In this document: positions 1-64,000 of the stretch, piece by piece
How positions within the stretch are numbered: the first letter of the stretch is position 1
Layout of the letters: the number at the start of each line of letters is the position of its first letter
Source of the DNA: Chiloscyllium plagiosum
Lineage: Eukaryota
NCBI RefSeq assembly: GCF_004010195.1
Contig: NC_057751.1
Location: 7,964,137 to 8,028,136 of the forward strand
Length of the DNA: 64,000 nt
Direction: 5' to 3'
Notes under the pieces: model-generated
The model's input: only the letters and a program-made list of their open reading frames with translations
The model's database searches: none
What the model was told of the DNA's origin: nothing
Position numbers and translations under genes: made by a program

Positions 1-41
1 GGTGATAGAAGCCAAAAGGCATTGCACTTGACAAATAATGA

Positions 42-1100
42 GACAATCAGACAGGGTGCATGCACTCAGTGAGTGACCAGACAGTAGACTCAGTGAGCTG
101 CAAGTGTTTGCACTGGTCCCATTTTAGTGCCTTCATGAAGTACCTTGCATATTAACTGCTGAGATTTCTACCGGAGTACTGGCTCATGATGTCTGCTGAT
201 GGGCAGATTGTCTTCCAAAAATATATTTATTTTGACAATGCAGAGCAGGACCATGTTACTGTTTGAGTTTTATCGAAACACTTCAGTCTGGTGCTGATGG
301 GAGAAATGTGATTTTTTTACAAGGCAACCTGACTCAACTGCAGATTCAGAACTTCATTTATGCTGGATGTGACAAAAATATCACTGCATGAAGGACTTAA
401 CTCCTTCGCCCTGGATCAGTTGGATATTTGGCAAGTTCCTTCATTGCAATCACAAAGAAATAGGGCCCCATTGAGAATCCTGCAAAACGTAGCACTGCAA
501 GAACAATTTAACCCCTCTGCTCTGGATCGGTTGAATGTTTGGCACGTTCAACCTTCATCGCTATCGGAAAGAAATATGGTCCCACCTTCATCGCTATCGG
601 AAAGAAATATGGTCCCACTGAGAGTCTTGCAAAACGTATTGCCTGACTGAATGAGAATGGAAGAGGGTCATTTGGAAATTCTTCCATGGGAGATGTGACG
701 GAGACAGAGTGAAAGAGGGAGAAGGCTTTTAAAATTCTCACCCTTACTTGCAAATTCCTCTATGCCCCTGTCCTTCCTGACAAGGAATGAGACCGCAAAC
801 GCATTGGTCCAATGGTCGAAGAGCAATATAAGCATCACGTCCGGGAGTCTGGGCAGAAATCTGGAAGGGGTCTGTTCCAGAGAGGGATGCACCACCTCAA
901 AGCAGAGAATGCATAAACACATAACAAATTAAGATTTTGTGGAAATCTACCAGGGGAGACTTCACCATTCTGAGGGAGAGGAAACCTGACAGGCAGAGAT
1001 AACCAAACCAGAATTACGAGAGGATGTGCAAGTCACAATCCATGGTCCGCAGGAGCGGCGCTACCAATTTAACAATGACTTTGTGCCATCAAGAAATAGT
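42..1100 (+). pseudogene. Candidate decayed reading frame of unknown identity, with an internal ~37-aa repeat
   Basis: One frame (that of ORF 360..650) reads for ~350 codons with only 8 stops, 6 of them TGA. It contains a degenerate in-frame duplication (ALDQLDIWQV..PLRILQNV / ALDRLNVWHV..PLRVLQNV) and an in-frame 33-nt exact duplication (PSSLSERNMVP x2). Family not recognised. Confidence 0.35.
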
Positions 1101-1101
1101 A

Positions 1102-1460
1102 TTGTTACTTTCAGAGATGGATTTTGTCCTTTTTTTTTACAGAGACGTTTTAAGGCAGAGGTGATGAGCAGTCCATCAGAGCCACGAGAATAAACAGCTT
1201 GTGATGCCTTGGGGCTTATTTTAAAAGTTGGAACAATAGAAGCAGCCTGAATGGGTGTGGTCAAGCTCTCACAGAACCATAATTTTTAGTTTTAGCTTTC
1301 AGCAGTTGTGTCTTGAAGAAGTGGAAACTATTTTGTTCTCTCTCTCGGTTACAGCCAAAAGCTGGGGCTTGTCTTGCTGCTACTGGAATTTGCAATGAGA
1401 TACAATCTGCATTTTGCCGAGGATGTGCTTATGGGATGTTTCTATATTGGAACAATTATA
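1102..1460 (+). mobile_element. Probable LTR-like repeat fragment
   Basis: Starts with TGTTAC, has non-coding T-rich character and abruptly ends the preceding reading frame. Family assignment is from recall only. Confidence 0.3.
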
Positions 1461-1461
1461 T

Positions 1462-2080
1462 AGTCACAGACATATACAGCACGGAAACAGACCACTCTGT
1501 CCAATCCGTCCATGCCAACCAGATATCCGAAATTAATTTAATTCCATTTGCCACCACTTGGCCCAGAACCCTCTAAACACTTCCTATTCATGCACCCATC
1601 CAGATGCCTTTTAAATGTTGTAATTGTACCAGCCTCCACCATTTCCTCTGGCAGCTCATTCCATACACGCACCACTTTTTGTGTGAAAAAGTTGACCCTT
1701 AGGTCCCTTTGAACTTTTTCTGCTCTCACCTGAAACCTATGCCCTCTGATTTTAGACTCCCCACAACCTCCACCCCACCCCCAACCCACCCCAGGAAAAA
1801 GACCTTGTCCATTTACCCTATCCATGTCCCTCATGATTTTATAAACCTCTATAAGGTCACCCCACAGCTGCCAATGCTCCCGGGAAAACAGCCCCAGCCT
1901 ATTCGGCCTATCCCTGAAGCTCAAATCCTCCAACCCTGGCAACATCCTTGTAAATCTTTTATGAGCCTTTTCAAGTTTCATAACATCCTTCTCATAGGAG
2001 GGAGACCAGAATTGCACACAATATTCCAAACGTGGCCAAACCAATGTCCTATACAGCCGCAACATGACCTCCCGACCCCT
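1462..2080 (-). mobile_element. CR1/HER1-like LINE 3' fragment
   Basis: ORF 1538..2065 gives LYRTLVWPRLEYCVQFWSP...NFFTQKVVRVWNELPEE, the typical CR1 ORF2 C-terminus, followed by the CR1 3'UTR. Confidence 0.95.
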
Positions 2081-2869
2081 ACTGAGACTCTGATTTACAA
2101 CTCTATGACCCAGATGTGACTGAAATCAATTTTTTGTTAAAAACAGAGATCAGCATTCTTTACACTTCCAATTTACGATCGAATAGGATCTGGAAGGGAA
2201 AAGGTTACAGGTGCCCTGCACTTAAAAGGTATGGTGCTCAATGATTTTAGCATTTGACAACACAGCACAGAGCCAGACACTGACAGAAGGCTAATCATCT
2301 AGCGCGTGCTTTAACTAACATCCTTCTTCAAAGATATTCTTCTATGGAGAAGGAAAAGCATGGAAGAGTGGAGATGGCTGGAGTTGAAATCCATTCTGAT
2401 TCCCTGAACCGCTCTGCCAAGGTTGAGGTGAAATTGAGCCCCTGATCCGTGTGAAACAGTGACTGGAAGGAGCAGTCAGGCAGCCGAGTGATGCTACCTA
2501 TCGAAAGCGACCAGGAGCCAGTGGATTGTGTACTCTTAATCTTTACAGTTCCATGAGTCCCTTCCTGTAAGCAAGTGGCTGCTTTGCAGATTGTGTCAAT
2601 ATGAGACCAGGAAGGAGAGGAAAGGGGTTAAGTGTCGATCTCGAAGCCATTGTCAGAACATTCAACCCATAACGCAACCTGACAATTGAGTGAACATCAT
2701 GCAATCTGTGATGGAAGATGTGCCATTTCTGTGCCTATGTGTTTCAATACAATTCATTTCAGAATCTGGATTTTGAACTCATGGCGTATGGGATTTTGCC
2801 TGTGTGTTTCGAGGGGTTTTATGATGGTATTTCAAGAACCGCGACTCTTTTTTAAAATCAATGCGAGAG

Positions 2870-3055
2870 AGAGAATTCCTGGAGTAGGTTGGACCTGTAC
2901 TCATTGGCATTTAGAAGAATAAGAGGTGACCTTATTGCAACACACAAGATACTTATGGGACATGACAGGGTAGAAGCAGAGAAGCTATTTTCCTTTGTGG
3001 GAGAGCGAAGAACCAGAGGGCATAATTTAAGACACAGATGAGGAGGAATTTCTCT
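2870..3055 (+). mobile_element. CR1-like LINE fragment
   Basis: Decayed GLYSL..RR.RGDLI.TYKIL segment and gaggaggaatttctct motif. Confidence 0.8.
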
Positions 3056-3759
3056 GCTGCATGGACCTGTCCACATCCCTGATTTCGTTGAGCTTCAACT
3101 AAGTGAAGCCAGCGCCATCAGAATGTTCGCTATACCTACGAATGTGACTCCCTCCCAGTGCCAGCTGTTCCTAAATACTGAGGTGAATGACAGGGTTTGA
3201 GATATTCACCGCGAAATATCACTTAACATTCATGTAATCAGCAGCAGTGTCAGTTCTTTGCTGTGCACGGACCTTCTGATTAAAAAGCACTGCTTCATGT
3301 CACAGGCTTCCCAGAAACACTCTTATCTAAATTTGGAGTGAATCATTTTAATAAAAAGCTCCAAGTGATGCTCTACTTTTCTTAACTTATGTTCAATATT
3401 TAAATTTCGCTGAACAGAGAATAATTGATGCAAGGAGAACGGGATTCTGGTTTCATTAAGAAAACTGAACTGCCCGGGAGTGAGGCATCTAATTCACTTG
3501 TGGCTGGGGAGCAATGTGGTTGTAATTAGGATCGCCTCTTTTGAAAAATGTATGCTTGGATGGAAATTGTCTCTGAGCAACTGCTGACCTCTCTGAATCA
3601 ATTTTTTCTTCCTTCACTGCCATGTCACTCATTTTCAATAGCATAATTTCTTTTTATGTAGCTCCTGTTGTTTTGCAGCACATGTTATGCACTGCAAGAT
3701 CTAATCTACTCATTCCCTGATAAAAAAAAAGGCAACCGTATACCAGTCAAGCCACAAGA

Positions 3760-4400
3760 CCATGCAGTAGGCGAGAGGTCCTTCAGCCCATCAAAAAGAT
3801 GTCACCAATGCACTTTGCTGCACTTGGCCTCAAATGTTCTGACACCTGAAATACTTTTTTCAGGTTGTGAGGCTTCCTGCCTCAAATACCCTCCAAGGCA
3901 GTCTAATCCAGATTTCCATCATCCTCTGCGCAACCAGTTTTCCCTTCAAATCCACTCTAAACTTCCCGCCTTTCACCTTCAGATCACATCCCCTTGTTAC
4001 TGACCCTGCCATAAAGGGGAACAGATACTCTCCATTCATCCTGTTCAAGCACCTCATAATCTTACTGACTTCTGTCAGTCTCCATCGTTCACCCTCACTC
4101 CCCCCACCCCTCCCCACCGCCGCCCCCACCCCGCCAACCTTCTTTGCGCCCAAGGAAACAATCTGAACTGCTGAAATACCCCATCCCAGAAAACATCCTG
4201 GTGAATCCCCTCTGCACACTCTCCACTGCCATCACATCCTTCACATTGTGTGGTGAGGAGAACTGCACACAGTACTCCAGCTGTGACCCAAACCTAAAAT
4301 AGTATCGCTCCAACATAATCCCTCTGCTCTTTTAATCTATGCCCCAACCGTGAAAGGTAATTGTCCCTTTGTGCCTTCTTAATTGCCCCGGTCTACCAAG
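3760..4400 (-). mobile_element. Old CR1-like LINE 3' fragment
   Basis: ORFs 3860..4219 and 4095..4316 give QLEYCVQFSSPH...ESVQRGFTRM and KIMRCLNRM..LFP. Confidence 0.85.
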
Positions 4401-5699
4401 ATTGCTCTGTTCCTCTGAGTTTGCTCATGTCTGACCAGTCATTGAGTGCTCCGTTGTTGGTCAACAGATGACTTCCTCGCACTTTTCGAATCCGACCATG
4501 GATTCTCTTCACTCCCACCTCGTGTTCAGGAAGCAATGTGGATGCGTCATCCTGAAGACAGCAATCTCAGACAGTGCAGCACACCCTCATCACTGCAGTA
4601 TGTCGTGGGTTTAAGGCTTGGAGTGAGGTTACCTTGGGAGACCCATCCAATTCAGACGTGCACCTGTCACCACTCAGGCGAACCTGAAAGAGGGTACGGC
4701 CAGAGAGGTGTGCGAGAAAGAAGGTGAGACAATGCATTGTCCCTTGGTATGGTCATGATCGGAGGTGTTACAGAAGAGTGGACAGCAGCTCTACAACTGA
4801 GACCAATGCTGCGCGTCCAAGTTCTGGCCAATGGCTAATGAAGAGCAGCCAGACTGAGAGTTGACCTCCTTCCAACCTATGTCAATGGCCAAGAACCTGG
4901 CAGCACTTTTTTTTCGGCCACGTGTGATGTGGAAGATGTCAGAGCTTTGACTGTCACTTATCCTTACTCTTGACAAAAAACATCCAGGCCAAAGTGAAAC
5001 TTGTCACAGCAATAGGACACCCTGAGTGATCTATAATGCTGCCAAGTGAAGATGCTTTCACCAGCCAGGAGACAGATTTCCAAGAGACAGACACCCGCTG
5101 ACAATCTGTGTATTTATCGAGACTGATATAAACTTGTTGGTTCAGTCGGGATGAAGTCCCACACTGCATGTTGAGGCGTGGCTGTCCACTGTGGATTATT
5201 TCTGTTTTCCAACCCACACCACCATGTGCGCACGGTGTTTGCAATCCATTCCCACCGTGTCACCTTACACCAACTCCACTTCTGTGTTGAGGCCAAAGGT
5301 GAGAGAAAGTTGGTTCACAGACTGGGAGTGGCCTTCATATGGAGTTCATTCAACAATGGGGCCAAGGATGGAAATCATGTTGAGATTCCGGGTTGACCTT
5401 TGAGGGATCAAAGTTGACTCTTGATCATTGACGAACTTGCAGGCATCCTGGAAAACTTTCCCTTACCTCAATCCAAGGTTCTATAGGCATAATTTTGTCA
5501 AACGCTGAAGGAGTGTCAACTGTTGTTGGCTCATCAGCCCTGGCAACAATGTGAGCTCAGCCCATGAGAATTTCGATTTTTCTCAGGTATTGTGATGCCA
5601 CTCTGAGGCTATGAAGCAAAGTGGACACCACTTCATCATGTCCTATCACTTACGGCTACTTCTCAGAGCCCTGCGTTTCATGGATAACAGTTTTAGTGA

Positions 5700-5980
5700 G
5701 GTGGTCACACCTAAGGTGCAGGCAGGGAGTAGCTAGGTGACCACCAGGAAAGCCAAAGGGACCAGGCGGATGGCGCAGGAATCCCCTGTGGCCATTCCCA
5801 TCGACAACAAGTATACCGTTTTGGACACTGTTGAGGGGAATGACCGTTCAAAGGAAAGCAGCAGTCATCATGTCAGTGGCACTATGACTGGCACTGGGGC
5901 ACAGCAGGAAAGAATAAAATTAAGGAGGACCTTAATTTTAGGAGACTTGATAGTTAGGGGGACAGACAGGAGATTCTGTG
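5700..5980 (+). mobile_element. CR1 ORF1 (esterase/SGNH-like) fragment
   Basis: QESPVAIPIDNKYTVLDTV...LILGDLIVRGTDRRFC matches the CR1 ORF1 GDS-IVRG motif region. Confidence 0.85.
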
Positions 5981-6160
5981 AATGGACTCACAAACTCTTA
6001 ACATTCGCCTGTACCTGTGTTTTTGCTTTTGCCGCTGTTTACCTATTATTTACTTATCTAGGCTACTTAACTCTGTGATCTGCCTGTATTGCTCACAAAA
6101 CAAAGCACTTCATTTTTCCTCGGCGCACGTGACCATAAATTAAGTTCAGTTCAATTCAGT
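5980..6160 (+). mobile_element. Rex1/Babar-type LINE 3'UTR
   Basis: Ends in cacgtgac-cataaa followed by an (attca)-like tail, the same terminus as 11280-11330. Confidence 0.65.
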
Positions 6161-6189
6161 TTGGGCCAAAATGCTGTATGACTCTATGA

Positions 6190-6410
6190 CTGTCTGCATG
6201 GAGTTTGTACGTTCCCACTTGTCTGTCTGAGTTTCTCCCAGGTGCTCCAATTTCTGACCTCAGCCCAGGGATATGGAGGTAAGGTGGCTTGCCATGGCTA
6301 TGGGTACAGAGTGGTGGGTTTGGTTGGACGGTATGCAGTTGGAGAGTTAGTGTCGACTTGATGGGCTGAATTGTCTCTTTCTACACACTGCAGGGGTTCT
6401 ATGACTCTAG
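6190..6410 (+). mobile_element. 5'-truncated, diverged HE1-like SINE
   Basis: tggagtttgtacgttccc...ggtgctcc body with a CR1-like tail. Confidence 0.7.
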
Positions 6411-6671
6411 TTTAGAGGTCCCTTGGGGTCCAGCATTTCCAATAAACACTCCCATGTCAGCAGTGAGGGGGGGGGAGGAGAGGTGGGGGGAGACAGGAAG
6501 AGAAGAGGCGCGGTGAGGAATTTGAGGAGGTTGTTTGGCAACGGGTCGAAGAACTTGGAACAAATTGTTTAATTTTCCACCCTCTTCTTACTCCAATAAG
6601 GTTGTCCATGAAAACAAGATCACCAATGCAGAATGACATGCAAATTCGTGAAGCGTTCCATATTTTTAAGT

Positions 6672-6980
6672 GGGCAACACGGTGGCTCAGTGGTTAGCAC
6701 TGCTGCCTCACAGCGCCAGGGACCCAGGTTCAATTCCAGCCTCGGGTGACTGACTGCATGGAGTTTGCACATTCTCTGCGTGGGTTTCCTCCGGATGCTC
6801 CGGTTTCCTCCCACAGTCCAAAGACGTGCATGTCAGGTGAATTGGCCATGCTAAATTGCCCATAGTGTTAGATGCATTAGTCAGAGGGAATTGGGTCTGG
6901 GTGGGTTACTCTTCAGACGGTTCAGTGTGGACTTGTTGGGCCAAATGGACTGTTTCCACACTGTAGGGAATCCCATCTAA
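6672..6980 (+). mobile_element. HE1-type SINE
   Basis: tRNA-derived head with A box (tggctcagtgg) and B box (ggttcaattcc), conserved body tggagtttgcac..., and CR1-derived tail gtggacttgttgggcc. Confidence 0.92.
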
Positions 6981-8429
6981 ACCCCTACTCAGATGAGCAT
7001 AATATCAAATTACAAGCTTCAATCACAATTATTGTACAAGCTACACAGGCCTGCACTTCTATGACCTTGCTGGAAGTTATTGAATTTCTCTTTGTTTTCC
7101 ACTGGTTCCCAGGATCGATTCAACTGGTGCACATAATTCTGCTTCAGCGTTTTTCAGAGATTACATAGCGGGTGGTCACACTGCTCTTCAAAACTCAAAG
7201 ACTACCTGGTTTGTGGCTTCAAAAGCTGTAGTTGACTTGGTCTGCTTCAGTTGACTCATTTACAATATCATTGTCTGTCAGCTACAAGACAACTTCAATA
7301 AAAACACGCACGCATGCAGCCTTGGTTGTGAGGAAGACGTGGCACGTGGGAGTTGAAGCTCTCTCTTTTACACAAGTGGTTCTCACTCTTACTGATTGCC
7401 AGGTGATGCTCTTGAAGTGTGAGGTGAGACAACAGACTGCACAAGAAGCAAGGTTCATCAACTCTAGCTGAACATATTCCAAGATATAATGGTATAAGTG
7501 ACATGACAGAGAGCCAACAGTGTGTAGATGGTGAATGCCACTTGAGTAAAGGGGATAAGAGCAAGTTAGAATGAGGTACAATGTTTAAAAACATAACCAA
7601 CTTTCTAGTTTCTTGTTTCTCATTGCACATTATAGTTTCCAGGATTTATCACTGGCTGACAAGAGGGAGAATCTTCACTGTCTTCACCCTCCTGAACCCA
7701 AAGTCCAGTGTTGCTACCTGATATGATTTCATCAGGACCTTAAACCAAGTGTTTTAATTGTATATTTATATGTAAATTTATATAATTGAAAAGCTTCTGC
7801 TCAATTAAAATCATCTGCAAAATGGAATAATCAAATGACAAACCTTCAAAATAGGCTGAATCAAGGGTCAGAATAAAATCCACTTCCAAGACAAACCTCA
7901 GGACATTAATCGGTCAATTGTGTGACAGCTCAAAATCCAGGAGTGCAATTAAGTGGAAATAGCGATCTTGGGCCACACTGCTAATTCTCAGACCTTGGGG
8001 TTACACCCAAGGGAGCTGCAAGTTCAAACCCCGTACAATTCAGTGACCCAAGTGCAAGATTCAGGCCGCCTACTTGATTGGAGACTGAAAGTGTGCAGTG
8101 TTGTTGCAAGTTCTGCTTTTTGGATGGTGACTACAAATAGGACAGCCTTACTAAGAGCACAGGCCTTAATTTCAGCATCCCCTCCAGCAACAATCAATAT
8201 AACCAAGCAATATGGACACTTTCTGAGTGCACTTTGTGGAAGCTTGCTGTGCCCTTTCTTGCTTTCCCCTAAATTTTTGACAGTCACGACAGTTCAATGG
8301 TGCTCCACCACCTCCAAAGCGTGATTTGTGTCACTGATTTTGCAAGGTCATACAGGGATCATCTAAATGCAAACATGACCCTCCTTCATCAAGGAACATT
8401 CACGCTCACAGAATTGCCAAGCAATGACC

Positions 8430-9220
8430 ATCTTTGAAATCAGAAAATCTAACCATTATCCCTTCTGATTCAATTACATTGCCATCAGTCAACCCCCGCC
8501 CCCACCACACCACACCACACCAGCTCAACATCCTGGGAGGTACTGTTGACAAGGTGCACTGCAGAGATTCACCACAACTTCTTTGGCAGCACCTTCAAAA
8601 CCCACACCCGCTACATTTAGAAGGACAAGTGTAGCAGAAACATGAGAACGCCATCACCTGAAAGTTAATCTCCACACCACTCCACCACCCTGACAGGAAA
8701 ATACATTGCGTTGGTCCAATGTCACCGAGTCAAAATCCCAGAACTTTCCACCTTACAGCATTGTGGGTGGAACTACACCAAATAGACTTCAGCAGTTCAC
8801 AAAGGCAGCTCACTACCTTCTGGGATAGCACAGTGGGTCAGTGGATAGCACTGCTGCCTCACAGCACCAGGGACCCGGGTTTGATCCCACCCACTCCATG
8901 GTCGACTGCCCGTATGGAGTGTGCACACTCTCCCCATGTCTATGTGGATTTCCTCCAGGTCCTCCCGGTTTCCACCCACAGTCCAAAGATGCGCAGGTTC
9001 CGCAGAGTGGCCATGCTAAATTGCTCATACTGTCCAGGGATGGGTGGGTTAGCCATGGGAAAGGCCAGGTTGGAGGGTGCGTATGGCTAAGGTCCTCTTT
9101 GGAGGTTCGGTGCGGACTCGATGGGCCAAATGAGCTGTTTTCATACGTTAGCGATTCTTGACCCTGCAGGTCAAGGCAATTATTGCTGGCCTGACCAGCA
9201 ATGCCCACATCCCATGAATA
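8430..9220 (+). mobile_element. LINE family 2 (CR1/L2 group) 3' end, interrupted by a SINE
   Basis: cagcaccttc-aaaccc..agaaggacaag body, which resumes after the SINE with the tail tgctggcc..gcccacatcccatgaat. Same family at 37715-38285, 38880-39200 and 60690-60830. Confidence 0.75.
8823..9160 (+). mobile_element. HE1-type SINE (diverged) nested in LINE
   Basis: gcactgctgcctcacagcaccagggacccgggtt head plus HE1 body. Confidence 0.88.
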
Positions 9221-9324
9221 GGTGATGAAAATCCAAGTCTACGAACACGAATAGGATTAAACAATGTCACTGCATGGCATTGTTAAATTCCTGTGTGCAA
9301 CAAAACAGGGGAACTTTCCATCAC

Positions 9325-9432
9325 TTCACCTCAGCTCTGATGCCGAGTCATCTAGACAATGATTCATTAGCTTGCTCTCTCTCCATGAATACTGCCTGAT
9401 CCACTGTGATATCCAGCATTTTTTGTTTTCAG
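9325..9432 (+). mobile_element. Penelope-derived terminal-repeat fragment
   Basis: Homologous to 60505-60620 (agcttgctctctctccat..atgctg..tccagcattt..gttttcag). Hammerhead core is degraded. Confidence 0.6.
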
Positions 9433-10275
9433 AACTTTCCCCATGCACTGGTGAATATTTATATCTCAACCACTCTAACAGGTAATGTTGCAATTTGTCT
9501 CTTCGCAGAGTGTGGAGGCTACATGGGTGCAAGCTTTATTGGTGCACCTCCCTGATACTTTGGAGGTGCTCCTTTGCGAATTCTCAGAGATCTGTGAAGT
9601 TGCAATGCTCATGGGAGCTTGTGCGAGCTTCACTTTGTGTCCAGCTAATGTGATTGACAATGCTTTTTCAGGTGGTTAACCACTGCATTCAATTAGTACA
9701 CACTCCAGATTCACGCTCCATTAACCAGTGCAGAGAGTAATGGCAGACAGAGAGAAACCCGCAAGTTCACAGAACAGGGCCATTTCCAAATTCAGCAACG
9801 CAATGTCAGACAATCTGAGATCTCTTTTGACAAGTCATGATCAGGCCACCATTCCTTGCGGAGTCTGTGCTTTCCTGTTTTGAATGCAGCAGTGAGGAGC
9901 TTTAGATTGGGAATGCAAGATTTCAAGCCTCTTTACCGGCAAGCACTGACAGCACATTTACAGCTATTCTTGGAGCCTTATCACCCATCCTTTCCTTGCT
10001 CTCATTTGCTGTTGAAACCTAAATCATTAATACATTACTGTACTTCAGGTTGTACACCAGCAATTGCAGTCAGAAATCTAAAGCAATCACTAAGCCTCTG
10101 ATTACAGGTCTGACAACTGGAACTAAAGCAGCAGGTTCATTTACATTTCAAGAGAACACATTGATTTACACTGCCAGAGAGAAATACAGAATGCACATGG
10201 ATTGGCTTCAAAGATACAACTGCTTCAGTCTTGTTATGTAACTGTTTATATTTGGCCAGCCACATGTTCTGTCTC

Positions 10276-10755
10276 ACTGTCTCCATCAAAAGTTCCCAAG
10301 ACAGATACAGCACAGAGTTCGATACAGAGTCAAGGTTCCTCGACAGTGTCCCCATCAAACACCCCCAGGTCAGGTACAGCACGGGGTTAGGTACAGAGTA
10401 AAGGTTCCTCGAAAGTGTCCCCATCAAACACCCCCAGGTCAGGTACAGCACGGGGTTAGATACAGAGTAAAGGTTTCTCGACAGTGTCTCCATCAAAAAC
10501 TCCCACAACTGATACAGCATGGAGTTTGATACAGAGCCAAGGTTCCTCAACACTGTTCTCATCAAACACTCCCAGGTCAGGTACAGCACAGGGTTAGATA
10601 CAGAGTAAAGGCTCCTCTACAGAGCCCCATCAAACAAGCCCAGGTCAGGGGCAACATGGGATGAGACACTGAATAAAGCTCCCTCTGCACTGTCCCGATC
10701 AGAAGACTCCCAGGAGAGGAACAACATTGGGTTAGATTTCAAGGTAGGGCTCCAG
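10276..10755. repeat. 69-bp minisatellite, ~7 copies
   Basis: Unit cactgtccccatcaaacactcccaggtcaggtacagcacggggttagatacagagtaaagg-tcctc-a starts at about 10276, 10344, 10413, 10482, 10551, 10620 and 10688. Confidence 0.92.
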
Positions 10756-10829
10756 AAATGTAAACACTCCCAGCTGGAGTTAGCCACAAGCACCTATTTT
10801 ATCGCAGTCTTGTTGGGGAACCTAATGAT

Positions 10830-11332
10830 CTTACAAGGAGCGATACTCGGTGATTTGGTGCAGCCCCTGACTGCCCAGAAGTAACGCACCACAGGAAGAG
10901 AACAATATTCTGCAGAAAGCAGTTTCCAAGCCAGCATTTCCAACCAGCACCATACATTCCTCGATGAACGGAGAATCGTTACTCAGCCCTGCCACATGGA
11001 GCAGAACAACTCTAGCACAACCCGCAAAAAAGTTCCTTAAAACCTCTATCTCGATCCTCAAAAGCTTCAACACACGATCCAAGAACAGTTTCGTCCCCAC
11101 TGTGATTAGACTTCTGAAGGGACCTCTCAAACATTTAAACTTATTGTTGATCTCGCTCTTGGTGTATCTTCTCTGCAGCCGTACCATTGTATTCCTCGCT
11201 CTGTTCCATTACCCGAAAGCACTTTGTACGGTATGATCCACTTGTACTGCAGGCAATACAAAACGTTTCACTGTACCTTGGTGCACGTGACAATAATAAA
11301 TCAATTCAATTCAAAATAAATCAAATCAAATC
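10830..11332 (+). mobile_element. Rex1/Babar-type LINE 3' end
   Basis: C-terminal NTRSKNSFVPTVIRLL motif, followed by a 3'UTR ending cacgtgacaataataaatcaattcaattc. Confidence 0.8.
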
Positions 11333-12074
11333 TGACATTCCACCACACCCCAATGCATTTGCAACCCAGCTGCACCAGACACACTGCTTGCAGGAGCTTG
11401 GCAATTGAGTTCAAGTGCGAATGATGTGCTGAGAGCATTCAGAATTAGCACGATTCCATATTCCTGCACAATCCCAAAAAAAGGAACAGTTTCCATTCCA
11501 CTGTGTAGTGCTGTATGGAATTTGCATCTTGGATGTCTTGCTCTTTCTGTGTCATTCCAACACTCTCATTGACTTTGTGCTAAATTTCCGCTTTGTTCAG
11601 TCATACAGGCTGTGTGAAACAGATGGATGGATGTGCAAACCTCTCATCTAGGATCAGGCTGGACACTTTTCTTGGGAGGATGCCACTTCCCCATCATGAG
11701 GTCGATCACCCCAAGACGCACAAGGCTATTAGTACAGAAGTGTTGGAAAGAGCAAGGAAATTAAACAGAAATTTTACTTTCTGACAAAGCTGTGATCTGG
11801 AGGAAAAGAAAAGAGTTGCCTTCAGAGGCCCTTTGTTCAAACTTCGGGCCACTTTGTGAGCGTATAACTGCAGCCACCGTTACAAATTAGGAAAAGCATC
11901 AACCAATTTGTGGCCAAGATGAATTTACTCATTGAGTCCTCCAAATTGTGCTTTCAAAGCATGGCTTGCAGGATAAACCTCGACCACAACATCTCAGTTC
12001 CTGTTTCCCAAGTGCCCTGGGAACTCCTGCATCCATCTGAGATGAAGCAAGACAGTATCCTCCCTCAGTTGTCT

Positions 12075-12362
12075 ATTTTTTATTCATTCATGGGTCTGAG
12101 TGTTTCTAGCTCTTCCTGAATCAGCCAGAAGACAGTTAGCTGTGGGTCTGTAGGCTAGACCAGTGCAGCTGAGGATGGCAATCTCCTTCCTTGAAAACCA
12201 AACGGATTACCTGACAACCGACAATTGATTCATGGATATCATGAGACTCTTAATCCCAGTTCCACCAACTGCTGTGGTGGGATTCGAACCCAGGCTCCCG
12301 GAACATTTCCTGGATCCCTGGATTAACAGTCCAGCGATAATAGCATGACGCCAATGCTGCCC
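12075..12362 (-). mobile_element. tRNA-head SINE family 2 (diverged)
   Basis: Reverse complement of the ggactgttaatccag..gggttcgaatcccacca head. Homologous to 41520, 51750 and 55766. Confidence 0.7.
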
Positions 12363-13369
12363 CTTTGGTCAGCATGGACCATTGTGGGCCAAAGGACCTG
12401 TCTTTTGCTTCAGGACTCGATGACCCTATGAAAGCCAGCAGCACAGTACTGCATTATTACACACTGCACTCGCAGAGTCAGCCATGCTTCAACACCGTCG
12501 TCTCTGGTATGGACCATGATCATCAGGCTCACAGCTGACAAACCTCAGCAACTCATGGAGAGAGTCGGGGAGGAAGACATTGTCGGGAACAGTCGCAGTG
12601 GAAGCCAGTGACAGGAGTAACGCAGCCAAGAGCAGCAATACGTTTGGTTGATATTACAAGTCACTGTCAGGTGTCCTTCTGTCGTGCTGGCAGTCTTTGA
12701 GATTAAGGAGACAACTGGAAAAGAACCAGCCAAGTGCTAAAAACCCTGTCAAATGACTACTCGGCTAACAGGGGAGACTTCTAACCTTGCTGGTCTCTTT
12801 GCAGAATCTAATTTCTAAAATGCATTAAAAAAACACAGTTCCCTCATCACAGCCACTTCTCCATTCAAGCTTCTTTTGTCAAATCTAAGATTTGTAACAA
12901 CTACAACATATGGCCACATTTAAAAATGGGTTGGCACAATTTACTGCTCAGTCATAACTCCGATGATGGAAAATGCACTTTGTATAATTAGCACTCCCTT
13001 CGTGTTTAATGCATGTCAAAATCCACTCTGCCTTAGTTCATCTAGATGCAGACAAAATGTTGTCTTATTTTCTTCATGGATACATTCCAAGGTTTATGCT
13101 ATTCCCCTTCTGGTTCCTTATCAGCATTGCTGTCAGTGCAAACCCCTGTTGGGTTTCGGTTCCGTGTGCCCTGAAGCCTACATGGCACCCTCGCTTCCAA
13201 ACCAAGAGACCCACCAGAAATTTGGAACACAAATTTTCAGGTGAATGATCCACCTTTGGGAGGCACCTTCTCTTGAATGACAGCTCTAACCAAGGCCTCT
13301 TCTGAAGTCTTGAGACGTCGATGAGCAGTTACCTCCGCGAAGGTACAACCGCAGCCTTGGTCAGGAAGG

Positions 13370-13590
13370 ACATCCAGGATTTCCACCCAGCGCTGATCTA
13401 CGAACACGAACATGTGCCCAGGGCAGGATGGTGTCTGAGTTGGAGGTTGGTGGTATCTCTGCACAATCCTGTCACCTTTGCGCTTTTGCATGGAATTGGT
13501 CAAGAATTTGGAAGGTGCTACCCAAAGAAGCTTCACAATTTGAGTCAGTGTGTCTTAGAGATGGCACACATTCCTGTCACTGTGCACTGC
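13370..13590 (-). mobile_element. LINE family 2 fragment
   Basis: ccaggattt..acccagcg...tttggaaggtgct matches 37860-38080. Confidence 0.65.
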
Positions 13591-13749
13591 AAGAAAGGGA
13601 GTGATATTTCTGTGGTCTTCTCTCCCTGTCTTTCTCTCTCTTACTAATAAATTGTACGGTCATCCCTTGGAAACATCATGCACTCTCTGTCAGTTATTCA
13701 AATGCAGCAGCCAATCACTTGCAGCAAAGACCCCAAAACGAGACCACTA

Positions 13750-14350
13750 CATGTTGGTGCACAAGTAGGCCATTCAATCCATTGAGGATCTCCTGCCTTT
13801 CAATGAGATCCCAGACTTATCTGATAATCCTCAATACCACTTTCCTACCTTCTACGCCATACCCTTGATTCCCTTCCTGATTAAAGATTTGCTTTGAATA
13901 TAATTAACAGCCAAGTCTCAAAGCCTTCGGTAATAAACAATTCCACAGCCTGTGAGAGACTAAATGTTTCCTCATCTCTGTCCGACCATGGGCAACTCTC
14001 CAACCTGTCCTCTGGTCATAGATTCTCCCCAGAAAGGGGAACAACCTTCTATCTTGTAAGAATTTCATATGTTTCACAAGGTCACCTCTCATTCTTCTAA
14101 ACCCCAAAGAGTACAAGGTAATCCTGCTGAACCTCTCCTCATAAGACAACCCCTCCAAATCCCAAGAGCAACCCAGTGAACCTTCACAGGACTGCCTCCA
14201 AAATCAATACATCTTGCCATATGTAAAGGTCCAAAGCCCATTCACAGTATTTCAGCTGGGATCTGACTAATTCCTTGCACAGATTTAGCAAGGCTGAACT
14301 ATTTTCTTCTTCATACCCTTTAAAAGAAAAGCCCAATATTCAATTTGCTT
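13750..14350 (-). mobile_element. CR1-like LINE 3' fragment
   Basis: ORF 13904..14158 gives MEGLSYEERFSRITLYSLGFRRMRGDL. Confidence 0.88.
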
Positions 14351-16479
14351 CGCTATTAATCCCCGAAATGAATTTAGACTGTGGTGTCAACTTAGGAGCT
14401 GTGCCACAGTTAGTTTCAATTATTCAATTCAAATTTACTTTCTTCAAACTTCTCTTTCACTGTCAAAGCAAAATCTACAACCCGGTGCCCTTCTATCTCA
14501 GTGAAAGACTCGCACGTTCAAGAAAATAACAGAACACGATCTACATTAATCCAATTCTCATTGTGGAATCCAACTTGTCCCGTATGAACATCAGCTGGGA
14601 TCATCAAAACATGCTGGGGCTTGGCAACCGTGGGATAATACAAATGGTGCAATTGTCGCAAAACCGGGGATGAGGTGGGGGATGTAGAGTAGAGGGTCGG
14701 TGCTAAACATGCAAGCGACATCAGTACTCTTAAGATGACATGACAACCAGAATGATTGAGAGAGAAGCATCATAAAAAGCTGTGTCCTGCAAATAAATAA
14801 GTGAATATCAATGAATAGTGATGTTTATCCACAGCCTACTCTCACACCATCTTAAACAAACACAACCCCAAACATAACTTGCTGCTATCATCGCCTGTAC
14901 ATGAATTGAAGGTTTCACATGCAGGTGGATGACCCTCAACGTTACCTCTCTAACACCTCCCTCCATTTTCAACTCTCTTGCATTGATATACTGACATGCT
15001 ATTTGTTTGGTGCAGCTCACTCTTGCCAACACAGCACAGGTAAATGGCCTTCAAGTGGAAGATCGGCGGTGATCTAGTTCAATGGCAGAACAGATTCAAT
15101 GGGCTGAATGGCCTGATCCTGCTGATATTTCCTGTCTCTCTGTGCCAAAATGCTTGAATAAATGGAGAAGCAATTACACTCTCACCTCAGCTTGCAACCT
15201 GCCTCTTGTTCGAGACAGCCTTCTTAAAAGCATTGCCGCTAATACACTACAATGTCAGAGCTGTTGGTAATATTAATCATTAATGCTACCTGCTGTGCCA
15301 AACTCCGATCTAACACACCGTAATTTTTAATCCTTCAATAAAATGTAAATGCACTGAGGCTTATCGTTGACATTGCTGGAAGCGTGACTTCATATTTTAT
15401 ACATTTCCCCATGGGCTAGTGGTCAGTCTCGAATTATACTTTGTCTGTCAGTCAACAACTTGCTAAACAGGGAACAATGCAATTCTGCTCTCGTTCCCTT
15501 TAAACTTACAAATTATTGTTTTGCAGGAAGAGGAAAAGAAAAGTCCTTGGCATTTCAAAATGACCCTCCAGGCAATATAGAACTGAATTATTAAGTTCTG
15601 CAAGGAACAGTTCAGCTGTGCTGATTAAAGGAAATAACCTGAGAGGTCACTAAATCATTATCATGAGTTTTTACGTGTGATTAACTGACAGATACCCAGG
15701 ATCAGTCTATTCTTTGTTTTTTGCTGCCAATTTTCTCTCCTGAAGGTATTTATTCATGCTGCGTTCAATGGCAGCTCTCACAAATAGGTATCTCACTCAG
15801 TGGCCCTTCCTGACTTACGAGCCCATATTTTTACATTACGAACCTTCCCAGATAATTCCTCAGACCGAGACATGCAAACTTCAGAGTGGCACGCACTGAA
15901 CAATCAAGGGCACTGGGTGACGATAATCTCCCCTCGCTCCTGCTGCAAGTCTAACTTGTCACCGGCGCGGGGTACAACTGAGGCGCTGAGCAAAAGATAC
16001 GCTTTGTCCTAGATTGACATCGTGCACTCATCAGGACCATTTGCAAGAAGTACCAAAAAGTGAAGAGAAAGCAGCGTTTATTCTGTGAAAGAGGAAACTG
16101 CTGACTGGTTCGCAAGTGGCCTCCAAACAGTCGAAGCATCACTTAGGGAAAATGCATCTGTCAATGATGACTGACCTGTCACTTCTCTACATCAGAAGCA
16201 CTCACCTCCACTTTGAGCCTACATATGGCGCTGAAATGAACCGACCGCTGGTTGGACAGCCTTGCTGAAGGCATTGATGCTAACTGAACGTTCATGACTG
16301 ACCAAGTTACATTGCTCCGAGACAAGAATTCAATCCATAAGCCCAACCACAGAATACTGCGATGTACAAGCGTATCCCAAAAAGTGATGGCTAACCAAGC
16401 TGATCAGTCCCTGCTCATTGGGTCACTTCCACATCACCAAAAATATGAATTTCACTCCTGCTCACGGGCAAGGAAGAAT

Positions 16480-16700
16480 GTCTTCTTCCAGAGGTAGTGA
16501 ATGCCGAGATTTTTCCAACTCAGAGAGTTCTCGAGCTAAGATCATTGATGGTATTTCACGAAGAGCGAGATAGATTTTTGACATAAGGGAGAGGAAAGGG
16601 CTCTTAGGACCGGGCATGAAAGAGGAGTTAAGGCTTAGGGCAGATCTGTCTGAGTGGCAGGACAGTCTGGAGAGGCCAATTCCTGCTCCTATTTCTTACA
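16480..16700 (+). mobile_element. Old CR1-like 3' fragment
   Basis: ttcttccagaggtagtgaat..gatagatttttg..ttcctgctcctatttc 3' motifs. Confidence 0.65.
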
Positions 16701-19700
16701 TCTTTACATTCAGTCCAAAGGACAGAGCACCCCAGAGTACAAGCCAACTTCCTAATGCCATACCAAGAGACCAGGGACTTGGCCTTTCTCTGCAAAGGAT
16801 GGAAAAACTCCCAAAGCACGACTTAAAAGAAGATCAGGCCATTCACCCCATGCCCTCAACTGGCATCATAGGAAATATTTTCTAATTATCATCACATTGT
16901 CGCACATGGAAGCTTGGTGTTCACAAACTGTCTGTTAACATTCCTACAGCACAACAGTGATTGCATTTCAGAAAGGTATTTCAGTAACAACAAAGTATTT
17001 CGGGACACCACACAGGCACGACATAAATGCAATTGTTCCTTTAAGTCCATCAACCAGCTGTTAAATCAGGAGCAAAGAAATTCTATTGCCATCCTCTTTC
17101 AAGTTTTGAAATAACGACATCGAGTGTTCAGCACAAACAATTAATAAAGGCCAGAGGAAAAAAAAGTATTTGGCAGAATTTCCCCCAGAGTGCCATCACT
17201 AAGATTTTCAGGAGCAATCTTTACATTTAATAAACAGATTAATTAACTAAATGATACTAAAGTTAACTGATTATCTGGCAATTTTGAAATTATCCTGTTT
17301 AAAACTCCCCAGAGACAGGAAACTACAAAGCATCAGCATAACTCTGAAGAAACTCTGCTGAGACAATCTATTGAAGACATTAATGAGCATAGCTGCAATC
17401 GCGGGTCTTGTGGGTGAGGGCACAGATGAGCCATGACCTCAGTGAATGGCAGCAGAAGGGAACTCAAGGAGGGTCAGTGGACACCTCCTGCTCCCCGCAT
17501 TAATCAGACATACATCCAAGCTCAGTTTCTGGATAAGTTAACTTGTCAGATATTCTATTTCTCATCATCCTGTTGACACCATTCTTGACCTCAAGGCTTG
17601 ACCTTGGACCTGATCTCCCCCTCACCCAACATTGTGGCCAGCACGATGTAGAAGCTTGTTGAGTTTTATTTCCTGTTCCTCGCCAGTAATCCATGAAGCC
17701 AATTCCAGTACACTGGCTGTTGCTGAGTGTGGTGGCATCCTGTCATCACTTAGGGAATGAAATTTGTCCTAACTTCCTACGGTTAATTTATTTTCATAAA
17801 TAATCAAAATGGCAATGGATTATGGCGATTGATACACATTTTACTGTGTTTTCATAAATACGTGTAACAATAAATTATCATTGCTCATGCCACCGTGGTT
17901 CAGATCAACCAAATCAGCACATGCCAGGAAGGAACCTGTGATCAGCAGCAAAGGGACAGATACATCTCTACTCCCAGATCTTTCCAGTTCAATGCCAATT
18001 GATGCCATAGAATGTGTAAAATCAACACGGGGCTCTTGTTGAGAAGCTACTCCAGAGTGTATTTCGAATTTGCTGCCAAGTTACAGCTGCCGTTGGTCAA
18101 AATCTTTTCACTAAATTCCCAGTCAATGGCAACTGGATCGTGTACAACCGCAGACCCATTGCGCTCAACACCATGCTGAAATCCCTTGGCAAAGGCTTGA
18201 CCAGATGTTGACTGATGGACACCATGTTCAGAACACCAGAGGCGAAGTCAAGAGAAATCTCCGACATCAAGTGGCAGGTACCACCTGGGGTAGCAGGATG
18301 AATACTCTACCCACTGCTTCACTCAATCTGACCGAACCAACAGCAGGGGACTGCTGCTCAACCTGGCATGGGAACGTGGATTTCCTACCTTGGGATAGAT
18401 TCTCCTCTGGGATGTTGAGACTAACACTGTTTGGGTGGCCCAGCACATACTCAACATTAGTGGAAGAACATCTGCTCCAAAGGACACCACTGCCTGACAA
18501 CCTGGTGAGGCCCTCCTATTAATAAAGCATGAAAGAAGCAAGCGTCAAATGCCTCAAACACGCAAATCCCTATTGGAACACACTCCACGAACTCCAAACC
18601 CGTGCCAGCTCCACCTTCCTGGGGGCACAATTCCTGGTGGACTGCCGCAACCAAACCGCGACTGAGGAACCGGAGCTGACATCTGGGGTTTCAAACCTGC
18701 AAGGAATATCCAGACGATCACTGACCTCGGGGGATGGTACCACTTGTGGAACACCTCAAACGATAGCTGAGACTCTCCAAGTCAGACCACGGCTGTGAGA
18801 CTAACCTGAGAGATCCATCACAGTGTTAAGTGAAGCTACTGAGTGGAATGCGAACCTCAGTGTGGAAATGGTGCCTGGTCCCACAGCTATTCTTGTCAAC
18901 AAGGAGGCAGAAACCCGCTCCACTTGGTTTTTGACATTCTCCAATACAAAGCCTACCGACAAGCATCTCCTTTCACCCCCTCAGTTCTGCTGCCACCAGA
19001 ACACAGGCCCATGTCCTCCTCAAATCCAGATGCAACTCCTTCAGAGCTTTCCTGGCTAGTGCCCAATGCCCCAAGCTCCTTCAGGTTCAGCTCATTGAAA
19101 ACAGTGTGGCCTGCATGAGTAGCATATGGGACATGTCATGCTGATAACCAGGCACCATCAGGATGTATCGGGTCACAGAGAACCGGGGCCTGAAGTCTAC
19201 TGGACCGTGTCTCCGGGCAGACTGGAAATCCATCACCAAGGTTACTAACCTGAAGTGACATGGGTACTCAGACCTCAAAGGTCCAAGACTCCCAGAACCA
19301 TCCCATGCTGTGACACTTCCACAGCATCCTATTCTGCCAGAAGACCATTTGTTCATGATTCTGTTCTCCAACTGGTCCCAGTCTTCTTCTGTCTCAGATT
19401 AAATATTCGTATCATGTTGGACAAATTCCTCCCCGGTTTTGCACTTGAAAATAGGTGTCTCTCTCCATCTCAACAGAGACCCTTTCTTTCGAGCTTGCGG
19501 TTGACAAACTCCCATGTTTTGGGATCTCCTCCATAAACCCCTCTGCTTGCCTCTGCTCCTTGAAGTCTCACTTTCAGCTCTTCTTCCAAACACATGCTCC
19601 TTTGATTCAGCTTTGGGTGCCGTCAAACAAAACTGACTGGTATACCTCGTTTGCCTCACTAGATTTCGACAGAAATACAAATTTGTCTGAGAATCACAAA

Positions 19701-20890
19701 CTTAAGGCCTGTCGCTTTCTCAAGTAGACCTGAACAATCCTCTACAATACTCTTGACAGGACCTTAGCGTGTCATGGACAAGGTACATCAATCTCTACCT
19801 TCAGGAAGGGAAACAGATAAACCAATTACTCTCAACATTGAGTCTTGTGCAGAATGACTGTGCTTTCTGCAGCTAACAATGCACTTTAAAGTCATTAATT
19901 TTTTTTACATCTTCTCTGAGATTTTTCAGAGAAATGTGTTCAGATGCTATTAGATGTAATTCCATTTGACATGTACAGAGCATCTGAGAGCGAAAAGAGA
20001 GTCATCTCAATTTTCCAAGTTGAGAGTCTGAAAACATGAACTTTTCTTAACTCATTAAGAGTAAACTGACCCTGTTGTGTTTTCCTGGTTTTTGGTCTTT
20101 TGGTTAAGTGATGGGCAATACTGTATAATTCTAGACTGTTTAATTGGACACTTCACAAATGTGATCTTCAGATGTACATCAGTACAGGAGCATCATTACA
20201 AATAACTATATCCCCAACGCAATTGAAAAGTCAATTACTGAGCTATCTTTTCAGAAGCCTTGTCTGATAGTTGTTTTTACATGTTCTACTTAAGCTAATT
20301 AATTGGCACTTCAACCTCTGTGTCATTTTAAAGTAATAACATTTCGAAACACGTGTGACAGATAAGCTTTAAAGTAAGGTTTACAATCTTGAAGCTAATT
20401 GATTTCTTTTAATGACTTCTAATGACAGCAAGACACAGGACGGAAACAAGACAGTCATTTCATCTGGTTTGTACATCATTCTGAATCTCCAACATAAGTA
20501 AAAGGAGGCTGCATTTTATTTTGAGTTTCAAGGCTGATGTTTGGTCGGGTTTGAAACCATTGAAAAGGAAGGCTTTGATTTGTGCAGGATCTTGTCACAC
20601 ACTCCACACTATGAATTATTGAGCTGTGCAGTGACAATATCGGCAATTACGGTTGCAATAGCAGGCACAGCACGATCCCACAAAAAATAAGAAAAGAAAA
20701 TCTTTTGTTTTTTTTTACTCATGTGTGCAATGTACCTGTGCCAATAGTTATTGGGGTCCCTCATTGCTCTGGCAAAGGTAGTGGACAACTCCCTTCTTGA
20801 ACCTTCACTTGGTGCAGGTGGGCCCACAATGCCCTTAGGGAGGGAGTTTCAAGGTTTTGGCCCAGCGACAGTGAAGGAACAGCAATACAT

Positions 20891-22520
20891 CCTTTCTAAC
20901 AGGGCTTAAAAAATCAGGAGAATTAAACAGGACAGACTTCCAAAATAAGAAATCAGACGGGTCCAACACACCATACTTCTATGGATTACCAAAACTATAC
21001 AAACTTGGGGCCCCCCTCAGACCCACAGTCTCCTTACCTGATGCACCAACATAAGGGCTAGCTAAGGAATTCCAAAAGAAACTAAAACACCTAACTGAAG
21101 ATTCATGCCTCTCCACTCACTCCGTCCAGGAATTCCTGAACACTATCAAAGACACCAAGATAGAAGAGGATGAAATAATGGCCTCCTTTGATGTTAAAGC
21201 CCTTTTCACATCAATTAACATTGACCTGACCAAAGAAACACTGGCATTACTACGAGGAAAACAAGGACCACACACACCAGACAGCACCAACTTCATCAGC
21301 AAAGACAACATTCTCAAGCTATTGGACCTGTGCCTCACCACCCACTTCACATTCAATAACAAAACCTACAAACAAGTCAACCGAATACCCATGGGATCAC
21401 AAATATCAGGGCTCATAGCAGAAGCAATAATGCAGAGACTTGAACAAGCTGCCCTCTCATCTATCCAACCCAAACTTTGGGTCCGCTACGTGGATGACAC
21501 CTTTGTCATCAGAAAGTGTAACAAATTAGAGGAACCATACAACACCATCAACAATCTCCTGACAGGCATAAAATTCACAAATGAGGAGGAGAATGACAAC
21601 AGACCCCCATTCCTAGATGGGGCAGTTGAACATACAGTTAATAGAGAGCTTCAAAACCAGCGTCTACACCGACCAACTTCAGGAGCAATCATCTCAACAC
21701 CCACAAACAGAGCTGCATCAAGACATTATTTCCATGAGCTACCTCATATTGCAGATGCAAGAACCACAAAAAACCAAAGAAAAATATCTATACAACATTT
21801 TCAAGAAAATCAGATATCCAATATGCACAATCTGCCAATTCCTCAGAAACAAACCCAAACAAACAGACACAATGCAACGAAAAACTATAGCCACATTACC
21901 TTATATCCAAGATGTATCAGAAACGATTCCCAGATTATTCAGATCCCTTGGCATCATGGTAGCCCACAAACCTACCCACACTTAAACAGCGACTAATGAA
22001 ACTAAAGGATCCATTAGATACCACCAGCAAAATGAATGTCATTTACAAGATACCATGCAAGAACTGTAAAAAAAACCCCACTACATTGGACAAACAAGCA
22101 GGAAACTTGCGATCAGGATACACGAACACCAAATGGCCACCAAAAGACACGAACCTCTATCATAAGTTTCTATACATTCAGACAAAGAAGGACATCTCTT
22201 TGACTGGGACAACACATACATCCTAGGACAGGCGAAACAAAGACACGCATGAGAATTCTTAGATGCATGACATTCAAACCACAACTCCATCTATAAAAAC
22301 ATCAACTCAGATCCTATCTACCTTCCCAGAATTGACATTCCCCTCCTTAAGAAACCAAAACCTATAAATAGGGAGTTGGGACATACCACCAGCGCTTCAT
22401 TGGAGACTCTCACTGATGATGTTACTTAGTATGGTGACAAAACGTCTGAAAACAAATCCTCCAGCTCAGCAAACTAATTACATACTTATCATCAACCCGA
22501 GCTACAAATCTTCTCAAAAC
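20891..22520 (+). mobile_element. Penelope-like retroelement (5'-truncated, frameshifted): RT + GIY-YIG endonuclease + terminal repeat
   Basis: SFDVKALFTSI, IPMGSQISGLIAE and WVRYVDDTF (RT). NVIYKIPCKNC..YIGQT..RIHEH (GIY-YIG). Imperfect TSD cagcaataca (20880-20889) / cagccataca (22521-22530). Confidence 0.95.
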
Positions 22521-23320
22521 CAGCCATACACTTCCAAGTCAGGATGGTGACTGGCTTGGAGGGGAAGTTACAGGTCTCCCATTCTGACTTATCCTTCCAG
22601 GTGGCAGAGGTTGCACATTTGGAAGATGATGCTGAAGGAGCCATGATGAGTTATTACAGTGCTTCTTATAGATGCTCCATGCTACTGCCAGTGTGCGTCA
22701 GTAGTGGAGGGATTGAGTGTGGACAGTAGTGGATGTGATGTGTATCATCTGGCTGATCTGTCCTGAAAAGTGTCAAACTTGAGTATTGTTGAAGCTGCAT
22801 TCATCCAGACAAGAGTACAGCATTCCATCAAACTCCTGACTTGAGTCTTGGAGATGCTGGGGAGTCAGGTGGTGCATTATTTGCTGCAGAATTTCTAGCC
22901 TCTGACCTGCTCTTCACACCACAGTAGTTAAACAGTTGGTCCAGTTGAGTTTCTCATCAATGACAATCCTCACGATATTATCAGTAAGGTATTCAAGGAT
23001 GGCAATTCCAATGAATGTCAGTGATGGTTAGATTCCCTCGACGTGGTGTAAATGTTACTTGCTATGTATCAGCTCAATCCTGATATTGTCAAATTCTTGC
23101 CGCATTTGGGCAAAGACTGCTTCAGTCTCTGCAGGGCCAAGAACATTAAGGGGTCATTGGCAAACACCCCACTTCTGACTTTTTGATAGTTATTGACAAA
23201 TCAGCTGATGATCTTTGGGTCAAGGACACAACACTGAAGTAATTTGGCATAATTGTCCTGGAGCTGAGATTATTGACCTCCAACTGTGTTACATCTAACG
23301 TCAAGCAGTGGATAGCTTTC

Positions 23321-23688
23321 CCCGTTTCTGACTGTTTTCAGTTTTCAAGGGCTCCTTAAAACCACATTCATGAAAATGCTGCCTTTATGTGCTGGAAGAG
23401 CCTGGCAAGGAGTAAGGTGTTTTTTTTTTTAAGTACAGGTCTTCAGGAATATTGCCATAAATTTGTGAGGGCCCAGTGACTTCAGCCAATTAGTGGGCGG
23501 CACCCGTTTCTGACTGTTTTCAGTTTTCAAGGGCTCCTTAAAACCACATTCATGAAAATGCTGCCTTTATGTGCTGGAAGAGCCTGGCAAGGAGTAAGGT
23601 GTTTTTTTTAAGCACAGGTCTTCAGGAATATTGCCATAAATTTGTGAAGGTCCAGAGAGTGTGCAGCACCCAGTGACTTCAGCCAATT
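23321..23688. repeat. Local tandem duplication of ~170-185 bp
   Basis: Copy 1 at 23321-23491 and copy 2 at 23503-23688, separated by agtgggcggca. Confidence 0.92.
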
Positions 23689-24309
23689 CTGCATGTTATT
23701 GTCAAATTGCATTGGGTGTAGATTGGCATCTGTAATACTGAGGTCCTATGGGGGAGGCTAACGTGTATGGTCCACCTGGCACTTCCACCTGGAGTCAGGG
23801 ATGCAACTACCTCAGCCTTGTCACTTCCATGAATCTGTTGGGCTCTTTAATGACCCAGTATTGGGGAAGGGATATGGCAGTACTGCAGACCTTAGATCTT
23901 ATTGTTAAATCTTGGGATCGCTTATCTGTCTAATGTATGCGCTTTCCATGACATGGCGTGGAACTAGTCTTCTACTGGAGTTTCACCAGGTTGACAATTC
24001 AATTGTAGATATGGCTAGTACTTCTCCGAGCAATGCCCTCCTGCGCTATTGTTTGTACCAGGTTAGAACCCTTGCTAATGGTAGAGCGGGGAAATGCTGG
24101 GAAGCGAGATTGCAAATTGTAATGTACTACAATTCAGCTCTTCTTGAACCACAGCACCTCATGGATGCCCAGTCTACAGTTGCAACCTTTGTTCAACATC
24201 CATCCCACTCAGCACATTGATGGTGCCAATATGATGGAGCGGTATCTGCAATTTGAAAATGGGACTTAGTCTCCATCAGGACTGCTCAGTGAACACTCCT
24301 TCCAAAACT

Positions 24310-24556
24310 AGAATCATAGAATCCCTACAGTGTGGAAGCAGACCATTTGGCCCACCAAGTCCACACTGCCCTTCTGAAGAACATCCCATCCAGAGCCACA
24401 CCCTACCCTATGCCTGCAACTCTGCATTCCCCATGGCCAATGTCCCGAGCCTGCTCATCTTTGGACTATGGGAGGAAATCCACGCATACACAGGGAGAAC
24501 GTGCAAACTCCACACGGACAGTTGCCTGAGACTGGAATCAAACCCAGGTCCCTGGC
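24310..24556 (-). mobile_element. HE1-type SINE
   Basis: Reverse-complement HE1 body (gtgcaaactccacac, cccaggtccctggc) and tail (agaatcatagaatccctacag). Confidence 0.88.
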
Positions 24557-25152
24557 AAGGACAAATACATATAAGCCAGGAAGATGGATGAGGACTAGGT
24601 CGTGGATGTTTTTACGAACTTGACGGTTCCCTCACCACCTGCCACAGACAACGTCTAGCAGCAACATTCTTCAGGACCCAACCAACACGGTCAGCAGTGG
24701 CATGACTAAGCCACTCTTGGTGGTGGACGTTGAAATTCCCTGCCCAGAATATGGTCTACATTCTTCTTAATCTCAGTGTTTCCTTCTGATGTTGCCCAAC
24801 TTGGAGGGACACTGTTTTTTGTTCACCTGAGGCGAGATGGTCTGTGGTAATCAGCAGGCTGCTTCTTCGCCCGTCTTAATTTGATCCTGTGAGACTCCAC
24901 AAGTTCCAGAGCTGATTTTGAGGACAACTTAACTCCCCAGTGTATGCCACTGTGCCGGTCCTGTCAGTGGGATTAATGTGGTTACTGATGCATTGGTCAA
25001 TGTGGTTTTGTTCCTTTTATCAGGCCTCATGTTGGTGAGACACAACTGCGTTACTTTCAAAATCACTTCAAATGGCATTTCAGGGTTAACCAGATTGTTG
25101 AGGATCTGTCATCACGTGTACTCCAGTCCAGGTGAGTATAGCAGATTTTCCA

Positions 25153-25429
25153 AACACCTTCTTGACGAACACTGTCCGATCGACTGGTGTACGCTCCTCC
25201 ACCTTCTTGACAGACACCCTGACGGTGTTTCGAACCCCCTGCCCAGGGCTGCGCGCCGCTGTTGAGGCCATAGCTCTGAGGTTGGCTGGTCCCTGAATTG
25301 GCGTTAGGCCGAAGCCAGCATGAAGATCCACCAATAGCAGGTCAGCACAACCAAACGATCCTCTAACGTCCAGTCACGATCCAGCGATGATCTCCACTAG
25401 CTCTGATGACTCGCAACTCGACCCCTGTC
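25153..25429 (-). mobile_element. 5'UTR and ORF1 N-terminus of a Tx1-clade (Keno-like) non-LTR retrotransposon
   Basis: The ATG at 25271 opens MASTAARSPGQGVRNTVRVSVKKVEERTPVDRTVFVKKV, which resembles the N-terminus of Tx1/ZCCHC3-like ORF1 proteins. CpG-rich and directly downstream of a U2 fragment. Confidence 0.75.
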
Positions 25430-25476
25430 CTGATAAGAACAGACACTTGATCTTAGCCAAAAGGCCGAGAAGCGAT
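25430..25476 (-). pseudogene. RNU2: U2 snRNA 5' fragment (nt 1-52 with nt 35-39 deleted)
   Basis: The minus strand reads ATCGCTTCTCGGCCTTTTGGCTAAGATCAAGTGT-CTGTTCTTATCAG, identical to the vertebrate U2 5' end except for the missing AGTAT. Confidence 0.95.
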
Positions 25477-25859
25477 GAACCAGGTAGATCTTTACGACAA
25501 TTGACAGTGATTGTGGTTTTTTTTACTTCTCATGGAGCTGGTCCCATTGGGCCGAGCTTCACCTATTACATCCTCTCCATTGTCAAGATTACTGACATTC
25601 ACCCCCACAACCGGGACCATAAAACATTTTTAGAACCAAGGTTACCCATGGGTACAGGGGGCAAAAGTTGGCATCTGGAGTTCTGTTGCAGATCAACATG
25701 ATCTCATTAAATGGCAAAGTAAATAGATGGTTTGTGTTCTTTTGTCCAATTGGTCCTTAAACCCTCATGAGTTTTTCAATTCAAACACTGACTTGTTTGG
25801 TTTGACAAAATGCCTCTTGTGCAGATTTCAGACAATCCCAAGCTCCAATGGTTACTCTG

Positions 25860-26190
25860 CACCATAAGACCATTGGAGCAGAACTTGGACCATTTGGCCG
25901 ATCGAGTCTTCCCTGCCATTCGATCATGGTTGATAGGTTTGTCAATCCTATTTTTCTGCTTTGAACCCCTTGGCAATCAAGAGCCTATCTATCTCTGTTT
26001 TAAATATACTCAATGACCTGGCCTCCACAGCCTTCTGTGGCAATGGATTCCACAGAACCACCACTCTCTGGCTGAAGAAGTTTCTCCTTATCTCCACTCT
26101 AAAGGATCTTCCCTTTACTCTAAGGCTTTGCCCTCAGCTCCACATCTCTCCTGCCAATGGAAACATCTTCCCAATGTCTACTCTGTACCT
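25860..26190 (-). mobile_element. CR1-like LINE 3' fragment
   Basis: tccacagccttctgtggcaatg..ctctggctgaagaagtttctc. Homologous to 31380-31560. Confidence 0.88.
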
Positions 26191-26809
26191 TTTACTTCTC
26201 CGATCACTCTCATAATTTTCGATTGGCCTGAGGCCATTGAATCCATGTTACAAACTCCCATGTCTTATTCTTGTTTTTATAACACTTCAGTACCATAGCA
26301 ATATTAATTCTTAACAACATACATATTTAAAATATCACACGAGTTCCTCAATCATTGATGTTCAGGTAGTTCTTCTATAACATGATGGTTGCGTTTTTTT
26401 GCGCAACCCCCCATCAGACAAAAAATGTGATTTAGAAACAGCTTTTAAAGTGTTGGCAATGTAATCACATACAGCCAACACACAATTCAAATGTTTGCGC
26501 TTTAGAAACAGTGTCCCCAATTCATCAATTGCAACACAGTAAATTCGTGTTAACAAAACGCACGCTGCAGCAGAACGACATGTATTTCAAATCGATAGCT
26601 TTCTAGACACTAATGACATGGCGGGACAGAAAGGAAAATAACTTTGAGGACATGATCAACCGTAATCAAGAATAGCAATTGGTGGCTTGTTGGGCTGAGT
26701 GACCTACTTTCGCTCTGATGCTTGTCTGTAGCTTCCATCAGAACTGTACAGAGCTCTCCTTCTCTTCCCACAACACAGGAGAAAGTCATTTCATCCATTT
26801 TGTTTGCTC

Positions 26810-27130
26810 TGGCTCTTCGAAAGAGCTAACCAATTAGTGACACTCCCCTGCTCTTTCTCCACAATGCAACACTTATTTGCTTTTCAGACATCGATCCAAT
26901 TCAGTTTGAAAATTCTTACAGAGTCTACTTGCAACTCCTGATAAGGAAGCACTTAATAAGTCATTGCTTTCTTTTTACCAATTACCTGAAACCTGTATCT
27001 TCTGGTTGCTGACTCACCTGTCACTGCAAACACTTTCAAATTATTTACTCTCCCAGAATTATGCATGATTCTGAACACCTCTACCCCTGAACGCCTATTT
27101 ACTTTCTCTGCACTAAGGAGAATAATCAGT
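26810..27130 (-). mobile_element. Very old CR1-like fragment
   Basis: catgattctgaacacctcta..ctaaggagaa motif. Confidence 0.5.
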
Positions 27131-28344
27131 TTTCAACAAAAAAAAAATTTCAGGAAAGGACAGGATAATATAAAGCAAGGATTATGATTTCATTAAAAGG
27201 TCGCTTGCCAAAGAGATAGGAATCCTTTTTCCATTTAACATTTCAATACATTCACTTTCTAATAGCTTCTTAACAACATTTGAGGTTTGAATGGATGTGA
27301 AATTGTGGTGTAATTCAGTTGTCAGTCGTACTCTTTGTCGGTCTGAAGGAACAGTTTTAATATTTTCAGTACGTCTTGTGGGCAGAGCAAATTACTTCAC
27401 AGCCCATCTGATTTGATACATGAGGAAGACATGGAGCTGCAATGAATAAAAGAGGAGCCGAAGTGTTTATATGTGTCGCAGGACTCAGTTATCTCCCCTT
27501 TTCTTGAAAATATCTCAGTATTCTGTTGATACACACTATTGTGAGGAAAGCACTGTCCTTTACCAATGTTTTGCTCTCGCTGAAAAGACCATTGCAGAAT
27601 TTTGGAACATGGTTCTGGTCCATGCCTTGTTCTAATGTGACAGGCAACCTACAATTTTGTAGTTGCCTCTCTCTCCCATTGTTGGAAATTTTGTTCTGTG
27701 CTTTTCTCGGCCACCCGAAAGGGTGCGTATTGGGTCATTTGTGTCAACAATCACTCTGGATATCCCCCAAGACCAGCAGGCACTCCTGCGCCAGGACAGG
27801 AACAAGGCAAGGCAAGGAAAACTGCACTTTAGTGTTTAAAGGGTTAAGCATGACTTTGTGCTATGCTAACAAAAGATCGTGTACATCATCACAGGAAGTG
27901 CAGCAACATCACGGCAGCTTGCTCTCCCTTGCAGCCTTGTGGAGAAATGATCACATGGTGACATGCATTTATTTTGCTGGGGTCGAAGGTAATGTTGGTC
28001 AATGCACTGGAACCTCCTACAAAAAACATTTTTACAGCTTTATCTATTGACACATTCTGCAGTACAAGTCAGAGCCTCTGCTCCTTTCCAGTTTTGGTGT
28101 GTGACATTTACGTGATTAGTCATCATTGTACATGCTTCTGATATTAATCCCCTTCTGCTGCAGGAGTCATTGTGAACTCTGCTTATGAAATAAAGTTAAC
28201 TATTTTTCCTTACTTCAAAAGACTTTGGAAATATTCATAACCAGGATGAAATCAACAGAATATTTGATTTTTCACACCTGCATGTAACACGCACAACTGA
28301 GTGGTATCAACAGTGTTCCCCGAAAGATGAAATAACTCAAGAGA

Positions 28345-28530
28345 GGTCAGTATCCCTTCACCAAATTATGCTTCATTTCACATGCATAGTACATGACACT
28401 GATCCAGGCTAGTACAGAGCCAGCTCCAAGAGTGAACAGAACTCCTGACACTCCTGTTCCCTGACACTCCTGTTTCTATCTACCAGCCAGGGCTCCCTGA
28501 TTGGACCAGATTAACAGCCCCAGTCAAGAA
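28345..28530. repeat. Interspersed repeat fragment (possibly LTR-like)
   Basis: ctccctgattgg, agccagctc and agtacatg motifs recur in reverse orientation at 47008-47155. Confidence 0.45.
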
Positions 28531-28539
28531 TCTCGGATT

Positions 28540-28666
28540 CCCAGCTCCCAGCCCTGCCGAGTTTTCACCATCCCTCCAGACCTTCCTCTCACTGAGGACG
28601 AACGATCACCTTCATCCCCCTCTGTCCACGCATCAATGAATTTAATACACGCCGTGATGTCGAACA
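28540..28666 (+). mobile_element. Penelope-like ORF N-terminal fragment
   Basis: PCRVFTIPPDLPLTEDERS..TFIP..RINEFNTRRDVE, the region that precedes Penelope RT. Confidence 0.65.
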
Positions 28667-28668
28667 CG

Positions 28669-28985
28669 GTGGGCGGCACGGTGGCACAGTGGTTAGCACT
28701 GCTGCCTCACAGCGCCTGAGACCCGGGTTCACTTCCCGCCTCAGGCGACTGACTGTGTGGAGTTTGCACGTTCTCCCCGTGTCTGCGTGGGTTTCCTCCG
28801 GGTGCTCCGGTTTCCTCCCACAGTCCAAAAGATGTGCAGGGTTAGGTGAATTGGCCATGCTAAATTGCCCGTAGTGTTAGGTAACGGGTAAATGTAGGGG
28901 TATGGGTGGGTTTCGCTTCGGCGGGTCGGTGTGGACTTGTTGGGCCGAAGGGCCTGTTTCCACACTGTAATGTAATAATGTAAAA
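28669..28985 (+). mobile_element. HE1-type SINE, young full-length copy
   Basis: gtgggcggcacggtggcacagtggttagcactg head, intact CpG-rich body and tail gggcctgtttccacactgtaatgtaa. Near-identical to the copy at 48667. Confidence 0.95.
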
Positions 28986-30967
28986 AAAATTTAAAAAATA
29001 ATGTAAGAGATCCACCTGGCTGACAATAGCAAGGTGATTCAGAAGGAACCAACAAAAGAAGTTTGGATAGCTACATTGAAAGGAAAATTTTGCCAAGTAA
29101 GAAATAACTGGGTACATGCAGCGGCTGGCAAGGTGGGTGAACCAGCCTCCTTCTCTGCGACATGATCTTCTGATTCCATGGCTGAATCCATTCAGTTGCA
29201 TCAGAAGGAAAATTGACTGCATTAAGTCAGGGAGAAAGAACAAACAGCTTTCTGACTGCAACCAGAACACTTGTCACAGACGGAACTCCTGTTCAATAGT
29301 CCACAGAACAATGAGGGCATTTTCGACATGGTTGCACACAGCGACAGCTTACTGAGAGTCACCAATAAGTGTTTCACAAGAGATAACGTAAAACAATGGG
29401 AAAGATCTATGCTTCACGTTCTAACAGAACATATGCATGACTGAAAATCTATATCCCATCTACTTTCTTTTCCTTCCATTGAAGTTACTGGACACCTTGA
29501 CACATACTGAACAGTGACCTGACTTAGTACAAATATTCTTTTATGTTAATTCTCATTGTTTTTTTTTTCAATTTAGTGCTTGGCTAAAAAAAGCAGCCTC
29601 AGAATTGAAGACCATCCATATCTCGCTCAACAGAAAAGCCAAGTGGCTGATGAAACGGAGGACAAAAACAGGATAATCTATGAATGGCTCAGAGTAACAT
29701 TTGTTGCAAATCGCAATGAGGTGTCATAAAGTCCCACCAACAATGTGGGAGAGAAAATTAAATTGCTCATTTGCATCCAACCTGTGTGCAGTAATGAAGG
29801 GCCTAAATATCAGGGGGATGTGCAGCTTATACATCAGCAAAGGCAGTAGTGAGCAGGGAAGATGATTATTTCACCCATAGAAGGGAGGTGTGTGAGAAAG
29901 CCAAAGGTGGCTAATGTTCTTGGCCTCCTGAGAGATAAGACCACCAACTTTCCTCTGTGATGATCTTTACACCCAAAGTTAGCAGCAGTTACCTGAAAGA
30001 ATGTTCCTTTTTAAAAAATCTTTCCTCATATGCGTTGTGTCTCAAGCCTCAGCATTACTTAATGATTCAGCCGACTTTCTTGGCAAACTTTATAAAACTT
30101 TACGGGAGGTGGGGTATTGGTGTTTGTATTTTTTGCCTCAATTTGTCTACTCAGCAACAGCTTCCATCGATGATGGAATGGGTGTTCTTGCACATCTCCT
30201 CCTGGGCTCTGACCCAAGAAGCCATTCTTGAATCCAAGGTGGGCACTAGGATGGGCAACTCCTCGCGGCTGTCCACCAGCCTCTTTCCTCAGTCTTGGGA
30301 GAAGTTACGTACAGGGTCTACCAGTAAGGATCAAAGTCTTACTTGCAATCCGTCAGCACAGTAAAGACTGGAGAGCATGATGGACCCAGGAATTTATACT
30401 CTCATCTCATCTCACAAGCCGCTTTGTGTCCCACTGCAACTTGCACAAAATTACAAATGAGGAAGGTGAGAACTCAGAACAAAAGAGTACTGAAGGACCG
30501 GGGAGATATAATTAACAGGTTGGGTGCCTCTCAAAAAGATATTACTTCACTGCTTGCATGGGGTTCCTCTAATTAATAACGCAGGGTAGCTCATGATTTA
30601 ACTGTAACCTTGTCACAATCTCAAAACTGACAGCAAGAAATGTGACGCTCCACAAAGAATTCATAAGTTTAGAACTGTACGAGAGGTTGAAATATTCATT
30701 TTCTAGTGATAGTGTCATATTACAGCTTGCTTCTGGAAAAAGGACTACAGGATTCTTGGGATATGGAAGCCCAGTCGACTTGAAGCTTATTAAAATTGAT
30801 AAATCCTTTAGTTGGACTATCAATTATGATAACCATTTTCTATATGCCAACAATGTAGCTCTATCGATCCAGAGCCACTTTCTACACAATAAGTCACTGC
30901 ACATTTTCAATAACAATTTTACAGAGTACTATCCATGTGACAAAATATGTTAAGGTGATTCACAGTT

Positions 30968-31100
30968 AAAAATCACACAACACCAGGTTATAGTCCAACA
31001 GGTTTATTTGGAAGCATTAGCTTTCCAAATAAATCTGTTGGACTATAACCTGGTGTTGTGTGATGTTTAGCTTTGTCGTCCCCAATCCAACACCAGCACT
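30968..31100. mobile_element. Short palindromic Penelope-derived element (internally deleted relative of 45238-45607)
   Basis: atcacacaacaccaggttatagtccaacaggtttatttggaa...ttccaaataaatctgttggactataacctggtgttgtgtgat inverted repeat. Confidence 0.8.
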
Positions 31101-31234
31101 GCCAAAAGGTGGTTTGTGTCGCAAAGTAAAATTTGACATCAGTAACATAAGGTGAAAATAGATGTACGCCCCAACAGATTGGTCCAGGGGCAGCTTTAAG
31201 GAGCATCAGTCTGAGCACGGAAAAAAAAAACGAC

Positions 31235-33005
31235 ATAACACCATAAGACATCGGAGCAGAAACTAGACCAATCAGGCTATCAAACCTGCTCTGCCACTCA
31301 ATCATGGCTTTTGAGTTTCTCAAGCTACATTCACCCACTTTCTCCCTGTAACCTTTGATCACCTTGATACTCAAGAACCTATCCATCTCTGTCTTAAATG
31401 TACTCAATGACCTGACCTCCACAGCCTTCTGTGGCAGTGAATTCTGTAGATTCATCGCTCTCTGGCTGAAGAAGTTTCTTCTTATCTCCTTTCTAAAAGG
31501 TCTTCCCTTCACTGTAAGGCTATGTCCTCAGGTCCTAGTCCCTCCTACCAATGGAAAAAGTTCCCAACATCCACGCTGTCCAGGCCATTCAGTGTCCTGT
31601 ATGTTTCAATTCCATCCCCCCTCATCCTTCTAAGCTCCATAGAGTATAGACCCAGAGTCCTCAAATGTTCCTCACTTGTTGAGCTTTCCATTCCTGAGAC
31701 CATTCTCATGAACATCCACTGAGCCCACTCCAAGGCAAGTACATCCTTTGTGAGATATGGGGCCCAAAACTGTGCACAATACTCCACATGCAGTCTGACC
31801 AGGGCCTTACAGAGCGTCAGAAGTATATCCCTGCTTTTATATTCAAATCTTCTCAAAATAGTAGTTGCCTTCCTAACTACTGACCCAACCTGCACGTTTA
31901 CCTTGAGAGAATCCTGGACTAAAACTCTCAAGTTTCTTTGCACTTAAGACTTCTGAATTTTCTCTCCATTTAGAAAATAGTCTATTCTTCCTACCTAAGT
32001 GCATGACTTCACACTTTCCCACATCGTACTCCATCTGCTACTTCTTTGCCCATCTTCCAACCTGTCCAAATTCTTCTGGAGCCTTCCCGCCTACTCAATG
32101 TTACACGCCCCTCTATCTATCATTGAATCAACTGCAAACTTAGCCAGAATGGCCTCAGTTCCTTCATCCAGATCGTTAACATATAAACTGAAAGTTATGG
32201 TCCCAACACTTAGCCTTGCAGAACACTACTTGTCACTGGCTACCATCCTGAGAAGGACTTTTTTATTCCCACACCCTGCTTCATGCCAGACAGCCAAGTT
32301 ATCCATGCTAACACCTTGCCTCTGACACAGTGGATCCTTACCTTACTCAGTAGCTTCCTATGCAGCACCTAGCCCAAGGCCTTCTTGAAGTCCTGGTTGA
32401 TAACATCCATTGAATCTCCTTGGACTATCTGCTTGTTACTTCCTCAAAGAATTCTAGTAGGTTTGTGAGACCTGACCTCCTTGATGAAATCATGCCGACC
32501 TTGCCCTATTTCACCACATACTTTCAAGTGTTCACCACTCTCATCTTTCACAATGAATTGCAGGATCATACCCACAACCAAGGTCAGGCTAAGTGGCCTG
32601 TAATTTTCTGTCATTTGCCCTACTCCTTTTTCGAACATGGGTGTCGCGTTAGTGATTTTCCAGTCCTCTGGGACGCTCCCTGTTGCTAGCGATTCCAGGA
32701 AGATCACCATTAACACCTCCACTTCAGTTATCTCTCTAAGAACCTCTCTGGGGTGTAGTCTATTTTGGTTCAGGTAATTTATCCACCTTCAGGCCATTCA
32801 ATTTTTCTCGCACCTTCCCCTTGTTGATGGCCACCATACTCAGCTGTGCCCCCTCACTCTGTTGAATCTTTGGGATATTACTGGTGTCTTCCACCATGAA
32901 GACTGACACAAAGTAATTACTCAGTTCCTCAGCCATTTCCTTGTTTCCCACTACTATCTCTCCAGCATCATTTTCCAGCAGCCCAATGTCTACTTTTGCC
33001 TTATC
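31235..33005 (-). mobile_element. CR1-like LINE, ~1.8 kb ORF2 (RT) remnant
   Basis: VPEDWKITNATPMFEKG..NYRPLSLT, LVRLHVEYCAQFWAPY and RRNFFSQRAMNL motifs, with frameshifts. Confidence 0.95.
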
Positions 33006-33429
33006 GAGCTCCCTGATCAAGTCTACCTCACCATACAACACCAAATCTAGTATTGCCTCTTTAAACTTGCAGGTTTGGAGAAGGAATTCTGCTGCCTGGG
33101 GCCTGAGATAACTTCAGATACGGCCACAAATACTGGAGAAAACGATCTGTGATGTTCAGTAGGTCAGAATCAGAGGTACTGCGGATCTCTCAGGGGATCG
33201 TGGGGCAGGAAGACATTCAGAGATGGAGCGGTGCCAGACCGCAGAAGTGATTTGAAAAGAAGACTGAGAAGGCAAAATTCAACAGTTGTTTAACTTGTAC
33301 ACGAAGTAGATCATAGATCATAGTGCTCATGGGTCAACCAGGCTGAGTGCAACTCAGGACAAAGGCCGCAGAGTTTTGGATGATCTCAAGTTTATGGAAG
33401 GTTGAACATGGGAAGACGATGAAACATGG

Positions 33430-33925
33430 CAACATAGAAAGTAGGTGCAGCAGTAGACCATTCGGCCTTTCGAGCATGCACCACCATTCAATACAATCAT
33501 GGTCGATCATGCAATTTCGTTATCCCATTCCCGACTTCTCTCCGTACTCTTGAACCCTTCAACAGCAAGGGCCATGTACAGCTCCCTCTTGACTATGTCA
33601 AATGGACTGGCCCCAACAGCTTTCTTTAGGAGAGAATTCCACACGTTCACAACTCTCTCAGTGAAGGAGCTCTTCCTCATCTCAGTCCTGAATGGCTACA
33701 CCCTTTTTTCTGTGACCTTGACCCCTAGTTCTGGAGTTCCCCAACGTCGGGAACAATCTTCCTGCATCTAGCCTGTCTAGCCCCACCTCCTGCATCCAGC
33801 CTGTTTCAGTCCCACCTCCTGCATCTAGCCTGTCCAGGCTTTATTTATTTATTTGAGATCTATCCTCATTCTTCTAAGTTCCAGTGAGGCCAAGCCCAGT
33901 TGACCCAGTCTTTCTTTGTATGTCA
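33430..33925 (-). mobile_element. CR1-like LINE 3' fragment with a small internal ~28-bp tandem repeat (33760-33840)
   Basis: agagaattccacacgttcacaactctct motif; cctgcatctagcctgtc-like unit x3. Confidence 0.85.
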
Positions 33926-34075
33926 CCGAAGAAAGCATTGGAAAAGTCAACCCAAAACCAACTGATGCAAAAAGGTATGGACAAAGGTTCCAGTGGAAGA
34001 TGAGCCGAGGCAGGGACATAACCAAGCAATATTATCAGAGCACAAACAGTGTGACCCACTAACTGTTCTTGGCTT

Positions 34076-34400
34076 ATCATAGAATCCCTACAGTGTGGCC
34101 CAATAAGTCCACACCGACCCTCCGAAGAGTAACCCACTCAGACCCATTTCTGTACTCTCTATTTCCCCTGACTAATGCATCTAACCTAAACATCCCTGAA
34201 CACTGTGGGCAATTTAGCATGGTCAGCTCACCTAACCTGCACATCTTTGGACTGTGGAAGGAAACTGGAGCACCCAGAGGAAACCCACGCAGACATGAGG
34301 AGAATGTGCAAACACCATACAGCCAGTTGCCCGAGGCGGGAATTGAACCTGGGTCCCCGGCGCTGTGAGGCAGCAGTGCTAACCACTGAGCCACTGTTGC
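34076..34400 (-). mobile_element. HE1-type SINE
   Basis: ggcgctgtgaggcagcagtgctaaccactgagccac (reverse-complement head) and full body. Confidence 0.93.
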
Positions 34401-36009
34401 ACCACCCCCCCTCTGTGTCATGCTACATTGTCATTTTATGCGAGGCTATGCAGATTCCATTCAGCCTTGGAATAACAATCTCAAACATTTGGGAGCACAA
34501 AACAAAACACCTATTAAAGGAGTAAAATCAGGAAAAGTGATCTTGAAGAACAATTTATAGATCTTCACTCTTTTATCGAACAAGGGCCTTATATTCATGC
34601 CCATGCTTTTGTATACATGGACACAGCCAATCATGTACATGTGAACAACAAGCATGCATATCACACTCAATATCTTTCACTTAGTGAAGAATTTCTGTGT
34701 TATTACACCATGTCAGCAGCAGTTCACTCCAATAGCAGACATGAAAAAAAGCCTTTTTGTATTTGTGAACTGTTTGGGAAACAGTGGGGGGGGAGCAGAG
34801 ATGGTTTGTTGTCACTTCAGAAAGGAAAACACATTACAGGTAAACAAACTGAATAGACGACTGCAGGTCTGAAAAAGTTGTCTTGAGCAGATTCACCTTC
34901 AACTATTGTGAATATAGTCAGGGAGAAAATGGATTTTTATGATGCTTTGACCTACGTTGTACCAGCATTGCAGACAACTAGCATTTAAGTCCATCATAGG
35001 AGAAGCTAACTTTTGAGCTGTCCCCATTTCTGAAAAACACCTCTCACACCTTCTCACCGAATGCAGGAAAGTAATTGCACTTCTCACCTCGGGATTATCA
35101 TCTAAACTTACAACAGAGGTACACAGAAGTCACAGCTCAGAAACAGGTCAGTGGATCGAAGCAGGTATTACTGCTCAACTCAAGCTTCCCTCTGTCCTTC
35201 ATTATCTGACTTGATCAGCTACTGCTTTCAGCTTAACAGCTTCCACCTCTGTTGCTTCACAGTGTTGCTGGCAGCTCCCAGCGAGTTTAGAATATGTAAG
35301 TACACCAGAGTGCCAGAATCCATCACATGTTTACCTTTTGAATCAGTTCCATGGGTATTGTTGCACACAGTCCTTTTATTGTCATAAACCCTTCTACTCA
35401 CTCACTGCCTCTTGGCTTTGAAATAATTTTTGGTGTTTCACACAACAGATAATTGCAACACAGGCTTGAATGAACTATCACCAACTCTTGACTGACCTTG
35501 CCTTTTGTCCAGTCCCTCTTCAGCCAGGCTGACACAAATCCGATGTCTCTGACTGTCTGTCCAAGCTTCTAAATGAAAAAAACATCTGTGACGCTGAAAG
35601 AGAGAAGTCAACTTGTGAGAAAGACATTCATAGGGCATCATGGTTCAACAAAAAGATAATGCAAACTCTCAAATGCCCAGTGTTTACAAAGAAAAATCAA
35701 TTACCCAATGGTTAATTGCTCCCAAAATGCAGGTGATGATGGCAAAATCAGAATTTATTGCACATCTTTACTCAGCAAAGAAGGTGAGAATGGGATTTCC
35801 TCTGAACCACTTCTCTTGAGACACTGGTGCTGTCATCATAGTGTTAAAACAACAGCTCTGCTTTTTTTGTTTCAACTTTTAGCTACGTAGCACAAATACG
35901 ATATTCAGGTTCAACTCCAAATGAATAAATGTCCTTTATCTTTTCCATCGTCAAAGTGGGTGTTGGTTGAATGCACGATTGCTAACTTTTTTTCTGAAAG
36001 GCAACAGCC

Positions 36010-36430
36010 ACTAGACAGAGGAAATGGAAAAGATAGGACAGGGATGACAGAAAGGGCTAAGGAAGTGAGGTAGAGAGAGAGAGAGAACCAAGAGAAGAGA
36101 AGAAATGAAGTAATGGAGGAAAGATACAAAGAGAGCAGGATAAAAATGAAGAGCAAATAATGCATAAGATGTGGTAAGACTGATGCCAAACAAAAGGAAG
36201 AGAAGAGCTGGAAGACACTGAATTACAGAGAAATTGTCAAGATGAATGCAAAAAAGAAGAAAAATGAAGACTGAGAGCTAGAACAACAGAGGAGGGGAAT
36301 GAAGAAGAGAGACAGACTAAGTGATTGATGCATGGAGAAAGGGAAAGAGTGATGCTGGATTGGAGAGGGAGAGAAGAACGAAAGAGGAGGGACAATGTAC
36401 AAGCAAGAGAAATGAGAAGAGCAGAGAGCT
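36010..36430. repeat. GA-rich low-complexity tract
   Basis: Strong purine bias on the + strand, including (GA)n runs. Confidence 0.75.
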
Positions 36431-37714
36431 TAAAAAAAGGTTTCTTCACTCCTGTGAGCCTGTTGTGCTATTCAATGAGATCCTGCCAGATCTTCAACCA
36501 CAGTGAGGGAGCTTGAGAAAAATACAAGGAGAACAAAGGAAAGGAAGGCAGAACTTGCATTTCTTCAGAGTCTTTCATGACCTCATGACACCATAAAGAC
36601 CCCAAAGATAATGAAGTATTTGAAGTGTGGTGACAAGTGTTAACTTAGCAGGAAGTGAAGTACATGAGCTGTAAGCAGAGAATGAAAGTGCATGGAGATT
36701 GAAAAAGGATTCAAAAGGACAAGGGCTTAGAGGTCTCATGCATAAACATTTAAGTCGTGTCCACATTACCACATGGGCTCAGCACCCAATTCTGAAGCTG
36801 GGCCCTTCATAGCCTTTGTCCAATTAAATTCTGTTTCACCTCCAATTGATTGCAAAGGGTTAAATTTAATTTGAGCTCTGCTGGACAGACCAGAGCACTG
36901 CAGTTTGCCAGATATTCATGTCTAACTGTAAACAGCTCCTCTGAAATCCCCATCATTTTTATCTTCTCGGAATCACAGTCTCCTCCTGTTCATTCACAAT
37001 GTGGCCACGCTGCATTACTTTGGTTTCACAGACTCTTGGCTTGTTGGCTAAGCTGTCATGACACCCTGCATCTTCAAGATACCATCACATTTCCACAGCA
37101 CTGTCACCAGACACAGTACAGGTGCAGAGAGCAGAAGAGTGACTGTGAAAGAAGGTTTCTGCATTGATTCTGCAATCTCGTGCACATCTCATAGCACTTC
37201 ACAGCTAATGGACGGTCAGCAATTCGGCAGCAGCCAGACCGCACACAGCAAGCTCCAACACGCTGCGATGCATCAATGAACAGATCAGCAGTTCGACTCC
37301 CTGAAGCGGGATTTGTTAACTTCTGAGTGAGAACTAAATGTGGAACCAACTGAGCCATGTTTGACATTGTAAGACAAGGCAGCTACTGACTGCAGAAATC
37401 CTGCATGAGATCTGTATAAAAGGTCAAAGGTTGCAGATCCAAACACAAACTTTCGGAAGATCATTTTCTTCCCTCTGATACGATCCCAGCTGATGTTATT
37501 ACGAGTCAGATTAGAACTCTGATTTGGTAGATGACACCTTCTTTTCACTTAACAAGGTCATCTTTCACTGAAACTTATCTGCAAATTGTGACAACTCTAG
37601 TTTAAACAAGGTTTAATGCATAAAGAAAAAGATAAAATCGAATCAACCAAGCTATCTACATGCAACACAAAGATTCTGAAATGCACAGCAAAACTACGCT
37701 CTGTCAAATGTTTT

Positions 37715-38285
37715 GATTCATTGATGGGATGTGGGTATCACTGGCTGGCTAGCATTAATTGCCCTTCCCTACTTATCCTTGAGAAAGTGGTAGCGAGCTG
37801 TCCTCTTGAACCAATGCAGTCCATGTGCTGTGGATTGATCCACAATGTGCTGAGGGAAGGGAATTCCAGAATTTTGACCCAGTGACAGTGAAGAAACGGC
37901 GATATATTTCTAAATGAGGATGGTGAGTGGCTGGGAGGGGAACTGGCAGAGGGGGTGTTCCTTTGTATCTGCTGCCCTTGTCCTTTTAGGTGAAAGTAGT
38001 TGTGGGTTTGGAAAGTGCTGTCTGAGGATCTTTGGCGAATTGCTGCAGTGCGTCTTAGAGATAGTACACACCGCTGCTACTGACCGTCAGTGGTGGAGGG
38101 AGTGGATGCTTGTGGATGTCGTGCCAATCAAGCGTGGGTTGCTTGGTTCTGGATAGTGTCAAACTTCTTTCGTGTTGTTGGAACTGCGCCCATCCAGGCA
38201 ACTGGGGAGTAGTCCATCACACTCCTGACTTGTGCCTTGTACATGATGGACAGGCTTTGGGGAGTCAGGAGGAGAGTTACATGTT
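37715..38285 (-). mobile_element. LINE family 2, 3' 570 bp
   Basis: LLTPQSLSIMYKAQVRSVMDYSPVAWMGAVPTTRKKFDTIQNQA (ORF 38128..38364) plus the tail. Confidence 0.9.
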
Positions 38286-38859
38286 GGATTAGCCATTTGG
38301 TTACATCAGTTCTAAGAAGAATCATATCAAACTCAAGACACGAACGCTCTTTCTTTCTCCACATTTGCTGTGAGACCTGCTGAGCTTCTTCAGCATCTTT
38401 GGTTTTTATTTGGCAGCTTAGGATTGTTCAACCCAATGAAGTTAAGTAAGAAGGAACCATCTCATATTAGATGGTTACTGTTTATTCTTTCCAATGAACT
38501 GTTGAGAAGACTATCCTGTATAATGTATATAGATAGCAATCAGAAAAGGATTTTTTGAAAATTTCTCTTCCAGCAATTATTGGATTTAAGATCAGTTACT
38601 TCCTTAAACATCTGCCATCGTCCTTGAACCATCTTTGCTGCGTAATTCCCTTCCCAGTCAACTCTGTCCACAATGTCGACAATTATTCTTACTAAAGTTC
38701 AGCATAGTTGTTTCCGACTCTAATTTCTCACTCTTAAACTGAATGCTAACTTGTAATGGCCATTGCTTCCTTTCACTCTGAAATCATTTGTAAAACTTGC
38801 CTCAGTACAGATTACCAAATTCAAAATAATCCGATCTCTGGTTGGATCCACCGCACCGA

Positions 38860-39200
38860 TGTTCAGTCTTAGTCTGTATACCATCTACAATACAAACTGA
38901 ATAAGTTCATCAAGGAACCCAGACAACACCTTGCAAACCCACAAACTCTACTGCCTCAAAGTACAAGGGCAGCAGTGACATGGGAGCATCAGTCACTGTA
39001 AGTTCTCCTTCAAGCCATTCACCAAACTGACTTGGAAATATATCGCTGCTCCTTCAGTGTGAAAAATCTGGAACTCTCTTCCGAATGGCGCTGTGATTCC
39101 CTGGCATCAAATGGACTGCAGCTCACCACCATCTTCTCAAGGGATGTGGAGGAGGAGCAATAAATGCAGGCCCAGGTAGTGACGTCCACGTCCAATGAAT
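38860..39200 (+). mobile_element. LINE family 2, 3' end
   Basis: acaagggcagcag..tgacttggaaatatatcgctg..gcaataaatgc tail. Confidence 0.8.
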
Positions 39201-39289
39201 TTAAAATTGCACTGTTGTCAGTTACTGTCCTCAATACTTTCGGTGAATTCTTCTTTGCGGCTAGCTCTGGGATTTTCCCAAACTGCACC

Positions 39290-39560
39290 AAGATTAAAGA
39301 AACCCATGAATAATATCCTGCCTGTTTTTGACACACCTTCATTTTCTTCACATGAGTTCTCCGTCCTGCAGTGTAGCTGTAGTACTGAGACTGACAGGCC
39401 CATCCCAAGAGTGTCTTCTGTTATCTCTTTCCTCCACCCATATAGATTCTCCACCTTTTGATTCAAGATTATTCCTTGCTATCGTACTAATTCTACCTTG
39501 TACTGACAAAGCTACCCCACTGCCCTTTCCTTCTTCCCTGTCCTTCCCACAAGCCAAACA
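39290..39560 (-). mobile_element. CR1 endonuclease-domain fragment
   Basis: KDREEGKGSGVALSV...ESIWVE (ORF 39348..39557). Confidence 0.7.
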
Positions 39561-39724
39561 CCGTTCGTTATTAAAGTCCCAGATTTGATCTCCTTAAATG
39601 TTTGCCTCCACAATGGTTATAAGATCATCCATTAACTTCTAGTTGTGCGGTTCATATATTTATTTGGTTCCTAATACTGTGTGAATTGTGCAGAGACATA
39701 AAGTTTTCCCCTTTTACCAATTTA

Positions 39725-40972
39725 ACTAGCCATTTGGATACAGAGCCAGCTCAAAGGGTGGTGGTGGAGGGTAGATCTTCAGACGGGTGTGTCACAAAGA
39801 TCAGTCCTCAGTCCACTGCTTTTTGTCATTTATATAAATGATTTAGATGTGAACATAGGAGGTATAGTTTGTAAGTTTGCAGATGACACCAACATTGGAG
39901 GTGTCATGGACAGCGGAGAAGGTTACCTCAGAGTACAATGGGATCTTGGTCAGATGGGCCAATGGGCTGAGAAGTGGCAGATAGAGTTTAATTTTGATAA
40001 ATGTGAGATGCCGCATTTTGAAAAGGGCAGGACTTATACATTTAATGGTAAGGTTCTGGGGATTATTGCAGAACAAAGAGACCTTGGAATGCAGATTCAT
40101 AGTTCCTTCAAAGTGGAGTTTCAGGTAGACAGGAGAGTGAAAGAGGCATTTAGTATGCTTTCCTTTATTGGTGAGAGCATTGTGTGTAGAAGCTGTACAG
40201 GACATTGGTTCAGCCACTTTTGGAATAGTATGTCTCCTCCCTTTTGGAACAATCTTGTGAAACTTGAAAAGGTTCAGAAAAGATTTACAAGGATGTTGTC
40301 AGGGTTGTAGGGTTTGAGCTACACATCAACAAACACATCGACCTGGACCCAATATACCAACCACTACAGCGGACAGCTGAAACTGACAACTGGAAGCGGC
40401 AGGGACAGACCACTATAAACACCGGAGGAAACATCAAAGAAGCGCTTCGCAGGATGTCGCCTAGCCAGGGGACGAAACGTTTGCAACAAAAACTTCCAGC
40501 TCGGCGAACAGAACCACAGCAGGGTTTGAGCTATAGGGAGAGACTGAATATGCTGTGGCTGCTTTCCCTGGAGTTTCAGAGGCTGAGGGGTGACGTTAGA
40601 GAAGTTGATAAAGTCATGAGGGGCATGGATATGGTATATAGACAAGGTCTTTTCCCTGGGGTCGGGGAGTCCAGAACTAGAGGGCATAGGTTTAGGGTGA
40701 GAGGGGAAAGATTTAAAAGGAACCTAAGGGGCAACCTTTTCACTCAGAGGGTGGTACATGTATGGAGTGAGCTGCCAGAGGAAGTGATGGAGGCTGGTAC
40801 AATTGCAACATTTAAAAGGCATTTGGATGGGTATATGAATAGCAAGAGTTTAGAGGGATATGGGCCAAGTGCCGGCAAATGGGATTAGGTTAGATTAGGA
40901 TATCTGGTCGGCATGGGCGAGTTGGATCAAAGGGTCTGTCATTGTGCTGTGCATCCCTATGACTCTATGACA
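39725..40972 (+). mobile_element. CR1/HER1-like LINE 3' portion, interrupted at 40322-40520
   Basis: SVLSPLLFVIYINDLD, KFADDT and NLFTQRVVHVWSELPEE motifs; tail ctatgactctatga. Confidence 0.95.
40322..40520 (+). mobile_element. Penelope 3' terminal fragment with 13-bp TSD
   Basis: INKHIDLDPIY-like start, homologous to 22285-22500. TSD agggtttgagcta at 40309-40321 and 40521-40533. Confidence 0.88.
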
Positions 40973-41099
40973 CTATTTGCTCTTGTTTTCTATGTTTGCA
41001 TATTCCATTCTTCCAGGTCCCTGTCCGGGAATCATTCTGAATTAGCTGCTCTACATTGCTACCGTACCTTCTTTGTTTGTAAGCCTTTGTTTCCTCACT

Positions 41100-41500
41100 T
41101 CCACACCCTCTTTCCCAACCTTTCTAATTAGTTGAAAACCCTCTCCCCAGCTTTCAATTCGCTCGGACACTGATGCGAAATGGTTCAAGTGAAAGCAGCT
41201 CCCTTCTGCCCCAGAGGTAGTGCCAATATCACATGAACTGAAACCTTTTCTTCCTATACCAATCTTTCAGCCACGTATCTAGCTCCTTCACTTAATGCAG
41301 TCTCTGCCAGTTTGTCCGTGGCTCTTCTGTCTTTTACTTCAATACTTTTCAGCGGAACCTCCTTTTTCCTCTGATCAACGTCATTCGTACGGACGTGGAT
41401 TATAACTGGACTTTTCCCTTCGCCTCTAGGTTCCACTCGACTCCTCAGGAGACATGCTTAACACTGGCAACAGATTGACAACACAGCCTTCAGTCCTCAC
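41100..41500 (-). mobile_element. Decayed CR1 ORF1 fragment
   Basis: EGKSPVIIHVRTND (compare the SGNH block VHVGTND). Confidence 0.6.
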
Positions 41501-41519
41501 ACTCATGGCCACCCCCAAT

Positions 41520-41705
41520 GGGGGAGGTGATGACCTAGTGGTATTATCACCAGACTGTTCATCCCAGAGACACAGGTAATGTTTTGGTTACACCAATGTT
41601 ATTTTTGAAATCTGGAATGATGAGTCTAATGGTGACCCTGAAACCATTGTCACAAAAAACGACCTGGTTCACTCATGTCCTTCAGGGAAGGAAACTGCCA
41701 TTTTG
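41520..41705 (+). mobile_element. tRNA-head SINE family 2
   Basis: ggggaggtgatgacctagtggtattatcacc head and ctggttcact-atgtccttcagggaaggaaa-tgcc body. Confidence 0.8.
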
Positions 41706-41736
41706 ACTAGCTACATTGCTCCTGGAATATCCACTC

Positions 41737-41821
41737 TACACTTGCTCAAAACAACTAGAAAAGTTAGGGTCTGGGCTACCTTCTTGAAATGTTTTGAGGG
41801 GGTCTGGCCTGGTCCATAACA
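41737..41821 (+). mobile_element. Probable LTR 3' end
   Basis: Ends ...ggtctggcctggtccataACA. Assignment is tentative. Confidence 0.3.
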
Positions 41822-41976
41822 CGCCACTCTCTTTCACATAGCTGTTGGACTGTAGTGGGGTCTGAGGCTCGTCAGATGCAGGGAAATAGAGAAACACAAA
41901 AGAATGGAGACCGAGACACAAACAGAAGAGCTCAGGTTTACAATCAGCTGCATTTCCCTGCATTCACATCACGTTC

Positions 41977-42206
41977 AAAAACAGAAACTGCTGGAAAGGC
42001 TCAGTAGGTCCGGACAGCTACTGCGGAGAGAAATCAGAGTTAATGCTTCGGGTCATGGGACCTTCTTCAGAACCCCAATGAAGGGTCACTCGACCCAAAA
42101 CGTTAACTCTGATTTCTCTCCACAGATGCCACCAGACCTGCTGAGCTCTTCCAGCAATTTCTGTTTTAGTTTCTGATTTACAGCATCCGCAGTTCTTTCG
42201 TTTTGT
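41977..42206. mobile_element. Palindromic Penelope-derived element
   Basis: Imperfect ~90-bp inverted arms (aaaacagaaactgctggaa.. / ..ttccagcaatttctgtttt) with degenerate CTGAAGA-GGGTC/GACCC-GAAA motifs facing the centre. Confidence 0.8.
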
Positions 42207-42639
42207 TACCACCTTCTGACATGACAAAGAAGAACAAAGAACGGTCCAGGAACAGGTCCTTGGCCCCAACAAACTGTGCTGACACACTGCAGCTCGTGAT
42301 CCGCGCCTTTTATACTTTCCTAGCCTCACTAAAAATTTACCGTTTTGAGCTCCGAAAAGACAATAAACCATAAAAATTTCCCACGTACTCATCAATTAAC
42401 CACCTTCTTTAGAACATAAGAACTTGGAGCAGGAGTAGGCTATCTGGCCCTTCCAACTCGCTCAGCTCCACTTCCCTTGTAGCAGAGCACAGCAAAATTC
42501 ATTCCTGGAGGGTAAATCAGTCTTGGCAATCTGCCCCTTACTCAACTTAGTCCAATGACATATTCCAATCACCAGTAAGAATTTTTAACTGGAACAAAGT
42601 CAACTTATTGATAGGATAAGCGTTTGAGGGTGTTCGAGT

Positions 42640-43170
42640 AAATAGACGATTGGGTCAGCATGAGGAAGAAATGCATAAACAGATTGGAGGAGGTTTTAGA
42701 AGCACATTAAAAGTAAGCAAGTAGCTAAATTGAACATTAGTCTCTTCGAAGAGGAGAAAGGATCAATTCTCAACAATAGTGAGAAATGAACAAGTATTTT
42801 GTGCGTCTCCTTAATAAATGAAAATGTTGCAGAATAGAAATGTAGAATATCCCAGGAACTTAAATGACAGAAAAAAAATGAAGGTAGTTAATATCAGCAG
42901 AGAGAAGAAACTGAATGGTGCAAAATCCTAAAAGTCCCGAGACACCTATACCTCACTGTTCTCTCAGATGGTTGTAAACAATGAAGTGACATGTTCACTT
43001 GTTTTGTCTAAAAGTCCCCAGATCCTGGAATGATTCAAGTGCATTGAAACGTAACAAATCTAACTTTGCTATTCAAGATGAAAGGGAAAGAGGTAAATAG
43101 ACTCTATAGCCCAAAGAAACCCATGGAAAACACTGGAATGATTTCCAAAGGCAGAATTTAAAGTACACTG
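42640..43170 (+). mobile_element. Very old CR1 ORF2 fragment
   Basis: Decayed NKYF, KSP and LLFK.KGKR..DYSP segments upstream of RT. Confidence 0.5.
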
Positions 43171-43189
43171 AGAAGATAGTTGCACATTC

Positions 43190-44625
43190 AAGCAAATCCA
43201 TCTGCCACTTATCAGCCCACTTCTGTCAATGTCCTGTTGCAACCGACAACAGCCCTCCACACTATCCAGAACTCCACCAACCTTCATGTCATCTGCAAAC
43301 TTACTAATCCATCCTTGCCCTTCCACATCCAAGTCATTTACAAAAATCACAAAGAGCAGAGGTCCCAGAACTGATCCCTGCGAAATACCACTGGTCACTG
43401 AGCTCCAGGCTGAATCATTCCATCTACCACCACCCTCTGTCTTCTATGGGCCAGCCAATTCTGTATCCAGACAGCCAGATTTCCCTGTATCCCATGCATC
43501 CTTACTTTCTGAATGAGCCTACCATGTAGAACCTTATCAAATGCCTTGCTGAAATCCATATACATTATATCCACTACTCTACCTTCATCAATGTATTTTG
43601 TCACATTTTCAAAGAACTCAATAAGGTTTGTGAGGCATGACCTGCTCCTCTCATAACCATGCTAATGATGTCTAATCAAGCTATGGTTTTCCAAGCAATC
43701 ATAAATCCTGTCTCTCAGAATCCTCTCCAATACTTTACCCCCACAGATGTGAGACCGACTAGTCTTTAATTTCCAGGATTATCCCTATCCTCTTTCTTGA
43801 ACAAGGGAATAACATTTGCCACCCTCCAATCATCTGATACTACTTCAGTGGACAATGAGGGCGCAAAGATCATTGCCATATGCACAACAATGTTTACACT
43901 TGATTCCTGTAGTAACCTACGGTATGTCCCGTCTGGCCCAGGGGATTTATCTGTCCCAATGATTTTCAAAATTTTCAGCACATCCTCTTTCTTAACATCA
44001 ACTTGTTCAAACCTATCAGTCTACTTCACACTGTCCTCATAAACTTCAAGGCCCGTCTCAGCAGTATTCATTAAGGACCTCCCTCACTTCCTTGGACTCC
44101 AGGCGCAAGTTCCCTCCATTATCCCTGGCCCTCACTCTGGCCATCCTCTTGTTCCGCAGATAAGAGTAGAATGCCTTGGGGTTTTCCTTAATCCTACCCA
44201 CTAAAGGTTTTTCATGCCCTCTTCTAGCTCTCCTAAGTCCATTCTTCAGTTCCTTCCTGGCAACCTTGTAATCCTGCTGGAAAAGCGCAGCAGGTCAGGC
44301 AGCATCCAAGGAACAGGAGAATCGACCTTTCGGGCATAAGTCCTTCTTCAGGAAGAAGGGCTTATGCCCGTAACGTCGATTCTCCTGTTCCTTGGATGCT
44401 GCCTGACCTGCTGCGCTTTTCCAGCAACACATTTTCAGCTCTGATCTCCAGCCCTCACTTTCTCTTACCTTGTAATCCTCCAGAGTCCTGTCTGATCCTT
44501 GCCTCCTCAACCTTCTTCCACTTGATTAGATGCTCCACATCCTTTATCACCCAAGATTCTTTCAACCTACCATTCCTTCTTTGCTCCAATGAGAAAAGCC
44601 CTAGCTCCCTCAACCTTCCTCCATA
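43190..44625 (-). mobile_element. CR1-like LINE RT remnant
   Basis: DKSPGPDG, DWRVANVIPLFKK, YMDFSKAFDKV, QGSVLGPLLF and KFADD motifs. Confidence 0.95.
44275..44466. mobile_element. Near-perfect palindromic Penelope-derived element with TSD, nested in CR1
   Basis: ~75-bp inverted arms at 44275-44349 and 44352-44426. TSD accttgtaatcct at 44263-44275 and 44467-44479. Confidence 0.9.
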
Positions 44626-44659
44626 AGTTTCAAGTTGAATGCCTTTAAGTAGTTGAGAG

Positions 44660-45930
44660 CCCTAAGGGGTCATGGCTCAGGTCTCGACTAGATATTTTCC
44701 ACACTAAGCTCACTGATGAAAGCAAGATGGGTAGAAATATGAGCAGAGAGCAGGGCACACAAAAGCTGTACATCAAACTGTGGTTAGGTGAATGGGTGGC
44801 AGCAAGGCAGACGGTGTATAACAGAGTTTCAGGTGATTCACGATGGCCATAAGAGCGAAGAACATTTTTCGAAAGACGTGACAATTGGAAATACTGATGT
44901 TCAGAGAAATTTAAGAAAAAAACCAAGAAAGTGAGTTTGCAGGTACAGCAAGAATTGGGAAGACAGATGGCATATCAGTGTGCAGATAATGTAGTACATG
45001 AAATAAATCTTGCGACTGTTACACAGGCCTTCAGCAGACAACACCTTGAATCCTGCAATATCTAATGCTGCAAGTAGCATCCGTTTCCAAAGCAGGATAT
45101 GCTTATAGCTAAGGCAGCAGACTTTTATTTGGTTGCTCCCTGGGATTGCAGGGTTATCCTGTGATGAGATGGGGTCGATCTCATCTGAACTTTACAAGAA
45201 TGAAAAGTGACCTCATTGAAGATCACCAAGGAGATCGTTAAAAATCACACAACACCAGGTTACAGTCCAACAGGTTTATTTGGAAGCACTGGCTTTCGAG
45301 GTGCTGCCTCTTCATCAGGTGGTTATGGAACATGATCATAAGAGACAGAATTTATCGCAAGAGGGTTACAGTGCCATGGAACTGTAATGATATATTCAAC
45401 AAATTTAGATTTGTTTAATATCTCACTACAGCTCCATGATACTATAATAGTTTTGCTATAAATTCTGTCTCTTCTGATCCTGTTCTGTAGCCACCTGATG
45501 AAGGAGCAGCACTCTGAAAGCTTCCAAACAAACCTGTTGGACTATAATTTGGTGTTGTGTGATTTTGAACTTTGTCCACCCCAGTACAATAGCACCTCCA
45601 CATCATGACCACGGAGATCGATAGGGAACACACTGACAGATTGATTCCATTGCTTGGGAAGCTGAACAGAAAGGACCCACTCTCAGGCAAAGGAGACAAC
45701 TATTTTGGACTGATATGCAGAGAAATTTCTTCAATCAAAAAGCTATGAATCTTTGGGAATTCTCCACCCGTCTCCAAGGGCTGCTGATGCTCCACCTCTG
45801 TATATTCTGATGACTCATACAGATAGATTTTTGTCTTAGGAACATAAAGGCCTTGCAGTTGATTTCAAGTCCAAGATCAGACATGATGTCTGGTAAGTCT
45901 TGATGAGTTTTATAATCAACTTCTGCTCCC
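44660..45930 (+). mobile_element. Old CR1-like LINE, interrupted
   Basis: gaatgaaaagtgacctcattgaa, agaaatttcttc..tgaatctttgggaattc and gatagattttt motifs. Confidence 0.7.
45238..45607. mobile_element. ~330-bp palindromic Penelope-derived element with a hammerhead core in each arm
   Basis: Inverted arms spanning 45239-45567, centred near 45406. TSD accaaggagatcg (45225-45237) / accacggagatcg (45608-45620). Confidence 0.88.
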
Positions 45931-46889
45931 ATCCCCTGTGTTATTGCGTTTTGCACTCAGCAGCTGTACATGACTAATTCTCAGTCCTGTATTTCCAGGA
46001 AATGAATGGGCAGGATGCAGTCAGCTGCCTCAGGACAGAAATTCCCAGGATTCTTCTTATGTAGAATGGAGGACAACACATTCATGCCGCACGTGGAAAC
46101 AGAGCCTGCTGGAACTCATTAATTCGTACATGGACAGTGACCAGCTGTTCCAGCAAACACCATGTCAGCTTGCAATATTTCAACACTGGAGCTGTTACCC
46201 GGCTTGGCACAACCCTTCAGAAGTGAAGAAAAACTGTTTCCAAAAATAAAACACAGAGGATGACTCTGAATGAAATACTCAAAAATTTGATTTTGCCTCA
46301 TTAAAAAAAGAATTATCTAGCAATACTCATTTACTCAGCTTGACATAGTTCACTAATCCAGTCATTTTTAACAGTGTTGAAATTTAAAAAAGACTTCAAT
46401 CAATTCAAGCTTCAAATGGAAATATTAAACATTTTTAGTGCCTGTGTAGAACTCTGGATTGCAAGTCCATCCTTTTCATTAATCTTGGCATTTTATAGAG
46501 TCCACTTATTCTTCAACTTCAAACAATTATAGCAGGGAAAAGAACATAGTTTTTTTTTTGCCCCATGTTAATTATTTTCACCACAGTCTGATAAATAGGT
46601 ACATGGTGGGAAAACCCATAGTAATTGATGATTATAGGGGGGGTTTGGGGGAACAGTCCATGGGAAACACTTGCAAGCTCATTTCCTGATCATACTCTCA
46701 ATGCTAAGTTTGAAACCCACAAGTCTGTGGATGGAACTGTGCAGAACAGGTCACAACACAGGAACAGGAGTAGGCCATTCAGCCCCTCCCGGCTGTTCAA
46801 ACATTTAATAAGATCACGGCTCATCTGTGGCCTGTCTTTGTAGTGACTGGAAGCAGAGCCAGGTGGATCTTTGATTGGGATTTTTAACC

Positions 46890-47007
46890 TGGGCTATGCC
46901 CGAAACATCGATTGTCCTGCTCCTCGGATGCTGCCTGACCTGCTGCGTTTTACCAGCGCCACACTCTCGACTCTGACTCTCCAGCATCTGCAGTCCTCAC
47001 TTTCTCC
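46890..47007 (+). mobile_element. Single arm of the 44.3-kb Penelope-derived family
   Basis: gggctatgcccgaaacatcgattgtcctgctcctcggatgctgcctgacctgctgcg. Confidence 0.82.
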
Positions 47008-47419
47008 CAATCAGGGAGTCAGACATAAACAGGTGATTCAGAAGGTCTCCCCAGTCTCAGGACTGCCTTTGAGCTAGCTGATCAGAGCCCATGTACTGTG
47101 CGCTGTAAATAAAGAGTGACTCAGTGATGGGAGACCAGCCTTTATCCAGTTATTTCAGGCCCATATCGTCAAATACCTTTTGCTCAAACAAAATGTATCT
47201 ACCTCAGATTTAAAATAAGTCACAACTGATCCTGCATCCTGTGCACATTTAGCACCCTTTGTGTCTGGGTCCTCTCAGAATCATTCACATAATTTTGACC
47301 CATACAATGTGACGTTTCACTGACTCATTTGAGGAAAGAGATGCCCAAGGTCACCAGTCAATATGTCACTCAGTGAAATGTCAGTTTCAAAACTACATGT
47401 TTGCTTTTATTGGTTGCTT

Positions 47420-48000
47420 TTAGAGGGATTGAGTTTCAGAACCACGAGGTCATGCTGCAGCTGTAGAAACCTCTGGTGCGGATGCCCTGAGAGTATTGTG
47501 TACAGTTCTGGTCACTGCATTATCGGGAGGATGTGGAAGCTTTGGAAAGGGGTCAGAGGAGATTTACCAGGATGTTGCCTGTTATGGGGGAAGGTCTTAC
47601 GAGGAAAGTTTGAGGGACTTGAGGTTATTTTTGTTGGAGAGAAGAATGTGGAGACGTGACTTAATTGAGACACATAAGAGGGTTAGATAGATTGGACAGT
47701 GAGAGCTGTTTTCCTTGGAAAGCACAAGGGGACATAGCTTTAAGTTGAAGGGTGATAGAAAAAGGGCAGCTGTCAGAGGTAGTTTCTTTACTTCGAGAGT
47801 AGTAGGGGCGTGGAATGCACTACCTGCAACAGTAGTAGACTTGCCAACTTTAAGGGCATTTAAATGGTTATTGGATAGGCATATGGACGAGAATGGAATA
47901 GTGTAGGTGAGATGGGCTTCAGTTTGGTTCCTCAGGTCTGTGCAACATCGAGGGCTGAAGGGGCTGTACTGCGCTGCAATGTTCTATGTTCTGCGTTCTA
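47420..48000 (+). mobile_element. CR1-like LINE 3' fragment
   Basis: STRGHSFKLKG..SFFTSRVVGAWNALP motif; tail ttctatgttct. Confidence 0.9.
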
Positions 48001-48284
48001 AAAAAGCTCATTCAGAGGTAGGAACGTGCTCTATTTTTGCTGTCTACCTCGTGAACTCTATTGCAGAAACGAACAAGAGTAACAGATGGAATGGACACAC
48101 TAAGAACTGTAAATTCACACGTCACCCTGACTGGGAACTATATCCCTTGACCGTCATAGTGTCAATTGACTGAAATTCGCTCTCGGACAGCACTGTTGGA
48201 TGTGACTACGCCATGGGGAGTGCACCAATTCAAGGAAACAGCTCACTACCGGTGATGCTCTTGGTTCACAGGTAAACCACAAGA

Positions 48285-48630
48285 AGCAGCACAGTGGCCC
48301 AGTGGTCAGCACTGCTGCCTCACAGCACCAGGGACCTGGGTTCGATTCCAGCCTCGGGGACTGACTGTGTGGAGTTTACACATTCTCCCCGTGTCTGTGT
48401 GTTTTTCCTCTGGGTGCTCTGGTTTCCTCCCACGATCCAAAGATGTGCAGGTCAGGTGAATTGGCTATGCTAAATTGCCCATAGTGTTCAGGGATGTGTA
48501 GGTTAGCCAGAGTAAATGTAGTGTTACTGGGATAGGGTAGGTAGGTGGGTCTGTGCGGGATGCTCCTCTTCAGAGGGTCAGTGTGGACTAGATGGGCCAC
48601 GTGGCCTGCATCCATACTGATAGGGAGTTA
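48285..48630 (+). mobile_element. HE1-type SINE (older)
   Basis: A box, B box (ggttcgattcc) and HE1 body. Confidence 0.9.
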
Positions 48631-48666
48631 TTCTATATCTTCAGGAATTGGACAGGATACCAGAGG

Positions 48667-48983
48667 TGGGCGGCGCGGTGGCCCAGTGGTTAGCACTGCT
48701 GCCTCACAGCGCCAGAGACCCGGGTTCAATTCCCGCCCCAGGCGACTGACTGTGTGGAGTTTGCACGTTCTCCCCGTGTCTGCGTGGGTTTCCTCCGGGT
48801 GCTCCGGTTTCCTCCCACAGTCCAAAGATGTGCAGGTCAGGTGAATTGGCCATACTAAATTGCCCATAGTGTTAGGTAAGGGGTAAATGTAGGGGTATGG
48901 GTGGGTTGCGCTTCGGTGGGTCGGTGTGGACTTGTTGGGCCGAAGGGCCTGTTTCCACACTGTAATCTAATCTAATCTAATCT
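48667..48983 (+). mobile_element. HE1-type SINE, young full-length copy with (TAATC)n tail
   Basis: Near-identical to the copy at 28669; ends tgtaatctaatctaatctaatct. Confidence 0.95.
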
Positions 48984-49639
48984 GATGAAGGTGCCAGAAT
49001 AATTGGTGGAAGTTGGGATGTGGTGCAGTCTCAGGATGGCGGGGGTTGATGGCGGGAGTTGCAGGGAGAGGAACAGTACACAAGCATTGACGGCCTTGTT
49101 CAAATCCCAAACGTGTCAACGGTATTAGCCAACTGCTCAAATGAAATCGGATTGTCTTGGTCACTCTCGATCTCCCCAGTCCAATTAATATTCTGGCAGC
49201 ATGCCCCCACCTTGGACTTCCATCCCGAAGCAAATGGTTCCCACATTATCCTTGAATAGAAGCTTCAATAAATCAGTTTCTCCATTAAGTCACGACGGTG
49301 CAATATTTTATGTACTGTGTTTTAACATCTTGCAATTGACAGGGCGTGAAAAGATTTACGAGCGCAACAGCTCATTTGAAAAGCCAGAAGAGAAGCTCAG
49401 CAAACAATCATCCCTCTCTGCTCGATGATGTGGGCAGATGGAAAGGGTCTAACGGAACAGTGGATTGGGCAAGGGCATATTCAACTCACTTGAGAAGGAT
49501 CATCGCCTCCCCATCCAACAGTTGTCCTCTTGCCTTCAGTTTCTTCTCTATCTGCACTTCCAAGGGCATCAGCAGCCCAACTGAAACTTTGACCCAACCC
49601 ACACTTTGGAGGTCGACCTGAGGAGCATGAACACTCGCT

Positions 49640-49930
49640 GGCGGGTGAAACCTGAAGTAGAATGAGGGGACAGATTTCGGACTGAGTTGAGGAAGAACTT
49701 CTTCACCCAGAGTGTTGCGAATCTGGGGAATTCCCGGCCCAGTTAAGCAGTTGGGGCTACCTCATTGAATTTCATTTTAGCAAAGAGGGATAGATTTTTT
49801 AAACAGTAAAGGAATTAAGGGTCATGGTGAGTGTTGGGATAAGTGGAACTGAGTCCATGAAAAGATCAGCCGCGATCTCACTGAATGGAGGAGCAGACTC
49901 GACAGGCCAGATAGCCTACTCTTGCTCCTT
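49640..49930 (+). mobile_element. CR1-like 3' fragment
   Basis: gaggaagaacttcttcacccagag..gatagattttt..gatctcactgaatgg. Confidence 0.8.
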
Positions 49931-49963
49931 CAGATCTCACATCACCTCATTTCTCGCTAACCT

Positions 49964-50115
49964 GGTGGGTGGCACAGTGGTTAGCACTGCTGCTTCACAG
50001 CGCCAGAGACCAGGTTCAATTCCCGCCTCAGGCGACTGACTGTGTGGAGTTTGCACGTTCTCCCCGTGTCTGCGTGGGTTTCCTCCGGGTGCTCCGGTTT
50101 CCTCCCACAGTCCAA
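49964..50115 (+). mobile_element. 5' half of a young HE1-type SINE
   Basis: Matches the young copies up to cctcccacagtccaa, then is replaced by the minisatellite. Confidence 0.93.
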
Positions 50116-51667
50116 GAGACAAGAGTGAGGGAGACAAGAGTGAGGGAGACAAGAGTGAGGGAGACAAGAGTGAGGGAGACAAGAGTGAGGGAGACAAGAG
50201 TGAGGGAGACAAGAGTGAGGGAGACAAGAGTGAGGGAGACAAGAGTGAGGGAGACAAGAGTGAGGGAGACAAGAGTGAGGGAGACAAGAGTGAGGGAGAC
50301 AAGAGTGAGGGAGACAAGAGTGAGGGAGACAAGAGTGAGGGAGACAAGAGTGAGGGAGACAAGAGTGAGGGAGACAAGAGTGAGGGAGACAAGAGTGAGG
50401 GAGACAAGAGTGAGGGAGACAAGAGTGAGGGAGACAAGAGTGAGGGAGACAAGAGTGAGGGAGACAAGAGTGAGGGAGACAAGAGTGAGGGAGACAAGAG
50501 TGAGGGAGACAAGAGTGAGGGAGACAAGAGTGAGGGAGACAAGAGTGAGGGAGACAAGAGTGAGGGAGACAAGAGTGAGGGAGACAAGAGTGAGGGAGAC
50601 AAGAGTGAGGGAGACAAGAGTGAGGGAGACAAGAGTGAGGGAGACAAGAGTGAGGGAGACAAGAGTGAGGGAGACAAGAGTGAGGGAGACAAGAGTGAGG
50701 GAGACAAGAGTGAGGGAGACAAGAGTGAGGGAGACAAGAGTGAGGGAGACAAGAGTGAGGGAGACAAGAGTGAGGGAGACAAGAGTGAGGGAGACAAGAG
50801 TGAGGGAGACAAGAGTGAGGGAGACAAGAGTGAGGGAGACAAGAGTGAGGGAGACAAGAGTGAGGGAGACAAGAGTGAGGGAGACAAGAGTGAGGGAGAC
50901 AAGAGTGAGGGAGACAAGAGTGAGGGAGACAAGAGTGAGGGAGACAAGAGTGAGGGAGACAAGAGTGAGGGAGACAAGAGTGAGGGAGACAAGAGTGAGG
51001 GAGACAAGAGTGAGGGAGACAAGAGTGAGGGAGACAAGAGTGAGGGAGACAAGAGTGAGGGAGACAAGAGTGAGGGAGACAAGAGTGAGGGAGACAAGAG
51101 TGAGGGAGACAAGAGTGAGGGAGACAAGAGTGAGGGAGACAAGAGTGAGGGAGACAAGAGTGAGGGAGACAAGAGTGAGGGAGACAAGAGTGAGGGAGAC
51201 AAGAGTGAGGGAGACAAGAGTGAGGGAGACAAGAGTGAGGGAGACAAGAGTGAGGGAGACAAGAGTGAGGGAGACAAGAGTGAGGGAGACAAGAGTGAGG
51301 GAGACAAGAGTGAGGGAGACAAGAGTGAGGGAGACAAGAGTGAGGGAGACAAGAGTGAGGGAGACAAGAGTGAGGGAGACAAGAGTGAGGGAGACAAGAG
51401 TGAGGGAGACAAGAGTGAGGGAGACAAGAGTGAGGGAGACAAGAGTGAGGGAGACAAGAGTGAGGGAGACAAGAGTGAGGGAGACAAGAGTGAGGGAGAC
51501 AAGAGTGAGGGAGACAAGAGTGAGGGAGACAAGAGTGAGGGAGACAAGAGTGAGGGAGACAAGAGTGAGGGAGACAAGAGTGAGGGAGACAAGAGTGAGG
51601 GAGACAAGAGTGAGGGAGATAAGAGTGAGGGAGATAAGAGTGAGGGAGATAAGAGTGAGGGAGATAA
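50116..51667. repeat. 15-bp minisatellite (GAGACAAGAGTGAGG)n, ~103.5 units
   Basis: 100 apparently perfect units at 50116-51615, three GAGATAAGAGTGAGG variants, then a partial unit. Confidence 0.99.
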
Positions 51668-51749
51668 ACTTGCAGAGTGGCTGTGCAAAAGTGGAGAATG
51701 ACGCTAAGCACATCGCTGCCCACAGAATTGGAATGGATGGTAAGGGGAG

Positions 51750-52105
51750 ACAGTAGGATAGTGGGATTGGAGTGAATGTCTAATCCAGAGATCTATGCCA
51801 ATGCTCTGTCGGTTTAAATTCAACTGGTGGAATTAAAACTTATTTAGTAACTTCAGAATCCAAAACTAGTTTTGCTGTGGCTGACAATGCAATCAGAGAA
51901 AATAAACCTCCATCTTTTTCACTTTTATTCTTTTGGAAGGGAAATCTGTTGTCCCTACCTAACATGTGACACCAGACCTACAGCAGTGTGGTTGATTCTT
52001 TACTGCTCTCTGAACTGACCGAGCAAGCCACTCTGTTCAAGAGCAACTGGAGAAGGGCACTAATCGCTGGGCATCACCAGTCACATCCGCATCCCATGAA
52101 AGAAT
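51750..52105 (+). mobile_element. tRNA-head SINE family 2 (diverged)
   Basis: taatccagag, gggaaatctg, acatgtgacaccagacc and cacatccgcatcccatgaa tail. Confidence 0.7.
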
Positions 52106-52189
52106 CAATTCAAGGAAAATAATATTCTTCTTTGCTATGATGACTTTTATACATTTTCAGTCACTCAGCTCTGGTTCACCAACATGACA

Positions 52190-52810
52190 AACTGAGAAAA
52201 CCAGAAGGCTAATGATGTTAATTGCAAAAGGACTTGAGTACAGGAGCAAAGAAACCTCACTTCAATTGGACAGAACACTGGTGATACTACACCTGGAGTA
52301 CTGTGCACAGTTCCAGTCTCCTTTCTTCAGCCAAGATGTACCTGCTGTATAGGGAGTGCAGCGGAGCTTCACCAGACTGATTCCTGGAGTGGGTGGGATT
52401 GTCTTATATCTTTACATTATGGAGAGTGTGCCTGTATTCAATGGAGTCTAGGACAATATAGGGTGATGTCAAAGAAATTTACAAAATTCCTGAAGCAAGA
52501 GATGAGAAAATGCAGATAAAAGACTTCCAGAGGTCATGGGGTAACAAACTAGGAGACACAGTCAGACTCAGGGACATGCCATTTACCACTGGACTGAGGA
52601 GTTAGCTCTTCACTTGAGGTTGGCAATTCTTGCCTCAGAGGGCTGCGGGAGCTCCATCATGAACTATGTTGAAGACAGAGACTGAGAAGGTTTCTAATCA
52701 CCAATGAACAAACGGGAAACAGAGACAGTGCAACATTATGGGATTCAGACAAATGATCGGCAAAGCATAGCAGAGCAGGTTTGAGGAGCTGAACGGCCTG
52801 CTCCCTGCTT
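52190..52810 (+). mobile_element. Old CR1-like LINE 3' fragment
   Basis: cacctggagtactgtgcacagtt (HLEYCAQF) and ttcaccagactgattcc (FTRLIP). Confidence 0.82.
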
Positions 52811-53544
52811 CCGTGTTGGTCAATCCAAAGGCAGTCGTGACAACAGGACCAGTGCAAAATACCAGGAAAAGAACAAATCCAGAAACCTAACACTTCCCAA
52901 CTGCGCCCCTTTAACAAGTTCCTATTGGGAAAAAAAAATACACAAATAAATCCAGACACAGTGGCAAAGCCTGAAAAAAAACATTTGTCAAAGGAAGCAT
53001 TCTGCAGACCTCCGAAAGTGGATTCAATTTTACACCTTTCTTCAGAGGCAAGTGGTTGAGGGAATAATTCAATTCGAGCAGCCCTGCTTCCACTGACGGA
53101 TAATTGGGTCCAGAAGGACTGGGTTCGTCTGGTATTCAGACCATGTATGGCTTCTGTCTACTGGCCTTTCTTCCCTCCTATAACAGGAATGGTTATCCCC
53201 AGGTCCAGGGGGATACGGTCTGAAGGTGCAACTTCAAAAGCCGTGGAATTTAGCAGATCAAGCTCCCACCGATCTCTGCTGGAGCTCAATTAAATAACTC
53301 CCGGAAGGGTGCAATGAGGGGAAGAAAAGTTTTGCAGGGATCTGTCACAAGGTTCACAGCCTCTCACCAGCTGAACAAAGGAAGTGGGCAAACAGCAGAA
53401 AGTCAGGACTGGGGTTAGTCTACGAAACGCACTGTCAATTTTCAAACAGAGAAAGTAATGTGTGATTTTAACATGCGCGCCCCCCCCGCCCCCCGCCCAC
53501 AACCGCCACTCCCCACTAAATGACCAGATTGGCCTTTAACAGGC

Positions 53545-53700
53545 AGAGTCATCGAGAGTCATACAGCACCGAGACAGGTCCTTTGTCCCACACCGATCCA
53601 TGTCAACCAAAACGTCTGTCTACACTAACCCCACTTGGCCCATATTGTTCTAAACTGCTCCTATCCATGTATTTGTCCAAATGTCTTTTAAACGTTGTTA
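53545..53700 (-). mobile_element. CR1 3' tail
   Basis: gagtcatacagcac..atttgtccaaatgtcttttaaacgttg. Confidence 0.75.
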
Positions 53701-53809
53701 ACATACTCACACGTCAACCACTTTCTCTGTCAGAAGAGGGATCAAATAATGTAGGAATTTTACCCCAGGCCCAGAATACTGAATTCCCACATTGTATAAG
53801 ACAAATAGC

Positions 53810-54070
53810 ACAAAAGAGACCTAAGGGGCAACTTTTTCATGCAGAGGGTGGTAAGTGTATGGAATGAGCTGCCAGAGGATATGGTGGAGGCTGATACAAT
53901 TGCAACATTTAAGAGGCATTTGGATGGGTATATGAATAGGAAGGGTTCAGAGGGATATGGGCCGGGTGCTGGCAGGTGGTACTAGACTGGGTCGGGATGT
54001 CTGATCGGCATGGACGGGTTGGACCGAAGGGTCTGTTTCCATGCTGTACATCTCTATGACTCTATGACTG
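53810..54070 (+). mobile_element. CR1/HER1-like 3' end
   Basis: ggggcaactttttc..ggaatgagctgccagagg..ctctatgactctatgact. Confidence 0.92.
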
Positions 54071-54674
54071 TATAATAAGGAACATGCACAAGCCACAGCC
54101 TTATGACTGGGAGGGTGCATTCAGAAAGGGGCAGAAGGACCACCTTCTGTGTCCACTAGCAATGGGAAGCAGGAAATAAAGCAATGACACGAGCAACACG
54201 GCAACTCAGCATTGAAGCAGAATCAATGGCCTAGCTGTCAGCGAATGTTAAGCAGCGATTATTCTGAGGTCAGTTTCTGGGCCTCAAGAATTGGCATGGA
54301 TTTTTCCATTCCCTTCACCAGGGGAGAAACCTTGAAACAAAAACACTGAACGTTTTCAAGAAGGGGTTAACTCCATCTCTTAGGGCTCATGGGGTCAAAG
54401 GGCATGGGGAGAGGAAGAGAGCTCAAATACGTCGCTAATTTCCTGGTTCCAGGATGCTCAAGTCCAACATGGTGCGACAAACTCCAACACAAAGGACATT
54501 GAGAAACGTGTACAAGCCATACCCTGATGCCATCATGACTGCCACAAAATCTCAGGCCACAGAGATAACTTTTCAGCAAAACCACTGTGCAACAAACCAA
54601 CCCATTAGAAGAGGGTGAGACTGAGTTGAATGATGAGCCGCTATTGTATTGAACGGCCCAGGCTCCTGCTCCTG

Positions 54675-55020
54675 TGTTCAATGTTTCACAGTCTACAGCA
54701 CAAAAACAGGTCCTTTGGCCCAACTTGCCTGTGCCACCCTGTTTTTACAATTTAATCTACACCCGTTTACCTGTGTTGAGTCCAAATCCCTCCATCCCTA
54801 TTCCATCCACATACCTGTCAAAAAGTTTCTTAAATGACAAAATTGTACTCACTTCCACCATGACCTCTGGCAGCCCATTCCAGACACTCACCACCCTCTG
54901 TGGTGAAAAATTGCCTCTCTGGAGCCTTTTGCATCTCTTCTCTCTCATCTTAAACCTATACCTTCTAATTTTAGACTCCCCTACCCTGGGGAAATGCTGT
55001 CCACTATCTACCTTATCTAT
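54675..55020 (-). mobile_element. CR1-like 3' fragment
   Basis: RGNFSPQRVVSVWNGLPE (ORF 54757..54948). Confidence 0.9.
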
Positions 55021-55765
55021 TTATGATGGGGGTGTGGTTACTTGTCCTGCCATCATTAAACTTTATTAGTCAAATAATATTTTTCAATTCTTCAATATTT
55101 TATAGAGGTGACTTTCCATACATATGAAGTTGAATTTTCATGGTCAGAGAGGCGGCTTGTAAGCAATTATGATGAAACACATCATTTTAAAACAACTCGC
55201 AGATGAAGAAAGGAATTCGATAATTGTTTCGCACTGGATTGACTGGTAAATTTGTGATTATGTACAGCAACCTCATGCTCTTAGACACTAAGTCTAGTGG
55301 TGAGGTAATGCCATTGCATGGCTTAAAGACTGACAAATGATAACTTGTGCACTTCTGTATAAATTGTTCAGGTCTCCTGCTGTGAAAACTGCTGTTTTGT
55401 GATTCGGCAATAACTGTGAGTGTTCTTAGTCCAATTGTTAGTTGTGTGGCAAAAGGGTTAACAGATGTGATGCTGATGGAGTTGATCATCAGTGATTTCA
55501 GGTCAGACCAGACTTGGACCCAATATCTCAAAGTTTGGCTGAACCAAACATTGGTCCATCATGTAAACTGTCAAGAAATATTCATGAGTTTGCACTGGCG
55601 TGTTTTCCAGTTCTCATCTGTCAGACTTATTAAAAACCCGTCCATGTAATTCATTCAACTTCAAACATAAAACCCAGGCGAAGAAATCTAATCTGCTCTC
55701 CAACCTGCCATCGAGTTTGGATGGTACACAGAATTGGCAAAGGGTTCAGTTCCACAGAGTGATTC

Positions 55766-56097
55766 GGGGTGATGATGGCCTCATAGTGATATCCTTGGAC
55801 TATAATCCAGAGACCCAGGTCATGTTCTGGATTCTGCCATGGAAGAACTTGAATTCAAGAACAAATCTGGAAGTTAGGAGTCCAATGATGGCCATGAAGC
55901 CATTGCCCAATCTTTGTAGAAACCCATCTGGTTCACTAACATCCTTCAGGGAAGGAAATCTGCCACCCTTACCTGGTCTGCCTGACATATGACACCAGAC
56001 CCACAGCAATGAGGCTGAGTCTTAACTGTCCTCTGGTCAGTTGGGGATGGGCAACAAATCCTGGCCTTGCCAGTGATGCCCACATCCCATGAATAAA
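55766..56097 (+). mobile_element. tRNA-head SINE family 2, near full length
   Basis: Head ggacta-taatccagagacccagg, body ccatctggttcactaa..gggaaggaaatctgcc and tail gcccacatcccatgaataaa, shared with LINE family 2. Confidence 0.85.
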
Positions 56098-56267
56098 TTT
56101 ACAAAAATAACACTGATGGAAGTGAGGGAAGAGTGGACCATCTGCGGAACATGTTGCCTCCTCCTACATCTAAGCCTACTGCACACAAAGGCACCTATAG
56201 CGGAGATGGAGTTTGCATGGCTCAAAGAATCATGTAGTGCACTTGGTCACACTTGGTCATAAAGCCA

Positions 56268-57160
56268 TAGTGTCATAGAGATGTACAGCATGGAAACAGA
56301 CCCTTCGGTCCAACCCATCCATGCTGACCAAATATCCCAACCCAATCTAGTCCCACCTCCCAGCACCCGGCCCATATCCCTCCAATGCCTCTTAAATGTT
56401 GCAATTGTACCAGCCTCCACCACATCCTCTGGCAGCTCATTCCATACCCGTACCAACCTGTGTGTGAAAACGTTGCCCCTTTGGTCTCTTTTATATCTTG
56501 CCCCTCTCATCCTGAAGCTATGCCCTCTAATTCTGGACTCCCCCACTCCAGGGAAAAGACTTTGCTTATTTACCCTATCCATGTCCCTCATAATTTTGTA
56601 AACCTCTAAAAGGTCACCCCTCAGCCTCCGACACTCCAGGGAAAACAGTCCCAGCCTGTTCAGCCTCACCCTATAGCTCAAATCCTCCAACCCTGGCAAC
56701 ATCCTTGTAAATCTTTTCTGAACCCGTTCAAGTTTCACAACGTCTTTCCGATAGGAAGGAAACCAGAATTGCATACGATATCCCAACAGTGGCCTAACCA
56801 ATATCCTGTACAGCCGCAACATGGCCTCCCAACTCGGTCCATCTGGTCAAGATCCTGTTGTAATCTGAGGTAACCCTCTTCGCTGTCCACGACACCTTCA
56901 ATTTTGGTGTCATCGGCAAACTTATTAACTGTACCGCGTATGCTCACATCCAAATCATTTATGTAAATGACAAAAAGTAGAGGACCCAGCCTTGTGGCAC
57001 TCCACTGGTCACTTGAAGTGATCATCCAAGCTGTGAGGTTTCCAGTCTCAACTAACCTTCCAGGCAGTACATTCCAGACCGCCTCCACGCTCGTGGTGAA
57101 AATGGTTTTCCTCAAATCCCCTCTGAACTTACTGCTTTCCACTGCAAAATTATGCCCATG
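56268..57160 (-). mobile_element. CR1/HER1-like LINE with an internal deletion, abutting an older CR1 piece
   Basis: LGPLLFVIYINDLD..KFADDTK is joined directly to MLRLYRILVRPLL..VWNELPE. Confidence 0.93.
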
Positions 57161-57827
57161 CCAGGAACTGCCAAGCCAGTCAGTACACTAAATGCACTTC
57201 TGAAAACAGTGCTGAATGCTTGGGTGGGCTTGGTCTATTTAATTAACAGGGTAGCAAGTCTGCAACGTGCTGTGTTATTGCTTTCACCCCCAAGGTCCAA
57301 GCAAAGGAAAATGGGTTCTTGACAGATAGAGTTCAGTTTCTCCCCTCTGCAAATCTGAATTTCCTCCACGTGAAGAATGGTAGACAGCAGAGTCAGAACC
57401 TTCACCGCTGGTTGCAAAAATCACAGGCACCTCCAGATGTCAGAGTTCGGCCAAAGAAAGATGAACCACTGACTTGTTTATTTTCTTGTCGTTGGCTTCT
57501 CTCTTCTTCCCTGGGCTCGCAAAGTAGGCAGGAACGCAATTGTGTGCGTCACTTTAGTCACGTGACCTCATTTCCAGGCCACCGAGGCCTTCACCCATCG
57601 CAAGAGCTTCCACTGATACTGGGCATCTGCTGATAGCATTCGTGAGGGAGCTGCAAGGAACTAGGATAACAACATCCCACCTCTGTCACCTTGATCGACC
57701 CCACCTCGCCCTCCACGCCAACCACCTCTGTAAAATGACAAGCACTCGGTTTTCTTTCTTACATTCACAGATGCAGGCATCTGTGGATGGGCCAGGATTT
57801 ATTGACCCAGATGGCAGGAGATTATGA

Positions 57828-57945
57828 GGAGAAAGTGAGGATTGCAGATGCTGGAGATTCAGAGTTGAAAAGGCTGGTGGTGGAGAAAAAGCACAGCAGG
57901 TCAGGCAGCACCCGAAGAGCAGGACAGTCAATGCCTCAGACATCA
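57828..57945 (-). mobile_element. Single arm of the Penelope-derived family
   Basis: gagaaagtgaggattgcagatgctggag..gcacagcaggtcaggcagca is the reverse complement of 46920-47007. Confidence 0.8.
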
Positions 57946-58219
57946 GCAGATGGCAATTCAGGGTCAAGCACACCTTTCAGAACAAAACCTTCCTTTTATC
58001 ACAAGCAGACTTCAGTACAGGAGTGAAGTTGTCTCCCTGCAGTTGTACACTGCCTTGTCAATGACTCAACTGGAGTGTTGTGTACACTTTTTGTGCTGTC
58101 TGAGAAACGGGACCATTGCTGAGGAGTGAGGGAAACTGAGGTTTACCAGACTAACCCCTGGGACAGGTTGGCTGCAAGACTGAAGAACTGAACTTCTATT
58201 GGTTAGAGTTGAAAGAAGC

Positions 58220-58576
58220 ATCATAGAATCCCTACAGTGCAGAAGCAGGTCACTTGGTCCATCAAGTCCACACCGATCCTCTGAACAGCATCCCACCCAG
58301 ACCCCCCTCCCCGCTCCCCCCACCCTCTCCCCGAAACCCCACATTTCCCATGGCTAACTCACCTTGCCTGCACACCCTTGGACACTATGGGCAACTTGGC
58401 ACAGTCAATCCACCCGAACCCAGACATCTTTGTAGAAAGCCGGAGCACCTGGTAAAAACCCATGCAGACACAGGGAGAATGTGCAAACTCTTCACAGTCA
58501 ATCGCCCAAGGGTGGAATTGAACCCAGGTCCCTGGCGCTGTGAGGCAGCAGTGATCACCACTGAGTCATAGTGCTA
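58220..58576 (-). mobile_element. HE1-type SINE
   Basis: cccaggtccctggcgctgtgaggcagcagtg head (reverse complement) and tail. Confidence 0.9.
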
Positions 58577-59211
58577 CCAAGGGACAATCGCATTGGAGAA
58601 CAGGAAATTCTTTGAGGGCTGAAGAGGGCAGGAAAGACAACGTGCCTGGCTGTGAGGCTAAAACTGGAGGGAAGCCTGAAAGTGAACCAATCAAAACCTC
58701 AGACAAGAAAGAAGATATTCTTCATGCACACTGCGATGAACCTTGGCAATTCTCACCCTCAGAGGGGACCCACCGTTTGGGATACTGAAAACCGTAAGAA
58801 AGTGCCTTCAAATGGGACACGTCCAGCTAGCTTCCCCTCTGTTACAGAGTCTTGTTCCTTCGCCAAGTGACTAGGGTGTAGACAGCAAGTTCCCGTGAGT
58901 AATAACCAAGTGAGTAATGCATTCTGAAGTCCTGCAAGCACCAACAGCCCACTGAAAATTTGTCACATTTCAGAAAGGTACAAAATGCATCAGACGGTTT
59001 GTCAGAAAAGGCCAGAATATTAGTCAGCATCGAGGCACTAGTGGGTGTCAAAGATTGTAGGACTGAGTGGAGCCCAGGACCATTGCTGAAGGTGAGGGGG
59101 GGGGGGAGGGAGGAAGGTAATTTTTTTGTTTTGGGTGGGGGTGTGAAAGACCTTTGGGAATGACCTGGAGGGTGCATGTCCAGAAACGAAAAAAAACAGG
59201 AGGAAAATAAA

Positions 59212-59430
59212 ACTCACACACTTTCTGGAGAGATTCACCTCCCTCGGCTGCAGCAGCAGGGTTTGTCCTCGAACAGGTGTGTCTCTCTCGCACGCTGGAG
59301 CAGCAGGTGTGAGGGGGGGGCGGAGCCTCCGCACACCTGCTCCGCACACCTGGCCGTACTCGGCGCAGCTGCAGGCAATCAACTCCCAGCTGCAGCTGCC
59401 ACCCCCTTCCCCACCTCCAGGTGCTGCCCC
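59212..59430 (-). promoter_or_regulatory. Candidate promoter / non-coding first exon with E-box cluster, GC box and splice donor
   Basis: Non-repetitive GC/CpG-rich patch. 8 E-boxes within 59274-59423, GGGGCGGAG at about 59317-59325, and a minus-strand donor GTGAGT at 59217-59212. Confidence 0.55.
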
Positions 59431-59849
59431 CATGGACCGAGGCGCCTGCTTCTCCTAGGCAGCAGGGCAAGGAGTCCACAAGAAAAACCCCTTCCGTCCC
59501 TCCCTTAGAACTGCCTGTATCTTTGTGCCATCTCTCCACCAACTCTACTTCCTCCCCCATCCCCCACCACCTCAACCCAATAGCATGACTGATTGATTTT
59601 TTTTTAAAACATAAGTGGTTTTTTTTGCTGTTCAAAATCTTTGCTACCCACATGATCAGACTGGGTAGTGATCTCAATTCACCCCGTAACACGGTACAGG
59701 CATCCATCATCACCTCCTCTGGGAGCTTCATCCTGCACTGACAGTGGACTCTCGTCCTGGGACAGATGGCTGGAATGTTCCTCTGAGCCTTTAACGGGCG
59801 CGCCCACTTCTGAGGCTGGACCTCTTCTTGTTCCTACCCACATATCCTT

Positions 59850-60440
59850 CCTAAAGGACCATGCCCTCACTTGGACAGGGCGTTCTGGCTCACATCTTGC
59901 AAGCTCATGGTTCTCTGAATCAATAAATTTCTCCTCTTCTCTGCCCTAATTGGTCAACCCCCTACCCTTAAACAAAGACCCCTGGCTCTGGGCTCCAGCA
60001 ACATCAGCAACATCCTTCCTGCATCGAACTTATCTCGTCCTATTAGAATTTCCCAGATTTCTATGAATTATTCTCCACTCCCCTCAGTACCATCCTTTCT
60101 TTGATAAGGCCACCAAAACTGCACACAGCATTCTCAGTAAGGTCTCACCAATGCCCTACACAACTGCAGCAAGACATTCTTGTTCCTGTATGTGAACTCT
60201 CTCACTGCAAAGGACAAAAGTTTTGACTGCCTGCTGCACCCATGCGTTTACTTTCAGTGACTGGTGCACAAAGACACCCAGGTCCCACTGAACATTCCAC
60301 CATCTCACTTAAATGAGAACGTCCTTCCTATTTTTGCTACCAAAGTGGATATGCTCACATTTATCCAGCCATTCTGCATCTGCTATGTACTGGCCAACTC
60401 TCTCAGCCCGTCCAAATCATACCCTGACATATCTGCAGCT
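59850..60440 (-). mobile_element. Old CR1-like LINE fragment
   Basis: caaaactgcacacagcattc..ggtctcaccaatgccctacacaactgcagc (reverse complement of LQL.RALVRP.LE.CVQFW). Confidence 0.8.
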
Positions 60441-60504
60441 CCTGACAGACAGCTCACTCCCACTCCTCCCAAACTATTGCCTAAATGCTGCCCTCTCCAC
60501 ACTT

Positions 60505-60620
60505 CACTGCTGATGAAAAGTCATCCAGACTTGAAATGTGAGCTTGCTCTCTCTCCATGGATGCTGTCTGACCTGCTGTAATCTCCAGCATTTGTTGTTT
60601 TCAGTGCAAATTCCATCACC
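60505..60620 (+). mobile_element. Penelope-derived terminal repeat with hammerhead core
   Basis: CTGATGA-A-AAGTC-atcca-GACTT-GAAA at 60510-60536, followed by the ggatgctg..gacctgctg..tccagcattt arm. Confidence 0.75.
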
Positions 60621-60689
60621 TGGTGTAATTTGTCCCTTAGATACTTAACTGTTACTTAGATACAGACCCAACCTATCACTGAGTAAACT

Positions 60690-60830
60690 TCCTTCCCTAA
60701 GGCCCACTGCGTGTCAATCTACAGCACATGGACTGCAGTGGTTCAAGAAGACACCTTACAACCACCCTTCCAAGAGCAAGTGAGGATGGGTAATAAATGC
60801 TGTCGAGCCATCAATGCCCACATCTGACAA
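60690..60830 (+). mobile_element. LINE family 2 tail
   Basis: atggactgcagtggttcaagaag..taataaatgctg..gcccacatc. Confidence 0.78.
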
Positions 60831-60934
60831 GCAGATAAGAAAAAATGAATTTTTTCCCCAAAGTAGAGTCCCCATCCCGACTATTAGTCATGTGAATGTG
60901 CTATGAAGTGCTGCTATTGCCTGAACTTATCATC

Positions 60935-61490
60935 ACCCTGTAATAGGAGGGACATTATTAAACTGGAGAGAGTTCAGAAACAATTTCCAAGCATGTTGCC
61001 AGGAATGGAGAGTTTAACTTATAATTTGAGGCTGAATAGGCTGGGACATTTTTCACTGAAGCACAGGAGATGGAAGTATGACTATATGAAGGTTTATAAA
61101 ATCATGAGGGGCATAGCTAAGGTGAATAGAAAGGTTTATAAAATCATGAGGGGCATAGCTAAGGTGAATAGAAAAGGTTACTCTTTACTCCAGGTGTGGG
61201 AGTTCAAAACTAAGGGTCATATTTTTAAGGTTAGAGGATGAAGATTTCAAAAGGACATGAGGGGCAACATTTTTGCACACAGCGTGGTTAGTGTGCAGAA
61301 TGAACTGCCAGCGGAAATAGTGGATGCAGGTACAGTTACAACACTTAAAATACGTTCAGAGAAGTACATGGAAAAGAATTGTTTGGTGAGACATGGGCCA
61401 AATGCAGGCAGGTGGGACTAGTTTAATTTGGCAACATGGTCAGCATGGAGTAGCTGGATTGAAGGGTTTGTTCCCATGCTGTATGACTCG
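60935..61490 (+). mobile_element. CR1-like 3' fragment with a 42-bp tandem duplication (61089-61172)
   Basis: DIIKLERVQKQF motif; KVYKIMRGIAKVNR x2. Confidence 0.92.
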
Positions 61491-61869
61491 AAGACACTCG
61501 ATCATGAGCAACTGTATACCAATAACTGCAGTAAAACATTTAACATTCCATTGTCCAGTTTTGAATTCAGAATGAATTAACTATTATATTTTGATGGAAA
61601 GAGAGGGAGTTACTTTATTACCCAGTCGCTAACACATTTTTCACATCCTTGGGTTGTCCACTGTTAAACAGACCAGACAGCGCTGCACCTGGTTTGTGTT
61701 AACTGACCAAACAGTTGGTATTACCGGCGAAAATTGAAAAGTTCACGTTTCTGGTTGTCACCAATGCCACAAAGTTAACAAGTGTTTATAAAATGCTGCA
61801 TTTCACAAAGACAACACTCAATTTCACATCGTGTCCATTCATTAATCACTCCTGTAATTCCTGATCAAT

Positions 61870-62160
61870 TGGCTCCAAAGCCAGATGGACACCAAATTTA
61901 AAATTCTGACCCTGATGTTGGACCCTGGCCATTTTCTTGCTCCTACACATTACTTGTGATCACCAGCAGCCCTTGAAACTCTGTATTCTACAAGTTCTGG
62001 ACTGTTGAGGAACCCACTTCCCTAATGGCAGGTTTGTCTTCCGCAGGTTCCAGTCTCTGGAATACCACCGTTCGCTAGCGCACTCTTTCTCTCACTCTCC
62101 CCGGCCTCTTTCGAAAGGCCTTTCAAAGCACTCCAACTTTGACCAAGCTTTGCATCACCT
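61870..62160 (+). mobile_element. L2-like LINE 3' end
   Basis: tttaaaattct..ctctggaatac..ctttgaccaagcttt-catcacc terminal motif. Confidence 0.6.
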
Positions 62161-63007
62161 GTAGGGGGTCTTGTGCGTGCAGTGGTAGCGCTCCTACCTC
62201 TGAGCTGGAAGATCCAGGCTCCTGGAGGTGTTCCCTAATGGTTTGAGTCCCCTGTCTCACTTTCAGCTCCTTTTCAGTCTTTATTGCAAATGTTTGAGGG
62301 TCTGCGGGGCGGACGCCAGCGTCACAAAACATGATCACGGCTGAGGTTGATGGATATTTGTCCAGAAATGGAAAGAAAGCAAACTGTGGGGGAGGGGTAG
62401 CGGGGTGGTGAGAGACAAGAAAGGGGAGTTGACATTGCAATCAGATCAGCCATGGTGTTATCGAAGGGTGGAGCAGGTTCGAAGGGCTGAATGGTGGACT
62501 AGTGCTTTCAGCTCCATTAATCTGTCTAGCGGAAGCCAACACAATCAAAAAGTCAATGAAGCAAAGCTGCAACTGAAAAAACAGCATTGACTATATATTT
62601 TACGGTCGGACAAACTGATAATATTTCCCAAAACAAGTGAATGTGTTTGCTAGGAGCCTGCATACTTACTGTACGAAAGCCACAGCTCAGGGATTACTGA
62701 GCTAAGAGATCTCTTGAGCTCAGAATGGCTTGGTGTTTGGAAAACCATACCGGTTTTAATCAATGTTCACCGACAACTCTTTTTAATTAAGCTCCAACAC
62801 TAGGGATCTGTATTCACACCAGGGACCAGTCTATTACAGGTCAGGCGCTGAGCCTGAAATAGGTATTGAATGAAATAATTGAATGAAATAAATATTGAGA
62901 ACTGACGTGCAGGTTGGAGAAATAGAAAATTCCCAAGAGCATAAACAGGGAATGCAGCGGGAACGCTCTTTCCTCATTTGAACCTCAGCCCCTGCCCCTT
63001 GTCCTGC

Positions 63008-63061
63008 ATATAATATAAATATATGTTATATATGCATGTGTATACACACACACACACACAC
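63008..63061. repeat. (TA)-rich / (CA)n microsatellite
   Basis: atataatataaatatatg...tacacacacacacacacac. Confidence 0.8.
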
Positions 63062-63439
63062 CAACTTCAAGCCCGATTGCTGCATTTGTAGTCAAGCTAA
63101 TTACTGAACTACAACTGCCCTGAATTGTTGGGTCTTATTTCCAACTCAAGCTAAGATCCTGGGGCTTTTTTGTCTGGCTTTGGCCACTCATTGTTGAGTT
63201 CAGAGTCTTTTATGCCAACAAGAGAAAGAATCAACGCCAAGACGCAGCCCCAATTCCCCACAGGGTTTCGGCCATAAAGGAGGGTCAGCCTCAAGCGAGA
63301 GGCATTCGACGGCCAGAAACTAGGTAGCTAGCAGCGCTCAGGTGGGAAGGATGGTCAATTGCAAAAGGAGCATGAGCAGACCAGGTGGATCCACAGGCAT
63401 TTTCAGGAGAAAACGAACAGCTTTGACAAGAACAAGGTT

Positions 63440-63790
63440 AAAAATAGACTGGAAAGACTTTTTTTTCCACCGGAGCGAAGGAAGTTGAGAGGTGATCTCA
63501 TTGACATTTACAAAATCACAAGGCGAAATAAAGAAGATAAATAGCAAAGGTGGAAAAGTACAAAAGTGGGGGCTTTTTTTTTAAGGTGAGAGGAAAAAGA
63601 CTTAAAAAGGAGATGAGGAGCATGTGTGGAATGAACTGCCAGAGAGCGCGGTGGATACAGTTACAACAGTGAAAAGTCATTTTGATCAGTTCATGAACAG
63701 AAACAGTTTGGAGGGATACGTGACTAGTTTAGTTTAGGAAAATGGTCATGTGGACTGAGTGGACTGATGGGTCTGTTTCCTTGTGCCGTC
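63440..63790 (+). mobile_element. CR1-like 3' fragment
   Basis: RLERLFFPPERRKLRGDLIDIYKI motif; tggaatgaactgccaga. Confidence 0.88.
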
Positions 63791-64000
63791 AGCACCTGAC
63801 ACACAATTTCAGACAGATTTTGTTTCATTCTACATCAGCTTTGGGTACCGTGGTTTGACATCGTAATTAGCCATTCATATCAGGTCAACTCTGCAGTCTC
63901 AAGTTACTGAGCTTCAACAGAGATTTACTCCTGTTACCATCTTTGCGCAATTCCGATGGGTGAATGTGCTTCGCCTCTTCTCTGTCCTAAATGGTTCACC

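Follow-up and report, generated by a model that had tools for sequence, protein, structure and literature searches.

In the window, by which we mean the whole 64-kb stretch of DNA analyzed here, a 324-bp fragment lies on the minus strand (25153..25476). From its 5' end, it is composed of a head derived from U2 snRNA (25430..25476), a LINE 5' leader of 158 nt (25272..25429), and the start of a Tx1-type ORF1 (25153..25271). U2 +1 falls at position 25476, as the first-pass annotation had placed it, and the Rfam U2 match (E 1.6e-4, 39.8 bits) stays below the 46-bit gathering score because the 5' part of U2 alone is present. That annotation had the head running without interruption to U2 nt 52. The end point is correct; the continuity is not. 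The head is 47 nt long and corresponds to nt 1-33 plus 39-52 of the canonical U2 gene (L051), with which it is otherwise identical, and the missing 5 nt (U2 nt 34-38, with one base of ambiguity) fall between 25444 and 25443. These nucleotides lie within the branch-point-pairing stretch of U2, and the deletion breaks both this stretch and the Keno target site. Stem-loop I is still predicted in the head, and the Sm site and the 3' part of U2 are absent.

The leader is CpG-enriched, as proposed earlier, with an observed/expected ratio of 0.70 vs 0.32 for the whole window, and is common to a sister subfamily carrying a different U2-variant head. An older, second U2 head within the leader was considered and rejected, the matches being of 7 and 12 nt only. 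The ATG of ORF1 is at 25271 and opens a frame of 39 codons plus 2 nt, the length previously noted. When searched alone, the 39-aa peptide matched no Pfam family; it is, however, identical to the first 39 aa of the ORF1 of L003, which runs on in the same frame into ZCCHC3-type RNA-binding domains (RBD1/2; PF23058, 5e-27, and PF23057, 7e-17) and zinc knuckles (zf-CCHC; PF00098, 9e-8). The assignment to a Tx1-type ORF1 is thus upheld through the L003 continuation and not by the peptide itself. The fragment contains no ORF2.

Both flanks belong to one old dispersed repeat that hosts the insertion. Its upstream part (25477..25530, minus strand) contains no PSE: with a matrix built from 7 U2 promoters, the window copy scored -0.5, vs leave-one-out scores of 8.6-24.7 for the real promoters. 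Downstream (25064..25152, minus strand), the same repeat resumes with no polyA or target duplication at the break. A search of the 64-kb window recovered no U2 remainder and no other parts of the element. The first-pass annotation was right on the lack of a PSE and of a U2 remainder.

The 3' break appears to be private to this copy. It was shared by none of the 29 best other loci and none of the 37 scorable long loci, and the nearest relatives of the fragment are full-length copies (97.5-98.5%). Intact copies of the host repeat (2/2 informative) have 17 more bases at the insertion spot. A contig of DNA run X8 carries an empty allele, with 18 bp between the flanking sequences, and the first 3 of these bases are also those with which the head begins. 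This makes the insertion a recent one, with a normal join at its 5' end. Neither a tail nor a target duplication was found, and 15-18 bp of target were lost. The truncation is compatible with damage at integration or with a deletion soon afterwards, and L1 cases in which target DNA was lost are on record (PMC1920257). The window copy is one-off debris, and the suggestion that a 5'-only form marks a short non-autonomous family is not supported.

A dispersed family of U2-headed copies

A search of the genome (3.56 Gb) with the 324 bp returned 655 first-look candidates, of which 40 were scored; among the 41 matches listed, 40 were 95-100% identical to the query. The exact deleted head was counted 107 times (reversed control, 0) and the undeleted head, with this leader behind it, 3 times. 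This disproportion argues that the head is inherited from a source copy rather than added afresh at each insertion. The first-pass annotation proposed to check whether all copies begin at U2 +1; 26 of 82 heads do, and the others begin at +2 to +19. An upstream flank of a U2 gene is common to none of the heads. Not one of the 101 exact heads examined (107 counted) continues as U2, and none of 105 deleted-head copies has a U2 promoter, the best score being 6.8 vs a background 99th percentile of 6.9.

Among the 82 heads in long loci, the first tail lies at least 4.2 kb away in 38, at 2.2-4.2 kb in 8, and at 1.4-2.2 kb in 12; one has a shorter tail distance, and 23 have no tail in range. An exact target duplication of 6-22 bp is present in 37 of the 59 tailed copies. 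A typical copy runs into an assembly gap 300-2500 bp past the head and resumes at a common polyA end, and the four gap-free copies span 5.0-5.6 kb with broken frames. The copies are young, with identities of up to 98-99%, and polymorphism exists at one insertion. In sister copies L242 and L273, ORF2 matched PF03372 (Exo_endo_phos, 26.6 bits) and PF00078 (RVT_1, 125 bits), both over the cut-off, and its C-terminal zinc motif matched PF13966 (zf-RVT) at 27.0 bits, just under the cut-off of 27.5. Matches to the RT include proteins titled 'transposon TX1 149 kDa' (39-45% identity), as well as BAD04856.1 and BAC82621.1 (44% identity), which are titled only 'reverse transcriptase' and 'pol-like protein' and are not verifiable as Keno. 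Judged by these features, the family is a dispersed Tx1-clade (L1 group) LINE of ~5-5.6 kb with an APE-RT ORF2, polyA, and target duplications, and the U2 head is built into it.

The head itself varies among relatives. At the 30 loci examined of the sister subfamily, the same leader is preceded by a head made up of another U2 variant's nt 1-38 plus an ORF1 piece. Single dispersed relatives carry heads of two further U2 variants, and the heads of dispersed relatives overall match at least three further variants. The deleted head is present on three separate ORF1 lineages in a tree of the 46 copies having both segments (copies without both were dropped), most inner forks of which are unresolved.

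Several derivatives were also encountered. ORF1-only copies of ~1.6-1.9 kb, with polyA and, in the majority, target duplications, constitute a real short headed form; L266, L283, L291, L255, L234, L288, and L233 have the same deleted U2 head and a tail of their own (frames were checked in 2 of these 7), and most of them form a separate ORF1 clade (100/99 support). L086 is SINE-like, with the head alone, a short A tail, and an 11-bp duplication, and L290, of 351 bp, is a deletion derivative that retains head, leader, and tail and has a duplication. Ten exact copies of the LINE 3' tail form a tandem array at 174-bp spacing (C12:79790701-79792302).

U2 genes, resident elements, and target choice

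A single canonical U2 gene (L051) is present in the genome. No source copy was found behind the canonical or the L055-type U2 promoter; each of these promoters was found once, with its gene intact. Vertebrate U2 genes are often multicopy (PMC5493778), and a canonical U2 array may therefore be collapsed in the assembly. One U2-variant promoter gave 12 matches. In 6, U2 gives way at nt ~33-54 to a member of the LINE group, which is full-length in two cases; the other six comprise 2 intact genes, 1 that joins within the promoter, 1 that stops at nt 93, and 2 that are uninformative. At L314, a PSE and nt 1-38 of a U2 variant precede a 5.2-kb element with polyA, after which the U2 variant continues from ~nt 27. 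L316 is a second, decayed PSE-linked case resembling L314, and in L186 the element meets U2 at nt 52 on its 5' side and at ~nt 42 on its 3' side. The full-length copies linked to a promoter belong to the sister subfamily, are older (L314 is 84% identical to L273), and reside in variant genes. In the search for full-length masters inside U2 arrays that the first-pass annotation proposed, the full-length residents found were of the sister subfamily (L314, L316); none has the deleted head. Other U2 loci are also of note. L051-L080 include several diverged types of U2-variant gene, each with its own PSE; the L055-type variant has many dispersed retrocopies, some reading through past the mature 3' end; and L297 and L298 are intact U2-variant genes in which Tx1-group pieces begin about 220 bp past the gene end.

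Three further loci join element tails to U2. In L183 and L184, a window-subfamily tail is followed by canonical U2 from nt 39-40, and in L185 a sister-subfamily tail is followed by nt 38-190 of a variant U2; the U2 5' part is absent from the DNA retrieved for all three. Such pieces would most simply stem from RNA that U2-resident copies produced by read-through. For Keno, the published 3' target starts at U2 nt 39 (PMC6136364), the same base as in these tail-U2 joins. Were U2 nicked at 38/39 and 14 bp duplicated, the element would be preceded by exactly U2 1-52, i.e., by the undeleted head.

The U2 specificity that defines Keno is not displayed by the family; only a minority (L183, L184, L185) fits. 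A U2 3' flank was found in none of the 59 headed copies with a tail and in none of 30 sampled tails, and the targets of those 30 tails show no weak U2-like consensus either (mean match 8.07 vs background 7.75). The claim that the element carries U2 as its 5' end is borne out by the 107 dispersed heads, and strict membership in Keno fails because most copies lie outside U2. Tails lie within the group's own sequence in 7 of 30 cases, the flanks being otherwise varied; heads border on such sequence in 16 of 82 cases, 8 of which are at ORF1 nt 342-347. Self-insertion has a hotspot at element nt ~335-370 (ORF1), about 20-45 nt beyond the break in the window; the loci concerned are L237, L253, L256, L270, L271, L274, L283, and L320. 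This hotspot has a 5-nt word in common with the U2 site used in L314.

Origin and transcription of the head

We consider it probable, with some reserve, that a Tx1 LINE copy, cut short at its 3' end in a one-off event, accounts for the 324 bp, and that the head of this LINE likely arose when a Keno-type element entered a U2 gene, the U2 promoter then likely driving its transcription. The first step of the scheme we propose is shown by the resident copies: members of the group enter U2 or U2-variant genes around nt 27-42, and their 5' junctions fall at nt 38 or 52-53. The external PSE would start transcription at U2 +1, and the RNA would therefore carry U2 1-52 before the leader and the ORFs. 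Targeting is loose, and the majority of copies end up outside U2, frequently within other members of the group and with duplications of 6-22 bp; these daughters begin at +1 or slightly further in and lack a U2-type promoter. A source copy appears to have lost nt 34-38, beside the Keno nick site, and to have given rise to the form that now dominates 107:3. The loss would remove both the element's own target site and the pairing of U2 with the branch point, and the deletion may have been selected for. Finally, the window copy would have lost ~4.7 kb or more of its 3' part during or soon after integration, together with 15-18 bp of target.

Because some relatives reside in U2 genes, the family likely borrows the U2 promoter. 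The chimeric-transcript origin put forward in the first-pass annotation gains indirect support from the 6 of 12 variant promoters that lead into the group (L314 and L316 among the resident cases), from L186, and from the three tail-U2 loci. Against it, 0/105 of the deleted-head copies lie behind a PSE, and the sole canonical promoter leads into an intact gene. Moreover, transcription of snRNA genes yields short, non-polyadenylated RNA and involves a special elongation complex (PMC5493778, in the part accessible to us), so a 5-kb mRNA from an snRNA promoter is not a given. A more far-reaching version makes U2 and its variant genes the launch pads of a LINE lineage derived from Keno: rare full-length insertions come under an snRNA promoter, the target duplication sets the length of the U2 head on their 5-kb RNA, promoterless daughters are scattered by loose targeting, and selection in the dominant subfamily favored a 5-nt deletion abolishing both the endonuclease target and the branch-point pairing of U2. 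We regard this version as conceivable but somewhat doubtful.

The strongest alternative, which we nevertheless think unlikely, is that the U2 head was captured once, either by insertion into a U2 gene or by a template switch to U2 RNA, and now belongs to the element as its 5' end, transcription relying not on U2 genes but on a promoter inside the CpG-rich leader or on flanking DNA. The deleted head is fixed in 101/101 exact matches examined, none of which continues as U2 or has a PSE, and the leader has the CpG ratio (0.70) noted above. The same head also occurs on three ORF1 lineages, which is likewise compatible with a self-sufficient head-plus-leader swapped by recombination. Kojima 2015, in the text available, prefers to explain snRNA heads by template switching and their transcription by flanking promoters (PMC4494074). 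Against a single capture, the head ends at nt 38 and nt 52 match the 5' junctions of real insertions into U2 genes, tail-plus-U2 pieces begin at the Keno site in three cases, and the 5' ends of the copies stop at +1 with no common extension. In addition, the available text of Kojima 2015 states that snRNA genes are not reported to have an internal promoter (PMC4494074).

It is improbable that the 3' truncation is an assembly error, in which the 5' piece of a heterozygous full-length insertion was joined to the downstream flank. Most copies in the assembly do break into gaps 300-2500 bp past the head. Furthermore, one individual carries an empty allele, and no contig of 4 DNA runs bridges the inserted junction, the absence of such cover in runs X1, X2, and X9 carrying no evidential weight. 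However, no N occurs in the window, unlike at other broken copies, where the gaps remain; the junction is clean and lacks 15-18 bp of target, like the L1 insertions with target loss (PMC1920257).

Far less probable still is the idea that each copy takes a fresh U2 head through a template switch to free U2 snRNA during reverse transcription. Occasional odd heads (L153/L321, L159, L086) and the three short tail-U2 chimeras, which require a template jump, agree with it, but 107 heads share a deletion (vs 3 undeleted) that occurs in no examined U2-gene match, and for the window's subfamily the idea is largely refuted by this common deletion.

A short non-autonomous U2-headed family defined by the 3' break in the window is hardly credible: short headed derivatives do exist, namely ORF1-only copies (12/82 at 1.4-2.2 kb), one copy of 351 bp, and one made of the head alone, the latter two having polyA and duplications, but no other scored copy (655 candidates, 40 scored) has this break, the window copy has neither polyA nor duplication, and its nearest relatives are full-length.

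Known systems and significance

U2-headed Tx1 LINEs are already in print (Kojima 2015, PMC4494074), and the present family adds a member. In the accessible part of that study, crocodilian Tx1-Mar families include Tx1-11_Crp with a U2 head, and Tx1-2_Crp, Tx1-2B_Crp, and Tx1-4_AMi with U1 heads; they cluster with Keno and prefer targets of the Mariner-N4_AMi type. The present family resembles them in belonging to the Tx1 clade, in its snRNA-derived 5' head, in lying outside U2 genes, and in recurrent head addition. It differs from Tx1-Mar as described there in its young copies, a polymorphic insertion, visible full-length relatives resident in U2 genes, a fixed head deletion at the Keno nick site, and a secondary target in the group's own ORF1 (PMC4494074).

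The family may be said, by analogy, to work like a relaxed Keno without Keno's defining specificity. Both have an APE-type endonuclease, and some insertions have a 3' flank from U2 nt 38-40; unlike in the available descriptions of Keno, specificity is largely lost, several junction points occur in U2 genes (~nt 27, 39, 42, ~57), and the 5' part of U2 travels with the element (PMC6136364, PMC4640811, PMC4494074). SINEU-1/2/3 likewise have a U2-derived head with internal deletions and a Tx1 partner, but they are described as <500 bp, non-coding, and polyadenylated, whereas the window fragment is coding and tailless and has a single-copy break (Kojima 2015, PMC4494074). R2, which is co-transcribed with 28S rRNA, borrows the promoter of its target gene; its endonuclease is restriction-like and it remains within its target, while here the borrowed head is found genome-wide (PMC4494074). 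In its loss of target DNA, the window copy resembles non-classical L1 insertions (PMC1920257). No description of this family was found in the literature searched; Repbase, subscription papers, and supplements, where it may be catalogued, lay outside that search.

The transcription of snRNA-headed retroposons is left open in the accessible text of Kojima 2015 (PMC4494074). The present genome shows the intermediates together, i.e., intact U2 genes, PSE-backed full-length residents, dispersed headed copies, and tail-U2 chimeras, and the borrowing of a promoter is therefore directly testable. If the proposed scheme is true, an snRNA promoter yields a translated RNA of 5 kb, and the only sources are copies that re-enter a U2 gene. 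The launch-pad version, if true, would explain how snRNA-headed LINEs and SINEU are transcribed. The family as such is of modest importance.

Elsewhere in the window, the 3' third of a U6 snRNA (6629-6667, plus strand; E 0.23) is followed directly by a common SINE-like repeat and is probably a small retrocopy. A local direct duplication of ~156 bp (96%) lies at 23321-23658, a near-perfect inverted repeat with a below-threshold MIR2606 match at 30979-31057, and a 15-bp unit repeated 103 times at 99% at 50116-51664.
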